This document shows, in pieces, positions 1 to 64,000 of a stretch of 64,000 nucleotides of DNA. The DNA comes from Centroscyllium fabricii (taxonomy: Eukaryota). The stretch's first letter is position 1. Each line of letters begins with the position of its first letter. The stretch spans positions 22,878,001 to 22,942,000 of the forward strand of contig JBNRSN020000020.1 in assembly GCA_051313645.2 (NCBI GenBank), written 5' to 3'. The translations under genes and the position numbers were made by a program. The notes beneath the pieces were generated by a model, which ran no database searches, was not told where the DNA came from, and saw nothing but the letters and a program-made list of their open reading frames with translations.

Positions 1-2130
1 GCCCAATTGTAAACCCGGTTAAATGCCAATTCGGCCTTACTGCAATTGATTTTTTACGTCATCACATCTCCCCAGCGGGAGCCATCCCTTTACCCTCCAA
101 GGTCCAAGCGGTCACAGATTTTCCCCAGCCCAGCTCGGTTAAGTCGCTCCAGGAATTTCTAGGAATGATAAATTTTTATCACCGGTTCCTCCCCAATGCT
201 GCATCCATCATGCGCCCCCTGTACGAGGACACTAGGGGCAGGACCGGCAAGGATAGTCTTCTGTGGTCGGCTAATATGGCGGAGGCTTTTCGCAGCGCAG
301 TCGGCCCTGGCCGAAGCCACCCTTTTGACCCACCCCATCCCAGGTGCCCGGCTGTCACTCACGACAGACGCCTCGGATCATGCCATTGGCGCCGTTCAGC
401 AACAATAGGTTGACGGTGCCTGGCAGCCCCTTGCATTTTTTAGTTGCCAACTGCGGAAAAATGAGCTCTCGTATAGCACGTTCGATCGGGAACCGCTAGC
501 TCTTTTTCTTGCAGTGCGACATTTTCGTTTTCTCTTGGAGGGCCGTCCGTTCAGTGCCTACGTGGACCATAAGCCCCTTATTTTTGTTATGTCCAAAGTC
601 ACGGAGCCCTGGTCAGGTCGCCAACAGCGCCACCTGAATTTCATTTCAGAATTTACTACGGATATCCGCCACGTGTCCGGTAAGGACAATGCCATTGCCG
701 ACTGTCTCTCCCGTCCGTCCCTCCATGCGGTCCACGTTGGTGTTCATTACACAGAAATGGCACGCGCCCAGATGCTGAGCTGCAGGCTTTTCATTCTGCG
801 TCCACCAGCCTGACCCTAGCGGACATCCATTTTTCATGCAGCCGGCACGACTCGTGACGTTTCTGTTTCCACCCCCAGGCCCATCTCCTGGCGCAGGCGC
901 ATTTTTGCATGGGCGCTCACACCCGGGCTTCTCAAACTTATGTCAGCCAAATTTGTTTGGCCGGACCTGCACACGATGTGTGGGACTGGACTAACACCTG
1001 TCATGGCTGCCAACATGCTAAAGTCCATCAGCATACGAAGGCTCCCCAGCAAAACTTTCCGGTGCCCGAGCGGCGGTTTGATCATGTCCACGTTGATTTG
1101 GTTGGTCCCTTGCCCCCATCACAGGGATTCACCCATCTCCGTACCACTAGGTGGCCGGAGGTCGTACCCCTTTCTTCCACCACTACGGCCAACATGGCAC
1201 GCGCCTTTATTTTTTCATGGGTGGCCCGGTTTGGGGTTCCGTTGGACATCACTTCCGACAGGGGCCCCACAGTTCACCTCCCAACTGTGGAGCGCAATCG
1301 CCACTGGTCTGGGGACGCAGTTGCACCGCATGACTGCTTATCATCCACAGGCAAACGGTATTTGCGAACGTTTCCAACGCGCCCTCAAGGCCTCACTTCG
1401 TGCCAGCTTAGTCGACGCCAATTGGTTGGACAGACTCCCTTGGGTCCTGCTGGGGTTGCGCTCCGCACCCAAGGACGACCTCGGCGTGTCTACCGCCGAA
1501 CTAGTTTTTGGACAACCATTGCACATTCCAGGAGAGTTCCTCCCCTCCATCACTGAGAATTGGGCAGCCGGGGAGCAGCTCGCCCGGCACAATGACGCTG
1601 CGCATCTTTTCCTTCCAGTGCCCACCTCTTGGCATGGTGCCCGGTCATCCCACATACCCACCGAGCTCTGTCGGGCATGATTTGTTTGTGCGTCGCGATG
1701 CCCTTAGGACTCCTTTACAGGCGCCATATACTGGCCCTTTTAGGGTGCTGGAGGCTGGCGACAAGGCTTTCCTCCTCGCGGTTGGAGGCGGACAGGACCT
1801 CGTTTCCACCAACTGGCTTAAACCAGCCCATTTGGACCCAGCCTCGCCTTTACAGTCCTTCCGGGCCACGCACCAGGAGCATTTCTCTGCCCAGAGTGTG
1901 TTCCCAGCGGGTCCCGTGCTGGTTCCACTCCTGGATACAGCTCCGGCTCCTGCTCCACCTCCGGGTTTCTCTCCGGTCTCTCCTCCCACTCCTGCGGCGC
2001 AGCCGCCCTCCAGTCCTGTTCGCGGATCCCCGGTATCTTCCCCTGCACCTGCAGCCTATCGCACTCGTTGCGGCCGCCTTGTCATGCCTCCTCGGAGGTT
2101 GACTTATGTTCATGAGGATTCTGGGGGGGT
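1..2130 (+). mobile_element. Gypsy/Ty3 LTR retrotransposon, 3' part of decayed pol (end of RT, RNase H, integrase) plus polypurine tract
   Basis: ORF fragments 'GMINFYHRFLP', 'LTTDASDHAIGAVQQ', 'RHFRFLLEGRPFSAYVDHKPL', 'RFDHVHVDLVGPLPPSQGF', 'FGVPLDITSDRG', 'TAYHPQANGICERFQRALK', 'PLQAPYTGPFRVL' (GPY/F motif); several stops and frameshifts; G-run PPT at ~2123-2129. Confidence 0.93.
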
Positions 2131-2133
2131 GTG

Positions 2134-2386
2134 TGTAGCATAGCCACTAGTCTCTCCAGGACGTTATAATCCCCATTTCAGAGTTGGTCCTGCCAGTTTC
2201 CCCATTGGGTGGTTGGATCAACAGTTCCGGTTCCTGATAGCTCAAAAGCCCCATGATGCCTTGCGGTTTCGCGCCTTTTGAGAGTTAGTCGTGTTTGGAT
2301 TGAAACCAATAAAGACCGGTTAGCTTGCTCCGCGATCGTGCGACGTTTTATTGATTTTAAAGAGTGGGGAACGGCCGTTCCCTACA
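2134..2386 (+). mobile_element. 3' LTR of the Gypsy element (~253 bp)
   Basis: Follows the PPT; termini TGTAG...CTACA; AATAAA at 2308-2313. Confidence 0.85.
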
Positions 2387-2437
2387 GTATAATTGGCCTG
2401 CTGTCCACTGAATCATATCATGTTTTGTTAATTATTT

Positions 2438-2665
2438 GTTTCTGAGATGTGGGCATCGCTGGCAAGGCCAGCATTTATTGCCCCTCACCAATTGCCCTGG
2501 AGAAGGTGGTGGTGAGCTGCCTTCTTTAGCCGCTGCAGTCAGTGTGCTGAAGGGACTCCCACAGTGCTGTTAGGTAGGGAGTTCCAGGATTTAGACCCAA
2601 CGTCGATGAAGGATTGACGATATACTTCTAAATCAGGATGGTGTGCGACTTAGAGGGCAACGCTT
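2438..2665 (-). mobile_element. CR1-like LINE 3' end fragment (related to 27777-29380)
   Basis: Reverse complement resembles the tail 'caccaccttctc.agggcaatt.gg...aataaatgctggccttgccagcgatgcccacatc'. Confidence 0.7.
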
Positions 2666-3028
2666 TAAAGACAGAATTGCCGAGAAAGCAGTCATTTATC
2701 ACAGTATAACGAGCCTGCCCTGGCTACAAATTTTGCAGTATTTCTGGGGACAGCTGTGAAAGACCATGAAAACACTAGTCCTGGTAAGGAGGCCAACCCA
2801 AGATTTTGGCTTTGCATTTTCTTCCACCACTCAAGCACCTCATTAGAGTACTCCCACGTTACATATAATGGAATTTCAACTAAATATACTTAACCCAAAT
2901 CGTTTGACTCACTAATATAAATCAATCATTTGCCTCTCAAAAGTTGGATTCCCATATGTTACTTGGTAGTGATCACATTAGAAGCACGGAGCGGTTTGTT
3001 AAATCGGCGACGTTGACCCAGCTCTTAC

Positions 3029-3141
3029 CTGTCGTAATCTTGGCCACTTTCTCCGCACTCACTTTGTTTCCTTTTCCCTTTGACAAACTGTATTCCACAA
3101 CATCCCCGACATCCAGCTCATCAACATCGCCCGAGAACTCA
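3029..3141 (-). CDS. CSDE1: CSDE1 coding exon (113 nt): (S)EFSGDVDELDVGDVVEYSLSKGKGNKVSAEKVAKITT
   Basis: Matches UNR EFSGDVDSLELGDMVEYSLSKGKGNKVSAEKV; acceptor cag at 3142-3144, donor gtaag at 3024-3028; phase fits the upstream exon. Confidence 0.96.
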
Positions 3142-5042
3142 CTGCAGAACAACAAGAACATCAGTGGAACAAATGCAACAAGCTCAATAGTTGCAGCACT
3201 GCTCAAAGGTTGAAGCGTATACAGCTCGGACATCATTGTATTGATATTGTGCCAAGACCAATAGAAATTCAAATATTGGCAAACTAGTAAAGTGTCAGTA
3301 TGCTGGTTAATATCACACTTCAATGTAGCCGCCAACAATTAAAATAGCCATGTTTAAAACAGTCAGTCGCTTATACCGGCCAAAAAAAACAACCATTAGC
3401 ATTAGTGTCAATTTTGAAGTTTCTGGTTATGTGCTCCATTTAATTTGGGAGAAACAGCTGTGCTTACTCACTCAATAAGAAACTCTCTAAGAGGCTATTC
3501 CACAAATAATATTGCATAATTGCCACCCGCTAAATGTCTCACACTAATGGCAATATCTAGGCTTCATAGATTTCCATAATTCCGGATCACTAACTGAACA
3601 AATGTTGGTACAGATGTCAGAGGTACAGAGCCACCGAGGCAGCAACATCCCGTTCTGTATCTGTTGCAACGGTCCGCATTTCAGACAGTTTGTGGATTAA
3701 AAAATCTCTGGTGTGCCTCAATTTTCCCCTTCCACTACATGATGCAGCTACTCCAGGAATCCAAAGTCTGCTACACATTGTGTACAAGAGTTCCTGATCT
3801 ACAAAAACTACTGCCAACATGCAGGAACGTTTCAATTCCTCTGGAGCAACAGGTAGGGGTAAAGGGAGAAGAGGATGAAAAGGGCTAGCATGAACTGGAA
3901 GGGGAATCAGAACAGTGCAGTCAGTGGTGTGTGAGGACAGCTAAATTAGATTAATGGCAAGTGTTGTTAACTTACTGGTTTCACAAGATATTTAAACGGC
4001 TTTGCGGCAGGAGGTGGACATCCTAAAGTTTCTCATTATATTTTTGTTTGGGGGGGGGGGGGGGGCCTCTTTTCAATACAGTCAAAAAAGTTTAAAAGCA
4101 GATCTGATAGAAATATTCAAAATTATGAAGTTAATATCCTGGAATTCCACAACATCACTAGGTTGAAGGTGACCCCCCATCAGCTGCTCAGGGAAACCAC
4201 GATGAGCAGAAAATGTGATCTTGCCAGCATCGCCCACAACAGAGAACCATACAAAAAAGGAAATAATTTATACTGTCTGGTGAGTCAGTAACTAGAGGGC
4301 ATAATTTTACTGGCAAAAGGACAAAGAGGTCAGTATTTTTTGTGTAGGGTGCTGTTACAACATGGATTACCCTACCAGAAATTGATGGAGAGAGAATTCA
4401 TAGTGGGTTGGAAAAGGAAGTGGATAAATATTTTGAAAAAGAAAAAAATAGGGAGATGGGACTAAGCAGATATAGGTCTTCTGTAAACCCAGCACAGGTG
4501 CGAATGGGCTGAAATGCCCATTTGTGCTGTAAAACACATTATTCCAAGTCTTGTGTACTCATTGGTAGTGACTCACTTTGGTTTAAAAAACAAATGACTG
4601 TACTTCAATGAAAAAAGTTCCAAGCATTTAAATAGGCCGACAATGTGAAGTCAATAAGACTGATGCACTGCTGGTGTTGCTTTCATATTGATAGTTGTAC
4701 ATATCTGATCCCAATTGGAACAGAGAGTTCAATACAGGCAGTTACATTTTAAATTAAATGTATGTAGCTAGGCCAAGGTTTTACAGTGTCCTTGATGTCT
4801 TGCAACAAAATTCATCCTCTTGTATACAACTTTCAACCTTGCTTCCTGAACCGCAAGTAATATTCGATCTGTCCACCCATACACAAACTTCCGGTCAAAT
4901 ATAATGTAAAGTTAGGACAATGTCCCAACTTACTGGCAGAGTGGTATAAAGTGGATTCACAACAGTAAATTCCTCTATTTGACTCACTCCCAACCATACC
5001 ACTGCCTTGAAGGCAAGGCATCTTCATAGGGGATAGCGAGTT

Positions 5043-5650
5043 ACATAAGAACATAAGAAATAGGAGCAGAGTAGGCCAATCGGCCCCTCGAGCCTGCACC
5101 GCCGTTCAACAAGATCATGGCTGATCTGATCCTAACCTCAATTTTATTTTTACTTTCCATCACGCCCAAACCCATGTGATCACCCAGGAGAGGCGAAAAA
5201 CCAGATAAAAATCCCAGTGGCCAATTTGGGAGAAAAAAATCTGGGAAATTCCTCTCCGACCCATCTAGGCGATCGAAAACTGGTCCAGGAGATCACATGG
5301 CCGATCTGAACCTAGCCTCACGTCCACTTACCTGCCCGCTCACCGTAACCCTTAATTCCCATTACTTCCAGGAAACTGTATCTCTGTTTAAATTTATTCA
5401 ATGTAGTAGTTTCCACAGCTCTCTGGGGCAGCAAATTCCACAGCCCCACCACCCTCTGAGTGAAGAGGTTTCTCCTCATCTCAGTTTTGAAATGGCAGCC
5501 CCTTATTTTAAGATTATGTCGCCTAGTCCTAGTTTCACCCACCATTGGGAACATCCTCACCGCATCCACCCGATCAAGCCCTCTCACAATCTTATGTTTC
5601 AATAAGATCGCATCTCATTCTTCTGAATGCCAATGAGTAGAGGCCCAAGC
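5043..5650 (-). mobile_element. CR1 LINE 3' fragment
   Basis: ORF 'KIVRGLDRVDAVRMFPMVGETRTRRHNLKIRG...FTQRVVGLWNLLP' (CR1 ORF2 C-terminus); (ttcttatg)n tail. Confidence 0.88.
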
Positions 5651-8244
5651 CACTTTTGCTTAGTGAGTTTGTCATCATCTTGCCTTCAGTTCTGGGGAAT
5701 GTCTCATCACAATGGCAAATCAGAAGAGGGACAAAAATAAAATTAACACCTACAATTTTTGTTGGTCATGATCTACACTATTTCTCTGTGCAAACTGCAA
5801 AATTAGAAAGCAAGCATTAAATTGTTCCCATTTATACAAATAACCCAATTTTTAATACCTAAAATAACTCAATTTTGAAATGCCTTACATTAAGATCAAC
5901 CAAGTATCCCATTTTAGTATTGAAATGGATAGAATTGGATGTGCCACGGTAAAAATGCACGTTAGCCAAGCCAGTGCTGCTTTCTATAAACTAAAATGTT
6001 CTATTTCCAGGCTCTGCAAATGTATAAATATATTTATGGATTACAAGGTAAATATTTAACTGAAAATAATTCATAAAGTTGCAGATTGTGTGAATCTTTC
6101 AACTGTTTTAACCTTCATGTGATTTTCTTTAAAAAAGTGTTAATTAGCACTACTTGAGACCAGATTGTGAAACAGGATATATAGTACATCCAACTAGCTG
6201 ATCAGTTACTCCTTGCAAATACTTGCCTTAAGATAGATACAATTAAGTGTATGGCATTTCAGAAAGGCACATTTTAAAAACGACGAGTAATTCTGGAGGT
6301 GGTATTTTGTGCCACCTACGCAAAGTCAGATGAAAAAAAAGTGAACTTTTAGGTTTTATATTAATTTACTTCAGGATATGCAACTCATACTTCTGAAGCA
6401 GATTTTGGGTTAGATTTTTCCACCGCAACAGCAAATGCAGAGGAAAATGTGTTGGCTGTTGCTCTAGTGGAGGTGCAAGTCCCACATCTGTATGGCAGTA
6501 CTATCAGCAGTGCGCTCTAAAGAAAGTTTATGAAAATATCTGAAAACGACACCAAAAACAAAAGAAAGGCTCTGAAGCAAAAGAGCACAGAAGGTTTTTG
6601 AAAGCACAAGTGGGGAATCTCCAGATTGTAACCCAAGCCATTTGCCTGCCCTCCATTCCCCTCTTCCTCCTCCCTCAAAGAGCCACAATAACTACTGTGG
6701 GGAAAAGTTATAATTTGAATGGGAAAGGGAAGGAAAGAATGCAGTTTTTAGAAATGTCCTGAAGTCAATTTGATAAAAGACTATGCACAAGGAAAAGGCG
6801 AGAGTGTGTTGTGAACACACACGTTGCACAATGAGTCTCTAGCTCCTCCTTTTGTTATTGTAGCAACCAATGTTTGGCTGTTAAGAAACTCCGTTTGAAC
6901 CAAAAGAACAAAAACCACCAATTATTCACAGGAGCGCTGGATGGAATAGAAGGACAATCAGAGAGACCCATTCCTCTTTGTTTTTCCTCTAAGACTTTCT
7001 TGTGCATCGCCAGGTGTTTCCGTCTCCTGATTTCCAGCCTGTGGTAGTGATGCAAGTGGGTGTGGGAGTAAAGGGGGGGGGGGGGGGGGGGGGAAAGCCA
7101 TCAGAAAGCTGCTGCCCACTGCACTGCAGTCCCAGACATTCCAAATGATGCATTCCTCGTGAGTTTCACCTGAAAGATGGGCTCCTCTTGCCTAGCTGCA
7201 GGGAGCTGTTCAGACACTCAAGCATCCGTTAACTGATTTAAGAATGACTTAAGGTGAAGGTGGGCCCTAGCTCTTTGCCATGTCCATTTCAAATCACTCT
7301 ACTGGAAGGAGAAGATGGAGCTATTGCTTGTGGAGCTGTCGTACTGTGGAAAGTTCTTTAAAAAAGGGAGCGGGACGACGACACAAAGGGGTCTCAAAAG
7401 TGCATGGTTGCAGTCAAGAAACCAGGATTTTTGGTGTACTGCTTTATGGCTGGCTCTCAACTTTAATACCAGCAGAAATGTCAAAAAATATACAATGATT
7501 ACTCCAGTATCAAGTGGAAAAGTAACCTTTAGAAACTTAGCATTCGTCAGATGGCAAACACTTCTGAAAAAGACAATTCTAATTTGCTTTAATACAGAAA
7601 GCAGCCTTGTACTGGAGCTATTTTACTGGCCTCTTATCCAAGCACATTTCACAGTCATATGGGGAATAGCTCATTAGTGACACCATCTAGTGCTGGGTGC
7701 CTGACTGCACAGTTCGCTTTGCTTCTTCCCATGTTGAACCTACAAGTGTTAGATTTTAGGCATGCATTCGGAAAAGGATCAAAAAACCAAAAAAAAGTCT
7801 CTGTTTAGTGGTCATGAACAATAATTGCCCATTTACACGGTCTAAATCCATGGAGTAATTCTCCATACAATAGTGAAATCCCTGTAGCCAGTAGAGTTTT
7901 CATTGCAATTCCATGTGGCTGGCCTCACTGAAGGGAGTCCTTTATCTAAACATTTAGATCCATCATGAGATGCCAGTGACCACACTTCCCACATACACAC
8001 AAGATCTGACTGTAGAAAAATTCTATGCAGAGAAGCAAAAAGTAACACCAACCTATTTCAGTAAAATGCACACCCAATCCAGACACTCAAAACTTGCTAG
8101 GAAAGGTCATGCTTAGGGCTTCTGGACGAAGTAACCAAATAGCGAACGGTCTGGATTTCAGACTCATTAGGTAGGCACTTCTCCAGATGACTACATTCCA
8201 CACTATTCTGTAAATACAGTGCAAAAGTCAAATATGTGGCTCAC

Positions 8245-8420
8245 CTGTAGTGGAAGAAGATTTCTTGATCATGTTGAGAAGTTTCTATGAAGCCAAAGTT
8301 ATCCTTCAATGCTGCCACATAGCCGACAAGTCTCTTGGCATTGGGGTTACGATTTAGAATTTTGATTGACACTGCACTCTGTAGACCAGTTCTTTTAACT
8401 TCACAAATGCTAAATTCAAT
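8245..8420 (-). CDS. CSDE1: CSDE1 coding exon (176 nt): IEFSICEVKRTGLQSAVSIKILNRNPNAKRLVGYVAALKDNFGFIETSQHDQEIFFHY(S)
   Basis: Manual translation; cold-shock motifs FGFI and IFFHYS; acceptor tag at 8421-8423, donor gtgag at 8240-8244. Confidence 0.96.
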
Positions 8421-10529
8421 CTAGATGAAAGATTAGAGAAAAAATTAGTACATTCCAGCAAGAATTTTGAATTGACTATTTATTTCCATGTAAGCAATGT
8501 GGCTTTATAAAAACGAGCATTGCTAGACCAATGGAAATACACACACTTGCCTAGGTATAGAATCGCAACAAGTCTGACAGATAACCCAAGAAAGTTATTT
8601 TTCCCATTTAAACTTCAGATACATCACATACATGATAACTCTGTAGGTGACCGTAACCAGCTTGTGGATTGGTCATTGAAATGCATCACACTGCATGATC
8701 AGCCAAAGATGGTCTTTTTGTTGGTTATAAAGGGCTTGCATGAAACACCTTTGGGGAGCCTCAGCCCAGCTCAGGCAGGATGTGGGATTACAATTTTACT
8801 GAATATTTGTGGGCCAAGGCCCATGAAAACGAGTTAGGTTTTGACAGCCAATGTGGGAGCAAATGGATGCATCTTCAAATAGTTTTCTGAAGCCACATCA
8901 CAAAACTACTCAACAATTCTCGACAGTTCAGTGAGTTTATCGTATCAGTAGCTGCTCCATACAGACCAGGTAGGGGGGTCAGTGGTCCCCAAAATGGAAA
9001 AAGCATCACTGTCTGTACCACAAGCATTGCAGAACACAAAATTCACAAGATATAGATTTAAAGATATAGATTTAGTAGACTGCATAACCAAAATACATGA
9101 CAGAAACTGCAGGGCAGGAAAGAAAAAAAAAGGATGAAGATCATGTTTTGCAGTAGAGGCGGGCTTACATTACTAGGAACCAATAACCACGGTCTTAATT
9201 ATTATATGAGCCTCACTTAAGTGCCAAGCATAGTATCATTCCAACTCCTGTCAGTTAGTTGGAGAGAAATCCTAATGAGTCCTAAAGTATTATAGAACAA
9301 TTTAACTGATGTGTTTTTGCATTAACAAAAATTAATTGGTTCATCACAATCAGCAAAATGCAGGTATTCATTCCATTTAGGAGACAGCTATAACTCACTC
9401 ATGGATATTTCTACAAGACAAATAACTACCATATGCAGCATATTTCAACTCTACCAGCTGATCAACAAATTGGTACTTACAAGTAAATGCATTAAGAGGT
9501 TGAACTTTCTGAAAAGCAAGTTTGTGGTATTGGATTAGCACAAACTTTAAAAAGGCCCCCACTGGCACATCTTCATCCATAATGTTCTGGATTTCAACCT
9601 TACCCCTGAGCACTGCCATTATTATGATGACCAAAGAATATTTTTGCAGGGCACGTGTAAGTTGCATTTGCAAAAGCATCCTTTCCACCCAAAACTTTGT
9701 GGCAACACAGCACTCCACGGAGCGAGAATGAACAGAAGCTGGGAACTAAACTCTCCATCACACAAAGATATAATGGGCAGGTACACAAACTGAGTAACCA
9801 CAGAAGTGTACAGGACAGAGGGAACCCATTTGGTCCTTCATGTCTTTGCCAGCTTTTTACCAGAGCAATCAAAAAACAATTCACTGTTCTGATCACTCTC
9901 CATTTTGAAGCAGAGAAAAATAAATCAATTATTTCCTTAAAAAGGTTTCTGCTTCAATTACTCCCTCCCTGTGGCAAAGCATTCTATGTTCCAACAATTA
10001 AATGTAAAGCAGTTTCTCCTAACCTCTCTCCTCACTATTGTCGAAATTGTAAATTGATAACCCTCATTACAAATTCAGGTTTGATGTAACTAGAAAATTC
10101 TTTAGTGTCAGTCACTCCTTCAAGTGGCCCGTCTTGCTTTTATGGAAGTTGACTCACTGTCCTGTATCTACAGTAGTATCCCGTTGCAATGCGGATTGGA
10201 ACCTCAAACCTTTCGCATGTTTCTTCAGTCTCTCAGCAGGTGGAATGAGTCAACACTGGACAGAGTGAATTTGGTTTGATAAGACAAGCTGTTTTATTCC
10301 ACAGCAAGGCGAAACATACAGAGCAATAGGTATGACCAGTCACTTGGTTCACTCAGTACAACTTGTGTGCATAATGATACAAAATAAAGGCGACATGAGG
10401 CTACCGCCACTTTGAAGCTTTTAACTTTGAGAATAAATGCTTCTATTCTTAACCTACAGCCCAGAGCAGAACCACTCTCCATGCAGTCCAGTTTTCCTCA
10501 ACCTTTTACTGCCTGCCTGTTCATGTATA

Positions 10530-11420
10530 AATCGTAGAATTGATACAGCACGGAAGGCGGCCATTCGGCCCAACGCCGGCTCTCTAAGAGCACTTCAGTT
10601 AATCCCACTCCCCCGCCCTTTCCCTGTAGCCCTGCAAATTTCTTTCCTTCAGATACTTATCCAATTCCCTTTGGAAAGCCGTGACTGAGTCTGCCTCCAC
10701 CACCCTTTCAGACAGTGCACTCCAGATCCTAACCACTTGCTGCGTAAAAATGTTTTTCTTGCGTCGCCTTTGGTTCTTTTGCCAATCACCTTAAATCTGT
10801 GTTCTCTGGTTTGCGACCCTTCTGCCAATGGGAACAGTTTCTCTCCATCTACTCGAACCAGACCCCGCATGATTTTGGACACCTCCATCAAATCTCCTCT
10901 CAATCTTCTCTGCTCGAAGGAGAACAGCCCCAGCTTCTCCAGTCTATCAATGCAACTGAATTCACTCACTCCTGGAATCATTCTCTAAGGCCTTTACATC
11001 TCTCCTAAAGTGCGGTGCTCAGAATTGGACAACACTCCAGTTGGGGTCAAACCAGTGCTTTATACAGGTTCATCATAATTTCCACATTTTTGTGCTCTAT
11101 GCCTCGATTTATGAAGCCCAGGATCCCGTAAGTGCTTTCTCAACCTGCCCTGCCACTTTCAACGATTTGTGCACACATACCCCCAGGTCTCGGTTCGTGC
11201 ACCCCCTTTAGGATTGTACCATTTAGTTTATATTTCCTCTCATTCTTTCTACCAAAATGCATCACTTCACACTTTTCGGTGTTGAATTTCATCTGCCACC
11301 AGCCTGCATGTTTTCTTGAAGTCTATCACTATCCTCCTCACTGTTCAATATACTTCAAGTTTTGTGTCACCTGCAAATTTTTAAATTGTGTCCTGCACAC
11401 CCAAGTCCAAGTCATGAATA
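10530..11420 (-). mobile_element. CR1 LINE 3' fragment, degraded
   Basis: ORF 'RLEKLGLFSFEQRRLRGDLMEVSKIMRG...LFPLAEGSQTREHRFKVIG'; CR1 3' UTR. Confidence 0.88.
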
Positions 11421-11424
11421 TATA

Positions 11425-11747
11425 CAGGTTGAGCACCGTTAATCCGGCACCCTCGGGACCAGGCCGGTTCCGAATCACTGAAGGTTCGGGGGGGGGACAC
11501 GAAGCGCGCGGTAGAACACTCCCCGGGAGGGGTGGAATACTCCCTGGGAGGGAGCCCGGGGATGGAACACTTACAAAAGCTAACAGAAACCCAAATGCCT
11601 GACGCCGTCGGCGCTCGCTCAATCTTCATGGGAAACAGTGGCGCCGTCGAGCGGCTGCTCCGCAAAATGAAGAGCGCCGGTTTCCAATCGTGCCGGACCA
11701 CTGAAGCTGCCGGACCATCGGGTGCCGGATTACCGGTGCTCAACCTG
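11425..11747. mobile_element. Tigger/pogo-like MITE, copy 1
   Basis: TA on both flanks; 28-bp TIR CAGGTTGAGCACCG(T/G)TAATCCGGCACCC with one mismatch. Confidence 0.88.
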
Positions 11748-11804
11748 TACTGTAAACTAACCATTGCCGTATAACATTTATTAGCTCTTTACTCCTGTAA
11801 GATT

Positions 11805-11920
11805 TTCCCTTCCTATATTACAACAGTGTCTACACTTCAAAAGTACTTCATTGAATGTAAAGCACCTTGGGACGTCCGGTGGTCGTGAAAGGTGCGGTAT
11901 AAACACAAGTGTTTCTTTAT
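11805..11920 (+). mobile_element. SacSINE1/Deu-type SINE 3' fragment
   Basis: 'ctacacttcaaaagtacttcattg...gtcgtgaaaggtgcggtataaacacaagt' matches the tails of the copies at 17347 and 39857. Confidence 0.7.
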
Positions 11921-13354
11921 TATAAAACCCAAATACTATTGGCTATTATGGTTTTATCTGCACTCGCACTGGCAGAGAATTAACTATTTGAACACGTGTC
12001 ACTCATTTTTTTCAATGTCTGGAGAAAGAATGTAAATTTTCAATTAATGTCCGCATTTCAAGTAAGTTTTTAAAACTACTGGGCAGCACGATGCAGGTTT
12101 GATCCTGACCTACAGTCATGACCTTAGCTGCTTTACAATTGGAAGAGAAGGGAGAAAATAGCTGGTGCACACCAACCAGCGATCCATCAGAAGAGCAAAA
12201 CTGGTAGGGGTCTGTAATGGTTACATTAGGGTAAAAATCAGATAGAAACGAAGGGAGATTTCCATTCCAATATAATGGAGTGTAAACTTCACTTCATTCC
12301 CACCCCCCCACCAAACAAGGATAAATTGCAATCCAGATGGGCAAATAGTGCTTTCCAGCCACATTACAGAGTGACGAGCACGTTAGAGCAGACATACTAA
12401 TTCTGTAGTCTTTGGAAATGCAACAATGTATGCAGGGACCAATATCTATTATATATGAAAACTGCTGAGTGGGTCACAACATTCCATTTCAAATTATATT
12501 GAAAATTCCTGTCATACCACTTCAGTGGGGAAAAAACATTTATTGAAGTATAACTTATTTGCATCTGTAGATGGCATTTTATCATCGACGAGTTAAATTT
12601 CAAATCTTGTTATGCAACACTAGGTTTAAAAACCTAAAAATCAGAACTCGACATTGTAAAGGAATTACTGGAGTCATCCTGCAGCACCATACCACGGCCA
12701 CATGGTGGCTCTGCACCAGCTTCTCAATTCGAAGGGATTATGTTGTGCCTGAGCTGCAGTCGTCTCCTTGGCCTCAAGGCAAGAGAATATTGCAATAGAT
12801 GCCATTCAACGCCACCAACATCTCCTCCCCCTCCCACCACAGAACACTACCTGAAATTTTATTCCCCTCACTCCCAGCCACCACGGGCTCTCATCGCCCC
12901 GTTTTAGCCACACTACCCAACTCGGCTGCCTGCCCTCTCCCCAACTGGCTGCTATTGGCCTTGGCTGCAGGCCCACTATGCACCTTGCCTTTTAACAAGA
13001 GCTGGCCATCACCCCCCGTCCTCGTAGCCCACCCGCCCCCCTCCCCAAGGACCTCAGCGGCTTTACTCCACAGATACACTCGCACCGATTCCCCATACTG
13101 CCAAAAGCGCTCAGCCACTCGAAATCTCGAATGATTGGTGGCCTGCCAGTGTGCTAGCTATCTTCCCAGGCTGCAAAACTCTGCAAACCCCCCCCCCCCC
13201 AACCCCGTCTTTCTCCCCCCAACCTCGTTTTTCTCCCTAACCCGGCTATTTTCATGTGCTAGCCCTCTTCTTCCAAAGAACGTTCTAGGAGCCCCCGCCA
13301 TAATGAAGTGTGTTGAGCTTCATTTCTCTCCACTCCTATGGGCTTTCTGGATAC

Positions 13355-13535
13355 AGGGGGAGCGCTGTCCTGTCACAGGTGCAGTCTTTCGTATCAGACA
13401 ACAGAGACCCCCATCGACTCGGTTAAGAGGACGTAAAAGATCCTATGGCACTATCGAAGGGCAGGAGAGCTCGTTTGGTGTCCTGCACAATAGTTATCCC
13501 TCTCCTCAACCATCACTAAAAATAGGGTCTATTGT
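13355..13535 (+). mobile_element. SacSINE1/Deu-type SINE internal fragment
   Basis: 'ggacgtaaaagatcctatggcactat...ggtgtcctg...tatccctc' Deu-like core. Confidence 0.65.
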
Positions 13536-14081
13536 AAAATAATTGATAGCGCTTGATTGCCATAATTCGTAAACAATCCCATTATTGTTGGTTTGCTCAT
13601 CTAGCAATTCCCATGATCCTTTGGTTCTCGGTCACCCCCTCCCCACCTCTGACTTTTCCCATCCACTTTCCCGACCGTAGTCCAGTTATCCCGCAGTCCT
13701 CTAACCACCCTTGAATTGAATACTGCACTTAGGCTCGACTTCATATGCAATGCCACAGGAGATGGGCTAGTATTTTTCTATTAATGAAAAAATCAAAATC
13801 AAGTACATTAGAGAGGCAAGCATTCCGACCATCATGTGGTTACTATAACCTACAGCATACACATTCTACAATCAAGTACCGCAATAAGAGGCACTGCCAA
13901 ATCTTCAGAAGTATTTAGCTACAATACAAACACGAATTGTGGACCACCACTACATTTTGGGCTGGTTGCAGTTCAAAATGTAATAACGGCTTTAATAAAT
14001 TTAATAGAGATGGTAATTTTACCTTCAGTAGCAATTGAAAAATTGTACTGGTAAGACTAAGAATCATATACACAAGTTTAC

Positions 14082-14189
14082 CTTATCACCAAGCTGTGGA
14101 ATTGCACACCCTTCCAGGTCTTTTATATGGTATGGTACGGTCATTCTTATCCCAGTTTCCTCATATGCAATGATTCCCTCTTCTGCATC
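14082..14189 (-). CDS. CSDE1: CSDE1 coding exon (108 nt): DAEEGIIAYEETGIRMTVPYHIKDLEGCAIPQLGDK
   Basis: Homologous to UNR EAEDGIIAYDDCGVKLTIAFQAKDVEGSTSPQIGDK; acceptor tag at 14190-14192, donor gtaaa at 14077-14081. Confidence 0.95.
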
Positions 14190-14517
14190 CTAAAGAGCGA
14201 CAAAACAGGACAAGTTCAGCAACAGTGGAAGCTACTCCCTGACACAACCCTACATGTTAACTACACCAGAGTTGGAAAAATTGTCTTCATTGTGCGATTC
14301 TCTGGTTCCTAAAAAAAAATCAACTATGTTCATCAAAAGTGGTGTAACAAAATATATGCATATATTTTTAATTCAAAGTTATTAAACTAACATGCAAAGT
14401 TTTTTCCAATCAATTTCAAACATGTCACCATTTAAAAAAAAAAAAAAAAAATTCTGTAAAGATCATTTTCCCCTCCAAAACAATACTTCCCAATATTTAA
14501 TACATTGTCTGGTTGAA

Positions 14518-15050
14518 AGCAGGGTCGGGAGGGTGCGAGGGAGCAGGGTCGGGAGGGTGCGAGGGAGCAGGGTCGGGAGGGTGCGAGGGAGCAGGGTCGG
14601 GAGGGTGCGAGGGAGCAGGGTCGGGAGGGTGCGAGGGAGCAGGGTCGGGAGGGTGCGAGGGAGCAGGGTCGGGAGGGTGCGAGGGAGCAGGGTCGGGAGG
14701 GTGCGAGGGAGCAGGGTCGGGAGGGTGCGAGGGAGCAGGGTCGGGAGGGTGCGAGGGAGCAGGGTCGGGAGGGTGCGATGGAGCAGGGTCGGGAGGGTGC
14801 GATGGAGCAGGGTCGGGAGGGTGCGATGGAGCAGGGTCGGGAGGGTGCGATGGAGCAGGGTCGGGAGGGTGCGATGGAGCAGGGTCGGGAGGGTGCGATG
14901 GAGCAGGGTCGGGAGGGTGCGATGGAGCAGGGTCGGGAGGGTGCGATGGAGCAGGGTCGGGAGGGTGCGATGGAGCAGGGTCGGGAGGGTGCGATGGAGC
15001 AGGGTCGGGAGGGTGCGATGGAGTAGGGTAGGGAGGGTTCGATGGAGTAC
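14518..15050 (+). repeat. 24-bp G-rich minisatellite, ~21-22 units (AGGGTCGGGAGGGTGCGA[G/T]GGAGC)
   Basis: 10 units with GCGAGGG, then 11 with GCGATGG, then a degenerate unit running into a CR1-type 3' UTR. Confidence 0.97.
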
Positions 15051-15224
15051 GGTGGGAGGAGGCTTGTGTGGAGCAGCATCACCGACATAGATCAGTTGGG
15101 ATGAATGACATGTTTCGGCACTGTAAACTCTACGCAGTCAAGTGTTGAACACGCAGTGATTTTACCATCACAAGATTACACGAGGAAGGTCATGAGACCT
15201 AATATTAGCTCATTCATCCAAAAC

Positions 15225-15606
15225 AGATTCGAGGGGCTGAATGGCCTCCTCCTGTTCCTATGCTTAGATAGAGGAGAGTAAATAAAGAGAAATTGTTTCC
15301 AATGGTTGAAGGGTCGATCACCAGAGGGCCGAGATTTAAAGGCGATTGGCAAAAGAACCAGAACAACATGAGGGAAAACTTTACGCAACAAGTGGGTAGG
15401 ATTTTGAATGCACTTCCCGAGGGCGGTGGATACAGATTCAATGGTCGCCTTTAAAACAGAATTGGATAAAAATACTTGAAGGAGAAAGAATTGCAGGGAT
15501 ATGGTGAAAAAGAGAAGGCGAGTGAGACGAACTGGATTGCTCCCTGAAAGAGCCGGCACAGACTCAATGGGCACGGCCTCCTTCTGGGCTGTATATGATT
15601 CTATGT
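15225..15606 (+). mobile_element. CR1 LINE 3' fragments
   Basis: 'gagaaattgtttccaatggttgaagggtcgatcaccagagggc...aaagagccggcacagactcaatggg' CR1 ORF2 end and 3' UTR. Confidence 0.75.
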
Positions 15607-15757
15607 TCCATCCAGAAAGATCTGCACTGCAGAAGCTAACTTTCTGAAAGGATTTTCAACACTACTCAATCTGAAAGTCAATTCCATGTGTTGATTATTG
15701 TGTGAACTACTTTGATAAATTTGCCTTTTATCTTTGAATCCTACTTGGTTTTGGTGT

Positions 15758-15895
15758 CTGATCTGACAAAAGGTCATCAACCTGAAACGTTAACGGTGTT
15801 TCTCTCTCCACAGATGCCGCCTAACTTCTGGAGTATTTCCAGCGTTTTCGTTTCTATTTCAGATTTTCAGCATCTGCAGTATTTTGATTCTGTAT
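15758..15895 (+). mobile_element. Penelope-like short repeat with degenerate minimal hammerhead motif
   Basis: CTGACAA-aaggtcatcaacct-GAAACGTT followed by 'tctctctccacagatgccgcc...gagtatttccagc...ttcagattttcagcatctgcagt'. Confidence 0.65.
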
Positions 15896-15962
15896 TGGTT
15901 TAGGTGTCAGCTGTCTCGCCTCTTTTTATTCAGAAAATGTTTCTAGTTATTTGGGAAGGCAG

Positions 15963-16341
15963 TAGAAACATAGAAACTAGGAGCAGGAGTAGGCCATTCG
16001 GCCCTTCGAGCCTGCTCCGCCATTCAATGAGATCATGGCTGATCATCCAAACCCAGTACCCCGCCCCTGCCCTCTCCCTATATCCCTATCGAGCCTGCAT
16101 CGACATATATTCCACCCTAACCCCACGTATTCAATCCCCCCGACACTAAGGGTCAATTTATCATGGCCAATCAACCTAACATCTTTGGACTGTGGGAGGA
16201 AACCGGAGCACCTGGAGGAAACCCACGCAGACACGGGGAGAATGTGCAAACTCCACACAGATAGTACCCGAGGCTGGATTTGAACCCGGGTCTCCAGAGC
16301 TGTGAGGCAACAGTGCTAACCACTGTGCCACCGTGCCGCCC
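15963..16341 (-). mobile_element. HE1-type tRNA-derived V-SINE
   Basis: Reverse complement starts GGGCGGCACGGTGGCACAGTGGTTAGCACTG; B-box GGTTCAAATCC; V-domain 'gtgtggagtttgcacattctccccgtgtctgcgtgggtttcctcc'; CR1/HER1-derived tail. Confidence 0.92.
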
Positions 16342-16374
16342 ACTATTAGTCGTTTTAATACCAGGATGCTAGTA

Positions 16375-16854
16375 CAGGTTGAGCACCGGAAATCCGGTAC
16401 GGGCGGGACCAGGCTCGTGCCGGGAAAATGAAAAAAACCGGCAGAAGTCGGTCAGTGCGCACACCATTCAAAATGGCCGCGCGCATGCGCACAATATTGG
16501 GAATGGCCGCCGGACGTCCTTGCGGAGTCTCCGCTGCGGTTTGTGCCTCCTGATGACAGCCAACAGGCTGCTCGGGGGAGCCGCGTGCTTCATCATGGCG
16601 GGCGCTCGGGACTCGCACATTCAAAACGCGGCGCGAGCCGCCGCGCCCCGACGCCACGGAAGGCCCGGCTCGTCCGGCTGCTGTTTTGAATGATCTGCGC
16701 ATGCACTCGCCGTTCGGCATCACATGCGCAGATCATTCGCCGAAGCCACGATCGCGGCTGCCATTTTGCGCATGCACAGTGCAGTCGGAGCAATTTGTTC
16801 CGGAAGACTGAAGCTGCCGGCGTTGCGAGTCACGGATTTCCGGTGCTCAACCTG
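16375..16854. mobile_element. Tigger/pogo-like MITE, copy 2
   Basis: TA flanks; perfect 22-bp TIR CAGGTTGAGCACCGGAAATCCG. Confidence 0.9.
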
Positions 16855-17346
16855 TACTTGTTTATATCCCCAACTTTCATGGTGAACTCCGATTTCCAAA
16901 AAACAGGAGTATATCCGAGAACATAGCTTTATATCGCTATTGTTGAGTTGAGGAAATCCTCGTGTCACATTTCATGCCCCTGTATTTTCTCCCTATTCTG
17001 TTTACTGCTATATGTCCCTTTCAGTTTTCCATGTAAACGTTCAATATTGTCTCACTCCAGGTAGGCAGATTGACATCCCAAGACATTTTCTTTACGACAC
17101 ACATTGCTATCCACTTTCCGGAGCAAAGAATCCTCATCAACTACAATCTCTGACCTACAGACATCAGAGCCCAGGATGTCTGCTCTGGTTTTCCAACTAC
17201 CATTTCTTCAGAAACCTTATTGAACATCTGCAATGCTGGAGAGTGCCTAGTAATATTATTGTAATCTTTTGTAGTTAACACAGGTTTACCTGCTTCTTTT
17301 GCCAGCCTTAATACATCCAATTCTACCCCCATTTCCTTGGCTTCTT

Positions 17347-17795
17347 GGTGTCAGCCAGGGCTCATGGGTAGCACTCTTGCTTCTCAGTCAGAAGGTTGAG
17401 AGTTCATGTTCCACTCGAGACTTGAGCACAAAAATCTAGGCCGACACTCCAGTACCGTGCGGAGGGAATGCTGCACGATCAGAGGCGCCGTCTTTTGAAT
17501 GAGTCATTAAACAGAGGCCTCGTCTGCTCTCACATGGGTGTTAAAGATCCCACGGCACTATTTCAAAGAGCAGGGGAGTTCTCCAGCAGTGTCCTGGTCA
17601 ATATATACCCTTCAACCAACACCTAAAAACAGATCATCTGGTCATCATTACATTGCTGTTTGTGGAAGCTTGCTGTGTGCATTTTCTACATCACAAGTGA
17701 AAAGTACTACACTTGAAAAGTATTTCATTGGTTGTAAAGCACTTTGGGACATCCAGAGTTTGTGAAAGGTACGATAGAAATGCAAGTTGTTCTTT
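17347..17795 (+). mobile_element. SacSINE1/Deu-type SINE, near full length
   Basis: tRNA-like head 'gggctcatgggtagcactcttgcttctcagtcagaaggttg', Deu core, tail 'gaaaggtacgatagaaatgcaagt'. Confidence 0.82.
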
Positions 17796-18670
17796 TTCTT
17801 TCGGCCCTTGTCTCTGTATCCTGACCATCCGATCTCTGGTTGTAATGGTTTCTACCTCCATCCCCTGATGGCTCACTCTCAAGGTCTCACATTAGTTCAA
17901 TCATTTCAGCGACCTGTGGTGACTGATTTACCGAGTCTAATGCTATTAATAACCCCCTCACTTTTGCCTACTCTTGTAATTTACAGCATTTTGCTCTCTG
18001 GGCAAAACCCTTCCTTTGAACTTACTGATTAGCAGACAGTTTTCTCATAAGTCTTCCATTATATCTGGCTTTGTTCATAAACATTCCAAAATGTAAATAG
18101 ACCATAGCCTCAATCTTAGACTAATTAGAGTGCTCCCTTTTAGTCTCATTACTCTTGTTTGACCCATTTTAAATTTACTTTCAGTCTTTTAGTTAATAAC
18201 TTTGTTCTAAATGTTCCCTTTTAATTCACTTCCCTCAGGTATCCTTTTAATTTTGACTTGTCTGTTTAGCCACTTTCGCCATCTATATCTCTGGCGTTCT
18301 TTCATCGTAGCTTTTCGCCACTCCTTGCCTTTAACATTAAATGCCATTTGGAAATACCTAATGCTATTCATCCCTTTATTTGAAACTCACACTCTTCAAG
18401 GCTTTGGGGAGGGGAACTCTCACTGAAATAGTCTACTGTACAAAACTTCCATTTTATCTTTCCTTTTAAACTAAAGTGGACATTATATTGTAACTGCATG
18501 GAATGCTTTGCCAGTAGGCAAGGCTTTCAGCCAGCCAGCCAAAAATGAGCAAAACTGAAAAATGTCCCACTCCATAGCATTAAGATGATCTTCTTTAGAA
18601 GACTGTTCTAGAACAGCTCATCATAGGTATACATTACAGTTCTGTAATCAGCTGCTATTCTATATAATGG

Positions 18671-19060
18671 GAACATAGGTACACGAGATGGCCATTCAGT
18701 CCGAGCCCATTCAATGAGATCATAGCTAATCTGTATCTTAACTCCATCTACCTGCTTTGGTTCCGTAACCCTTAAAACCTTGCCTCACAATCTGTACCAA
18801 GAGTTTTCTACTGCCCTGTGAAGAAGTGCTTCCTGACATCACCCCTGAACGGCCTGGCTCTAATTTTAAGGTTAGGCCCCTTGTTCTGGACCCCCCAGCA
18901 CCAGAGGAAATAGTTTCTCAACTCCTTTATCACCTCCATTAGATCATCCCTAATCTTTTATACTCAAGGGAATACAAGTCCTCATAATTTAACCCTTTTA
19001 GCTCCAGTATTAGTCTTGTGGATTTGCACTGCACCCCTGTCCAGAACCGAACGCAATACT
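18671..19060 (-). mobile_element. CR1 LINE 3' fragment, degraded
   Basis: 'ggaacatagg...ggccattcag...taatctgtatcttaactccatctacc' CR1 tail in reverse. Confidence 0.7.
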
Positions 19061-19062
19061 CG

Positions 19063-20130
19063 AAGGAAGTTGGCTGTGGTTGTTGGGTCATTCATCTCAA
19101 CCACAAGACATCACTGCAGGAGTTCCTCAGGGCAGTGTCCTAGGCCCAACCATCTTCAGCTGTTTCATCAATGACCTTCCCTCCATCATAAGGTCAGAAG
19201 TGGGGATATTCGCTGATGATTGCACACCGTTCAGCACCATTCGAGACTCATCAGATACTGACGCAGTCAGTGTCCATATGCAGCAAGACCTGGACAACAT
19301 TCAGACTTGGGCTGACAAGTGGCAAGTAACATTCGCACCACACAAGTGCCAGACAATGACCATCTCCAACAAGCGAGACTCTAACCATCTCCCTTTGACA
19401 TTCAATGGCATTATCATCGCTGAATCCCCCACTATCAACATCCTGGGGGGTTACCATTGATCAGAAACTGAACTGGACCAGCCATATAAATACTGTGGCT
19501 ACAAGAGCAGGCCAGAGGCTGGGAATTCTGCGGCGAGTGTCTCACCCCCGACTCCCCAAAGCCTTTCCACCATCGACAAGGCACAAGTCAGGAGTGTGAT
19601 GGAATACTCTCCACTTGCCTGGATGAGTGCAGCTCCAACAAGACTCCAGAAGCTCGACACCATTCAGGAGAAAGCAGGTCGCTTGATTGGTACTCTATCC
19701 ACCACCTTTCAACATTCCCTCCACCACCGGCGCACTGTGGCTGCAGTGTGTACCATCTACAAGAGAGTACCATCTACAAGATGCACTGCAGCAACTCGCC
19801 AAATCTCCTTCAACAGCACCTTCCAAACACGCGACCTCTACCACTTAGAAGGACAAGGGCAGCAGACGCATGGGAACAGCACCACCTACAAGTTCCCCTC
19901 CAAGCACCACACCATCCTGACTTGGAACTGTATTGCCGCTCCTTCACTGTCGCTGGGCCAAAATCCTGGAACTCCCTTCCTAACAACATTGTGGGTGTAC
20001 CTACACCATATGGACTACAGCGGTTCAAGGCGGCGGCTCACCACCATCTTCTCAAGGGCAATTAGGGATGGGCACTAAATGCAGGCCTAGCCAGCCAGCA
20101 ACGCCCACATCACATCAATGGATTAAAAAA
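19063..20130 (+). mobile_element. CR1-like LINE, 5'-truncated, young; near-identical to ~28312-29380
   Basis: RT motifs GVPQGSVLGPTIFSCFINDL and FADD; 3' UTR 'caagggcaattagggatgggcactaaatgcaggcctagccagcc'; (ATT)n tail. Confidence 0.92.
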
Positions 20131-20248
20131 ATTATTATTATTATTATTATTATTTTATTTTTTTTAAAGGGGTTTCACCAGAGCTTTATATGACTTCCAT
20201 AACTTCTACTCACTGATGTTCCAATTTCCTTGAGATAAAGGCCAACAT

Positions 20249-20374
20249 TCAGTTTTGACGAAAGGTCATTGACCTGAAACGTTAACTCGGTTTCTATCTC
20301 CACCGATGCTGCCTGGCCTGCTGAGTTTCTCCAGCGTTTTCTGTTGTTATTTCAGATTTCCAGCATCCCCAGTA
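20249..20374 (+). mobile_element. Penelope-like short repeat with minimal hammerhead motif, interrupted by MITE copy 3
   Basis: agtt-TTGACGA-a-aggtc/att/gacct-GAAACGTT-aact; element resumes 'ctttgct' after the MITE. Confidence 0.7.
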
Positions 20375-20731
20375 CAGGTGAAGTTCGTTAATCCGGCTCG
20401 GGCGGGACCAGGCCCGTACCGGACAAGTGAAAATCCCGAACGATTGAAATTTCGGCGAGCGCATGCGCAGACCATTCAAAATGGCTGCCGGCCTGGTCTG
20501 CGCATGCGCTGATCGTTCGGGGAGGCTCGCAGCGGCCAGGCTCACGGAGGCTCGCAGCGGCCAGGCTCGGCTATTGTGAATGATCTGCGCTCGCCGGCGC
20601 ATGCGCAGATCATTCGCCGAAGCATCGATCGTGGTGGCCATTTTGCACATGCGCGGTGCAGGCAGGCAAATTATTGCCGGACGTTCGAAGTTGCCGGTTT
20701 TTCGGGTGCTGGATCAACCAAGTTCAACCTG
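20375..20731. mobile_element. Tigger/pogo-like MITE, copy 3
   Basis: TA flanks; imperfect TIR CAGGT...; same subterminal 'gggcgggaccaggccc' and internal GCGCATGCGC motifs as the other copies. Confidence 0.82.
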
Positions 20732-20944
20732 TACTTTGCTATCGTATTCCATTAGTCTTACTTGTCCACTATCTTTCATTGACTTCTGTACCTGGACCCC
20801 TAAATATCTCTGCTCCACCAGTTTCTAGCTTTGCGCCATTTAGAAAATACTCGGATCAATCTTTCTTGGGTCTAAAGTGGATGACTATCGAGTCCCTGCT
20901 TTTGATAAACTTGTAATGGCACCGTTGTGCGTGCACGACTAGTG

Positions 20945-23548
20945 GGGCAGCACGGTGGCTAGCACTGTTGCCTTACAGCACTAGAGACCCGGGTTCAAAT
21001 CCAGCCTCGGGTACTATCTGTGTGGAGTTTGCACATTCTCCCTGTGTCTGCGTGGGTTTCCTCCGGGTGCTCCGGTTTCCTCCCACAGTCCAAAGATGTG
21101 CGGGTTAGGTTGATTGGCCAGGATAAATTGACCCTTAGTGTTAGGGGGATTAAATATGTGGGGTTACGGGGATAGGGTGGGATATGTGTCAGTGCAGGCT
21201 CGATAGGGATCGAGGGATATGGGTACAGGGCAGGGACAGGGTGCTGGGTTTGGATGATCAGCCATGATCTCGTTGACAATAGACAATAGACAATTACGGC
21301 ACTGAACAGGCCTTTCGGCCCACAAGTCATGCCGCCCCCTCCCTCCTGCCTCCCTATCTAATACCCTTCCGCCCCCATATAAATGTCCAGTTTTCTCTTG
21401 AACGCCTCCAGGCTGCTCGCCTCCACAATCTGTGCTGGCAGCCTATTCCACTCACTCACGACCCTTTGCGTGAAGAACCCCCCTCTTCCATCTCTTCTGA
21501 ACTTCCCTCCCTGTATTTTATACGAATGTCCTCTCGTGCCCGTCTCCCTCATCCTTGGAAATAGTCTTTGTACGTCCACCTGGTCAATACCCTTTATCAT
21601 CTTGAATACCTCTATCAGGTCTCCCCTGGACCTTCTTCTCTCCAGAGAGAACAGCCCCAGTTCCCTCAGTCTCTCTTCGTACGTCCTCCCCCCCCATCCC
21701 CGGCAGCATCCTCGTAAATCTCCTCTGCACTCTCTCCAGAGTCTCCACATCCTTCTTGTACCTAGGTGCCCAGAACTGAACGCAGTACTCCAAGTGTGGT
21801 CGCACCAGCGCTGTATACAGCCTTATCAACACCTCCCTGTCCCTAAACTCCAGGCCCCTGTTGATAAAGGCCAGTATCCCATAGGCATTCTTTGCCGCCC
21901 TGTCCACCTGAGTGGCCGCCTTCAGTGACCTATGAACATACACCCCCAGATCCCTCTGTTCTTCTGTTTCCTTTAGTACTTTCCCGTTTAGCCTATATTC
22001 CCTCCTTCCGTTCTTGCTGCCAAAGTGCATCACCTCGCACTTCTCAGCATTGAACTCCATCTGCCATCTCTCAGCCCATTCCTGCATTCCTTCAATGTCC
22101 CTCTGTAGTCTCTCCCCCCCTTCTTCCTCATCCACTTCTCCTCCTATTTTGGTATCGTCCGCAAACTTACTGACCCAACCCTCTGCTCCCTCCTCCAAGT
22201 CATTTATGAAGACAGCAAATAGTAGTGGACCCAGCACCGATCCCTGCGGAACCCCGCTGGTGACCGGTCTCCAACTGGAGTAACTTCCATCCACTACTAC
22301 CCTCTGTCTCCTCTCCGCTAGCCAGTTTTCTATCCAATTTGCTATTCTCCCATTTACCCCACACCCCCTTACTTTCCTCATCAGTCTTCCATGAGGAACC
22401 TTATCAAAGGCCTTGCTGAAATCCATATAGATTACATCCACTGCCTTTCCCTCATCCACACTCCTGGTCACTTCCTCGAAAAATTCAATCAGGTTCGTCA
22501 GACACGATTTTCCCTTCACAAATCCGTGCTGGCTGTTCCTGATGAATTTAATCTCCTCTAAGTGCCTGTACACCCTATCCCTCAGGACCCTCTCCATTAT
22601 TTTACCAACCACCGAGGTCAGGCTGATCGGTCTGTAGTTTCCCGGTTCCTCCCTGGACCCTTTCTTGAATAGTGGGACCACATTTGCCTCCCGCCAATCT
22701 CCCGGCACCACCCCTGCTGTTAGTGAGGCATCAAAGATTGAGGCCAAGGGTGCCGCAATTTCTTCTCTTACCTCCCATAGTATCCTCGGATACACCCCGT
22801 CAGGCCCAGGTGATTTATCTACCTTTAGCCGTTCTAGTATGCTTAGCACCTCCTCCCTCTGTATCCTCCCCCCCCCCCCCCCCCCCCCCCCATTTCCCCT
22901 TTCTGATCTACGGCTATCTCCTCTCCTTCCTGGTCCCTTTCCTTGGTGAATACTGATGCAAAGTATTCATTCAAGGTTTCGGCCATTTCTTCCTGTTCCA
23001 TACACATCCTCCCCTCCTCGTTCTTTATTGGCCCTATACTTTCCCTTTTCATTCTCTTACTTCTTACATAAGCATAGAATGCCTTTGGGTTCTCCTTAAC
23101 CTTTCCCGCCAGTGTTTTCTCATGTCCCCTCTTCGCCTTCCTTAGTTCTTTCTTCAATTCTCTCCTTGCCTCTTTATACTTTGCCCTCGTACCTGTGTCT
23201 TCTTTCCTCCTCATACTCCTGTAAGCCTCAGTTTTCTTTTTAACCAGCTGTATTACTTCTTTCGTACACCAGGGTTCCCTCCTCCTTTTCCCTTTACCCC
23301 TTCTACATGGTACATGTTTGTCCATGGCCTCCACTATGCGATCCCTGAACTCTTGCCATCTGACCTGTGGACAACCGTCCTTGGTTTCCTTTTCCCAATC
23401 CCATTTGCTCAAATCTTGCCTAACGCCCTCGTAGTTCCCTTTTCCCCAGCAATATACCCTCCTAGTCCTACTCTCCTCTTCTTTATCCATGTGGCGGAGC
23501 AGGCTCGGAGGGCCGAGTGGCCTACTCCTGCTCCTATCTTCTATGTTT
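20945..23548 (+). mobile_element. HE1-type SINE split by a LINE insertion (segments 20945-21275 and 23492-23548)
   Basis: Stops at 'ccatgatctcgttg' and resumes 'tggcggagcaggctc...ctatcttctatgttt', contiguous in the intact copies. Confidence 0.9.
21276..23491 (-). mobile_element. CR1 LINE, 5'-truncated young copy, ORF2 (reverse transcriptase)
   Basis: 421-aa ORF with KSPGPDG, NYRPISLTS, QHGF, YMDFSKAFDKV, GVPQGSVLGP, KFADDTK; frameshifts at C-homopolymers; (attgtct)n tail. Confidence 0.95.
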
Positions 23549-24878
23549 ACCTGGAGTCAAGTTTAATGTATTGCACTATGCACTATACCACATTGCTTTT
23601 AACTCAAAAGGAATTAGGACACATTCAAATCTTGATCACACTACACAATCTTAAAACATTATTTGCACTATTGGACATCCAACAAGTAGAGAAAATACTC
23701 AATACTTCTGAATGAAATGCAAGTATTCTACATTTCTGCTACACTGTACTTCATGCTATTAGTGAATCACATAAGTACACTCCATTATTTCAGAGCAAAT
23801 CTTTAGCAACTACATGAACAGGGGCAGATACTAAATTTTAACCATCTAGCAATACTGAATTTGCTGCAGCTATTCTATCGCTGCACCCTATTAATGATAC
23901 CATATACAGGCCAAGACAGCCCACATTATCCTCAAGAAACTTGAAACAACTGAAAGGTACTGCCACCACAGTAAACTAAATTCATGCAAGTCACATCTAA
24001 AGATGGAAATATATACCACTACTGCTAGATTTCACGGTGTACTTATTATGCAAGTAGGTCAGTATAACCCCCCCCCCATCAAAGAAATTGATATATTACC
24101 AAGAGCTGCTGTATATAAACACAACATAAATATACCCCAGAAAAAGTTCGGCATCTCAAGTTTAAATTTCGGCATTACAAGTTGCACATCTGGATGGCTC
24201 AATAATCCAAATGGAAATATCCAAATCAAGTTCCTGAATTCTACCTCAAATCTAAGTTTACCTTGCCTCATGGAGAGAGCACTTGTTAAATATAAAGCAA
24301 TCTTGCTAACTCCACTATCCCCAGTACAGGAAAATAGGCAACACCTTCAAGAGGCGACTGGATTAACCAGATACTCAGCACTCAAGCTTTGATAAATTCT
24401 ATCCACCATTTATATAAAATTACAATGCCATTTCAAAAACAGCAAAGCAACAATGCTAAGGAAAACTAATACTGGGACCAGACCTGGCCAGCTGTTCAAT
24501 TTAAGGCTCATAATTTACACTCATTTGCCTCTGCCCATTTAAAAGAAAATTTACATAGCATGTGCAGAATTGGAATCTTGAACAAGGTGATCCTGCAAGG
24601 AGCTAAGTTAGCATGCATGTTGGAATGATAAGATCACTGAAGCAATCCTGGGTTAAATGGTCCTCTACTGATGTCAGCTAGCTTTCTCAGTTTTAAGTCA
24701 GACTGCCATATCTGCACTGAAGACTGTAAAAGCCACTCAAACTGGCAAACTGCAGGGCAGTCTGTGAGCAGCTTCAGAGCAGTACCACACGTTGGAATCC
24801 TGTCTCAGGCATGGAAGCCAATTCAGAAGAAAGCACAACAATGTTACTACTGGCCCAGCTCAAACAACAGATGGGATA

Positions 24879-25396
24879 CAGGTTGTGCACCATTAATCCG
24901 CCACGGGCGGGACCAGGCCCGTGCCGGGAAATGGAAAAAACCGGGAGAACGAGGTTGGACACTGCACATGCGCACCATTCAAAATGGCCGCGCACATGCG
25001 CGCAACATTGGGATTGGTTGGCGCGCGCATGCGCAGATCGGGCCCGGGTCCGCCGTCCCTCTCCATCGCCTTTCGGGTTGCTGCTGCCGCCGAGCCGGAC
25101 TCAGGCTGACAGCTGTTGCCTAGTGACTGTCCACCTCAGTCACGGGGCTCAGCTGTGGAGAAAATAACCGGCGGCCGTATTGAATTATCTGCGCATGCGC
25201 TAACCGTCCGGCGACGCATGCGCAGATCATTCAAAACCCCGGCAGCTGTTTTGAATGATCTGCGCATGCGCAGATCATTCGCTGAAGCCACGATGGCGGC
25301 GGCCATCTTGCGCATGCGCAGTGCAGTCGGGGCAATTTGTGCCGGCAGACTGAAGCTGCCGGCTATTCGGGACACGGATTTTTGGTGCACAACCTG
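24879..25396. mobile_element. Tigger/pogo-like MITE, copy 4
   Basis: TA flanks; TIR CAGGTTGTGCACCA(TT/AA)AATCCG. Confidence 0.9.
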
Positions 25397-26005
25397 TATT
25401 AACTTTGGCCTCGTGTTGGATCCAAGTCCACAGAGAACATAGCTAGGAATTCTACTGCAAGCCCAAGTAAAACAGAATTTATGACCACATTCACCTATGT
25501 CAGTTTTTTGTGCCTTTTAAGAAAACAGCTTTTCTAGGCTCAATTTAATACAACAAAATTATTCATCCTGTGAAGAATGCGAATTAGGTGTTAATCAGAT
25601 CATCATTTGTCTCGTTTCACCTTGCACAAGACATTTATATGTTATGCAGAAATTATAAAGTTAAGGCATGTTTCTGTAAAGTTGATTAAAGTAGTTAGGC
25701 AGAATGCAATCCACAAATATCACAACGTGCATTTTGGATAAGCGAAGAGAAATTAATTTGAGCCAATAACTAGTTCACAGTAAGGCCCTACAATTCATTA
25801 TTTAGAGATCTGAAAATGTCCATAGGGTTTTTGCAGAAGGATTCAATTAACTTCACTACAAATATTAAATCAGTACCCCCGTCAAGCCATGCCAAAACTC
25901 CAGTTGCCACTTACACCAAAGCATCACAACCTAAACGTACCCAATCATGAAAGGCAACATGCATTTTACTGATGTGACAAACAGTATTTGAAAGGATTCC
26001 CATAC

Positions 26006-26017
26006 CTTTTCCTTTTT
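26006..26017 (-). CDS. CSDE1: Candidate CSDE1 12-nt microexon, AAA AAG GAA AAG (KKEK)
   Basis: tttgcttgttcag|AAAAAGGAAAAG|gtatgg; phase 0/0 fits between ...KSKEK and DAEEG...; long pyrimidine tract; TGC near the acceptor; TGCATG ~45 nt downstream. Confidence 0.8.
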
Positions 26018-27709
26018 CTGAACAAGCAAAGATAACACACAAGAAAAGAAAAAGAATAATTTTAATAGAGCCAAAGTAGAAAGACTAGATGGAAAAGAAA
26101 AAAAAGGCACCTTGAGGGCAAGCTTGCAGTTGGTAAAATACAGTCAAGAGATCCAATTCAAATATGCCAATTCAGTGCACAATACACAAAAACAGCATTA
26201 TATCCACAAGATGTTAACCAATGACTATCTATCTAAGATGCTGGCCAAATGAATACCAGCCCATTTATCACATTCAGCACCTCCAGCTTTTGAACATCAA
26301 CTTATTTGCTACAGTGAGCACACAAAATAACTAAACTTGTACAGGAGTCACAACTGATTATAAAGTACCAGCTATGACCATATGGCCAGCTTTTACCTTC
26401 AGCATCAATTTCCTTTGGGGTTTTTTTTTGGGGAGGGGGGGGGGAAAGAGGAAATGAGGAAACTTGCCTCGTATTGGAAAAAGATTCAGCATTCAAACTG
26501 GGTTACGGGAAAAGGACCAAGACTTTTGCTCACTGAATTAATTTACACGGGTTTCAGTGTACAAAATGCATTTGATAAAAGCTAGCCCCCCTCCTTCATG
26601 TCCACAGCATTGCAGAGCACACAGGATCCCTTGAACTTCCTTAAAAACTTGTCAGCTATCTTAAGAACCAGTCTCTGAATTTAATTAAGCCACAAGATCA
26701 AAATCTTTTTTCCAGAAGCTTAACCTTTTTTCCCCCTCCCCTGCATCCAAACAAAATTCCGCTCCATGTCTCCCTCCGCCAAGCCAATCAGTCCAAGGTA
26801 CCCCGAGACAAGCTCCAGTGACGAGAAAATCATTTGGCAGAATGGTACGGAAACAAGGTTTTATGGGGAAAAAGACACTAAAAACTGACACTGATCACTC
26901 GAGCATCAACAGCCCACACTGATGACTCGGGTATTATGCCATGAGCTCCAAGGCATCCCTCACTCCCCTCTCCCATCCCTAACTTCATTCTTCAGAAACA
27001 CACATTTTCTTAGTCATACGGACGAACAGAGAGGTTTGCAATGTTGATTTTCATCTGCACTCAGAACAAGTAAATGCAGGGCAGCGTAATGTCATACCAC
27101 AGTAATGTACTCTTAACTACACCAGGGAGTAGTAGACAGAAGGTTACAACCATGATTATTATATACACTCATTTCCAGTGTGGTGTTGAGCAGAGGCTAG
27201 GAATTTTACCCATTGGGGATAATAATTGTTGGCAATCCCAGAGTATCCCTGTGCATCTCCCAGAGGCTCCTTAAGGCAGTGATAGAGGTCTGCAAGAGGC
27301 CGTGTACACACATTTCAGCTAGGGAATAAGGAGAGGATGCAGAAAGAAAAATGTAAATATAGAGTCAGAAGAGGCGACAAAAAATTGGGAAGCCTGCAAT
27401 CAGTTTATGGGCATCTCCATCACTAAGATTGATACTGTTCAGTCACCTCTGCTGCATTCCCCACCCTCACACTAAGCCAAATCTCTCAATTAGGTTCCCC
27501 CTGCCATAGTCCTGAACCCACACCTTTTGCCAGTTGTTGTATCTATGTACATGGAGGGATTTCTAGATTTATAAAACGCACCAATGCATTTATATTTTAA
27601 AATAAGCAGTACACCTTCGTCTATTAAAGCACTCGACTTTACTGCATACCAGTTTACTCCAGTGATTTCCAATATTCCGATTTTGAAGACCGAACCAAGT
27701 GATCAGAAT

Positions 27710-27776
27710 CATCTGACAAACGGTCATCAACTTGAAACGTTAAACTTCGTTCCTCCCCACAGATGCTGCCGGACAG
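27710..27776 (+). mobile_element. Penelope-like short repeat (degenerate hammerhead) interrupted by a LINE; resumes ~29381-29420
   Basis: CTGACAA-acggtcatcaactt-GAAACGTT...ccacagatgctgccggac | ...atgccgagtgtttccagcatt. Confidence 0.6.
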
Positions 27777-29380
27777 GTCAAGGAACGGCTGAAGACACTG
27801 GATACTGCAAAGGCTATGGGCCCTGACAACATTCCGGCAATAGTACTGAAGACTTGTGCTCCAGAACTAGCTGCGCCCCTAGCCAAGCTGTTCCAGTACA
27901 GCTACAACACTGGCATCTACCCAGCAATGTGGAAAATTGCCCAAGTATGTCCGGTCTACAAAAAGCAAGACAAATCCAACCCAGCCAATTACCGTCCTAT
28001 CAGTCTACTCTCAATCATCAGCAAAGTGATGGAAGGTGTCGTCGACAGTGCTATCAAGCGGCACTTACTCAGCAATAACCTGCTAACTGACGCCCAGTTT
28101 GGGTTCTGCCAGGGCCACTCCGCTCCTGACCTCATTACAGCCTTGGTTCAAACATGGACAAAAGAGCTGAACTCAAGAGGTCAGGTGAGAGTGACTGCCC
28201 TTGACATCAATGCAGCATTTGATCGAGTGTGGCATCAAGGAGCCCTGGCAAAGCTGAAGTCAATGGGAATCAAGGGTAAAACTCTCCATTGGTTGGAATC
28301 ATACCTAGCACAAAGGAAGTTGGCTGTGGTTGTTGGAGGTCATTCATCTCAACCACAGGACATCACTGCAGGAGTTCCTCAGGGCAGTGTCCTAGGCCCA
28401 ACCATCTTCAGCTGTTTCATCAATGACCTTCCCTCCATCATAAGGCCAGACGTGGGGATGTTTGCTGATGATTGCACACCGTTCAGCACCATTCGAGACT
28501 CATCAGATACTGACGCAGTCTGTGTCCATATGCAGCAAGACCTGGACAACATTCAGACTTGGGCTGACAAGTGGCAAGTAACATTCGCACCACACAAGTG
28601 CCAGGCAATGACCATCTCCAACAAGCGAGACTCTAACCATCTCCCCTTGACATTCAATGGCATTATCATCGCTGAATCCCCCACTATCAACATCCTGGGG
28701 GTTACCATTGATCGGAAACTGAACTGGACCAGCCATATAAATACTGTGGCTACAAGAGCAGGCCAGAGGCTGGGAATTCTGCGGCGAGTGTCTCACCTCC
28801 TGACTCCCCAAAGTCTTTCCACCATCTACAAGGCACAAGTCAGGAATGTGATGGAATACTCTCCACTTGCCTGGATGAGTGCAGCTCCAACAACACTCAA
28901 GAAGCTCAACATCATTCAGGATAAAGCAGGCCGCTTGATTGGCACTCCATCCACCACCTTCAACAGGCACTCCATCCACCACCTTCAACATTCACTCCCT
29001 CCACCACTGGCGCACTGTGGCTGCAGTGTGTACCATCTACAGGATGCACTGCAGCAACTCGCCAAAGCTCCTTCAACAGCACCTTCCAAACCCGCGACCT
29101 CTACCACTTAGAAGGAGAAGGGCAGCAGATGCATGGGAACAGCACCACCTACAAGTTCCCCTCCAAGCCATACACCATCCTGACTTGGACCTGTATCGCC
29201 ACTCCTTCACTGTTGCTGGGCCAAAATCCTGGAACTCCCTTCCCAACATTGTGTGCACCTACACCATATGGACTCAAGGCGGCGGCTCACCACCATCTTC
29301 TCAAGGGCAATTAGGGATGGGCACTAAATGCAGGCCTAGCCAGCCAGCGACACCCACATCCCATCAATGGGTAAAAAAAA
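27777..29380 (+). mobile_element. CR1-like LINE, 5'-truncated, young, with an uninterrupted RT region
   Basis: 431-aa ORF (GPDNIP, NYRPISLLS, QFGF, ALDINAAFDRVWH, GVPQGSVLGP, FADD); 25-bp tandem duplication at 28941-28990 shifts the C-terminal frame; poly-A tail. Confidence 0.95.
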
Positions 29381-30639
29381 CATGCCGAGTGTTTCCAGCA
29401 TTGTTGGTTTTGATCAGAATCAGTGTACCTTCAAAAGGCCAAGTCTGACAGTCAAAGCTGACAAAAGCAGAGAATGCTGAAAGGTAGGTTACACCATGGG
29501 CCACAGCAAATGTTCCACTGGTGATTAGAATGTAGAGTTCTCTGCCATGGAAAGGATATGGGGAACGAGGCGAGTGAGATTAGATCACTTGCGGAGGGAA
29601 CACTGGTGTAGACGTGATCGATCATTTGACTCTGTATTGCATTCCCAGCTCAGTTGGGTTGTTTGTGGAAGTGCCCAAAGTAAAGATGCTCAAGAAAAGT
29701 AGGTTGAAGAGGTCAGCCTGCTAACACTTCCTGGCCACCAAATTATAGTGTAGTAATAGCAGAGACTCAACTACAGAATGGTACGTGGTGCAGGACCAAA
29801 AGAATGCAGAGTTTATCAATTAAGAATTATGCATATTTACATCTCACAAATTAGTCAACTTTAGTTAAACAAAATCAGCAAGACAAATTCAGAACCACAT
29901 TAGAGTCAGACTATTATTGCATTGATTATTATTCCTACCAAACAAGGTTTTCTATCATTTTACTGATCACCAAACAAAAAAAGAGAACAGTTGCAACCCA
30001 GCCTACACAGACTAAAAACGGCTATTCCTCAGCAAGTGGCAAGTTAATATAAAAGGCAGCATGCTAGAAATGGCAACCTACACACTTTATATTTGAGGAA
30101 AAGGATCAAAATGTCAGTAAGTAGCTGCCTTCAAAAGGATGCCACATCAGGAATTAGTTTAGAGGTTTGTATTATTAAAACCCATAGATCATTTTTCAGC
30201 AAATTCGTTTTGCCCTAAAGACATGTTGCACTAGTCATAACCACTTGCCCAGTTTAAACTGCTCATGTCTGATAGGGGATAAAGATAAAGCCTGAATTAG
30301 GTGATCAAGTTAAGGGCCTTCAAGACACTTCCACTTTCCCAGTCCAGATACATGATAACGTTCCCTGTACTCTGCCCTGGCAACGTGCCTCAATTCTAAT
30401 TTAGAAGTGAATGTTATTTCTGAAGCCAGCCAAAGCCAGCCATTCTTATGGACCTACGAGCAAGATTCCCAACAGATGTCAACCATCAATCGCCATACCT
30501 CCCACTAGGAAACTGAACTGCTAACTCATTTCCAACATCCCACTTGTGCATAAATTGGAAGATATCAGTATCATGGCATTCAGACCCTACCCAGAAAGAA
30601 GTGAGCAATTCTAAGACAGCACATTTAACAAGTTTTTCA

Positions 30640-30990
30640 TAGAATCTTACGGCACAGATGAAGGCCATTTGCCAGTCATGTGCGTACTGGCACTTTGAAA
30701 GCGCAGTCATACTTAGTCCCACACCCCTGCTTTTTGTCTGTAACCCTGCAAGTTCAAGTATCTGTCTAACTCCCTTTATGGAATCAATTTTCACCACCTT
30801 TTCAGGTAGAGCGTTCCAGATCCAAACAACTCTGAAAATATTTCTTCTCATCTCCCCTGTAGACCTTTTGCCAATGATTTTAAATCCATGACCTTTGGTT
30901 ATTGACCCACTCGCCAGAGGGAACAGCCTCTCTCTATATCCCCTCATCATCTCGAACAACTCGATTACGTCACCTTCAATGTTCTCTAAG
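30640..30990 (-). mobile_element. CR1 LINE 3' fragment, degraded
   Basis: 'GDVIELFEMMRG..RERLFPLASGSITKGHGFKIIGKR...RVVWIWNALP'. Confidence 0.8.
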
Positions 30991-31416
30991 CTGTGTGGCT
31001 GTGCAGCGCTCGAGGTCCCACGCAGCCGGCTTTTAAACAGAAAAACCACGCATGCGTGGAATTTTGAATGGCTCGTGCAGCTCATTAATGTGCTGGCTAA
31101 CAAGAGAACTTAAAGATAGTATTTGGTCAAAGGATGAGGCTTATAGGTCAAAGGAAGAGGCTTATAATGTTGCAAAAAAGAGTAGCAAGCCTGAGGATTG
31201 GGAGGATTTTAGAATTCGGCAAAGGAGGGCCAAGAAATTGATAAAGGGAAAATAGAATGAGTAAACTAGCGAGAGACATAAAAACAGATGGTAAAAGCTT
31301 CAATAGGTATGTAAAAAGGAAAAGATTAGCAAAAGTAAAAGTGGGTCCCTCACAGGCGGAGACAGGAGAAATTATAATGGGGAATAAGGAAATGACAAGA
31401 AATTGAACAAATACTT

Positions 31417-33059
31417 TGGATTGAATGTTGCCGACGCTCAGAGTACATGTTTGGAGGTGGGGTCCACGGTCATAATCAAAATGATTGACAGTGGGTTGGG
31501 AACCCGCTGCGAACCTACCTCCATGTAAGTTTCCAAAGTGTCGGGTCTGCGATTTCAGAACACACCAGATGCCAAGCAGCGGGGGAGACATTTAGATACT
31601 TAACTGCTTGTTAACTACTATTTTGCCAGCTTATTTCTACCACATTTTAACAGGGGTCACATCAGGTAAGTATGTCAGGTTCTCTAGGTCTCCCCATTGC
31701 TGTGAACAGGTGACAGCTGCAAAAATGGTCTGAAAGCTACCATTTCACAGCTGGTCACATTCCAATGTCAGAAGCTTGAGCCTTCAGGACTTGGAAGACA
31801 CTTTTGAGCTATATGCAGTTTGGAAGTGTTTGGAGTAAACTCTCTATCCACTGTCACCTCCTTGGAGCTAGCTCTCACAACATTGACAATCGCTTCGGTC
31901 ATCTCAGCTTCAGCCGCCATCTATTCCAGCAACATCGATGCCCTTGAAAATGGTCCTACGAATCCCTCCACAATCAACCCCAACACAGGACATGGGGCAT
32001 CAGCACCAGCACCAGACAACATTGCTGCCCGGGAGGGCAGCGATGGCATCACCATGGCTAGATTTACTGCACTTGATGCTCTACACCCTGGCTGCCACAT
32101 GATGCATCAGGTTAACCCCACACTATCACCATAAAGCATTCCTACAATGACCAAACCATTCCTTTCACACTCATCACCATTGCATGTGGTACTGTTATGT
32201 CTCACTATTCACTGCAACTCACTAAGACCCTTTCAAAGGCGAGTACAGATCTGTAAAATATGGCAAAGTATTGAAAATAAAGATTTCAATGTCTGACAAC
32301 ACATTAACAGAAAATTTACATGAACATTGCATAAAACACCCAGGTGCCTACCCTTGTGTGTTAGTTGGTATGATTGCACTAGGATGAGGGCAAGTATGAG
32401 GGGTGGCTAGTGAGATGGGGAAGTGATAATATAGATAGAGAGGGATGGGTGAAGGTGCAAGGTAAGTTGGGGTGAGTAAGGATGTGTTGGAGTAGGGTAG
32501 GGAAGGTAGAGTGATGGGATGTGATGAGTGGCACAACAGGATGCGGTTGAGTGTGGCTTTGCAGTTTCGCAATCCAAGATCATTGAAAGGTTTGTGCCAC
32601 TGCAGCCAGGTACTCCCGACGACATCCCTGCTTTTTCGTTCCTGTGCAATCAGGCTGCGTTGGTGTCCTGGGGAGGTCTACTCCACCTGTGGAAGGGAGG
32701 AGAACCTCCCTGCGTGCTGTGACTCCCTCCACTATGGAAGGAGTCATGAGAGCGCCCGGATGCAGCCGTTCACCCTTGTGCAGTGCTCGTCAGTGCTTGC
32801 AGCACCTCAATGCTGCAGAACACAGACAGCACAACTGTCAAAATAAATGCGGCCATGGTCCATTTAAGGAAACCGGCTGATGGCGTGTCATCAAATGATG
32901 TCATCAGACCCACTTCCTTCCAATTGGCTGGGAATCCCATAGGGCGGGCTTAACAAGCCCTATTAACGGAAAATCCTTTTTACAGAGCGGCTGCAGTGGG
33001 ACTGGAGCCCAACCACCTCTCCTGCCACAATCCCGCCTCCACTGGCAAAATCGTGGCCA
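31417..33059. mobile_element. PIF/Harbinger-like DNA transposon remnant nested in CR1
   Basis: Splits CR1 'aacaaatacttt|gtgtctgtcttcac'; imperfect TIR tggattgaatgttgcc / ggcaaaatcgtggcca; minus strand ~32570-32770 reads as a decayed Myb/SANT-like peptide (VEGVTARREVLLP...STWLQWHKPFNDL). Confidence 0.6.
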
Positions 33060-33662
33060 GTGTGTCTGTCTTCACTGAAGACGACACAAAAAACTTTCCG
33101 GAAATAGTGGCGAACCAAGGCTCTAGCGAGAATGAGGTACTGAAAGAAATTAGTATTAGCAAAAAAATATATAGCACTGGAGAAATTAATGGACTGAAAG
33201 CCAATAAATCCCCTGGACCTGATGACCAACATCCTAGGGTTTTGAAAGAGGTGGCTAGAGATAAGATAGTCGATGCATTGGTTGTCATTTTCCAAAATCC
33301 CATAGATTCTAGAATGGTTCCTGTGGATTGCAAGGTAGCAAATGTAACCCCGCTATTTAAGAAAGGAGGGAAGAGAAAAAACAGGGAACTACAGACCAGA
33401 TAGTTTGACATCAGTAGTAGGGAAATTACTAGAATTTATTATTAAGGATGTCGTAATAGTGCATTCAGAAAATAATAGGATTGGGCAGTGTCAGAGTTAT
33501 GAAAGGTAAATTGTGTTTGATGAATCTGTTTGAGGTTGTAACTAGCAGAATAGGTAAGGGGGAGCCAGTGATGTGGTGTATTGGGATTTTCAGAAGACAT
33601 TCGATAAGGTGCCACACAAGGTTATTAAATAAAATTAGGGGCCATGGGATTGGGGGTAATAT

Positions 33663-33740
33663 CAAGGGCAATTAGGGATGGGCACTAAATGCAGGCCTAG
33701 CCAGCCAGCGATGCCCACATCCCATCAATGAAAAAAAATA
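33663..33740 (+). mobile_element. Extremely 5'-truncated tail of the 27777-family LINE, nested in CR1
   Basis: 'caagggcaattagggatgggcactaaatgcaggcctagccagccagcgatgcccacatcccatcaatgaaaaaaa'; apparent AATA duplication. Confidence 0.85.
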
Positions 33741-33905
33741 CCAGCATGGATTGAGGATTGGCGAACGGACAGAAAACAGAGTAAGAATAAACGGGTGATT
33801 TTCGGGTTGGCAGGCTGTAACTAGTGGGGTGTCGCAAGGACCAGTGCTTGGGCCTCCGCTATTCACAATCTACATCAATGATTTGGATGAGGGGACCAAA
33901 TGGTA

Positions 33906-34612
33906 CAGGTACACAATCCCTTATCCGCAACTCCAAAAACCGAAGTTTTTTCAGAGCGTCACATGACCCGATTTGCACCGAAATAACACTCAGCTGGGGA
34001 TGTTGTGCTGTTTTCTGGATCTGAAGTAGCTGGAAATAGGGTATTGTCACCTGTCCCTGCTCGCCAGGATGGTTAGAATCCGAACGCTGAAAGTTTTCAT
34101 CCGCTTCCTCCTCCTCCTCCTCAAGGAGCAGAGGTTCATTTTCGCGGCGATGCTGCTGGCCACCGACATCCCGGCCGCCAAGATGACTGCTGGAGCTGGC
34201 CCGGTGACGGTTGCTAGGGGAGCGGACACTGCTGGAGTGGGCCCGGTGATGGTTGCTAGGGGAGCGGACATTGCTGGAGTGGGCCCAGTGATGGTTGCTA
34301 GGGGAGCGGACACTGCTGGAGCTGGCCCGGTGACGGTTGCTGGGGGGGGGGGGGGGGGTGCTGCCATTCCCAGCGATTGCCCGCTCCGCTTCCCCTCGCC
34401 TGCCACCAGCTGACTGACTGACCTTAAAGCCGCTTCCAGTAGCTTCACCCTACAGCTCACCTTGTCCCGAGACGTTCTCGATCTCCCATTCAGTTTCAGT
34501 GCGCAATTCAACACGGCGATGCGCATGCATTCTGCGCATGAGCACTGGGCACCACCCCGAAAACCGAAGACCGCCCGGTCCCGAGGTTTTCGGATAAAGG
34601 ATTGTGTACCTG
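33906..34612. mobile_element. Tigger/pogo-like MITE, copy 5 (distinct subfamily), with an internal 42-bp tandem repeat
   Basis: TA flanks; TIR CAGGTACACAATCC(C/T)TTATCCG; ~4 units of 'ctgctggagctggcccggtgacggttgctaggggagcggaca' at ~34187-34345. Confidence 0.88.
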
Positions 34613-35462
34613 TATACCCAAGTTTGCTAATGATACAAAGCTAGGTGAGAATTTAAGTTGTGGAGGATGCAAAGAGGCTTCAAGGGGATATAAACAGGCT
34701 AAGTTAGTGAGCAAGAACATGGTAAATTGAATATAATGTGAAGTTATCCACTTTGGTAGGAAAAATAGAAAAGCAAGAGTATTTTTTAAATGATGAGAGA
34801 TTGGGAAATGTTGGTGTTCAGAGGGACCTGGGTGTCCTTGTACACGAATCACTGAAAGTTAACATGCAGGTACAGCAAGCAATTAGGAAAGCAAATGGTA
34901 TGTTGGCCTTTATTACAAGAGGATTTGAGTACAAGAGTAAAGACATCTTACTGCAATTATATAGGGTCCTGGTGAGGCCACACCTGGAGTATTGCGTACA
35001 GTTTTGGTCTCCTTACCTAAGGAAGGATATACTTACCATGGAGGGAGTGCAACAAAGGTTCACCAGACTGATTCCTGGGGTGGGGGGATTATCCTATGAG
35101 GACAGATTGAGTAGACAGGGCCTATATTCCCTAGAGTTTAGAAAAATGAGAGGTGATCTCGTTGAAACATACAAAATTCTTACAGGGTTTGACAGGGTAG
35201 ATGTAGGGAGGATGTTTCCCCTGGCTGGGGAGTCTAGAACCAGGGGTCACAGTCTCGGAATATGGGGTTGGCCATTTAGGACTGAGATGAGGAAAAATGT
35301 CTTCACTTAGAGGGCGGCGAATCTTTAGAATTCTCTACCCCAGAGGGCTGTGGAAGCTCAGTCTGTTGAGTATATTCAAGACAGAGCTTGATAGATTTTT
35401 GGATATTAAGGGAATCGAGGGATATGGGGATAGTGCAGGAGAGTGGAGATGAGATAGAAGAT

Positions 35463-35886
35463 GGGCGGCACGGTGGCTTAGTGGTTAGCACTGTTGCTTC
35501 ACAGCACTAAAGACCCGGGTTCAAATCAAGCCTCGGGTACTATCTGTGTGGAGTTTGCACATTCTCCCCGTGTGTGTGTGGGTTTCCTCCGGGTGCTCCG
35601 GTTTCCTCCCACAGTCCAAAGATGTGCGGGTTAGGTTGATTGGCCATGATAAATTGGCTCATAGTGTTAGGGGGATTGAATATGTGGGGTTACGGGGATG
35701 GGGTGGGATATGTGTCGGTGCAGGCTCGATAAGGATCGAGGGATATGGGGACGGGGTAGGGACAGGGAGCTGTGTTTGGATGATCAGCCATGATCTCATT
35801 GAATGGCGGAGAAGGCTTGAGGGGCCGAATGGCCTACTCCTATCTTCTATGTTTGGCCTACTCCTGCTCCTATCTTCTATGTTTCT
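35463..35886 (+). mobile_element. HE1-type V-SINE with a duplicated tail, inserted in the CR1 3' UTR
   Basis: GGGCGGCACGGTGG head, V-domain, two 'ggcctactcct..ctatcttctatgttt' tails; host CR1 tail resumes at ~35887. Confidence 0.92.
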
Positions 35887-36359
35887 ATCAGCCATGATCT
35901 TATTGAATGGCAGAGCAGGCTCGAGGGGCCAAATGGTCCTGCTCCTATTTCTTAATGTTCTTAAAAGGGGCACTGGTCACCTCTTAACCTTCTCTGTTCC
36001 ATTTTTTGATCAGGTTAACGAGAAATGGAACCCTATATTGCTCCAGAGATAATTCCAACATCTTGGTTAACATTTCTAAAGCAGCCACAGTATTTATATT
36101 GCAATCAGTTCAGATAAAGAAGTTATCAATTTTCTCAAAGTTAAACATGCTACAGTATTGAGTTACAAAAGGGCATCTCAAAATTACACCACAACCAATC
36201 TTCCAAGCTACAGTTTTTAAAGGCAGCCAAGCACCAAAAAGGTTCATTAGCCCAAGGATAAGTGTTTGGAAAGAGTCTCCAGTTTGTTATTTAAAAAGAA
36301 AAATTTAAAGAAACTGTCATCTGCAGTGTCTGGGATTACATTCCTCCAGTTCAGATTAC

Positions 36360-36524
36360 CTTTTCTTTACTCTTGGCTGGGCTGGTGGATTTAGATATTG
36401 AACCAGTAGCTTCTTTCTCCACCATCCCAAAGTAACGCTGCTCAGATTGCGTGTGAAAGGACACAGTCCCTTTTGGAAGTTTTTTAATACGAATCGCATG
36501 GTTCCTCTGTGCTGAAAGTACATC
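36360..36524 (-). CDS. CSDE1: CSDE1 coding exon (165 nt): [55 protein letters not shown]
   Basis: Matches [27 protein letters not shown]; ag acceptor at 36525-36526, gtaat donor at 36355-36359. Confidence 0.97.
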
Positions 36525-37409
36525 CTTTAGAAGGAAGAAAAAACACATTTTAAATTACCGATTGATAAAAGCTGATACCCAATACATAGGCAACCAAGAA
36601 ACAAAGACTTGCCATGATTCTTGTATGATCTATATTGGGATACTAAAAATGTTATGTTTTGACATCATAGGAAAAATATCCAAATTTTAAAGAAAAACCA
36701 ATGTGAAGACTAGCCTCTAGCTTGGATTAGAAAATTGGCTTTAAAATGCTCATCTTCTGCATCTACGCTAGGACTGGAAGTAACAAAACTGTGGGAGTCA
36801 CACACTCATCCAGAAATGGAAACATGGTGTACCAGTATTTTGTGCCATAAAATTTGACACTGCTAGTTGAAAGCACTGTGGAAACAAGAAACATTAAATA
36901 CTTATTGCAAAGTTGTAATGTTGTGGGTGGTGGGGGGGAAAGAAAGGGTAATTCTCATTCTTCTCCAGCACTCCCTGCACTATTCCCCAGAGGCAGGCCG
37001 ACTATATCTACCCCAATGATGCTTTGCTGGGAGGCGGCTTCTTCCCCTCCCCCACAGCTCATTTAGGGATCAGAATTCACCACAGAAAATTTTCAAGGGA
37101 TTCATACTCTATCAATGGCAAAATACTACAAGACTATATTTTTAATAATACTTCAAACTGCACACAAGAATCTTGAAGTAATGCTGTCACTTGGCCCTGA
37201 TTGTGAATGTAACAACATAACAAGTGTGTATCTAATAACTTGTCAAAGTCAGACATTTCAAACTTTCATTTACTTAGTTTGTGATTTTCTACCCTGCCTC
37301 CCAGTTTCCTTCCTTCACAAAAGGACTTCGCATGCTGAACAGTTCCATCGGCTACTGTCTCTTTCAGATACCTCACACAAGTGGCCACTCTTCACGTTTA
37401 ATCAACCAT

Positions 37410-37760
37410 CAGATTGGTTTAGTTGGCAGCACTCACATCTGGGGCAATATGTTGTGAGTTCAAGTCCCACACCAGGTTTGAGCACATAAGATAGGCTGAC
37501 ACTTCAGGAGGGAATGCAGTACTGAGGGAGTGCTGCACTGTCAGAGGCTAAATTAAAGCCCTGTCTACCTGTTCGGGTGGATACAAAAGATCCTACAGCA
37601 CTATTCTGCATGTACCACAGCCAATATTCCTTCACCAACCAACATCAAAATTAAACCAAGTATATCTCAACTGCTGTTTCTGGGATTTTGCTGCAACGAC
37701 TGTTCGCCTACAGCAACTGCACTTAAACTAACCCATTGGATGTGAAGTGCTATATAAAAT
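37410..37760 (+). mobile_element. SacSINE1/Deu-type SINE, degraded
   Basis: 'ggttgtgagttcaagtcccac'-like head, 'gtactgagggagtgctgcactgtcagagg', 'ggtggatacaaaagatcc'. Confidence 0.72.
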
Positions 37761-37956
37761 TAATTAATTTGTAGACACAATGTTGACTACACAGAGGCCA
37801 ACTGTAGTGCCTTTGCCACAACCCCAGGTGAGAGCAATGAACCAGGGATCAGAGATCCAGTGTATGGTTCCTTTATCAAATCAGTCATTGGAAAAGCTGC
37901 CAATCAGTATTTAGACACATAATAAAAGCATCCAATATATAAATTGAAGCACTTAC

Positions 37957-38097
37957 AGGGACAACTGTGAACTCAACTTCATCTGAGATGTGGAGCTGGA
38001 GACTATCCATGATCTCACTAAAGTGGAAGAACATTCGAGCATCTCGATCTACACATTTAATGAAACCAAAACCATCTCTCATGGCTGCAATCACACC
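37957..38097 (-). CDS. CSDE1: CSDE1 coding exon (141 nt): [47 protein letters not shown]
   Basis: Cold-shock domain nearly identical to UNR; tag acceptor at 38098-38100, gtaag donor at 37952-37956. Confidence 0.98.
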
Positions 38098-38403
38098 CTA
38101 CAGAGACAAAAGAGAATCTGTCAATCTGCAGAAAAAAGAGGAATTTAGAAATCCTAATGCAGATGTTTTCACTGATCTTTAGGCATCTTTGGCAATTAGT
38201 TTTTAACAAAATGTTTTATCATAGATATTCTGAATCATAATCTATACTCTGCTCCCAACTCCACGTCTCTGTCATCTGTTACTGCCTTATCTCCCCTTCT
38301 GAAACTACTACGAGCTCTCAAGGCCATCAATATCTAGTCATATCTGAACAGGGTACTTGCATTAAACCCAGTTGTTTAAGGTTAAAAGGTGCGATCAGCT
38401 TAC

Positions 38404-38616
38404 CATTTCTCTGGTTTCTCCAGTCAACTCAAAAGAATCGGTCAGGATTTCAATATTTGTAGCACGTTCCAATTTGTCACGTCGATCAGTGGAGATATTA
38501 AACCGGACATGGTCACCTTCTAATAGTGTCACCTTAGATCTTGTGTCCTTATCTCCAAAGGGAAGTTCTTTGGAAATGGCAAAGTTTACTTTGATGCGTC
38601 CTGGCAAAGGGTCAGT
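38404..38616 (-). CDS. CSDE1: CSDE1 coding exon (213 nt): TDPLPGRIKVNFAISKELPFGDKDTRSKVTLLEGDHVRFNISTDRRDKLERATNIEILTDSFELTGETREM
   Basis: Strong match to UNR; cag acceptor at 38617-38619, gtaag donor at 38399-38403. Confidence 0.98.
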
Positions 38617-39856
38617 CTGCAAAAGAAAAGTGCAGCTCTTCAGTTGGTAAAGTGATTATATATAAAAGTGTACAGTCAACTGGTTGATAATTCAAATTTT
38701 TTTGCACTAACAAAAAAACCTATCCAATAATTTGAATGAATCAACTTTGAATTCACCGTTTGTACAAGTACAATTGGCTCCAGGGCAAAACCACCCCCTT
38801 CCAATATCAGTCCCGAGTAGGGTTATGAAGGTTCTCCTCCATTTAATAGACCTTTGTCAAGATTACCAAAATGCTTGTAGTTTCAGTTTATATCATCTGT
38901 TTGCAACTAGTTGATCACCCATGGCCAGTCATAGACAAAAGGATATATTGTATGTATAAACATGTAGTGCTAAGAATTTCCTGCTACTTCATTGTTCACA
39001 TGCTTGTACTACATGGCTTTATTAATTTTCAAAGACAAAAATGTTGACATCTCCCATGCCAATTTATATTCGATTTGTAACCCAAGTAATATATTTTTGA
39101 AAGGAATTTTGTAAACCTCCCCTCCCACCTAAGATAGCGTCAACCATTGAGAGGTCACTCTTGGTTAGTAATGTGGTTACCAAAAGCTATTTTACAGTCA
39201 CATTATTCCACAGACCATAGCATTCAAAACCATTAATGGCGGTTACCACAGAAATTGTCACCAGGGACTAGGTGAACCATGACCGAACAACCTCCCCACT
39301 GCCATTACCAACATTAATCCAGATCCAGACTCAGTCAAGTCAGTGACAAACTTTACCAGTAGCTAATAAGACTGCTACAAAAGCAACATGAATGGTCATT
39401 TGATTACCATTAGCCAGCAGATTGCTCAAGAGTCATGGTGAAGAGTACAAGTATACAATGGTGTTTGACCTTTATGTACTTATTGTTGCATACTATTCGG
39501 TGTGGTCCTGACTTTCTCCATTTGTGTTTTTGCTTTGAGATTCTTCTCCTAACCTCATGTATTGTAACTATTTGTGCAATTCAAACAATTTTTTTTGAAG
39601 TTTAAACTTTAAATTGTTTTATACAATTCCCTCCAACCATAGTTTTGGCCACCGATTTATGAATAATAAATATTTTTATCAAATTAGATATGTTTGACAA
39701 AATAGCCAAATTGCCACTCTTCATCCACTGAGAAAGAGAACACTTATTTCTGAAGATTATTCAATCCTGCAGGCAAAACTCCAAGCAATAGTGCCAACAT
39801 AACTTTGTACATCTATCTTTCAATAACCATGGGAAAGCCAGTATTAGGCTATTTAA

Positions 39857-40275
39857 GTGTCACCTGTGACTCAGTTGGTAGCACACTCGCCTCAGAGTCA
39901 AAAGGTTGTGGGTTCAAGTCCCACTTGAGCACATACATCTAGGTGGACACTCCAGTGCAGTACTGAGGAAGTGCTGCACTGTCAGAGGTGCTGCCTTTTG
40001 GATGAGTTGCTAAACTGAGGCCCCGTCTACTCTCAGGTGGACGTAAAAGATCACGTCACTATTTTGAGGGAGAGATGGGGAATTATCCCCGGTGTCCTAG
40101 CCAATATTTATCCCTCAATCAACATAAGAAAAACAGTTTAGCTGGTTATCACATTGCTGTTTGTGGGAGCTTGCTGTGCGCAAATTGGCTGCCACATTAC
40201 AAAACGTACTTCATTGGTTAAGCGCTTTGAGACATCTGGTGATCGCGAAAGGCGCTATATAAATGCAAGTCTTTT
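39857..40275 (+). mobile_element. SacSINE1/Deu-type SINE, near full length, abutting a splice donor
   Basis: Head 'gactcagttggtagcacactcgcctcagagtca...gggttcaagtcccac', Deu core, tail 'ggcgctatataaatgcaagtctttt'. Confidence 0.88.
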
Positions 40276-40277
40276 AC

Positions 40278-40403
40278 CTGGGTTTTACTGGATACTTTTG
40301 GAATAACTTTGGTGACAGTTCCATCAAACTGTTCAATACTAACGTCCTCAAATATAACAGTTCCTTGGGGTAACAGTTTCACTTCAGTGGCAACTTCTTT
40401 TCC
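40278..40403 (-). CDS. CSDE1: CSDE1 coding exon (126 nt): GKEVATEVKLLPQGTVIFEDVSIEQFDGTVTKVIPKVSSKTQ
   Basis: Matches UNR GKEVATDVRLLPQGTVIFEDISIEHFEGTVTKVIPKV; tag acceptor at 40404-40406, gtaaa donor at 40273-40277. Confidence 0.97.
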
Positions 40404-41302
40404 CTAGAAAGAAAAAAAGCATTAGCTACCAAACTGTATATTGTACCTTTTACTAAAGGTTATTTTAGAAGTTTTATAATTGAAAGCACTTGTGAACATT
40501 TATATTCATCGTGTACATAACTATGCAGCCAGATTTAGAAAAAAGTTCAGAAAAATATCAGTTACCATGGTCATTTTCTACAAAACTCATTCCCCAATAA
40601 CTAAGTGCCCATACATGGGAAGCAGATCACTTATATTCAGTAGCTGCAACAGAAAACCCACTGAAATCGGAATTGCTGCATGTACGTTGAAATCGGACAT
40701 CCCCATCCTACCACTTTAGGGTGGTTTTAACAAGAGTCTGAAAACAATTTTTGAAGTAATTGTGTACTGCAGAACACAAATCCTTAAAATTCTAAGTAGG
40801 TTAACACACTAACATTTACAAAAGTCGAATTACAGCTGCAATTGTCCGTGCCCAACAACTGTAGGTTCGATAGTGTTTGCACGATACTGTTATACTTCAT
40901 ATTGCTCCAACCTCAAAAAAAAAATGCTAATCACTCAATAATCTGTTCACCTGTAGAGATTAGTTCGGAGAAGACTGGTAGGACCTCGTGATTACATGGA
41001 GGCAAGCAGATGTATTGTGCTGTTCAATATTATATTTCTACACAGTCTCAACCATATGCCAAAGTTGGGAAATACAAAAGTTGCGTTTGAAAGTAATTAC
41101 AATCAAATGATTTTACTGAGGAAATAAACTGCCAAGTGGAAAGAAGATGCAATTCTAAGTGTTTCTGAAATCTGCCATGTCTATCATTCAGAATGGGTTA
41201 ACATATCTGGGATACAGAGACTGGTCACTGCAGGGCTCTACAATAACTTTACAGGCAAATACAAGGCATGGAATTAGTCATCCCAATCTTCAGTCATGCC
41301 AC

Positions 41303-41697
41303 GCGGCACGGTGGTATAGTGGTTAGCACGGTTGCCTTACAGCACTAGAGACCCGGGTTCAAATCCAGCCTCGGGTACTATCTGTGTGGAGTTTGCACAT
41401 TTTCCCCGTGTCTGCGTGGGTTTCCTCCGGGTGCTCCTATTTCCTCCCACAGTCCAAAGATGTGCGGGTTAGGTTGATATGATAAATTGACCCTTAGTGT
41501 TTGGGGGGATTGAATATGTGGGGTTGCAGGGATGGGGTGGGATATGTGTCGGTGCAGGCTCGATAGGGATCGAGGGATATGGGGACAAGGCAGGGACAGG
41601 GTGCTGGGTTTCGATGATCAGCCATGATCTCATTGAATGGCGGAGCAGGCTCGAAGGGCCGAATGGCCTACTCCTGCTCCTATATTCTATGTTTCTA
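41303..41697 (+). mobile_element. HE1-type V-SINE
   Basis: Same head, V-domain and tail as the other copies. Confidence 0.92.
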
Positions 41698-42074
41698 CAG
41701 CACCAACAATTCTGACTCAAGTCTGTGCGGTCTTCCCAACCTACAGTGTTAAGATGGATGGTGGAGGGTTTTTTCCTTCCCAACAGAATTGAGACCCACA
41801 ATCTCACCAAGCAGCAATTTGAGGGCACCTATATACACCGAAAGTCAGGTTATTTTGATGGTGGGAGGGATATCACAGCCAAGCTCAATTCCATTAAACT
41901 AATTAAAAATGGTACATATTCCAACAAGAATTGCTGGAATGCAACGATAGGAAAAGGTGGCTGATTTTCTCCCTCCCAGCTTTCTAGGAAACAGAGGCTA
42001 CTAATTTAGCATAGGAGTTGAGATCCAAGATCTTTCAGGTTTATGGCTCAGCATGATATTGTATAACGTATATA

Positions 42075-42527
42075 CAGGTTGAAGACCGTTAATCCGGCAC
42101 GAGCGGGACCAGGTCCGCGCCGGTGAAAAAGCCGGAAGAATGAAGCCACCCAGTGCGCGCACCATTCAAAATGGCCGCATGCATGCGCAGAACATTGGGA
42201 ATGGCCGCCGCAAAATTTTGAATGATCTGCGTATGCGCCGAACAGCGAGTGCATGCGCAGATCATGCTGAATGGCCGCCCTGAAGTTTGAATGATCTGCG
42301 CATGCGTTTGCCGTTCGGCGGCTCATGCGCAGATCATTCAAAACTTCCGGTGGCCATTTTGAATGATCTGCGCATGCGCGTGCTGTTCGGCGGCGCATGC
42401 GCAGATCATTTGCTGAAGCAGCAATCGCGGTGGCCATTTTGTGAATGTGCAGGGCAGTCGGGGCAATTTATGCCGGACGACTGAAGTTACCGGCTTTTCG
42501 GTTACCGGATTAACGGTCTTCAACCTG
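42075..42527. mobile_element. Tigger/pogo-like MITE, copy 6
   Basis: TA flanks; perfect 23-bp TIR CAGGTTGAAGACCGTTAATCCGG; three internal palindromic units. Confidence 0.92.
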
Positions 42528-43438
42528 TACCAGCAGAACTAAGGAAACTGACACCACATTACATATATGCAGCTCTAGATTTTTTAAAGAAACCCAAGTT
42601 TAAAAGAAAATGAAAAGTCTATATCATGAATAAAAGATGACATCTTTCTCTTCCACACACTAGATCTCACTATTTTGTTCTGGGAATAGTATCAGTGAAT
42701 TCCTCTACCACATGATAAAAGGGCTGTGTAACCAGTGGCCAAACCTCTGAACATTGACAACAGTAATACTTGGAAATGTATTACACCAAGTTACAATTCT
42801 GCAAAGATCTACCTAGGATTTTACAACACAAACAGGCCATTTGGCCCAACAGGTCTATGCTGGTGTTTATGCTCCACACGAAGCTTCACCCACCTTACTT
42901 CATCTCATCCTATCAACATATCCTTCTACCTCGTGTACTTGTATAGTTTTCCTTTCAATTCACTTCGGATTTAAACTTTACTTGAAGGAAGGAAGGACTG
43001 GTAATGACAAATTTCAAGTTTTATTAGAGGGCGTAAGACACTCAGGTAGGTTACTTGCAGAACGCAAGGCAAATTTTGCTAGCTAAATTAAAAAGGCCCA
43101 ATGTGGGTGGGGGGGAGGTACAGGGCCGGAAATAATTTCTCTTAAATCTTGAGTGATGCCCTGATGAATATTTTCAACAGCTCAATCAGAATCAGCATAG
43201 TGCAGGATGATTAGAGGACGACACATGTGGTGCCCTTACTTAAAAAGGCATCGATGTCAAATCCTGGAAAATGTAGACCATAGTTACATGGATGCAACTA
43301 AGCATTATTACTGAGAGGGTACCACACTAACTAAAATGAGCAGACACTCAGCTCCTTGCTTTTCTTGCATTTTGATACACACTTCCTGAAACAAATTTTG
43401 TTAATTATCCTCCGACAAGACATGGCTACATTGCTTAC

Positions 43439-43567
43439 ATTTCTTTCTTTAATAGTAAATTCCACATCATCGCCTGGTTGCAGGGTTTCCAGGTTTCCCT
43501 TGAATTCACTATAGTGGAAGAAGATCTCTTTCACAAGGTCTCCTCTTTCAATGAATCCAAAAGCTTC
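43439..43567 (-). CDS. CSDE1: CSDE1 coding exon (129 nt): EAFGFIERGDLVKEIFFHYSEFKGNLETLQPGDDVEFTIKERN
   Basis: Cold-shock domain nearly identical to UNR; tag acceptor at 43568-43570, gtaag donor at 43434-43438. Confidence 0.98.
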
Positions 43568-44286
43568 CTATAGAGATCATTAAAGAATTAACACAGTATC
43601 CTGAAATGTATTTTTATGTCCATACACGTAATTTAAGGTCCAAGTAGTAGATTACCAAGTGTGTACAAGGTGGTATTTTTCTGATCCAGGTGCTCAGTTC
43701 AGATTTTTGTGTTAACTTTAGTGCATGTTGGCTTAAAACATGCAGCATTCTCCCTTTCCACATTAACAACCAATTTTCCACTGTACAAAAACTTTGACCC
43801 AATTCAATGTAAAGACAGTTCATTCAGAAACATGGTTTGTGAAATTTGATGAGGATGCATACCCCTATTCTGGGTCTCTTTGGCACAAACCACTACATTT
43901 CTCCTTTCAAAGTCCAGGGCACTGAGATCGGGGCTAGTGGACACGCAACTACCATTCTGATAATATAGCCGAGGCCAAGAACAGAAACCTTCATCATATC
44001 ATTCAGTGCCAGTACTAAAGCCAGACTATTTACTCAAATCCAAGAACATTTGGAAACCACGTCAATCCAGTCCTTCAGCTGCTTCTCAAAACAGAAAGGA
44101 TAACTTATTTAAAAGGAAGGACTTGTTTTTGAAGATTCTGATAATTAAAGTTCAACCGTCCTTACTTTTTTTTAGAACCAAGAATCGAATTGAATTCCTC
44201 CACTATTCTGCCCCTGTAATTTTAGGCCAGGCAACACATCAAACCGGTCTTCCTTCCAATGGACATTTGTCAGCTTTCCAAATATT

Positions 44287-46080
44287 ACATAAGAACATAA
44301 GAAATAGGAGCAGGAGAAGGCCAATCGGCCCTTCGAGCCCGCCCCGCCATTCAATAAGATCATGGCTAATCTGATCCTAACAACCAATCTACTATCACAG
44401 AAGCATCTCCTGAATCGAACAGAATTAGACACACGAAGTAGGAGCAGGATCAAGCTACACGGTCCCTGGGCCCACTCCACTACCCACAGGACCATGACCG
44501 ATCTGAACCTAGACTCATGTCCAAATTCCTGCCCGCTCCCTGTAACCCTTAATCCCTTTTACTTCTAGGAAACGGTCTATTTCTGTTTTAAATTTATGTA
44601 ATGATGTAGCTTGTACAGCTTATTGGGGCAGCATGTTCCATGGACCTACCACCCTGAGTGAAGTAGTTTCTCCTCATCTCAGTTTTGAAAGAGCAGCCCC
44701 TTATTCTAAGTTTATGCCCCCTAGTTCTAGTTTCACCCATCATTGGGAACATCTTCCCCGCATCCACCCGATCCAACCCCTTCACAATCTTATATGTTTC
44801 AATAAGATCGCCCCTCATTCTTCTGAACTCCAATGAGTAGAGTCCCAATCTACTCAACCTCTCCTATGTCCAACCCCTCATCCCTGGGATTAACCGAGTG
44901 AACCGTCTTTGAACTGACTCGAGAGCGAGTATGTCCTTTCTTAAGCATGGACACCAAAACTGTATGCAGTATTCCAGGTGCGGTCTCACGAATACCTTGT
45001 ACAACTGAAGCAATACCTCCCTATTTTTATATTCTATCGCCCTAGCAATGAAAGCAAACATTCCATTGGCCTTCTTAATTACTTGCTGCACCTGCATACT
45101 AACCTTTTGAGTTTCGTGCACCAGGACCCCCAGATCCCTTTGTACTGCAGTACTTTCCAGTTTCTTGCCATTAAGATAATAATCCACTCTGATTTTTCCT
45201 GCCAAAATGCATAACCTCACACTTTTCAGTATTGTACTCCATCTGCCAAATCTCTGCCCACTGACTTAGCCTGTCTATGTCCCCCTGCAGGTTCTTTATG
45301 TCCTCCTCATTCACCACTTTCCCTCCCATCTTAGTATCATCTGCAAACTTTGATATGTTACACTCGGTCCCCTCCTCCAAATCATTGATATAAATTGTAA
45401 AGAGTTGGGGACCCAGCACTGACCCCTGCGGAATACCACTAGTTACCGATTGCCAGTCGGAGAATGACCCATTTATCCCAACTCTGAAAGCCAATCCTCT
45501 ATCCATGCTAGAATATTACCCCCAATTTCATGATTTTTTATTTTAAGCAGTAATCTTGTGTGGCACCTTGTCAAATGCCTTTTGAAAGTCTAGATATACT
45601 ACGTCCAGCGGTTCCCCTTTATCCACCCTATATGTTACTTCTTCAAAGAACTCCAACAAATTTGTCAAACAAGATTTCCCCTTCGTAAAACCATGCTGAC
45701 TTTGCCCTATTAAATTAAGTTTATCCAAATGTCCTGTTACTGTCTCCTTAATAACGGACTCCAAAATTTTACCCACGACAGATGTTAGGCTATAATTTCC
45801 AGCCTTCTGTCTACTGCCTCTTTTAAATAAGGGGGTTACATTCGCAGTTTTCCAGTCTGCCGGGACTTTTGGAAAATTATTACCAATGCATCCACAATCC
45901 CTACCGCCACTTCCCTCAAAACCCTAGGATGTAAGCCATCAGGTCCAGGTAATTTATTCACCTTGAGCCCCATTAATTTACTGAGTACCACTTCCTTAGT
46001 GATTTTGATCGAGTTTAGCTCCTTCCCCCCATAGACCTCCGTTTGTCCAGTGTTGGGATATTCTTAGTGTCCTCCATATT
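44287..46080 (-). mobile_element. CR1 LINE, 5'-truncated, degraded
   Basis: ORF pieces QHGFTKGKSCLTNLLEFFE, YLDFQKAFDKV, GIPQGSVLGP, KFADDTK, RPHLEYC; (ttcttatg)n tail. Confidence 0.93.
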
Positions 46081-46122
46081 GCTCTCACCCAAGATAATGA
46101 ATAGTCCGAAGAGGAAACATAC

Positions 46123-46204
46123 CTTCATGGCACAAACTACACCTTGACACCGACCCTGTTTCTTCTTCACCAGCACAATGTTGTGAGCATTTACAGCACC
46201 AGTA
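46123..46204 (-). CDS. CSDE1: CSDE1 coding exon (82 nt): (H)TGAVNAHNIVLVKKKQGRCQGVVCAMK
   Basis: Matches UNR TGAVSARNIMLLKKKQARCQGVVCAMK; ag acceptor at 46205-46206, gtatg donor at 46118-46122. Confidence 0.97.
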
Positions 46205-46878
46205 CTAAGAAACAAAAACATTTGTAGTTAGTGCAAATCAGATTATAGTAATTTGTATAACCAAGCTAAAAATTTAGTTCAGAAGCAAAAATGCATCCAA
46301 TAGGTAGATATACAGAAAAGTTAATTATAAAAAAGACTTTCTACAAGCAATCTGCACTCACTGATGCCAGCTAAACTAATGTGGAAGCATTTCATACAAT
46401 ATTCCATTTGCAGTTATCGAATTTTGTTATATACACACAGTCTTTCAAGAGGTTTAATACTGCCTTCCTGATTCTTTGAATGTAGTTCAACCTTCACATA
46501 CAATGGCCCAACGTCCAAAAAAAATAGGTCACCACCCATTAAGAATTTGGCACCATACAAGCACCATTACAACTATGTGCATTTTGCCACCTCTAGGGCA
46601 GAAACAAGGTCTCTTTCTGGAATCACACCGTAACCTTTTAAAGAAGCAACAGCAGAGGGGCCAAGCTGCACATACAAAAAGGAAGTTACACCCCAGATAC
46701 GGAACCCAAGAAGCTGTACATGTGAAGGCTGAGCTGCTGTCCAAGGATCAGGAATATTTTACATAAATAGCAAGACCCTGAGAGTTGATGCAGAGATGAA
46801 CACAGCAACAAAGTCACCTCAACATTGTTACTCTGCAGGCAATAGCAAGATAAACCTTGATTCACAAGACATGTAGTG

Positions 46879-47490
46879 TGTGGTAAACCACTGTTGTATT
46901 ATAGTTCACTCTTGCCTGCTGTATGTAACCTAGCTGGGCATGCCTCTGCTGACTCCGCCTGTGGCCCCTCCCTCAGGCCCAGGTGACTGAAAGGGCGGCA
47001 CGGTGGCATAGTGGTTAGCACTGTTGCCTTACAGCACTAGAGACCCGGGTTCAAATCCGGCCTCGGGTACTACCTGTGTGGAGTTTGCACATTCTCCCAG
47101 TGTCTGCGTGGGTTTCCTCCGGGTGCTCCGGTTTCCTCCCACAGTCCAAAGATGTGTGGGTTAGGTTGATTGGCCATGATAAATTGACCCTTAGTGTTAG
47201 GGGGATTGAATATGTGGGGTTACGGGGATAGGGTGGGATATGTGCTCGAGAGGGATATGGGGACAAGGCAGGGACAGGGTACTGGGTTTGGATGATCAGC
47301 CATGATCTCATTGAATGGCGGAGCAGGCTCGAAGGGCCGAATGGCCTACTCCTATCTTTCTATGTTTCCCAACCCCCCTTGAGTCCAGGACCAGTTGATC
47401 AGCGAAGGCATGCTCTCATTCTTTAGTGAATAAAAGCCTATTTGTTACTTGTATAACTTCTCGTCTTTTGTTGCTATTGATAGCGCATCA
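46879..47490 (+). mobile_element. Solo LTR with a nested HE1 SINE
   Basis: TG...CA termini; 5-bp direct repeat TAGTG at 46874-46878 and 47491-47495; AATAAA at ~47429. Confidence 0.75.
46993..47367 (+). mobile_element. HE1-type V-SINE
   Basis: Same head, V-domain and tail as the other copies. Confidence 0.92.
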
Positions 47491-48866
47491 TAGTGCACAC
47501 GCCAAAGTTCCTTGGTGGTTCCTGACCACATGAAAGAAATAGTCTACAACCTATTTAAGCCAATCTCATGAAAAAGCATTACTTATTACATCACCAAATG
47601 AAACTACCCAGACTGGCAACATCTTTGGTCCCAGTTACCTAGAATGCAAATACTGTAATCAATTAAATGTACAGTCTCCTTTCAAGGGAATGTGGCAACA
47701 ATTTCTTGACAAATGAAATGGTCGCAATATTAAGCACGAACTTTAAATTTAGTTTTCTAATGCCATATACCTGTACTAAACTAAATAACAGGTATATCTG
47801 AATGCTAACCCAAAGTGGAAAAATAAAACAGTTAGAAGTATGGCAAGAGATTTAATATTACAAGAAGTCATTGGCTCAAGTGTCTAGTATAAATAAACTG
47901 TTGCAAAATAAACTGGCCTACTTTTTAGTTACTAGAAACAACAGGTTTTGGTAATGCGAATGCTTTATTGACATAGTACTGACGCACATAAAAGTTATGG
48001 GCAAAACCATCATTATGGTGGAACCATTTGGACAGACTCTGACCTGCGAAGATTTTCCTGGGGGCATGGAGAAATTGATCTAACCAGACCATTCGGAACT
48101 CGTCACGACTTAAGTCTGGGTCCACATACTTTAGGCATACTGGGCCTGAAGGTGGATATCCCATCCTGTGAGCGAGGTGCTAATCACCAGGTAAGACAAG
48201 GTAGAGTAACTATAATCTATACAGTGCATTTGTCTCATGGCCATTTTAGTGTAATTGCTGCCTCTTCTTTGGGGAGGGGGTGGGGGGCAGGGTTGTTACC
48301 ATACTGAAAAAAAATACAAAGAGAGGAAAAAAGAGTTTCTCAGTTGGGAATGACTTCTTTAGGCTAGTAATGTAGAAGTTAATTCGAGTGCCTCAACTGC
48401 CTTCACGCACCCTCCACCTGAAACCCAGGAGCATTCCTCTGCAATGAAACTAGACCCCCATCAAAGAGCGGCCCTCCTCCAGTGCATCTGATATGCATGC
48501 TATGACATCCCAAAGAAGCACAGTGAGCCACTGAAATTACCAAGGCTCCAGGACAATTCTGCTAAACAATATTCACTCTGCTGCTACCGGTGGCTGCAGA
48601 TGCTGCCTTTTCCCACTGCCACTTCTCGATCGCTTCCTGCTGGACTGAATTTGGACCAGATCCTCATCATGGATGTTCCTTTCTCCTCAATCTTCATATT
48701 TGCTGGGCTCTTTAGATTTATTTTTCACCCTCCCCTGCCTGCATGCTCAGCTCCGAGGTTTCACACCCGCTGCTTCTCTGGCTTCCACCATTAGACCCTT
48801 GGATCAGCCTCTACTGGCTCCTGGTTAACTCTTACTCCTCCTTCAACAGCAACAACTTGCACAAGC

Positions 48867-49797
48867 TTGAGAAAGCGGGGAATTACAGACTGGCAAGCCC
48901 GACATCGGTAGTGGGGAAAATGCTAGAGTCCATTATAAAGAATGTAATAGCTGAGCACTTGACAGGATCGGACAAAGTCAACATGGATTTACAAAAGGTA
49001 AATCGTGCTCGACTAATCTATTGGAATTTTTTTGAGGATGTAACTGGAAAAATAGATAAGGGAGAACCAGTAGATGTGATGTATTTGGACTTTCAAAAGG
49101 CTTTCGATAAGGTCCCACATAAGAGATTAGCGTGTAAAGTTAAGGCACATGGGATTGGGGGCAAGGTATTGTCTTGGATAGAGAACTGGTTGGCGGACAG
49201 AAAGCAGAGAGTAGGAATTAACGGGTCTTTTTCCAAGTGGCAGGCAGTGACTAGTGGGGTACCACAGGGATCGGTCCCAGGACCCCAGCTATTCACGATA
49301 TACATTAATGATCTAGATAAGGGAAGTAGATGTAATATCTCCAAGTTTGCAGACGACACAAAGCTGGGTGGGCTTGTGTGCTGCGAGGAGGATACCGAGA
49401 AACTCCAGGATGATTTGGACAGGTTGGGTGATTGGGCAGAAGCAATATAACGTGGATAAATGCGAGGTCATCCACTTTGGTGTCAAAAACAGAAAGGCAG
49501 ACTATTATCTGAATGGCAATAGATTGGGAGAAGGGGAAGTGCAACGAGACCTGGGTGCTATTGTGCACCAGTCGCTGAAGGTAAGCATGCAGGTGGTGAA
49601 GAAGGCAAATGGTATGTTGGGCTTCATAGCAAAAGGGTTTGTAGATATATTTCTTAGAGCTAAAGGTATCAAGGGATATGGGGAGAAGGCAGGTACGGGG
49701 TACTGAGTTTGGATGATCAGCCATGATCTCATCGAACGGTGGAGCAGGCTTGAGGGGCAGAGTGGCCTACTCCTGCTCCTATCTTCTATGTTTCTAT
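48867..49797 (+). mobile_element. CR1/HER1-like LINE fragment with an internal deletion; 3' tail shared with HE1 SINEs
   Basis: RT motifs YLDFQKAFDKV, GVPQGSV, KFADDTK; tail 'ttggatgatcagccatgatctcat...cctactcctgctcctatcttctatgtttcta'. Confidence 0.9.
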
Positions 49798-50202
49798 ATA
49801 TAGCACCTTTACATCTTTGAAACCTCCAACTTAGCTGATATTCTGCTTCTCTATCTGTTCTTGGGTCCATTTTCTCTCAGACTCCGAATCGGAACCTCTA
49901 TCATTGAATGGTGGCTGCTTCCAACTCCCCATCCCACCTACAGATGGACTTAATACCTCGGCAGCTTCCTGTCCCCCAGACTTCAATTCTGAACTGATTC
50001 ACATTCTCCACCCTGTTCAATTCTGAACTGCTACCCATTTTGTCTAGTTTCCACCACGTCTTTAGAATTCCCCTTTGGCCCATTCACATGCACACCATGG
50101 CTGTCACTCCAGCCCACTATTTCTAGTTCCATTTTTTGGACCCCTCTCCTCATCCAGCCATGCCAACTTTCATCTCCCTTTCCACCCAGCCCCTAGTATT
50201 TT

Positions 50203-50380
50203 ACCCTTCCAATCCTTCCCCCCCACTGATCACTACTCTGCAGCCCTTCCAATCCTTGCCCCCCCCCCACCGATCACTACCCTGCAGCCCTTCCAATCCT
50301 TCCCCCCACCGATCACTGCTCTGCAGCCCTTCCAATCCTTCTCCCCCACCCCCCCACCGATCACTACCCTGCAGCCCATC
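50203..50380 (+). repeat. ~40-45-bp C-rich tandem repeat, ~4 units
   Basis: Unit cccttccaatcctt(c)n-accgatcactac[c/t]ctgcag. Confidence 0.85.
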
Positions 50381-51089
50381 TTCTCTTCTGCTGCTATCCA
50401 AGGCCTGAATCGTCTTGAATTAGCCCCAGGATACCCGTGCCCCTCCTCTCCGACAGACCCAACTCGGTACCCACCACTGCCTCTTCGCGCAACAATTCCG
50501 AATGCCCAGTCCTCTGCTCTGGCCATCTCTCCTCCTCACTGGTCAACCACTCCAACACTTCTCTCAATCCCTCAGCACACAGTAACGTCCCCTTCGTATT
50601 TGTCTCCATCCAGTATTGCTTATTGTGAACAAGCCCCTTACTAACTACGGTCTGAATTATCTTAAGCTGCCATCCTGGCACTGAAACAAAGCTCATAGGC
50701 TTCCCCCAACAGAAGTCCCCAACCCAGCAGGTTCCATTTGTCATCACTGGCACTGCTCAAAATGCCACAGAAACAGCAGTTCTTACCTGCAAGTCACACC
50801 CTGGCCTCACCCTCTATTCATCTGGCACATCCCTCACACCTTTTATTTAAGATAATCATTTACCACCCACATGCTCTTCCCTTCCTTTAGTTGCTGCATC
50901 GAGCACCTCCTCAGCCTCAGATTTCAATTTGCATCTCAACTCCCTAGCCCCCTCTTCACTGAATTCATCTCCCATGCTTCTTCACTTTCACCCTTCATAT
51001 AACCTTCCCTACCCATGTCCTCAACTCACCCCCTTGATCTCACCGCCATCTAGATCTGCACACACTTGCAACAGGTCACTAGAAAGCGG

Positions 51090-51250
51090 TTAGCAACGGA
51101 AGCCCAGACAGAGCCAGCTGCAACTGCTCTACAGACATCCTGGTTGAGATCAGCTAACTTGAGCACAGACCAGATAATCAATCTGGAGATCTTCCAGGTC
51201 TGTATGGCTCAGCTATGCATTGGATAAACTCCAGGCCATTGGATTTTCAG
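51090..51250 (-). mobile_element. Old tRNA-derived SINE-like remnant (similar pieces at ~41950-42050, ~43900-44040 and ~53300-53450)
   Basis: Shared pattern 'gagatcagctaact...cacagacca...ggtctgtatggctcag'. Confidence 0.45.
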
Positions 51251-52253
51251 TTTTTGTGGACCCTCAGGGATATCATCTCCTTGGCCCAAGAAGTTGACTG
51301 TACAGAGGAAATTGCTAACTTCTGACTGGTCACTTCAGTGAATTTGGCTCTTCAAATTGCAATTCCACTACAATCTGCTCTAATTATTTTCTGCATTAAA
51401 AAGTAATTTTGTAAAAGGCCACATCGTGGTCAGATGGCAAACCTATACAGTACTCAGAAGAGGCGCTCCAAGAAAGAGTTATTACTTTAAAATGTTGAGG
51501 AATTGATTTTCCTGTCAGAATTAAAAAATAAACAAACTTGCGTCACTGTGCGGAAATAGAGTACCATCTAACTAGTGGCAAACTAGCTGAAGTGCCTTCA
51601 TGTGGAAAGGACCGATTGCAAGCGCCCAAAATATTACCAACAACAATTCTGGCAATACCTATTTAACAGCAACAGCATCTTCAGCTCCACATACTTCTCT
51701 TGACAATTTTCACTTGCTGGCAGAGTTTTTAATGTTACAATTATCTCCTTTTTCGTCTCCTTCCCACTACAACTTTAAATCCATCCTCTCCCATAAACTG
51801 ATTCATTTTTAAACTATGGCAACAAATGGACGTCATAAAAAACAAGGTTTCTAAAAAATCTTAGAATGTTGTAGTTAAATAATTAAAATTCTCTATTTGA
51901 CTACCGATGTAATTTCCATAGCAGACTGATTAATGCAAGTATTTTCTGTTCATGTTACCACACAGAAGGATTATAGAAAATTATTCCCATCTTTTAGATA
52001 CTTCTGGCAAGGTAAATTTTGTTGATGTGCTACAGCATTAATGCTTGGTCCCTCATTTAAGCAAGCAATTCAATTACTAAACCAGTAAGTATATTCATGA
52101 TAATACACATGCTATCTATTCAGGATATTAATAGCTTCATCAGGGCTTCGGACTTGAATATTTTGTTGCTATTTTGCTGGAATTTATCAAGCAACACGGT
52201 CCAATCACAAAAAGTATACCAAGACTTTAATAAACCAAGGTGGCCATACATAC

Positions 52254-52351
52254 TGTTTATTGGTTTCCATGGAAAAAGAAACTTTATCTCCTGTTTCAAG
52301 TTGGACATTTCCATCAACATCTTCAGGTGTGTATGTCAGATAAAATACTTC
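52254..52351 (-). CDS. CSDE1: CSDE1 coding exon (98 nt): EVFYLTYTPEDVDGNVQLETGDKVSFSMETNK(H)
   Basis: Manual translation matches UNR EVFYLTYTPEDVEGNVQLETGDK; tag acceptor at 52352-52354, gtatg donor at 52249-52253. Confidence 0.97.
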
Positions 52352-55300
52352 CTAAACCACCAAAAAGTAATCAGTTAGCTTTTAAATGAAGTTCACGTTC
52401 CTTAGTACAATTATGTACAGTAAATTAAAAACTTCTTTTAGCTTAAATGTTTGTGTATGCAATAATGTACCACCAGCTTCCTGCTAAAATGGTCAAGATA
52501 GAGGAAAGTACTTAAATGTCAAGTTTCTAAAAGAGGATTTATATAACTTGTAGCTAGTTGCCATTAGCGCTATTCAGCTAGCTGTAATAAATACGCCACC
52601 ATTACAATCGAAGACACTGATATACAGCCCTAATCATTCAGACTTTAGCCTATATTAAGAGGCTGCCTGTTTAAAGATGGTTGCTATAAACAGCCTTGAA
52701 GACAACATTTTGCTGGCCCTACAGTACCAAATTAGCAGATAGATAGTGGTACACACAGTTACGGTCTGGAAAATCTGAACACTCAAAACATGCAGGCAAA
52801 AAACTAGATAGCAGTTTTTAAAAAAGGTTAAACAAACATTAAAACAGCAACATAAAAATACTAATTACAGGTGCACAAGACCTGCTGCACAGATTATACA
52901 TTATATTTCAAACATCTGGCCCATCATTTTTTAAATTTAAAAACCCCAATTTTTGTGGACAATTTCTCTGTGAAACAGTGCGACATTTCTCTATAACTAG
53001 CCCGTGGGAAAAATGCACGACTGATTAAAATTAACTTTCAGGAGGGAATCTACATTTAATTTATTGCCATCAGTTGGCAACAGCTCAGATTGGAACACGG
53101 GATTTCAAGTACAAGCTGATACTTTCGAAAGTATTTACTCGAAGTTATCTTTTTCACCAATTCCATTTAAAATCTAACAGTTTACACATGGCTCATGGTG
53201 GCAAGAGTGTTGTCAATCTTGCTCAAATGCAGGGAATATCAGCTGAGCCCAATCCTGTCCTCACCCAATGTTCACACAGATGCATTTCTAGTCCTGGACA
53301 ATCAGAAGGAACCTGGATCAATTCCCCCAAACCCAGGGTCATTGAAGTCAATTCCAGCGCCACTACTGATGCCCAGCCGAGATCAGTTAATTCAGACTGG
53401 TCACAGATCAAACCTCGCACTTTTCTAGTCTCTAAAGCTCAGCTATTCAATTGAAAAACAACCACTGGGGATGCCTATAATGCTCGGCATGCAGCAATCA
53501 CTTCTTTCAAGTACAACAGAAAATTGCTATAAATATTCTTCCTTCCTAATTTTTCATACCCACTGAACCATCTGACTAAGCAGTCAACGTGCTTGAATGC
53601 CACCCTTGAACCAGCCACGAGAACATTTTTACATTCCCTCACCACCTTCTATGCCACCTCCACCAAAGCAGCACAGCAGAGATCAAGTAGTTAGTATGTG
53701 GAGATTAAGAGGGGGCAAGAAAGAGGAGACGCAAACATTTATAGGCCAATTACATAGTTTGCATCAATGCAAACTATGCAGTTCAATTCAGATAGGAAGT
53801 CACCCAATAAATAGTCTCAACACTTAAGATGTTGTGAAGCAAAGTTTAACAAATTACTAGAAGGTCCACTGGAGTACTTGAAACATTTTGAACTAACAGA
53901 CAATTAAGCAGAATTTGGATGCAAATACAAAGTTCCCATTTTCCCTAATCACAGCACTAAAGAGGCAGCAGGATAGCAGGTCTGCCAGTCTTTTGCTGTG
54001 AACAGGTACTAGCCTCAAAACTGGCACACATAGTAAGACACTTAAAACAAATGGAGTGGGTTGGAGGAGGGTAAATGGGTTGGATGACACGGTTCCACCG
54101 TAAACGAAAAAGGTATCGGATTTTCCCCACTCAAAACCATCCAAATCTATCTGTAAATTGTTGCATCTTGGTGGGTAAAGAAAAAGTTAGCTGTGCAGAA
54201 ATGGACATTAACCACATGCTCAACATTATTACACAGAATTACAAAGTGTTATAAAATTCCTCAAAAGGTCAGTCTCCCATTTACACTTGGGTTTAGCTCG
54301 AAACGTGCCAATTAAATGTTTTACATACTCTGGTAGATAACTGCTTCCCTTATAACATGCTTCAATGGTAACCCAGTATTGGGAGGAAAATTAATTCAGC
54401 TAAGAGGAGAGAAGGGCAAGATAGCATATGGTAGACATTTTAAAGACACAGATTACTGCAGTAGCATTTCCTTGAGAAAGGCTCGGTGCTAAAGAGTTCC
54501 AAAGCAATACCCTGAGAAGAAGAAAAACTAACAGACGCCAAGTAGCTCAGTGGCTCAGGCCATTGGCAGAATGCAATTCCCCACAGGGTACAGATACAGA
54601 ACAAGTGAAAATATTCAAAGGGCAGATGCATTTGCACCACTCAACTGAGTGACCAATTTAATAGCATTACATTTACAGTAGGTCGAGGAACAGGTCACCT
54701 ATCCACCTGGGTGAAGAAATGGTGCAAGAAACAGAGGTAGGAGATTGAGGCCAGCTGCCAAGATTCCTCTTCTCCCATAGTTTGTCCAACCAAACTAAGC
54801 AGTGCTCCTTAGTCTGGGTATGACCGGAGCAGCTCCAAAAGCTGTCAGAAATGATGCAGCCCTCAGCTGGGAAGATATTTAACTAGAATACAGCACTTCC
54901 TACTGGCGAGGGGAGCTCAATCTCAGACTCACAAACAAGGTAAAGTAACAGGACACCGCTTCCTTAAAAAAGGGGCCAAAAATGGTCCAGTTTAGTCCAC
55001 ATAGTTCAATAAAAGCAATCTGCCTTGCAACAATCCATTTTTTTCTATGATTGTTTCCAGGAAAGCTTCAGATGGATGAAAGTAGAGCCTCTACAAAGCA
55101 AGACTGGTTTAACAGAACTTGGAGCCTGCCCTAGGTAAAGGCTCAAGGGCTTCTTGCATGCCGATCTACAGGACCACAAGACTGCATTCTGTATGCAGAA
55201 ATAACCAATAAAAAGGCAGCTTTCTATAGCATTTCACCATAAGCTGGGTACCAATAAGCATGGAAAGGACCTTTCAAATCCCACTATAGAAAAGAACTCC

Positions 55301-58300
55301 ATTTATAAGCCAAGACGTTTTTCAAGGGGTATACCAGGATTCTCACTGCCCTTCTTCCACCCCCTTCCCTAACAGAAGACAAGAGTGAGATAACCTTAGG
55401 TCTTCATTCAATACTGTCCCAAAGATCTAAACAGCCACATTAGAACAAATAGGTTTTAAGACGTCAAAGACAAACAGGACAAGAAAACTTGCAATCCATT
55501 TTCTTTGGCGCTTACCTAAACAAATAATTAAATGGTTCCATCAAAAAACACAAAAAAAATAGGTCTAACACGGATGTTACCCAAACATTTTCTTTTAAAT
55601 AAATAAAAAATATATTCAGTCTTAAGTTTATATAGATCAGGATGCTGTTGAATTTTTAGACATATTGAGAAGTAATTCAGGAGAAGGTTGTAGCAACACT
55701 GAATTAACTAACACCACAGACCGCACCAAAATGCTCAACATTCGAGTCCTAATGGTCACTGCCATTACACTGAAGCGCCAATGTACATTGTGAAGCGAGG
55801 GTGGTGCAGCACTATCTCTCTACTCTGATAACTTCCAAATCTCTACCAGTGTTATGGGAGGTACTGAGTGGAGACCAGAAACTTCTCCACAAGAGTCAAA
55901 AATAAGCTGCTTTCACACCCGTCCCCAGCCAGTTCTAAACAACAGCAGGAAGCAGTTCATCCACAGGATGTTACAGGTCATGCAAGGTCAAGGATTGGGG
56001 GTGGGCAGGAATATAAAGGATGAATAACCCTTAAAGTATCTCCATGAACAAACTGAAGTAAAACATTAACTGTGCACAATGCTTTGAGAGTACAAACCCA
56101 ACTTTGTTTTATCCCTACCCCACTCCCCAAAGTTTCCCAAGGGCTAGGCCAACTGCAGACAACCTACTTCCAGATTAATGCTCTACCACTCAATCAACTG
56201 CACAATAGTGATACTCTGGCATTTTCCCGACCCCCACTTCACTACAAGGAAACACCTAGTTTCTTCTCCATACCCTCCCCACAGCAACAAGCTGAATGCA
56301 GAACTCGTGCTGTGTGGAATTATGGGTATAAATGCATCCCACACTAATATCCCAACATGCTGCATCACCACTGCTTCCGTGCACAATGCTTTTTGATTTC
56401 CACTAAAAAACAAATGGACCCCAACCTTCTGGGCAGTACTGTAAGTTACAATTCGCTGCAAAGCATCCAAAAGTAGGATATTCCACTGTGTTGGTAAATA
56501 TGGTCTTGGTGCCATGAGGCGGACACAAGAGCTGGCTGACCACACAGACAAATGAAGTGCAGAACCAACCCAATTGCTTTCAACTCAAATCGATTTATTG
56601 CTGCGCTACTGAAAGCTCCCACTTGAAACATGCTTAAATACCTTCTCAATCAAGTACATGCTGCAACTGGAAAACTGATGTTACTGAGAGACAGCATAGA
56701 ACCCCATCTACCCTCAAAGTAACCGGTTCACAAACATCTTTCAGAGGACTGCAATACTAAACAACTATTAAATATAAATGTCACCACTTTTAGCAACATA
56801 GCCAACAAAGGTTCTGGGCCAGTGATTGGCATCAAATTCCCCATCAATTGCGAGATGGCATTTTACATTTAGTCTCATTGTTACAGTCCCCAAGATACAC
56901 CACGTCCGAAGCATGCGAGTTAGTTATAAAGCAGGAAAGAAACTAGGTCCTGAACTACATTATCAATATGGAGATCAGTCAATGCCCTAGATCGGTGACT
57001 TGGTTGGCCATTGTAACCTGCTACACAAACTCACTAGCTGCGTCTGGACATTATGGCACATCCTCAATGCTACCTCCATCACGGACAGGATTAGGAACAG
57101 GTCATACTCTAGTTTGAAGATACTGTAGTGGGCAAATAGCAGGCCGTCTGTTCTAAAGAGTGCGGAGATTGAACTGACACAGCCTTTTTCCAAATGGACT
57201 TGCCCAACAAAGTCCTCAATAAAAGGAGCAAATCCCAAGGATTTTGACAACCAAATTTGTACTCCTGTTTCATCACAGACAAAAGGCAGTTAACTCTCTC
57301 ATGATAGTCCAAGAAATGAACAAAGGAAATGCTGTCTCAACAATCGTAATCTAATGAAGTCCTCCTTTTTAAAAGGGGTTGCCACTTGTTCACTCCTCTC
57401 AAACACATCATAAAGTGCAGCATAATCTATCAACGGGCACTAATTTGTAGTTGGAAGTTTTAAAACTGGTACTTGGCAAAGAACAGAAATTTCACGAAAA
57501 AACCATGGAGGTGAAATTTAAAACGAAGGAAAAAAACAAAACTGAATGTGATGCTGTCGGCAGGTGATTTTATTTACAGGAATAGCATCACATGGTTACT
57601 CTATGCAGGGCATAATCATACTTTGAAAAAGGGATGGATTTAAAAAAGGTATGCTGTAGTGAATTCACTCAAGGGATTGCTGGACATTTTCATGGTATGT
57701 GGAGGATAATGCAGAAAAGAAATTATTCCAGGAAAATGCCAAAGCATTCAAGGAGAAACAGCAAATCCCTATTACCAAAATTTCAAGGCGGCCAATTTTG
57801 CCCTTGTTGCAAAATGACAGCAGAATAACTCCAGCAGTTGAACAGCCAATATTCAGCTCGCTGAAGTCCAGTTAGTTGCCCATTTCTACCATGTAAGTGG
57901 CCAGGAATCTTTGATGGGTCTAATACCAAACCCTGAAGCACACAAAACAGACAACACCTATTACAGTTGCTTTCCTACACAGTTTCAGGCAGGAAGTGTG
58001 GAGTCAATACAATATGGTTCCAGAAACCTGTTCCCTGATTAAATTGAAGTTATTCATGTTGCTGAAATTTATCAGCTTGTAGTTAGTTAAGGTTATATCC
58101 ATTTACTTATCTCATGCCCAACTTGGAATCACAGTGGCCAACGTGTCAAAACCTTTGTTAAGATGAGTTATTAGATGTGGAGCATTCGCAATTACTTTTT
58201 AAAGAGAGGTTCTCCACCAAACAATCCACGAAAGTAATATCCTTGTGGGGGAAAAAAATCCTTCCTCTGGCAAAGAAACCAATTCATTGCCTGCTGTGGA

Positions 58301-59764
58301 AATCAACCACAATATAAAAAAGGAAGTCCTGTGATGAGCGAGTGTGGAATTCAAAGTTTCAGAAATCCCATTTTCTACAATAGGGATACTGCCGTACGTT
58401 GAAATGTTAAAGCATTTTTACACAACGTATTGCTGCTGATGTTTTTGTTCAAGTTAGTCACTGCACAAGAGACCAACATCTTTAGTTGAGATGAGTGCAG
58501 GCAATACACTGATCTACAGCAGACACAATCTTGGAATGTGTAAAAACAAGCCAACATCACAAACGCACTTTACAATTACCGTGGCTACCTCTGATAACCA
58601 GAACAAGAGAACTTTGCATCAGATACTCAATCCATAGATTAGAACAAGGCAAACGAATGTGTTCCAAGAGGGTCAGGATTGGAAGCATACAGTTTTAAGG
58701 TTTATAGAAGCCAACCATTCACTCTGAACAACTGGCAATCTTTTCCAAGTACATAATTTTGATCTATTTTCCCCACTGGAAGCCCTTCCAAATGAGTTGA
58801 CAGCAGATTCTTCCCACCATTCTTGCTCCTAAAAATCAGACAACAGGGGTTAAAGTGGAATTGTCCTCAGCCATAGAAGGTCTGCTTCTTGAAACCTTTC
58901 TATTGCTTAGAGAAAAATGTAAGTTTCGCCATAGCTTTGTCCTGTGTACTGCTCTCCAACGACAGCTTAGGCCAGAAAATCTGCCCAATAACCCAAGACA
59001 GGAGCCATCTCAGCACAAAAGAATGGAACACAAGCCCTAGTGATAATAGCATCACATGCTGTCAGATCATGCATCTTCTTTCACACAAGGTTCGGGTGTC
59101 ATCAGCCATGTGCATCTCTGGTATCCAGGAATTCTTATGTCCATTTTGACCCTCTATGTACTGCATATTTGCATAAACAAATACCTTTCCCTTAAACCAA
59201 TACAGGGTGATATCTTGGAGCTTGTTGATGAGGCTCCATCCGCAGGTAAAGATGCTGAAATCAATGTTCGTAAGGTGCTGCAAGGATCCAGTTTTTTTCC
59301 CAGGGACTGAAACAAGCATTTGTATTAAACTACAAAAGGTGGCAAATCTTCCAAGTGTATTAAAGGTCATGCACAGCACACACTGAAGGAATGTAGCTTG
59401 GAGCCACACAGTTTCTGCAGTGGGAGAATCTGGTTGATACATCAAAGCCACATTTGGACATTTCCATGCTTTTGCCAAACAAAACGGATCTTTTTGCTTC
59501 ATTATGTACATTGTGAAACTACAGTCTTTAAAAAACAAAGTTTAGAAAAAACTAAACTTATAATTAAACAAAGTTTACCCCACAGGAGTGTTTTACAATG
59601 ACTTTTCTTCTTCAAACACTACCCAACTGACAAAGAGGCCAAAATTACCACTCAGCAAAGCCAAGAGTAAAAGGACCAAGGTTAATGGGGTATGGAATTT
59701 AATTTGGGGTGGAAGGTTACCCACAACATAGGAGCCATCCAATTTAAAACAATCTGGCTGACGT

Positions 59765-59776
59765 ATGCATGCATGC
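59765..59776 (-). promoter_or_regulatory. Overlapping (T)GCATG Rbfox-type splicing motifs downstream of the cassette exon
   Basis: Minus strand reads gcatgcatgcat, ~75-85 nt into the intron. Confidence 0.55.
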
Positions 59777-59850
59777 CTAAACTCAAGTGCCTGTATGGGC
59801 GACCTACCTGAAGATCATTTATTACCTGGAAAGACAAAATCCAATCTTAC

Positions 59851-59949
59851 CCCATTGCGTTCATAGCACACACTGCCTGAAGTCTGACCAGGAGATGAAG
59901 CTTTCAGCCCAGATTTGTTCTCAAGGTTAAGGGGAGCAGCACAGACAAC
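59851..59949 (-). CDS. CSDE1: CSDE1 coding cassette exon (99 nt), homologue of the alternatively spliced UNR 'exon 5': VVCAAPLNLENKSGLKASSPGQTSGSVCYERNG
   Basis: Homologous to VVCAVPHNLESKSPAAPGQSPTGSVCYERNG; cag acceptor at 59950-59952, gtaag donor at 59846-59850; phase 0/0. Confidence 0.95.
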
Positions 59950-60566
59950 CTGGACATACCATGACATAACAAAGAATAATGTCAGGAGGGTACATGAAGG
60001 CTTTCCAGGGGTTGAAAATGCCACTGGTCCAAGGCCCCAGGTCTCTCTATTTTTGGGTTTAGACCAGCAGAAAATATTCCTCCAATGTCTTATGAACTGG
60101 TGGAAAAACTGTGACCTTCTGTTATAGTACCAGATTTCTGCCCCTGGGTATCCCAGTCATACTACAGCACTTATGGTGTCTAGCAGCAGTAATTCGGTAC
60201 TGAAACAGTAATATCAGACCTGCAATGGCCCAACAACCTGAATATATTGGCAGCGTCTGTTTCCAAACCACTACATCCAACTTTTCAACCCCTGATTTCC
60301 AGATGATTTGTTGGCAAAAAAAAGTTCTCTTAAAAAAGGTCAGTGGTTGCCAAGAAACTGTTTTAGTTGTTGAAGACACCAACAGTAAGCAATTTGCAGA
60401 CACTGTTCTATTAAAGAAAGGTAGCTTACTCACCAATAGGTATAGTTTCCTTCAATCATGAAAATAAGTTATCCTCCACATACCATGGGAAATATCAAGT
60501 GATACAATGGGATAAGCACTACAGTCATCTGTCCCTTCAAGAGATTTACCCTGGAGTATGCAACTT

Positions 60567-60704
60567 CCCTCCCACACACCCAAATATATGTGGGAAACCT
60601 CTTTCCAATCCCCTCCCACACCCCCAAATATATGCAGGAAACCTCTTTCCAATCCCCTCCCACACACCCAAATATATGCGGGAAACCTCTTTCCAATCCC
60701 CTCC
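60567..60704 (+). repeat. 44-bp tandem repeat, 3 units
   Basis: Unit ccctcccacacacccaaatatatg[tg/ca/cg]ggaaacctctttccaatc. Confidence 0.93.
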
Positions 60705-62659
60705 ACCAAAAGTCCGTTTTCACTTAATTTCAAGAAGGGTATGTACATTCCATGGTGTTAAGATATCCAGAACAAGTCAGACCTTTGCGCTTCTTAAAAC
60801 CAGGAACATAAAAAGTATCAAAATGGAAAGCCACATACAAGAACCCCATTATTGAAGCAAGGGCTAGGTTTGGGGGAGAAGGGTCAGGGAAGAGGAGAGA
60901 GACAAGGAACAGTATGTAGAGTACAACTTCAAAATAAAATGGAATTTATAAAAAAAGAGTAAATACACTTAATTTGTTATTATCCTCCACAAACCACGCA
61001 TACCTCAGAGAAAGCAAGAGTCAGAAAGACCTTACTAGTTAGATTCGGACAGGCTAACCGTCCTGTCAAACTAATATCCCCATTAGCAGCCAAATCACAG
61101 CATTTGCAGACAGTATGAATATTATGCCACTGTGGTCCACACTGCAATCCATGTTGACTTTTTTTTGTGTGATCAAGGTAGGTAGAAGGTCATGAAGCCA
61201 CCCAGAATTCAGACACCGCAGTTAGCAGGAATTCAAGAGTTCACACAAGCTCATCGTAAAACAAAAAAGGCACTAAAACATGTCGTTCACTCACCCTGAT
61301 ACTCAAGCCACAAGAATGACAGTCCCCCACATTAGATACTGTCCCATAGCTAATGAATAAACAGATTCAAACCCACACTAGTGCTGATCTTCTCTGCCCC
61401 CCTTCATAATTTTACTAAATAGATTACCCATTCAACTCCTCTAATGGAGTGCAGAATGCAGATTATAATTCTTGTGCATCACAATGGAACAGTGTTCCAC
61501 ACCCTTTTGTAAACACTGCAGGCAACAAGACCTTAGGGACTGCACACATGGCAAGCCCTTCTCGGCCTACCAAAAATGAGAAATCTTTTCTAATCACTCA
61601 GTGATGGATTAACTGAATGCCGTATCTGCAACTGTGGACCAATTAGTTAATCTGTAAGAGTCAGGGAAAGGACCGTACAACATACAAAACATTCCTGCCT
61701 GTTGAAAAGCCCGTCTCCAGAAAGGAGGGGAAATCTAACAACAATTAGAATGAACCAGATTCCCTCCTTCTCTACCCCAATAACCTAATGAATTAGAACA
61801 CATGTAATCTCTCCACCGGGATGATCGTCTGATGAATTAGAACATGCAGGAATTTATCCCCCCATCAAAAAGAGACTTGTTTATTCAGGGAATACAATGT
61901 CAGATTTTGGAGGGCCCTTTTGCAAGGGTACATCATTCACCTGCTTTAGTGTTTGGCCAGCCAATTGGGTTGCCAGCACGGACATCCAATCTCAAATATC
62001 CTGAAGGGGCACCATTCCTCTTAATTTAACAAAATTCAACCACGGCAGTGCTAGCCATCCACACAAGACCAACTGACCTTAACAGGGTTGAAAATACTCG
62101 ACACCCAACCAAGACAAACAGAACAAAGAAACCATGTGGTCTTTCCCTACAAGTTCCCCAAATGTCGTCTTCCTCCAGTTGGGGTATCTGTGGAGATAGT
62201 TGTAGCATTAAAAGCCCACCAATATATCTGTAGCTTTTCTACCACTGAAAATCTTACACCAATGTATTACCCATCCCAATGATCACATACGCTGGATGAT
62301 TGTGTGTAATTTAGTCACAGTGATCTTAAACCAACGTACAATACAACCAATATGGTCGTCAGCACTAGCCGGAGCCCCAGTACTCGTATGGTCTGATGAG
62401 CAGGGTTCCACTTCCGAGAATCTGGAATTTCGATTCCAACTTAAAGCAATACCTTAGTTAACTCCGACACGTGTCCAGGTTTGGTAATAGGTCTGGGCAG
62501 TTCTCCGAGTTCCTTTCTCAGCTCAGTATGTGTTCTCACTGAGCAACTATTCACAAATGAGTGAACATACCTTTAATTTCTCCTGTTCACTTTATAGCAT
62601 AGGAATAAAAGTTGACATGAGGTGGGGTGATGAAAGGAGAAGAGGGGGATAAAACGTGC

Positions 62660-62661
<2 letters not shown>

Positions 62662-62700
<39 letters not shown>
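62662..62700 (+). repeat. (GA)n microsatellite; (UC)n on the CSDE1 pre-mRNA
   Basis: Read directly from the sequence. Confidence 0.97.
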
Positions 62701-62705
<5 letters not shown>

Positions 62706-64000
62706 ACAATACAATCCCCACGTACATTTTGATAGACTCTCAAAAAAGAGTACCATCAAGCTTTCCTTGCTCTGGTACTCTCTGGTCAAATCGATTGCAA
62801 CATTTACCATACAATCTCCCTCCTGTTCTCCCCACCCAGGTCTCTGGTGGTACTGGTGATGAGCCAGTCAGGATGATGACTATGAGGCTACCTTACTATT
62901 GTGTCCAGTTGGTGGTCATTTGCATGACAATTGTGCTTTAGTCTTTTGCAGGGTTGCCCTCTGAGACAGAGAGCAGCCTCTGTTTCACAGGGCAAATTTG
63001 AGGGAGGGGGGGAAAAGAGAGGAGGAAAGAAAAGCAAGAAAGATTGGGTAGAGAATATCTGTACGAAATAGAAACTAATAAAAAGCTTAGTGCAACTGAA
63101 GGGCAATTCAATTGGAAAAATTCATTGATTTTTATTTTAATCGGTGCATGCCTGTAGAACAGGCAGGCCCAAATGCCAGGACTGTACAGATCCCATGCAT
63201 CTGCAGACTGTACATCTACACAGCATTCTCAATAAGAAAGACTGGGTCTGTAATGTCTAACCCAGTTGGGCCACTAGTATAAGCAATATGCCTAGCACAC
63301 AGAAAAGGATAAGCAAAACAGAGCTCCCACCGCTCGTTAGGAAGCCCATCTGTAAACGTTTTATTACTGACAGCAACAAACCCCCCATAACGTACAAGCA
63401 TGACACAAACAGTCATATACCTGAATGCTGTGACAGTCCCCACAGTTAATATGGTCCAAAAGTCTAATGAATAGCAAATTACATTGATTTCAAAGGTGGT
63501 GATTGACTGACTGTTTGAGGCACAGAGCTCTTTCCCTCCTGACCTACCCAATGTTTTTCTTACAAATTAAATAAGGAGCACAGACCAGAAATATTGGGCT
63601 TGACACGGATTGTGTCATGGAAAAATTTAATCATTGCGTTGGGAATGTCAGTTCCATAACCACACTCCTCCTGAGCCACCATTAGTTCAACGATCAGTGA
63701 AATCTCAACCACCTAAAAGCAAGAGCGGTTTCCCTGCAGGCGTTTGAATTTCTATATACACTTACCTGATGAGATCTTCACTACTGAAGTACAGATTTGC
63801 ATTCTGGCACAGAATTTATGCCAGCATTTGACCACACTTGTTTTCTGTGCAGATTCTGGGTCTTCCGTTTATTTCCATGGATATTAGAACTGCCTCCTCT
63901 TGAAACAGTAAAAGTTCTATAAATTCCAAAATTCTCAAATGATTTTTTTTTTTTTTTTTTTAATTGAGAAAACGGATTGAAGGGCCAAGACCTTTCGTGC

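Follow-up and report, generated by a model that had tools for sequence, protein, structure and literature searches.

An ancient cassette microexon is very likely present in the CSDE1 gene of the shark Centroscyllium fabricii

The host gene and the intron around the candidate exon

A sequence-only reading of a 64,000-nt stretch of Centroscyllium fabricii DNA (the window) had pointed out a 12-nt exon encoding KKEK inside a large intron of a gene assigned to CSDE1, and had proposed that it is enriched in neurons. This raises the question of whether so short a sequence is a genuine alternative exon and, if it is, how its inclusion might be controlled and what it would change in the protein.

The assignment of the gene was borne out. 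On the minus strand, 11 CSDE1 coding exons follow each other in order from 59952 to 3030 and match CSDE1 proteins exon by exon with identities of 85-100%; canonical and non-canonical cold-shock domains (CSDs and ncCSDs) alternate along them. A tree of CSDE1, in which the row for Latimeria was mostly empty, placed the gene among cartilaginous fishes and outside the clade of rays and skates (batoids), its position among sharks not being settled. The intron in question measures 22,170 nt. It is preceded by an exon at 36524-36360 (minus strand), which, by comparison with homologues, encodes the end of CSD5, the first strand of ncCSD6 and most of the loop that follows, including an SPxK motif, and which matches shark CSDE1 at 95-98%. 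The exon behind the intron (14189-14082, minus strand) continues ncCSD6 from the second strand on, again as judged from homologues. The genome contains a single match to the upstream exon, which indicates that CSDE1 is a single-copy gene; a retrocopy that would reveal the junction was rejected on the same count.

The candidate exon itself lies in a single-copy intronic stretch. A 221-nt segment containing it has one match in the 7.2-Gb genome, and contigs from three public runs (one study, probably of DNA to judge by size) cover positions 25375-27500. One of them, the X1 contig, spans the microexon stretch with zero differing letters. Contig depth is near-flat and at the single-copy level from about 25410 to 27500. 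Given this depth and the single match, the description of the locus as locally transposon-free is valid for at least 2 kb. A very high-copy repeat, with a summed contig depth of more than 1 million, occupies approximately 24877-25400, ~600 nt downstream of the microexon. Elsewhere in the intron, two copies of one element lie 9,252 nt apart, at approximately 19181-19378 and 28433-28630 (minus strand), and give identical translated hits, while long stop-free frames at 21584-22966 (minus strand) and 27744-29111 (plus strand) are probably transposon remnants.

Splice signals and reading frame of the microexon

When read directly from the window, positions 26017-26006 of the minus strand give 12 nt encoding KKEK, with CAG as the acceptor on one side and GTATGG (26005-26000) as the donor on the other. 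Both junctions are in phase 0, and the exon preserves the frame, carries canonical AG/GT sites and falls in the 3-27 nt range of microexons; the coordinates, sites and frame first reported were all verified. Upstream of it extends a U-rich 3' splice region (26084-26018, minus strand) of 65 AG-free nucleotides plus the acceptor AG, compared with AG-free zones of 17-59 nt at the 10 other CSDE1 acceptors in the window. Within this region a TGC (26028-26026) occupies positions -11 to -9 relative to the microexon. On the other side, a TGCATG, the Rbfox consensus, is located at 25963-25958 (minus strand), +43 to +48 after the microexon donor. Both motifs had been noticed earlier and were found again.

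A mechanical scan of the intron for in-frame candidates of 3-30 nt between AG and GT returned 29, three of which had a pyrimidine fraction of at least 0.6; the acceptor of the KKEK microexon ranked first with 0.70. The pattern YAG-KK[ED]K-GT occurs a single time in the 64-kb window and was produced by 2 of 2000 block shuffles of the intron.

The earlier reading had also described a second acceptor that would yield a 79-nt frameshifting version. This claim holds in part. A pyrimidine tract with an AG is present upstream (26110-26085, minus strand), the AG ending at 26085, and an exon beginning there would indeed shift the frame and stop early in the next exon. This possible cryptic acceptor found no backing among homologues, as the 79-nt version was seen in 0 of 415 proteins, and it was rejected as a used isoform.

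The same insert in other vertebrates

The exon junction was parsed in CSDE1 proteins gathered by three homologue searches and three cluster look-ups (621 proteins, of which 610 were parsed and 11 were not). Because two of the homologue queries contained the insert, the sample is biased toward inclusion; its rows are also related to each other. An insert at the identical junction was found in 189 of the 610 parsed vertebrate database proteins, alongside skipping isoforms. It reads KKDK in 124 proteins, KKEK in 44, KRDK in 8, KKER in 7, KKK in 4 and KKET in 2. Among cartilaginous fishes, 15 of 76 parsed proteins carry it, representing 5 of 19 named species (Callorhinchus milii, Heptranchias perlo, Mustelus asterias, Scyliorhinus canicula and Rhincodon typus); for the other 14 species, no inclusion isoform was present among the proteins sampled. 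Ray-finned carriers comprise Polypterus, Erpetoichthys, Lepisosteus, Polyodon, eels, tarpon, arowana, cyprinids, salmonids and percomorphs, and the insert recurs in the coelacanth Latimeria and in the frogs Leptobrachium, Rana, Bufo, Pelobates and Xenopus. In Xenopus laevis, models of the L homeolog (P0250, P0397) have KKK and those of the other homeolog (P0399, P0403) have KKEK.

Pairs with and without the insert exist within one species, as in Mustelus asterias (P0006/P0007, 757/753 aa) and Scyliorhinus canicula (P0017/P0018, 803/799 aa), and likewise in Callorhinchus milii, Polypterus and Xenopus laevis. Inclusion and skipping are thus both represented in the RefSeq/UniProt models of orthologues, which are mostly predicted gene models; such models usually rest on RNA alignments. 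It had been suggested that an orthologous exon might already be catalogued in other vertebrates, and this proved to be so. Annotated isoforms with KKEK or KKDK include those of Mustelus asterias (XP_078098578.1), Scyliorhinus canicula (XP_038675871.1), Callorhinchus milii (XP_007899818.1/V9KAG1), Polypterus senegalus (XP_039605332.1) and Xenopus laevis (XP_041439659.1). They have the same four residues at the same exon junction, again as an option, and nothing substantial distinguishes them from the shark case, as expected of an orthologous exon. The shark exon is therefore routine as annotation: it is an ordinary microexon of a well-known class, already contained in the RefSeq gene models of relatives. 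No published account of the 12-nt CSDE1 exon was found in the literature, as judged by titles or the beginnings of abstracts.

The splice signals of an in-frame exon, together with its match to an optional insert that is found from chimaera to frogs, make an ancient cassette microexon very likely, and we take the conservation to be the decisive evidence. Positions 26017-26006 almost certainly constitute a real alternative exon.

Apparent loss and other inserts at the junction

None of the 67 amniote proteins sampled (human among them) carries the insert, nor do any of 16 proteins from 3 salamander species or of 27 from batoids. Amniotes were reached with a frog query that itself contains KKEK, so that an amniote inclusion isoform should have ranked higher. 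The cluster look-ups covered 15 listed members each of clusters of 526, 362 and 177, so the amniote result is an absence from the annotation sample, not a genomic one. According to the available text of a long-read study of human and mouse, only exons 3 and 6 of CSDE1 are alternative, in non-neural cells (PMC12530126). Judged from these proteins, the microexon appears to have been lost in amniotes, which is only a mild novelty. The usual description of conserved neural microexons is one of retention from fish to humans.

Bony fish and the coelacanth have a second microexon of 5-6 residues at the same junction, which is included independently: it occurs alone, together with the first, or is absent. 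Unlike theirs, the shark intron has no counterpart of it. BLOSUM scans for ten inserts (the second microexon of bony fish and inserts of whale shark, skate, frog and chimaera) gave no convincing AG/GT-flanked match in the intron, with best flanked scores of at most 9, and a second microexon was rejected for the shark. At this junction, skates carry an insert of 31 residues, the whale shark a further 7 residues and Pelobates 16 aa; these lineage-specific inserts, the second microexon included, were observed in proteins P0159, P0166, P0073, P0059, P0135, P0016 and P0238. The apparent amniote loss and the tandem cassette of bony fish are the only less ordinary points of this exon.

Place of the insert in the protein

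The catshark inclusion isoform P0017 was modelled with AlphaFold2 from a 52-sequence alignment (mean pLDDT 63, pTM 0.35, part of CSD5 poorly modelled). The insert occupies residues 454-457 of this model, within a stretch of low confidence (442-458) that separates strands E429-435 and E462-468. The same kind of long loop follows the first strand in the two earlier non-canonical domains, and sequence alignment matches the part behind the insert to ncCSD2. For Drosophila Unr, the available text describes the beta1-beta2 loop as a flexible hallmark of non-canonical CSDs, with weak density in ncCSD6, and as a possible protein-interaction platform; isolated ncCSD6 was without RNA-induced shifts (PMC7383231). 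The insert had been assigned to an inter-domain loop. This has to be corrected: in the P0017 model and by comparison with Unr it lies between the first two strands of ncCSD6, hence inside the domain and not between domains. PDB sequence and fold searches found structures of Unr/CSDE1, with no residue-level view of the ncCSD6 loop among them. The microexon provides a natural with/without pair for the proposed interaction role of the beta1-beta2 loop.

The SPxK motif precedes the insert position in 610 of 610 parsed loops, the parsing being anchored on SPxK itself; it may be a kinase-type site. A known case in which splicing alters a non-canonical cold-shock domain of this protein, that of mammalian exon 6 (isoforms 1 and 2), differs in kind, since according to the text available that exon is of normal size and its skipping deletes part of ncCSD2, whereas the shark exon would add four residues to the ncCSD6 loop (PMC12530126).

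Tissue control of inclusion

With 12 nt the exon is probably below the length that ordinary exon definition requires, and by default 36360 is expected to be joined to 14189. Rbfox bound to the downstream UGCAUG would then promote inclusion, with SRRM3/4 assisting from the UGC within the U-rich acceptor region. In the available parts of the respective reports, SRRM3/4 microexons are characterised by a UGC and an extended acceptor region (10.1101/2024.09.17.613571, PMC12871342), and alternative micro-exons that brain, muscle and heart include by a downstream TGCATG, at which Rbfox acts (PMC4317164). At the KKEK exon the UGC is located between the pyrimidine tract and the AG, the acceptor region is extended, and a UGCAUG is present in the proximal downstream intron. 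A TGC at -20 to -4 was also seen at 19 of 52 pyrimidine-rich decoy acceptors in the intron and at 2 of the 10 other acceptors of the gene; given the decoys, the upstream UGC by itself counts for little. More weight attaches to the downstream UGCAUG, since a TGCATG within 100 nt downstream was found at only 3.3% of intron positions.

Together, the length, the frame, the UGC, the longest AG-free zone and the TGCATG speak for neural control and fit published descriptions, as far as these are given in the accessible text (10.1101/2024.09.17.613571, PMC12871342, PMC4317164). The exon resembles the SRRM3/4-dependent (eMIC) class in its size of 3-27 nt, its frame, a UGC near the AG, an extended pyrimidine-rich acceptor, deep conservation and a surface loop as its site, and it resembles the Rbfox-enhanced micro-exons of brain, muscle and heart in the TGCATG at +43 of the proximal downstream intron (PMC4317164, available part). 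It differs from the eMIC class in that the CSDE1 orthologue is missing from a zebrafish neural microexon table and was not seen in amniote models. Overall, inclusion is probably neuron-enriched, with or without muscle.

The strongest competing explanation is that the microexon is real and mainly a striated-muscle or heart target of Rbfox, the UGC being incidental. The commonness of UGC in the background agrees with this, as does the fact that Rbfox also promotes micro-exons in muscle and heart (PMC4317164, available part). Rainbow trout csde1 is named among the top muscle-specific splicing events (PMC8321248), but the text available from that study leaves the exon unspecified, and bony fish have other csde1 alternative exons. 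The exon is also absent from the zebrafish data: the available list, whose 708 neural exons (246 of them microexons) were selected in a way that retains exons shared by nerve and muscle, contains no csde1 microexon (PMC12626424). Its sole csde1 row, DreEX0024480 at chr8:22514524-22514812, is a 289-nt exon with a neural dPSI of +43.9, a srrm3/4 dPSI of -8.5 and no human orthologue; it barely responds to srrm3/4 loss. With a length that is not a multiple of three, this row may stand for both fish microexons scored as a single exon together with their intervening intron, or for an unrelated exon. Danio had no protein in our homologue sample, in which other cyprinids carry the insert. No occurrence of csde1 was found in the supplements of PMC12626420, PMC9303857, PMC7821500 and PMC13281805, whose tables may use gene IDs or be truncated, and the main text of a study of tissue splicing that includes elephant shark (10.64898/2026.09.05.749416) makes no mention of it. 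The long AG-free, U-rich acceptor region in turn suits neural microexons. We consider a mainly muscle or heart Rbfox target with an incidental UGC unlikely, and muscle-dominant inclusion as such about equally so.

Likely consequence of inclusion

On balance we favour an ancient cassette microexon that most tissues likely skip and that is included chiefly in neurons, with striated muscle as a probable second site. Inclusion would add four charged residues, with a net charge of +2, to the flexible beta1-beta2 loop of ncCSD6, just past the conserved SPxK. This would likely tune partner binding or electrostatic RNA contacts and leave the fold unchanged; an action through the loop surface seems probable.

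Less likely than a muscle target is modest inclusion across a wide range of tissues, with weak tissue control and nearly neutral consequences for the protein. The flexible loop tolerates unrelated inserts (5-6 aa in bony fish, 31 aa in skates, 7 aa in the whale shark), and the four residues were not seen in the amniotes, salamanders and batoids sampled; their length and sequence have nevertheless been kept from chimaera to frogs, and an Rbfox consensus site stands at the position of an enhancer.

It is doubtful, too, whether inclusion acts as a localisation switch through the basic motif K-[KR]-x-[KR] beside SPxK, an explanation compatible with either tissue pattern. This motif corresponds to the minimal classical pattern for nuclear import and was found in 187 of 189 loops carrying the insert and in 0 of 421 lacking it, but these rows are related rather than independent and any lysine-rich insert would create it. 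Acidic residues inside and after the motif are unfavourable, and the KKET of Heptranchias lacks the motif. The human isoforms tested, which are without the insert, were mainly cytoplasmic in the available account (PMC12530126). Finally, a chance intronic sequence or dead remnant, conceivable in that the exon is known in Centroscyllium fabricii from genomic sequence alone, is very improbable given the exact KKEK, the intact splice sites, the single copy, the 2 hits in 2000 shuffles and the conserved inserts of five other cartilaginous fishes.

Returning to the cassette microexon, a broader scenario is offered tentatively. The exon may be an ancestral jawed-vertebrate switch in the ncCSD6 loop of CSDE1, regulated in neurons and muscle, which was kept from chimaeras to frogs, was expanded to a two-microexon cassette in bony fish, disappeared in amniotes (and perhaps independently in salamanders and rays), and controls partners or nuclear access via a basic patch beside SPxK. 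CSDE1 is an autism-linked RNA-binding protein encoded by a neurodevelopmental gene. If the scenario is true, the absence of the exon from amniote gene models would be a clear-cut example of how an old splicing switch was lost from such a gene.

Other features of the CSDE1 span

Further exons of the gene may be alternative. The in-frame exon at 38097-37957 (minus strand) encodes most of the canonical CSD5, and the Mustelus isoform P0006 lacks it; N-terminal offsets that are shorter in other models of sharks suggest the same skip, which would delete an RNA-binding domain. The ncCSD2 exon at 59952-59851 (minus strand) is missing from isoforms P0016 and P0002 and probably corresponds to the alternative exon 6 of mammals. 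Downstream of the exon at 3143-3030, still in the CSDE1 span, positions 1-2200 of the window are GC-rich (57%) and hold several long overlapping open frames.

Follow-up and report, generated by a model that had tools for sequence, protein, structure and literature searches.

The CSDE1 cassette exon and its surroundings

The window, that is, the whole stretch of 64,000 nucleotides analyzed here, carries part of the CSDE1/UNR gene on its minus strand. Sixteen coding exons of this gene were placed by six-frame motif searches and tblastn over the window and the adjoining genome stretches, and one downstream exon proved 100% identical to shark CSDE1 proteins, which makes the source a cartilaginous fish. 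The gene assignment of the initial annotation is borne out. At 59851..59949 (minus strand) lies a cassette exon equivalent to exon 5, which is 99 nt long, encodes 33 residues in phase 0/0 and contributes to the second, non-canonical cold-shock domain; aligned with the Drosophila CSD1-2 structure 6Y6M, it falls within the second domain. Outside the window, the upstream exon extends to extended coordinate 65833 (minus strand, locus L002), where it ends with EERITGQ and the letters CAG. The downstream constitutive exon, which starts with EVFYL, occupies 52254..52351 (minus strand) and is joined directly to the upstream exon in two of the transcript data sets described below (X4 and X5). Both flanking exon junctions are in phase 0, in agreement with the phase first read from the letters. 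The intron which follows the cassette (52352..59850, minus strand) measures 7,499 nt and is unspliced in part-spliced transcripts.

Alternative use of this exon is apparent from protein sequences. The CSDE1 protein set was drawn from 120 of 1,121 hits, with at most 15 members per cluster, and consists mostly of automatic gene models; 238 proteins were fetched, and 230 were parsable at the cassette position after exclusion of eight (five SIKE1, two N-truncated models and one aberrant model). The cassette is included in 166 of these 230 proteins, three of which are Callorhinchus models with extra upstream residues, and skipped in 64, so that its designation as a 99-nt cassette is upheld. In mouse, exon 5 of CSDE1 (32 codons) has been described as alternatively spliced (PMC5805679, excerpt). 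As a translation regulator, CSDE1 is dosage-sensitive, and it is around cold-shock domains 1-2 that its isoforms differ.

The cassette codon at 59899-59901 (minus strand) specifies Ala here and Pro in all other cartilaginous-fish proteins seen (LKASSPG vs LKPSSPG). The gene holds a second cassette, an in-frame 141-nt exon starting with GVIAAM (37957-38097, minus strand), which is skipped in some shark isoforms, e.g., P0004, with loss of part of a canonical cold-shock domain. A 46-codon upstream exon, heart/muscle-enriched in mouse, is also present (locus L003, extended coordinate ~77220-77358, minus strand). The muscle-specific CSDE1 exon, considered as a possible counterpart of the 99-nt cassette, was set aside as a different, upstream exon, as far as the available parts of the sources tell (PMC4736020; PMC4111849; preprint 2025.07.02.662769). 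Repeat elements and disrupted fragments of LINE reverse transcriptase are found in CSDE1 introns (44500-46100 and 49100-49800). A repeat or paralogue origin of the region was rejected, as it has a single genomic match by DNA and by protein.

Splice signals downstream of the cassette donor

Donor sites were scored in two ways: by a matrix of nine positions, small, home-made and crude, which was derived from the 15 other donors of the gene, and by their pairing energy with U1, whose 5' end sequence was taken from this genome. The annotated donor of the cassette, D1 (GGG/GTAAGA, the slash marking the splice point; 59845..59853, minus strand), is modest: its matrix score of 7.4 is exceeded by 14 of the 15 other donors, and its U1 duplex reaches -9.2 kcal/mol. 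It is followed by a 25-nt stretch (59850-59826, minus strand) which ends in a U-rich pyrimidine tract and CAG (59826..59839, minus strand). This tract is acceptor-like, with a score of 10.2 within the range of the real acceptors (2.3-13.7). From its letters, it would also be a candidate U2AF/TIA/PTB-type site. Directly after the CAG, at +25, stands a second donor-like site, D2 (CAG/GTAATA; 59820..59828, minus strand), with a matrix score of 9.5 and a U1 duplex of -8.1. As the upstream exon also ends with CAG, splicing onto 59825 would rebuild the 9-mer of D2. The hexamer AATAAA, read from the sequence, overlaps D2 (59818..59823, minus strand) and is directly followed by a TGA (59817-59815) which is the first stop in the cassette's own frame; with 49 occurrences in the gene span (0.45/kb), the chance of finding such a hexamer within 43 nt is about 2%. 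At +43, a third site, D3 (CAG/GTAGGT, with its GT at 59807; 59802..59810, minus strand), scores 7.2 by the matrix and pairs with U1 at -11.8, a strength that none of the 16 real donors scored attains (their best being -11.5). D2 and D3 delimit a stop-free segment of 18 nt (59808..59825, minus strand; VINDLQ), a candidate microexon or RS-exon.

Further into the intron, a tandem GCATG/TGCATG is found within GCATGCATGCAT (59765..59776, minus strand), which we take to be a candidate RBFOX-type motif; GCATGCATG has one further occurrence in 104.8 kb. The minus-strand letters given in the initial annotation for the exon, D1, the 25-nt stretch, the 18-nt segment, D3 and the tandem were reproduced exactly. 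On the other side of the cassette, a donor-like ATG/GTATGT, D0 (59954..59962, minus strand; matrix 6.7, U1 -5.3), is embedded in the cassette's own acceptor tract, 10 nt before its AG. Neither D0 nor the AATAAA hexamer had been pointed out in the initial annotation. The region folds no better than shuffled sequences (z +0.82 and +0.57), which leaves a donor-hiding hairpin without support, and Rfam returned no match up to E=1 in 58500-61000. In the upstream intron, a strong donor CAG/GTAAGT at 63765 (minus strand), preceded by purine-rich sequence, possibly belongs to a cryptic exon; it is one of only four intronic sites matching D3 in U1 pairing.

The splice-signal cluster is real and locally improbable. 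By the matrix, 166 of 104,021 intronic 50-nt windows (0.16%) contain at least two sites that equal or surpass the weaker extra site, and by U1 pairing energy 0.30% of them do, figures to be read with the small size of the matrix and the post hoc choice of the site from a 64-kb window in mind. With the same reservation, no AG/GT with an acceptor score equal to or above that of the +25 site was found in the 104,756 intronic bases of the gene. The 15 other donors all lack a pair of extra donor-like sites within 60 nt, as well as a GCATG within 130 nt.

Conservation and transcripts of the region

Contigs from four runs (X1, X2, X4 and X5), representing three other organisms and three studies, were aligned to 52000-60500. 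These are four of 24 listed runs, the small-share runs X6-X18 having been left out. The data consist of contigs only and were taken as RNA by guess, an assumption which their spliced junctions support. In X4 (organism B), the alignment covers 59747-59952 at ~97% identity, with three substitutions and a single 4-nt gap (59761-59764), and thereby defines a conserved intronic block (59747..59850, minus strand) which encloses D1, the tract, D2, D3 and the GCATG tandem. The gap, the only X4 indel in the block, falls beyond the tandem, and one of the three changes probably corresponds to the Ala/Pro codon of the cassette. Alignment is observed at the level of the block, within which each of the AG/GT pairs is probably kept, two scattered changes having a ~92% chance of missing all eight key AG/GT bases. 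Deeper in the intron, only one 24-nt piece is found among the X4 alignments listed, and little else aligns at 85%; in the upstream coding exon, 3 of 26 letters differ (a loose-end fragment compared by eye). Over 59613-59952, the X5 contig aligns with 20 mismatches and 18 gap positions. X5 also reveals small conserved islands of the downstream intron at 59613-59746, 59444-59473 and 59101-59133 (minus strand). In the close relative (organism A, X1), the piece which contains the block, coding exon included, differs at 7 of 457 positions vs 133 of 3,080 over the remaining seven intron pieces listed (Fisher p=0.003).

Upstream of the cassette, the Callorhinchus gene model P0155, which reads into the intron, shares 14 codons (~42 nt) with the translation of this genome, D0 included; the cassette is thus bracketed by conserved donor look-alikes. 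A degenerate exon-end pattern search retrieved one locus in metagenome contigs (L010), none in viral contigs and one chance match in bacteria. This L010 locus, an exon 5 of bony-fish type with 86 nt of intron, shows no D0, D2, D3 or tract and retains only a GCATG at +12 from the donor. The high conservation expected of the cryptic element of a decoy exon is thus observed at block level in cartilaginous fishes and is absent from L010. Likewise, lack of conservation of the extra AG/GT dinucleotides, which had been named as grounds for dismissing the cluster, is contradicted at block level in cartilaginous fishes and holds in this one bony-fish-type locus. The element uc.34, considered as an ultraconserved element of CSDE1, was rejected since it lies in PTBP2.

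Each of the four runs has a contig that opens on 25-26 upstream-exon letters, joined to 59949, and then crosses D1, D2 and D3 without a break to enter the intron (depths 51.4, 16.5, 4.25 and 16.3). Part-spliced contigs which run on into the downstream intron are thus seen in four out of four runs, and may or may not correspond to the retention known for the host intron of a decoy exon. Over the final 550 nt of the upstream intron, depth is 0-2.4, while contigs of X1 and X2 cover 25 and 23, respectively, of 30 bins of the downstream intron. Skipping is directly visible as an upstream-to-downstream junction in X4 and X5 (55.9 and 697). A rough decomposition of depths gives ~130-200 for the exon vs ~10 for the intron, which makes intron retention probably a minor fraction. 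The junctions that the initial annotation had looked to for a verdict did not appear: among the joints and loose ends listed for the four contig sets, none enters 59825 and none leads from 59826 or 59808 to 52351. As the ordinary junction from 59851 to 52351 is absent as well among the listed joints, all that can be read from this blank is that neither a microexon nor an extension form predominates in these samples.

Competing explanations and known systems

The observed motifs, their local rarity, the block-level conservation, the skipping and the part-spliced RNA are the basis on which we favor, with somewhat less than even confidence, a reading of the 104 nt after the exon-5 donor as a conserved decoy or competing-donor element which tunes skipping and delays intron removal. 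U1 bound to D2 (+25) and D3 (+43), and perhaps to D0, would compete with the modest D1, and a pyrimidine-binding factor on the U-rich tract may add to this competition. As a result, the cassette would often be skipped and the downstream intron removed late, the direction of the effect being one that we infer. RBFOX at the GCAUG tandem would be the likely tissue-specific modifier, and such real splicing as occurs now and then at +25 or +43 would be cleared by NMD. The presumed outcome is a set ratio between full-length CSDE1 and a form lacking 33 residues of the second cold-shock domain. Consistent with a decoy exon, where multiple splice sites compete within an intron of more than 1 kb, three donors (D1, D2 and D3) and one AG are gathered here within 43 nt of a 7,499-nt intron. 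Late removal, for its part, does not single out a decoy, since introns beside alternative exons are slow in general (PMC4281565, excerpt).

The stronger U1 pairing of D3 relative to D1 would fit real use of D3 equally well. The +25 and +43 sites could be productive alternative donors coupled to NMD, i.e., a poison extension which lowers CSDE1 mRNA, possibly in a feedback loop of either CSDE1 or RBFOX, and we regard this possibility as unlikely. A stop codon is expected to trigger NMD when a downstream junction follows it at a distance of over 50-55 nt, and splicing at D2 or D3 would place it 69 or 105 nt, respectively, before the next one. Both products would therefore be NMD substrates, as the initial annotation had anticipated for its extended forms. 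The same 50-55-nt rule is quoted in PMC4281565 (excerpt). D2 outscores D1 by the matrix and D3 does so by U1 pairing, the block is conserved in a gene for an RNA-binding protein, and NMD products would be absent from protein sets and assembled contigs. Against this, no joint from 59826 or 59808 is listed in the four runs, which is a weak argument, a protein with the read-through tail occurs in none of 22 hits nor in further protein searches, and the acceptor-like tract is left unexplained. Read-through or truncated CSDE1 proteins, sought as a proxy for conservation, were likewise absent, the 16 hits of one search being all non-CSDE1 by motif check. Conserved flanks are common beside alternative exons. 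An ordinary conserved intronic enhancer or silencer, made of a U-rich TIA/PTB-type tract and RBFOX sites and with an incidental AG/GT look, would account for conservation of the entire block beyond the dinucleotides alone and for the sole retention of GCATG near the donor of L010 (+12). Two good U1 matches in 43 nt, one of them the best of the gene, and a third upstream would be unusual for such an element, and we consider it distinctly unlikely.

Microexons range from 3 to 27 nt. The 18-nt segment fits this range, is flanked by AG and GT, stop-free and in frame (phase 0/0), and could replace the 99-nt exon, the 25-nt spacing building in steric exclusion between the two. It could also act as a recursive site or RS-exon: the upstream exon would be spliced to the AG at 59826, CAG/GTAATA would be rebuilt, and either net skipping or retention of 18 nt through D3, located 18 nt further, would follow. 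The acceptor score is in the real range, the composite of acceptor and donor is unique in the introns of the gene, an RBFOX-type motif lies downstream, and RS-exons and EJC-repressed microexons are known (PMC6224609, excerpt). Nevertheless, only two branch-point candidates are available for the 59826 AG, one inside D1 and the other inside the 99-nt exon, and both score 1 of 3 on a crude motif score on which 15 of 16 real acceptors reach 2-3. Nothing microexon-like is carried by any of the 230 parsed CSDE1 proteins, and contigs pass 59825 unbroken in four out of four runs, with none of the listed loose ends there. In the part available of PMC6224609, the RS-lariat table contains CSDE1 once, with a site starting with AT and not GT. 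In addition, the shortest real intron of the gene measures 306 nt, which agrees with the earlier remark that 25 nt is too short for an intron. Both options, which had been put forward along with the NMD one, thus find no support in the proteins, the branch points or the listed joints, and we hold them to be quite improbable; a rare or tissue-restricted isoform of either kind is possible but unsupported. The hexamer at 59823-59818, AAUAAA in the transcript, raises another scenario, to which we give only a very slight chance, in which U1 masks an intronic polyadenylation site and its departure from D2 and D3 lets the transcript end there, the frame stopping at the next codon to yield a short protein whose sole cold-shock domain is the first. 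The overlap with D2, the in-frame stop directly after and the ~2% chance within 43 nt are in its favor, as are, by eye, U-rich sequence upstream and GU-rich sequence downstream, and HIV-1 and BPV offer examples of poly(A) sites blocked by U1 at a neighboring donor (PMC2874999, excerpt). However, four of the six letters of AATAAA come from the donor-like motif itself, no truncated protein was found in the protein searches, and contigs extend past the site in four out of four runs with no poly(A) loose end among those listed, the latter being weak evidence. It is very doubtful, finally, that the 43 nt form a multi-way switch with D2 as both recursive splice site and lid on the poly(A) signal; equally doubtful is the set of outputs that such a switch might deliver through U1, EJC and RBFOX, namely, full-length CSDE1, a skipped or 6-residue-microexon form by the recursive route, an NMD product and a protein with a single cold-shock domain.

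As a decoy or competing-donor element, the cluster would be a concrete candidate, open to mutation, for what governs the choice of exon 5. Should mammals have a counterpart, this control would be testable by a few point changes; if it is confined to cartilaginous fishes, it would represent a lineage-specific solution for an ancient cassette, of narrower interest. No description of a cluster beside exon 5 was found in the CSDE1 splicing literature searched, mostly open-access, and, according to the available part of a 2024 review, information on how CSDE1 mRNA processing is regulated is lacking (PMC11005786).

Among known systems, the exon-5 cassette of mouse CSDE1/UNR is the same exon, with the same include/skip pattern across the 230 vertebrate proteins, while a flanking cis-element such as that of the shark is not described in the portion available of that work (PMC5805679). 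The CT/CGRP intronic element, which combines 5' and 3' splice sites with a pyrimidine tract (PMC2874999, excerpt), resembles the shark element in the tandem of pyrimidine tract, AG and donor after a regulated exon, in not being known to be spliced and in the proximity of a poly(A) signal. It differs in that its poly(A) site is upstream and stimulated, whereas the shark element has AATAAA inside, two donors and an internal cassette (PMC2874999, excerpt). With RS-exons and EJC-repressed microexons, the shark element shares the AG directly before a rebuilt donor and a second donor, here 18 nt on; unlike RS-exons, it has only poor branch-point candidates and no part-spliced intermediate among the loose ends listed, and it lies 25 nt from another donor (PMC6224609, excerpt). 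As for detained introns, persistence of the downstream intron after removal of the upstream one is alike in the contigs studied here, and "intron_5" of mouse Csde1 (1,043 nt), which may or may not correspond to the shark intron, figures in the detained-intron list (PMC4281565, excerpt). Conserved decoys with several competing splice sites occur in large retained introns (PMC6097662, excerpt). They sit inside the intron with branch-point room, while the shark element is 25 nt from the cassette donor; CSDE1 is absent from the supplements of this work that were searched, and the shark element is a putative member of the decoy exons (PMC6097662, excerpt). The decoy exons of SF3B1, OGT, ARGLU1 and DDX39B are likewise conserved and short, with competing sites, in an intron of more than 1 kb of a gene for an RNA-binding protein; their host introns are retained, and that of the shark element is seen unspliced in part-spliced contigs (PMC6097662, excerpt).
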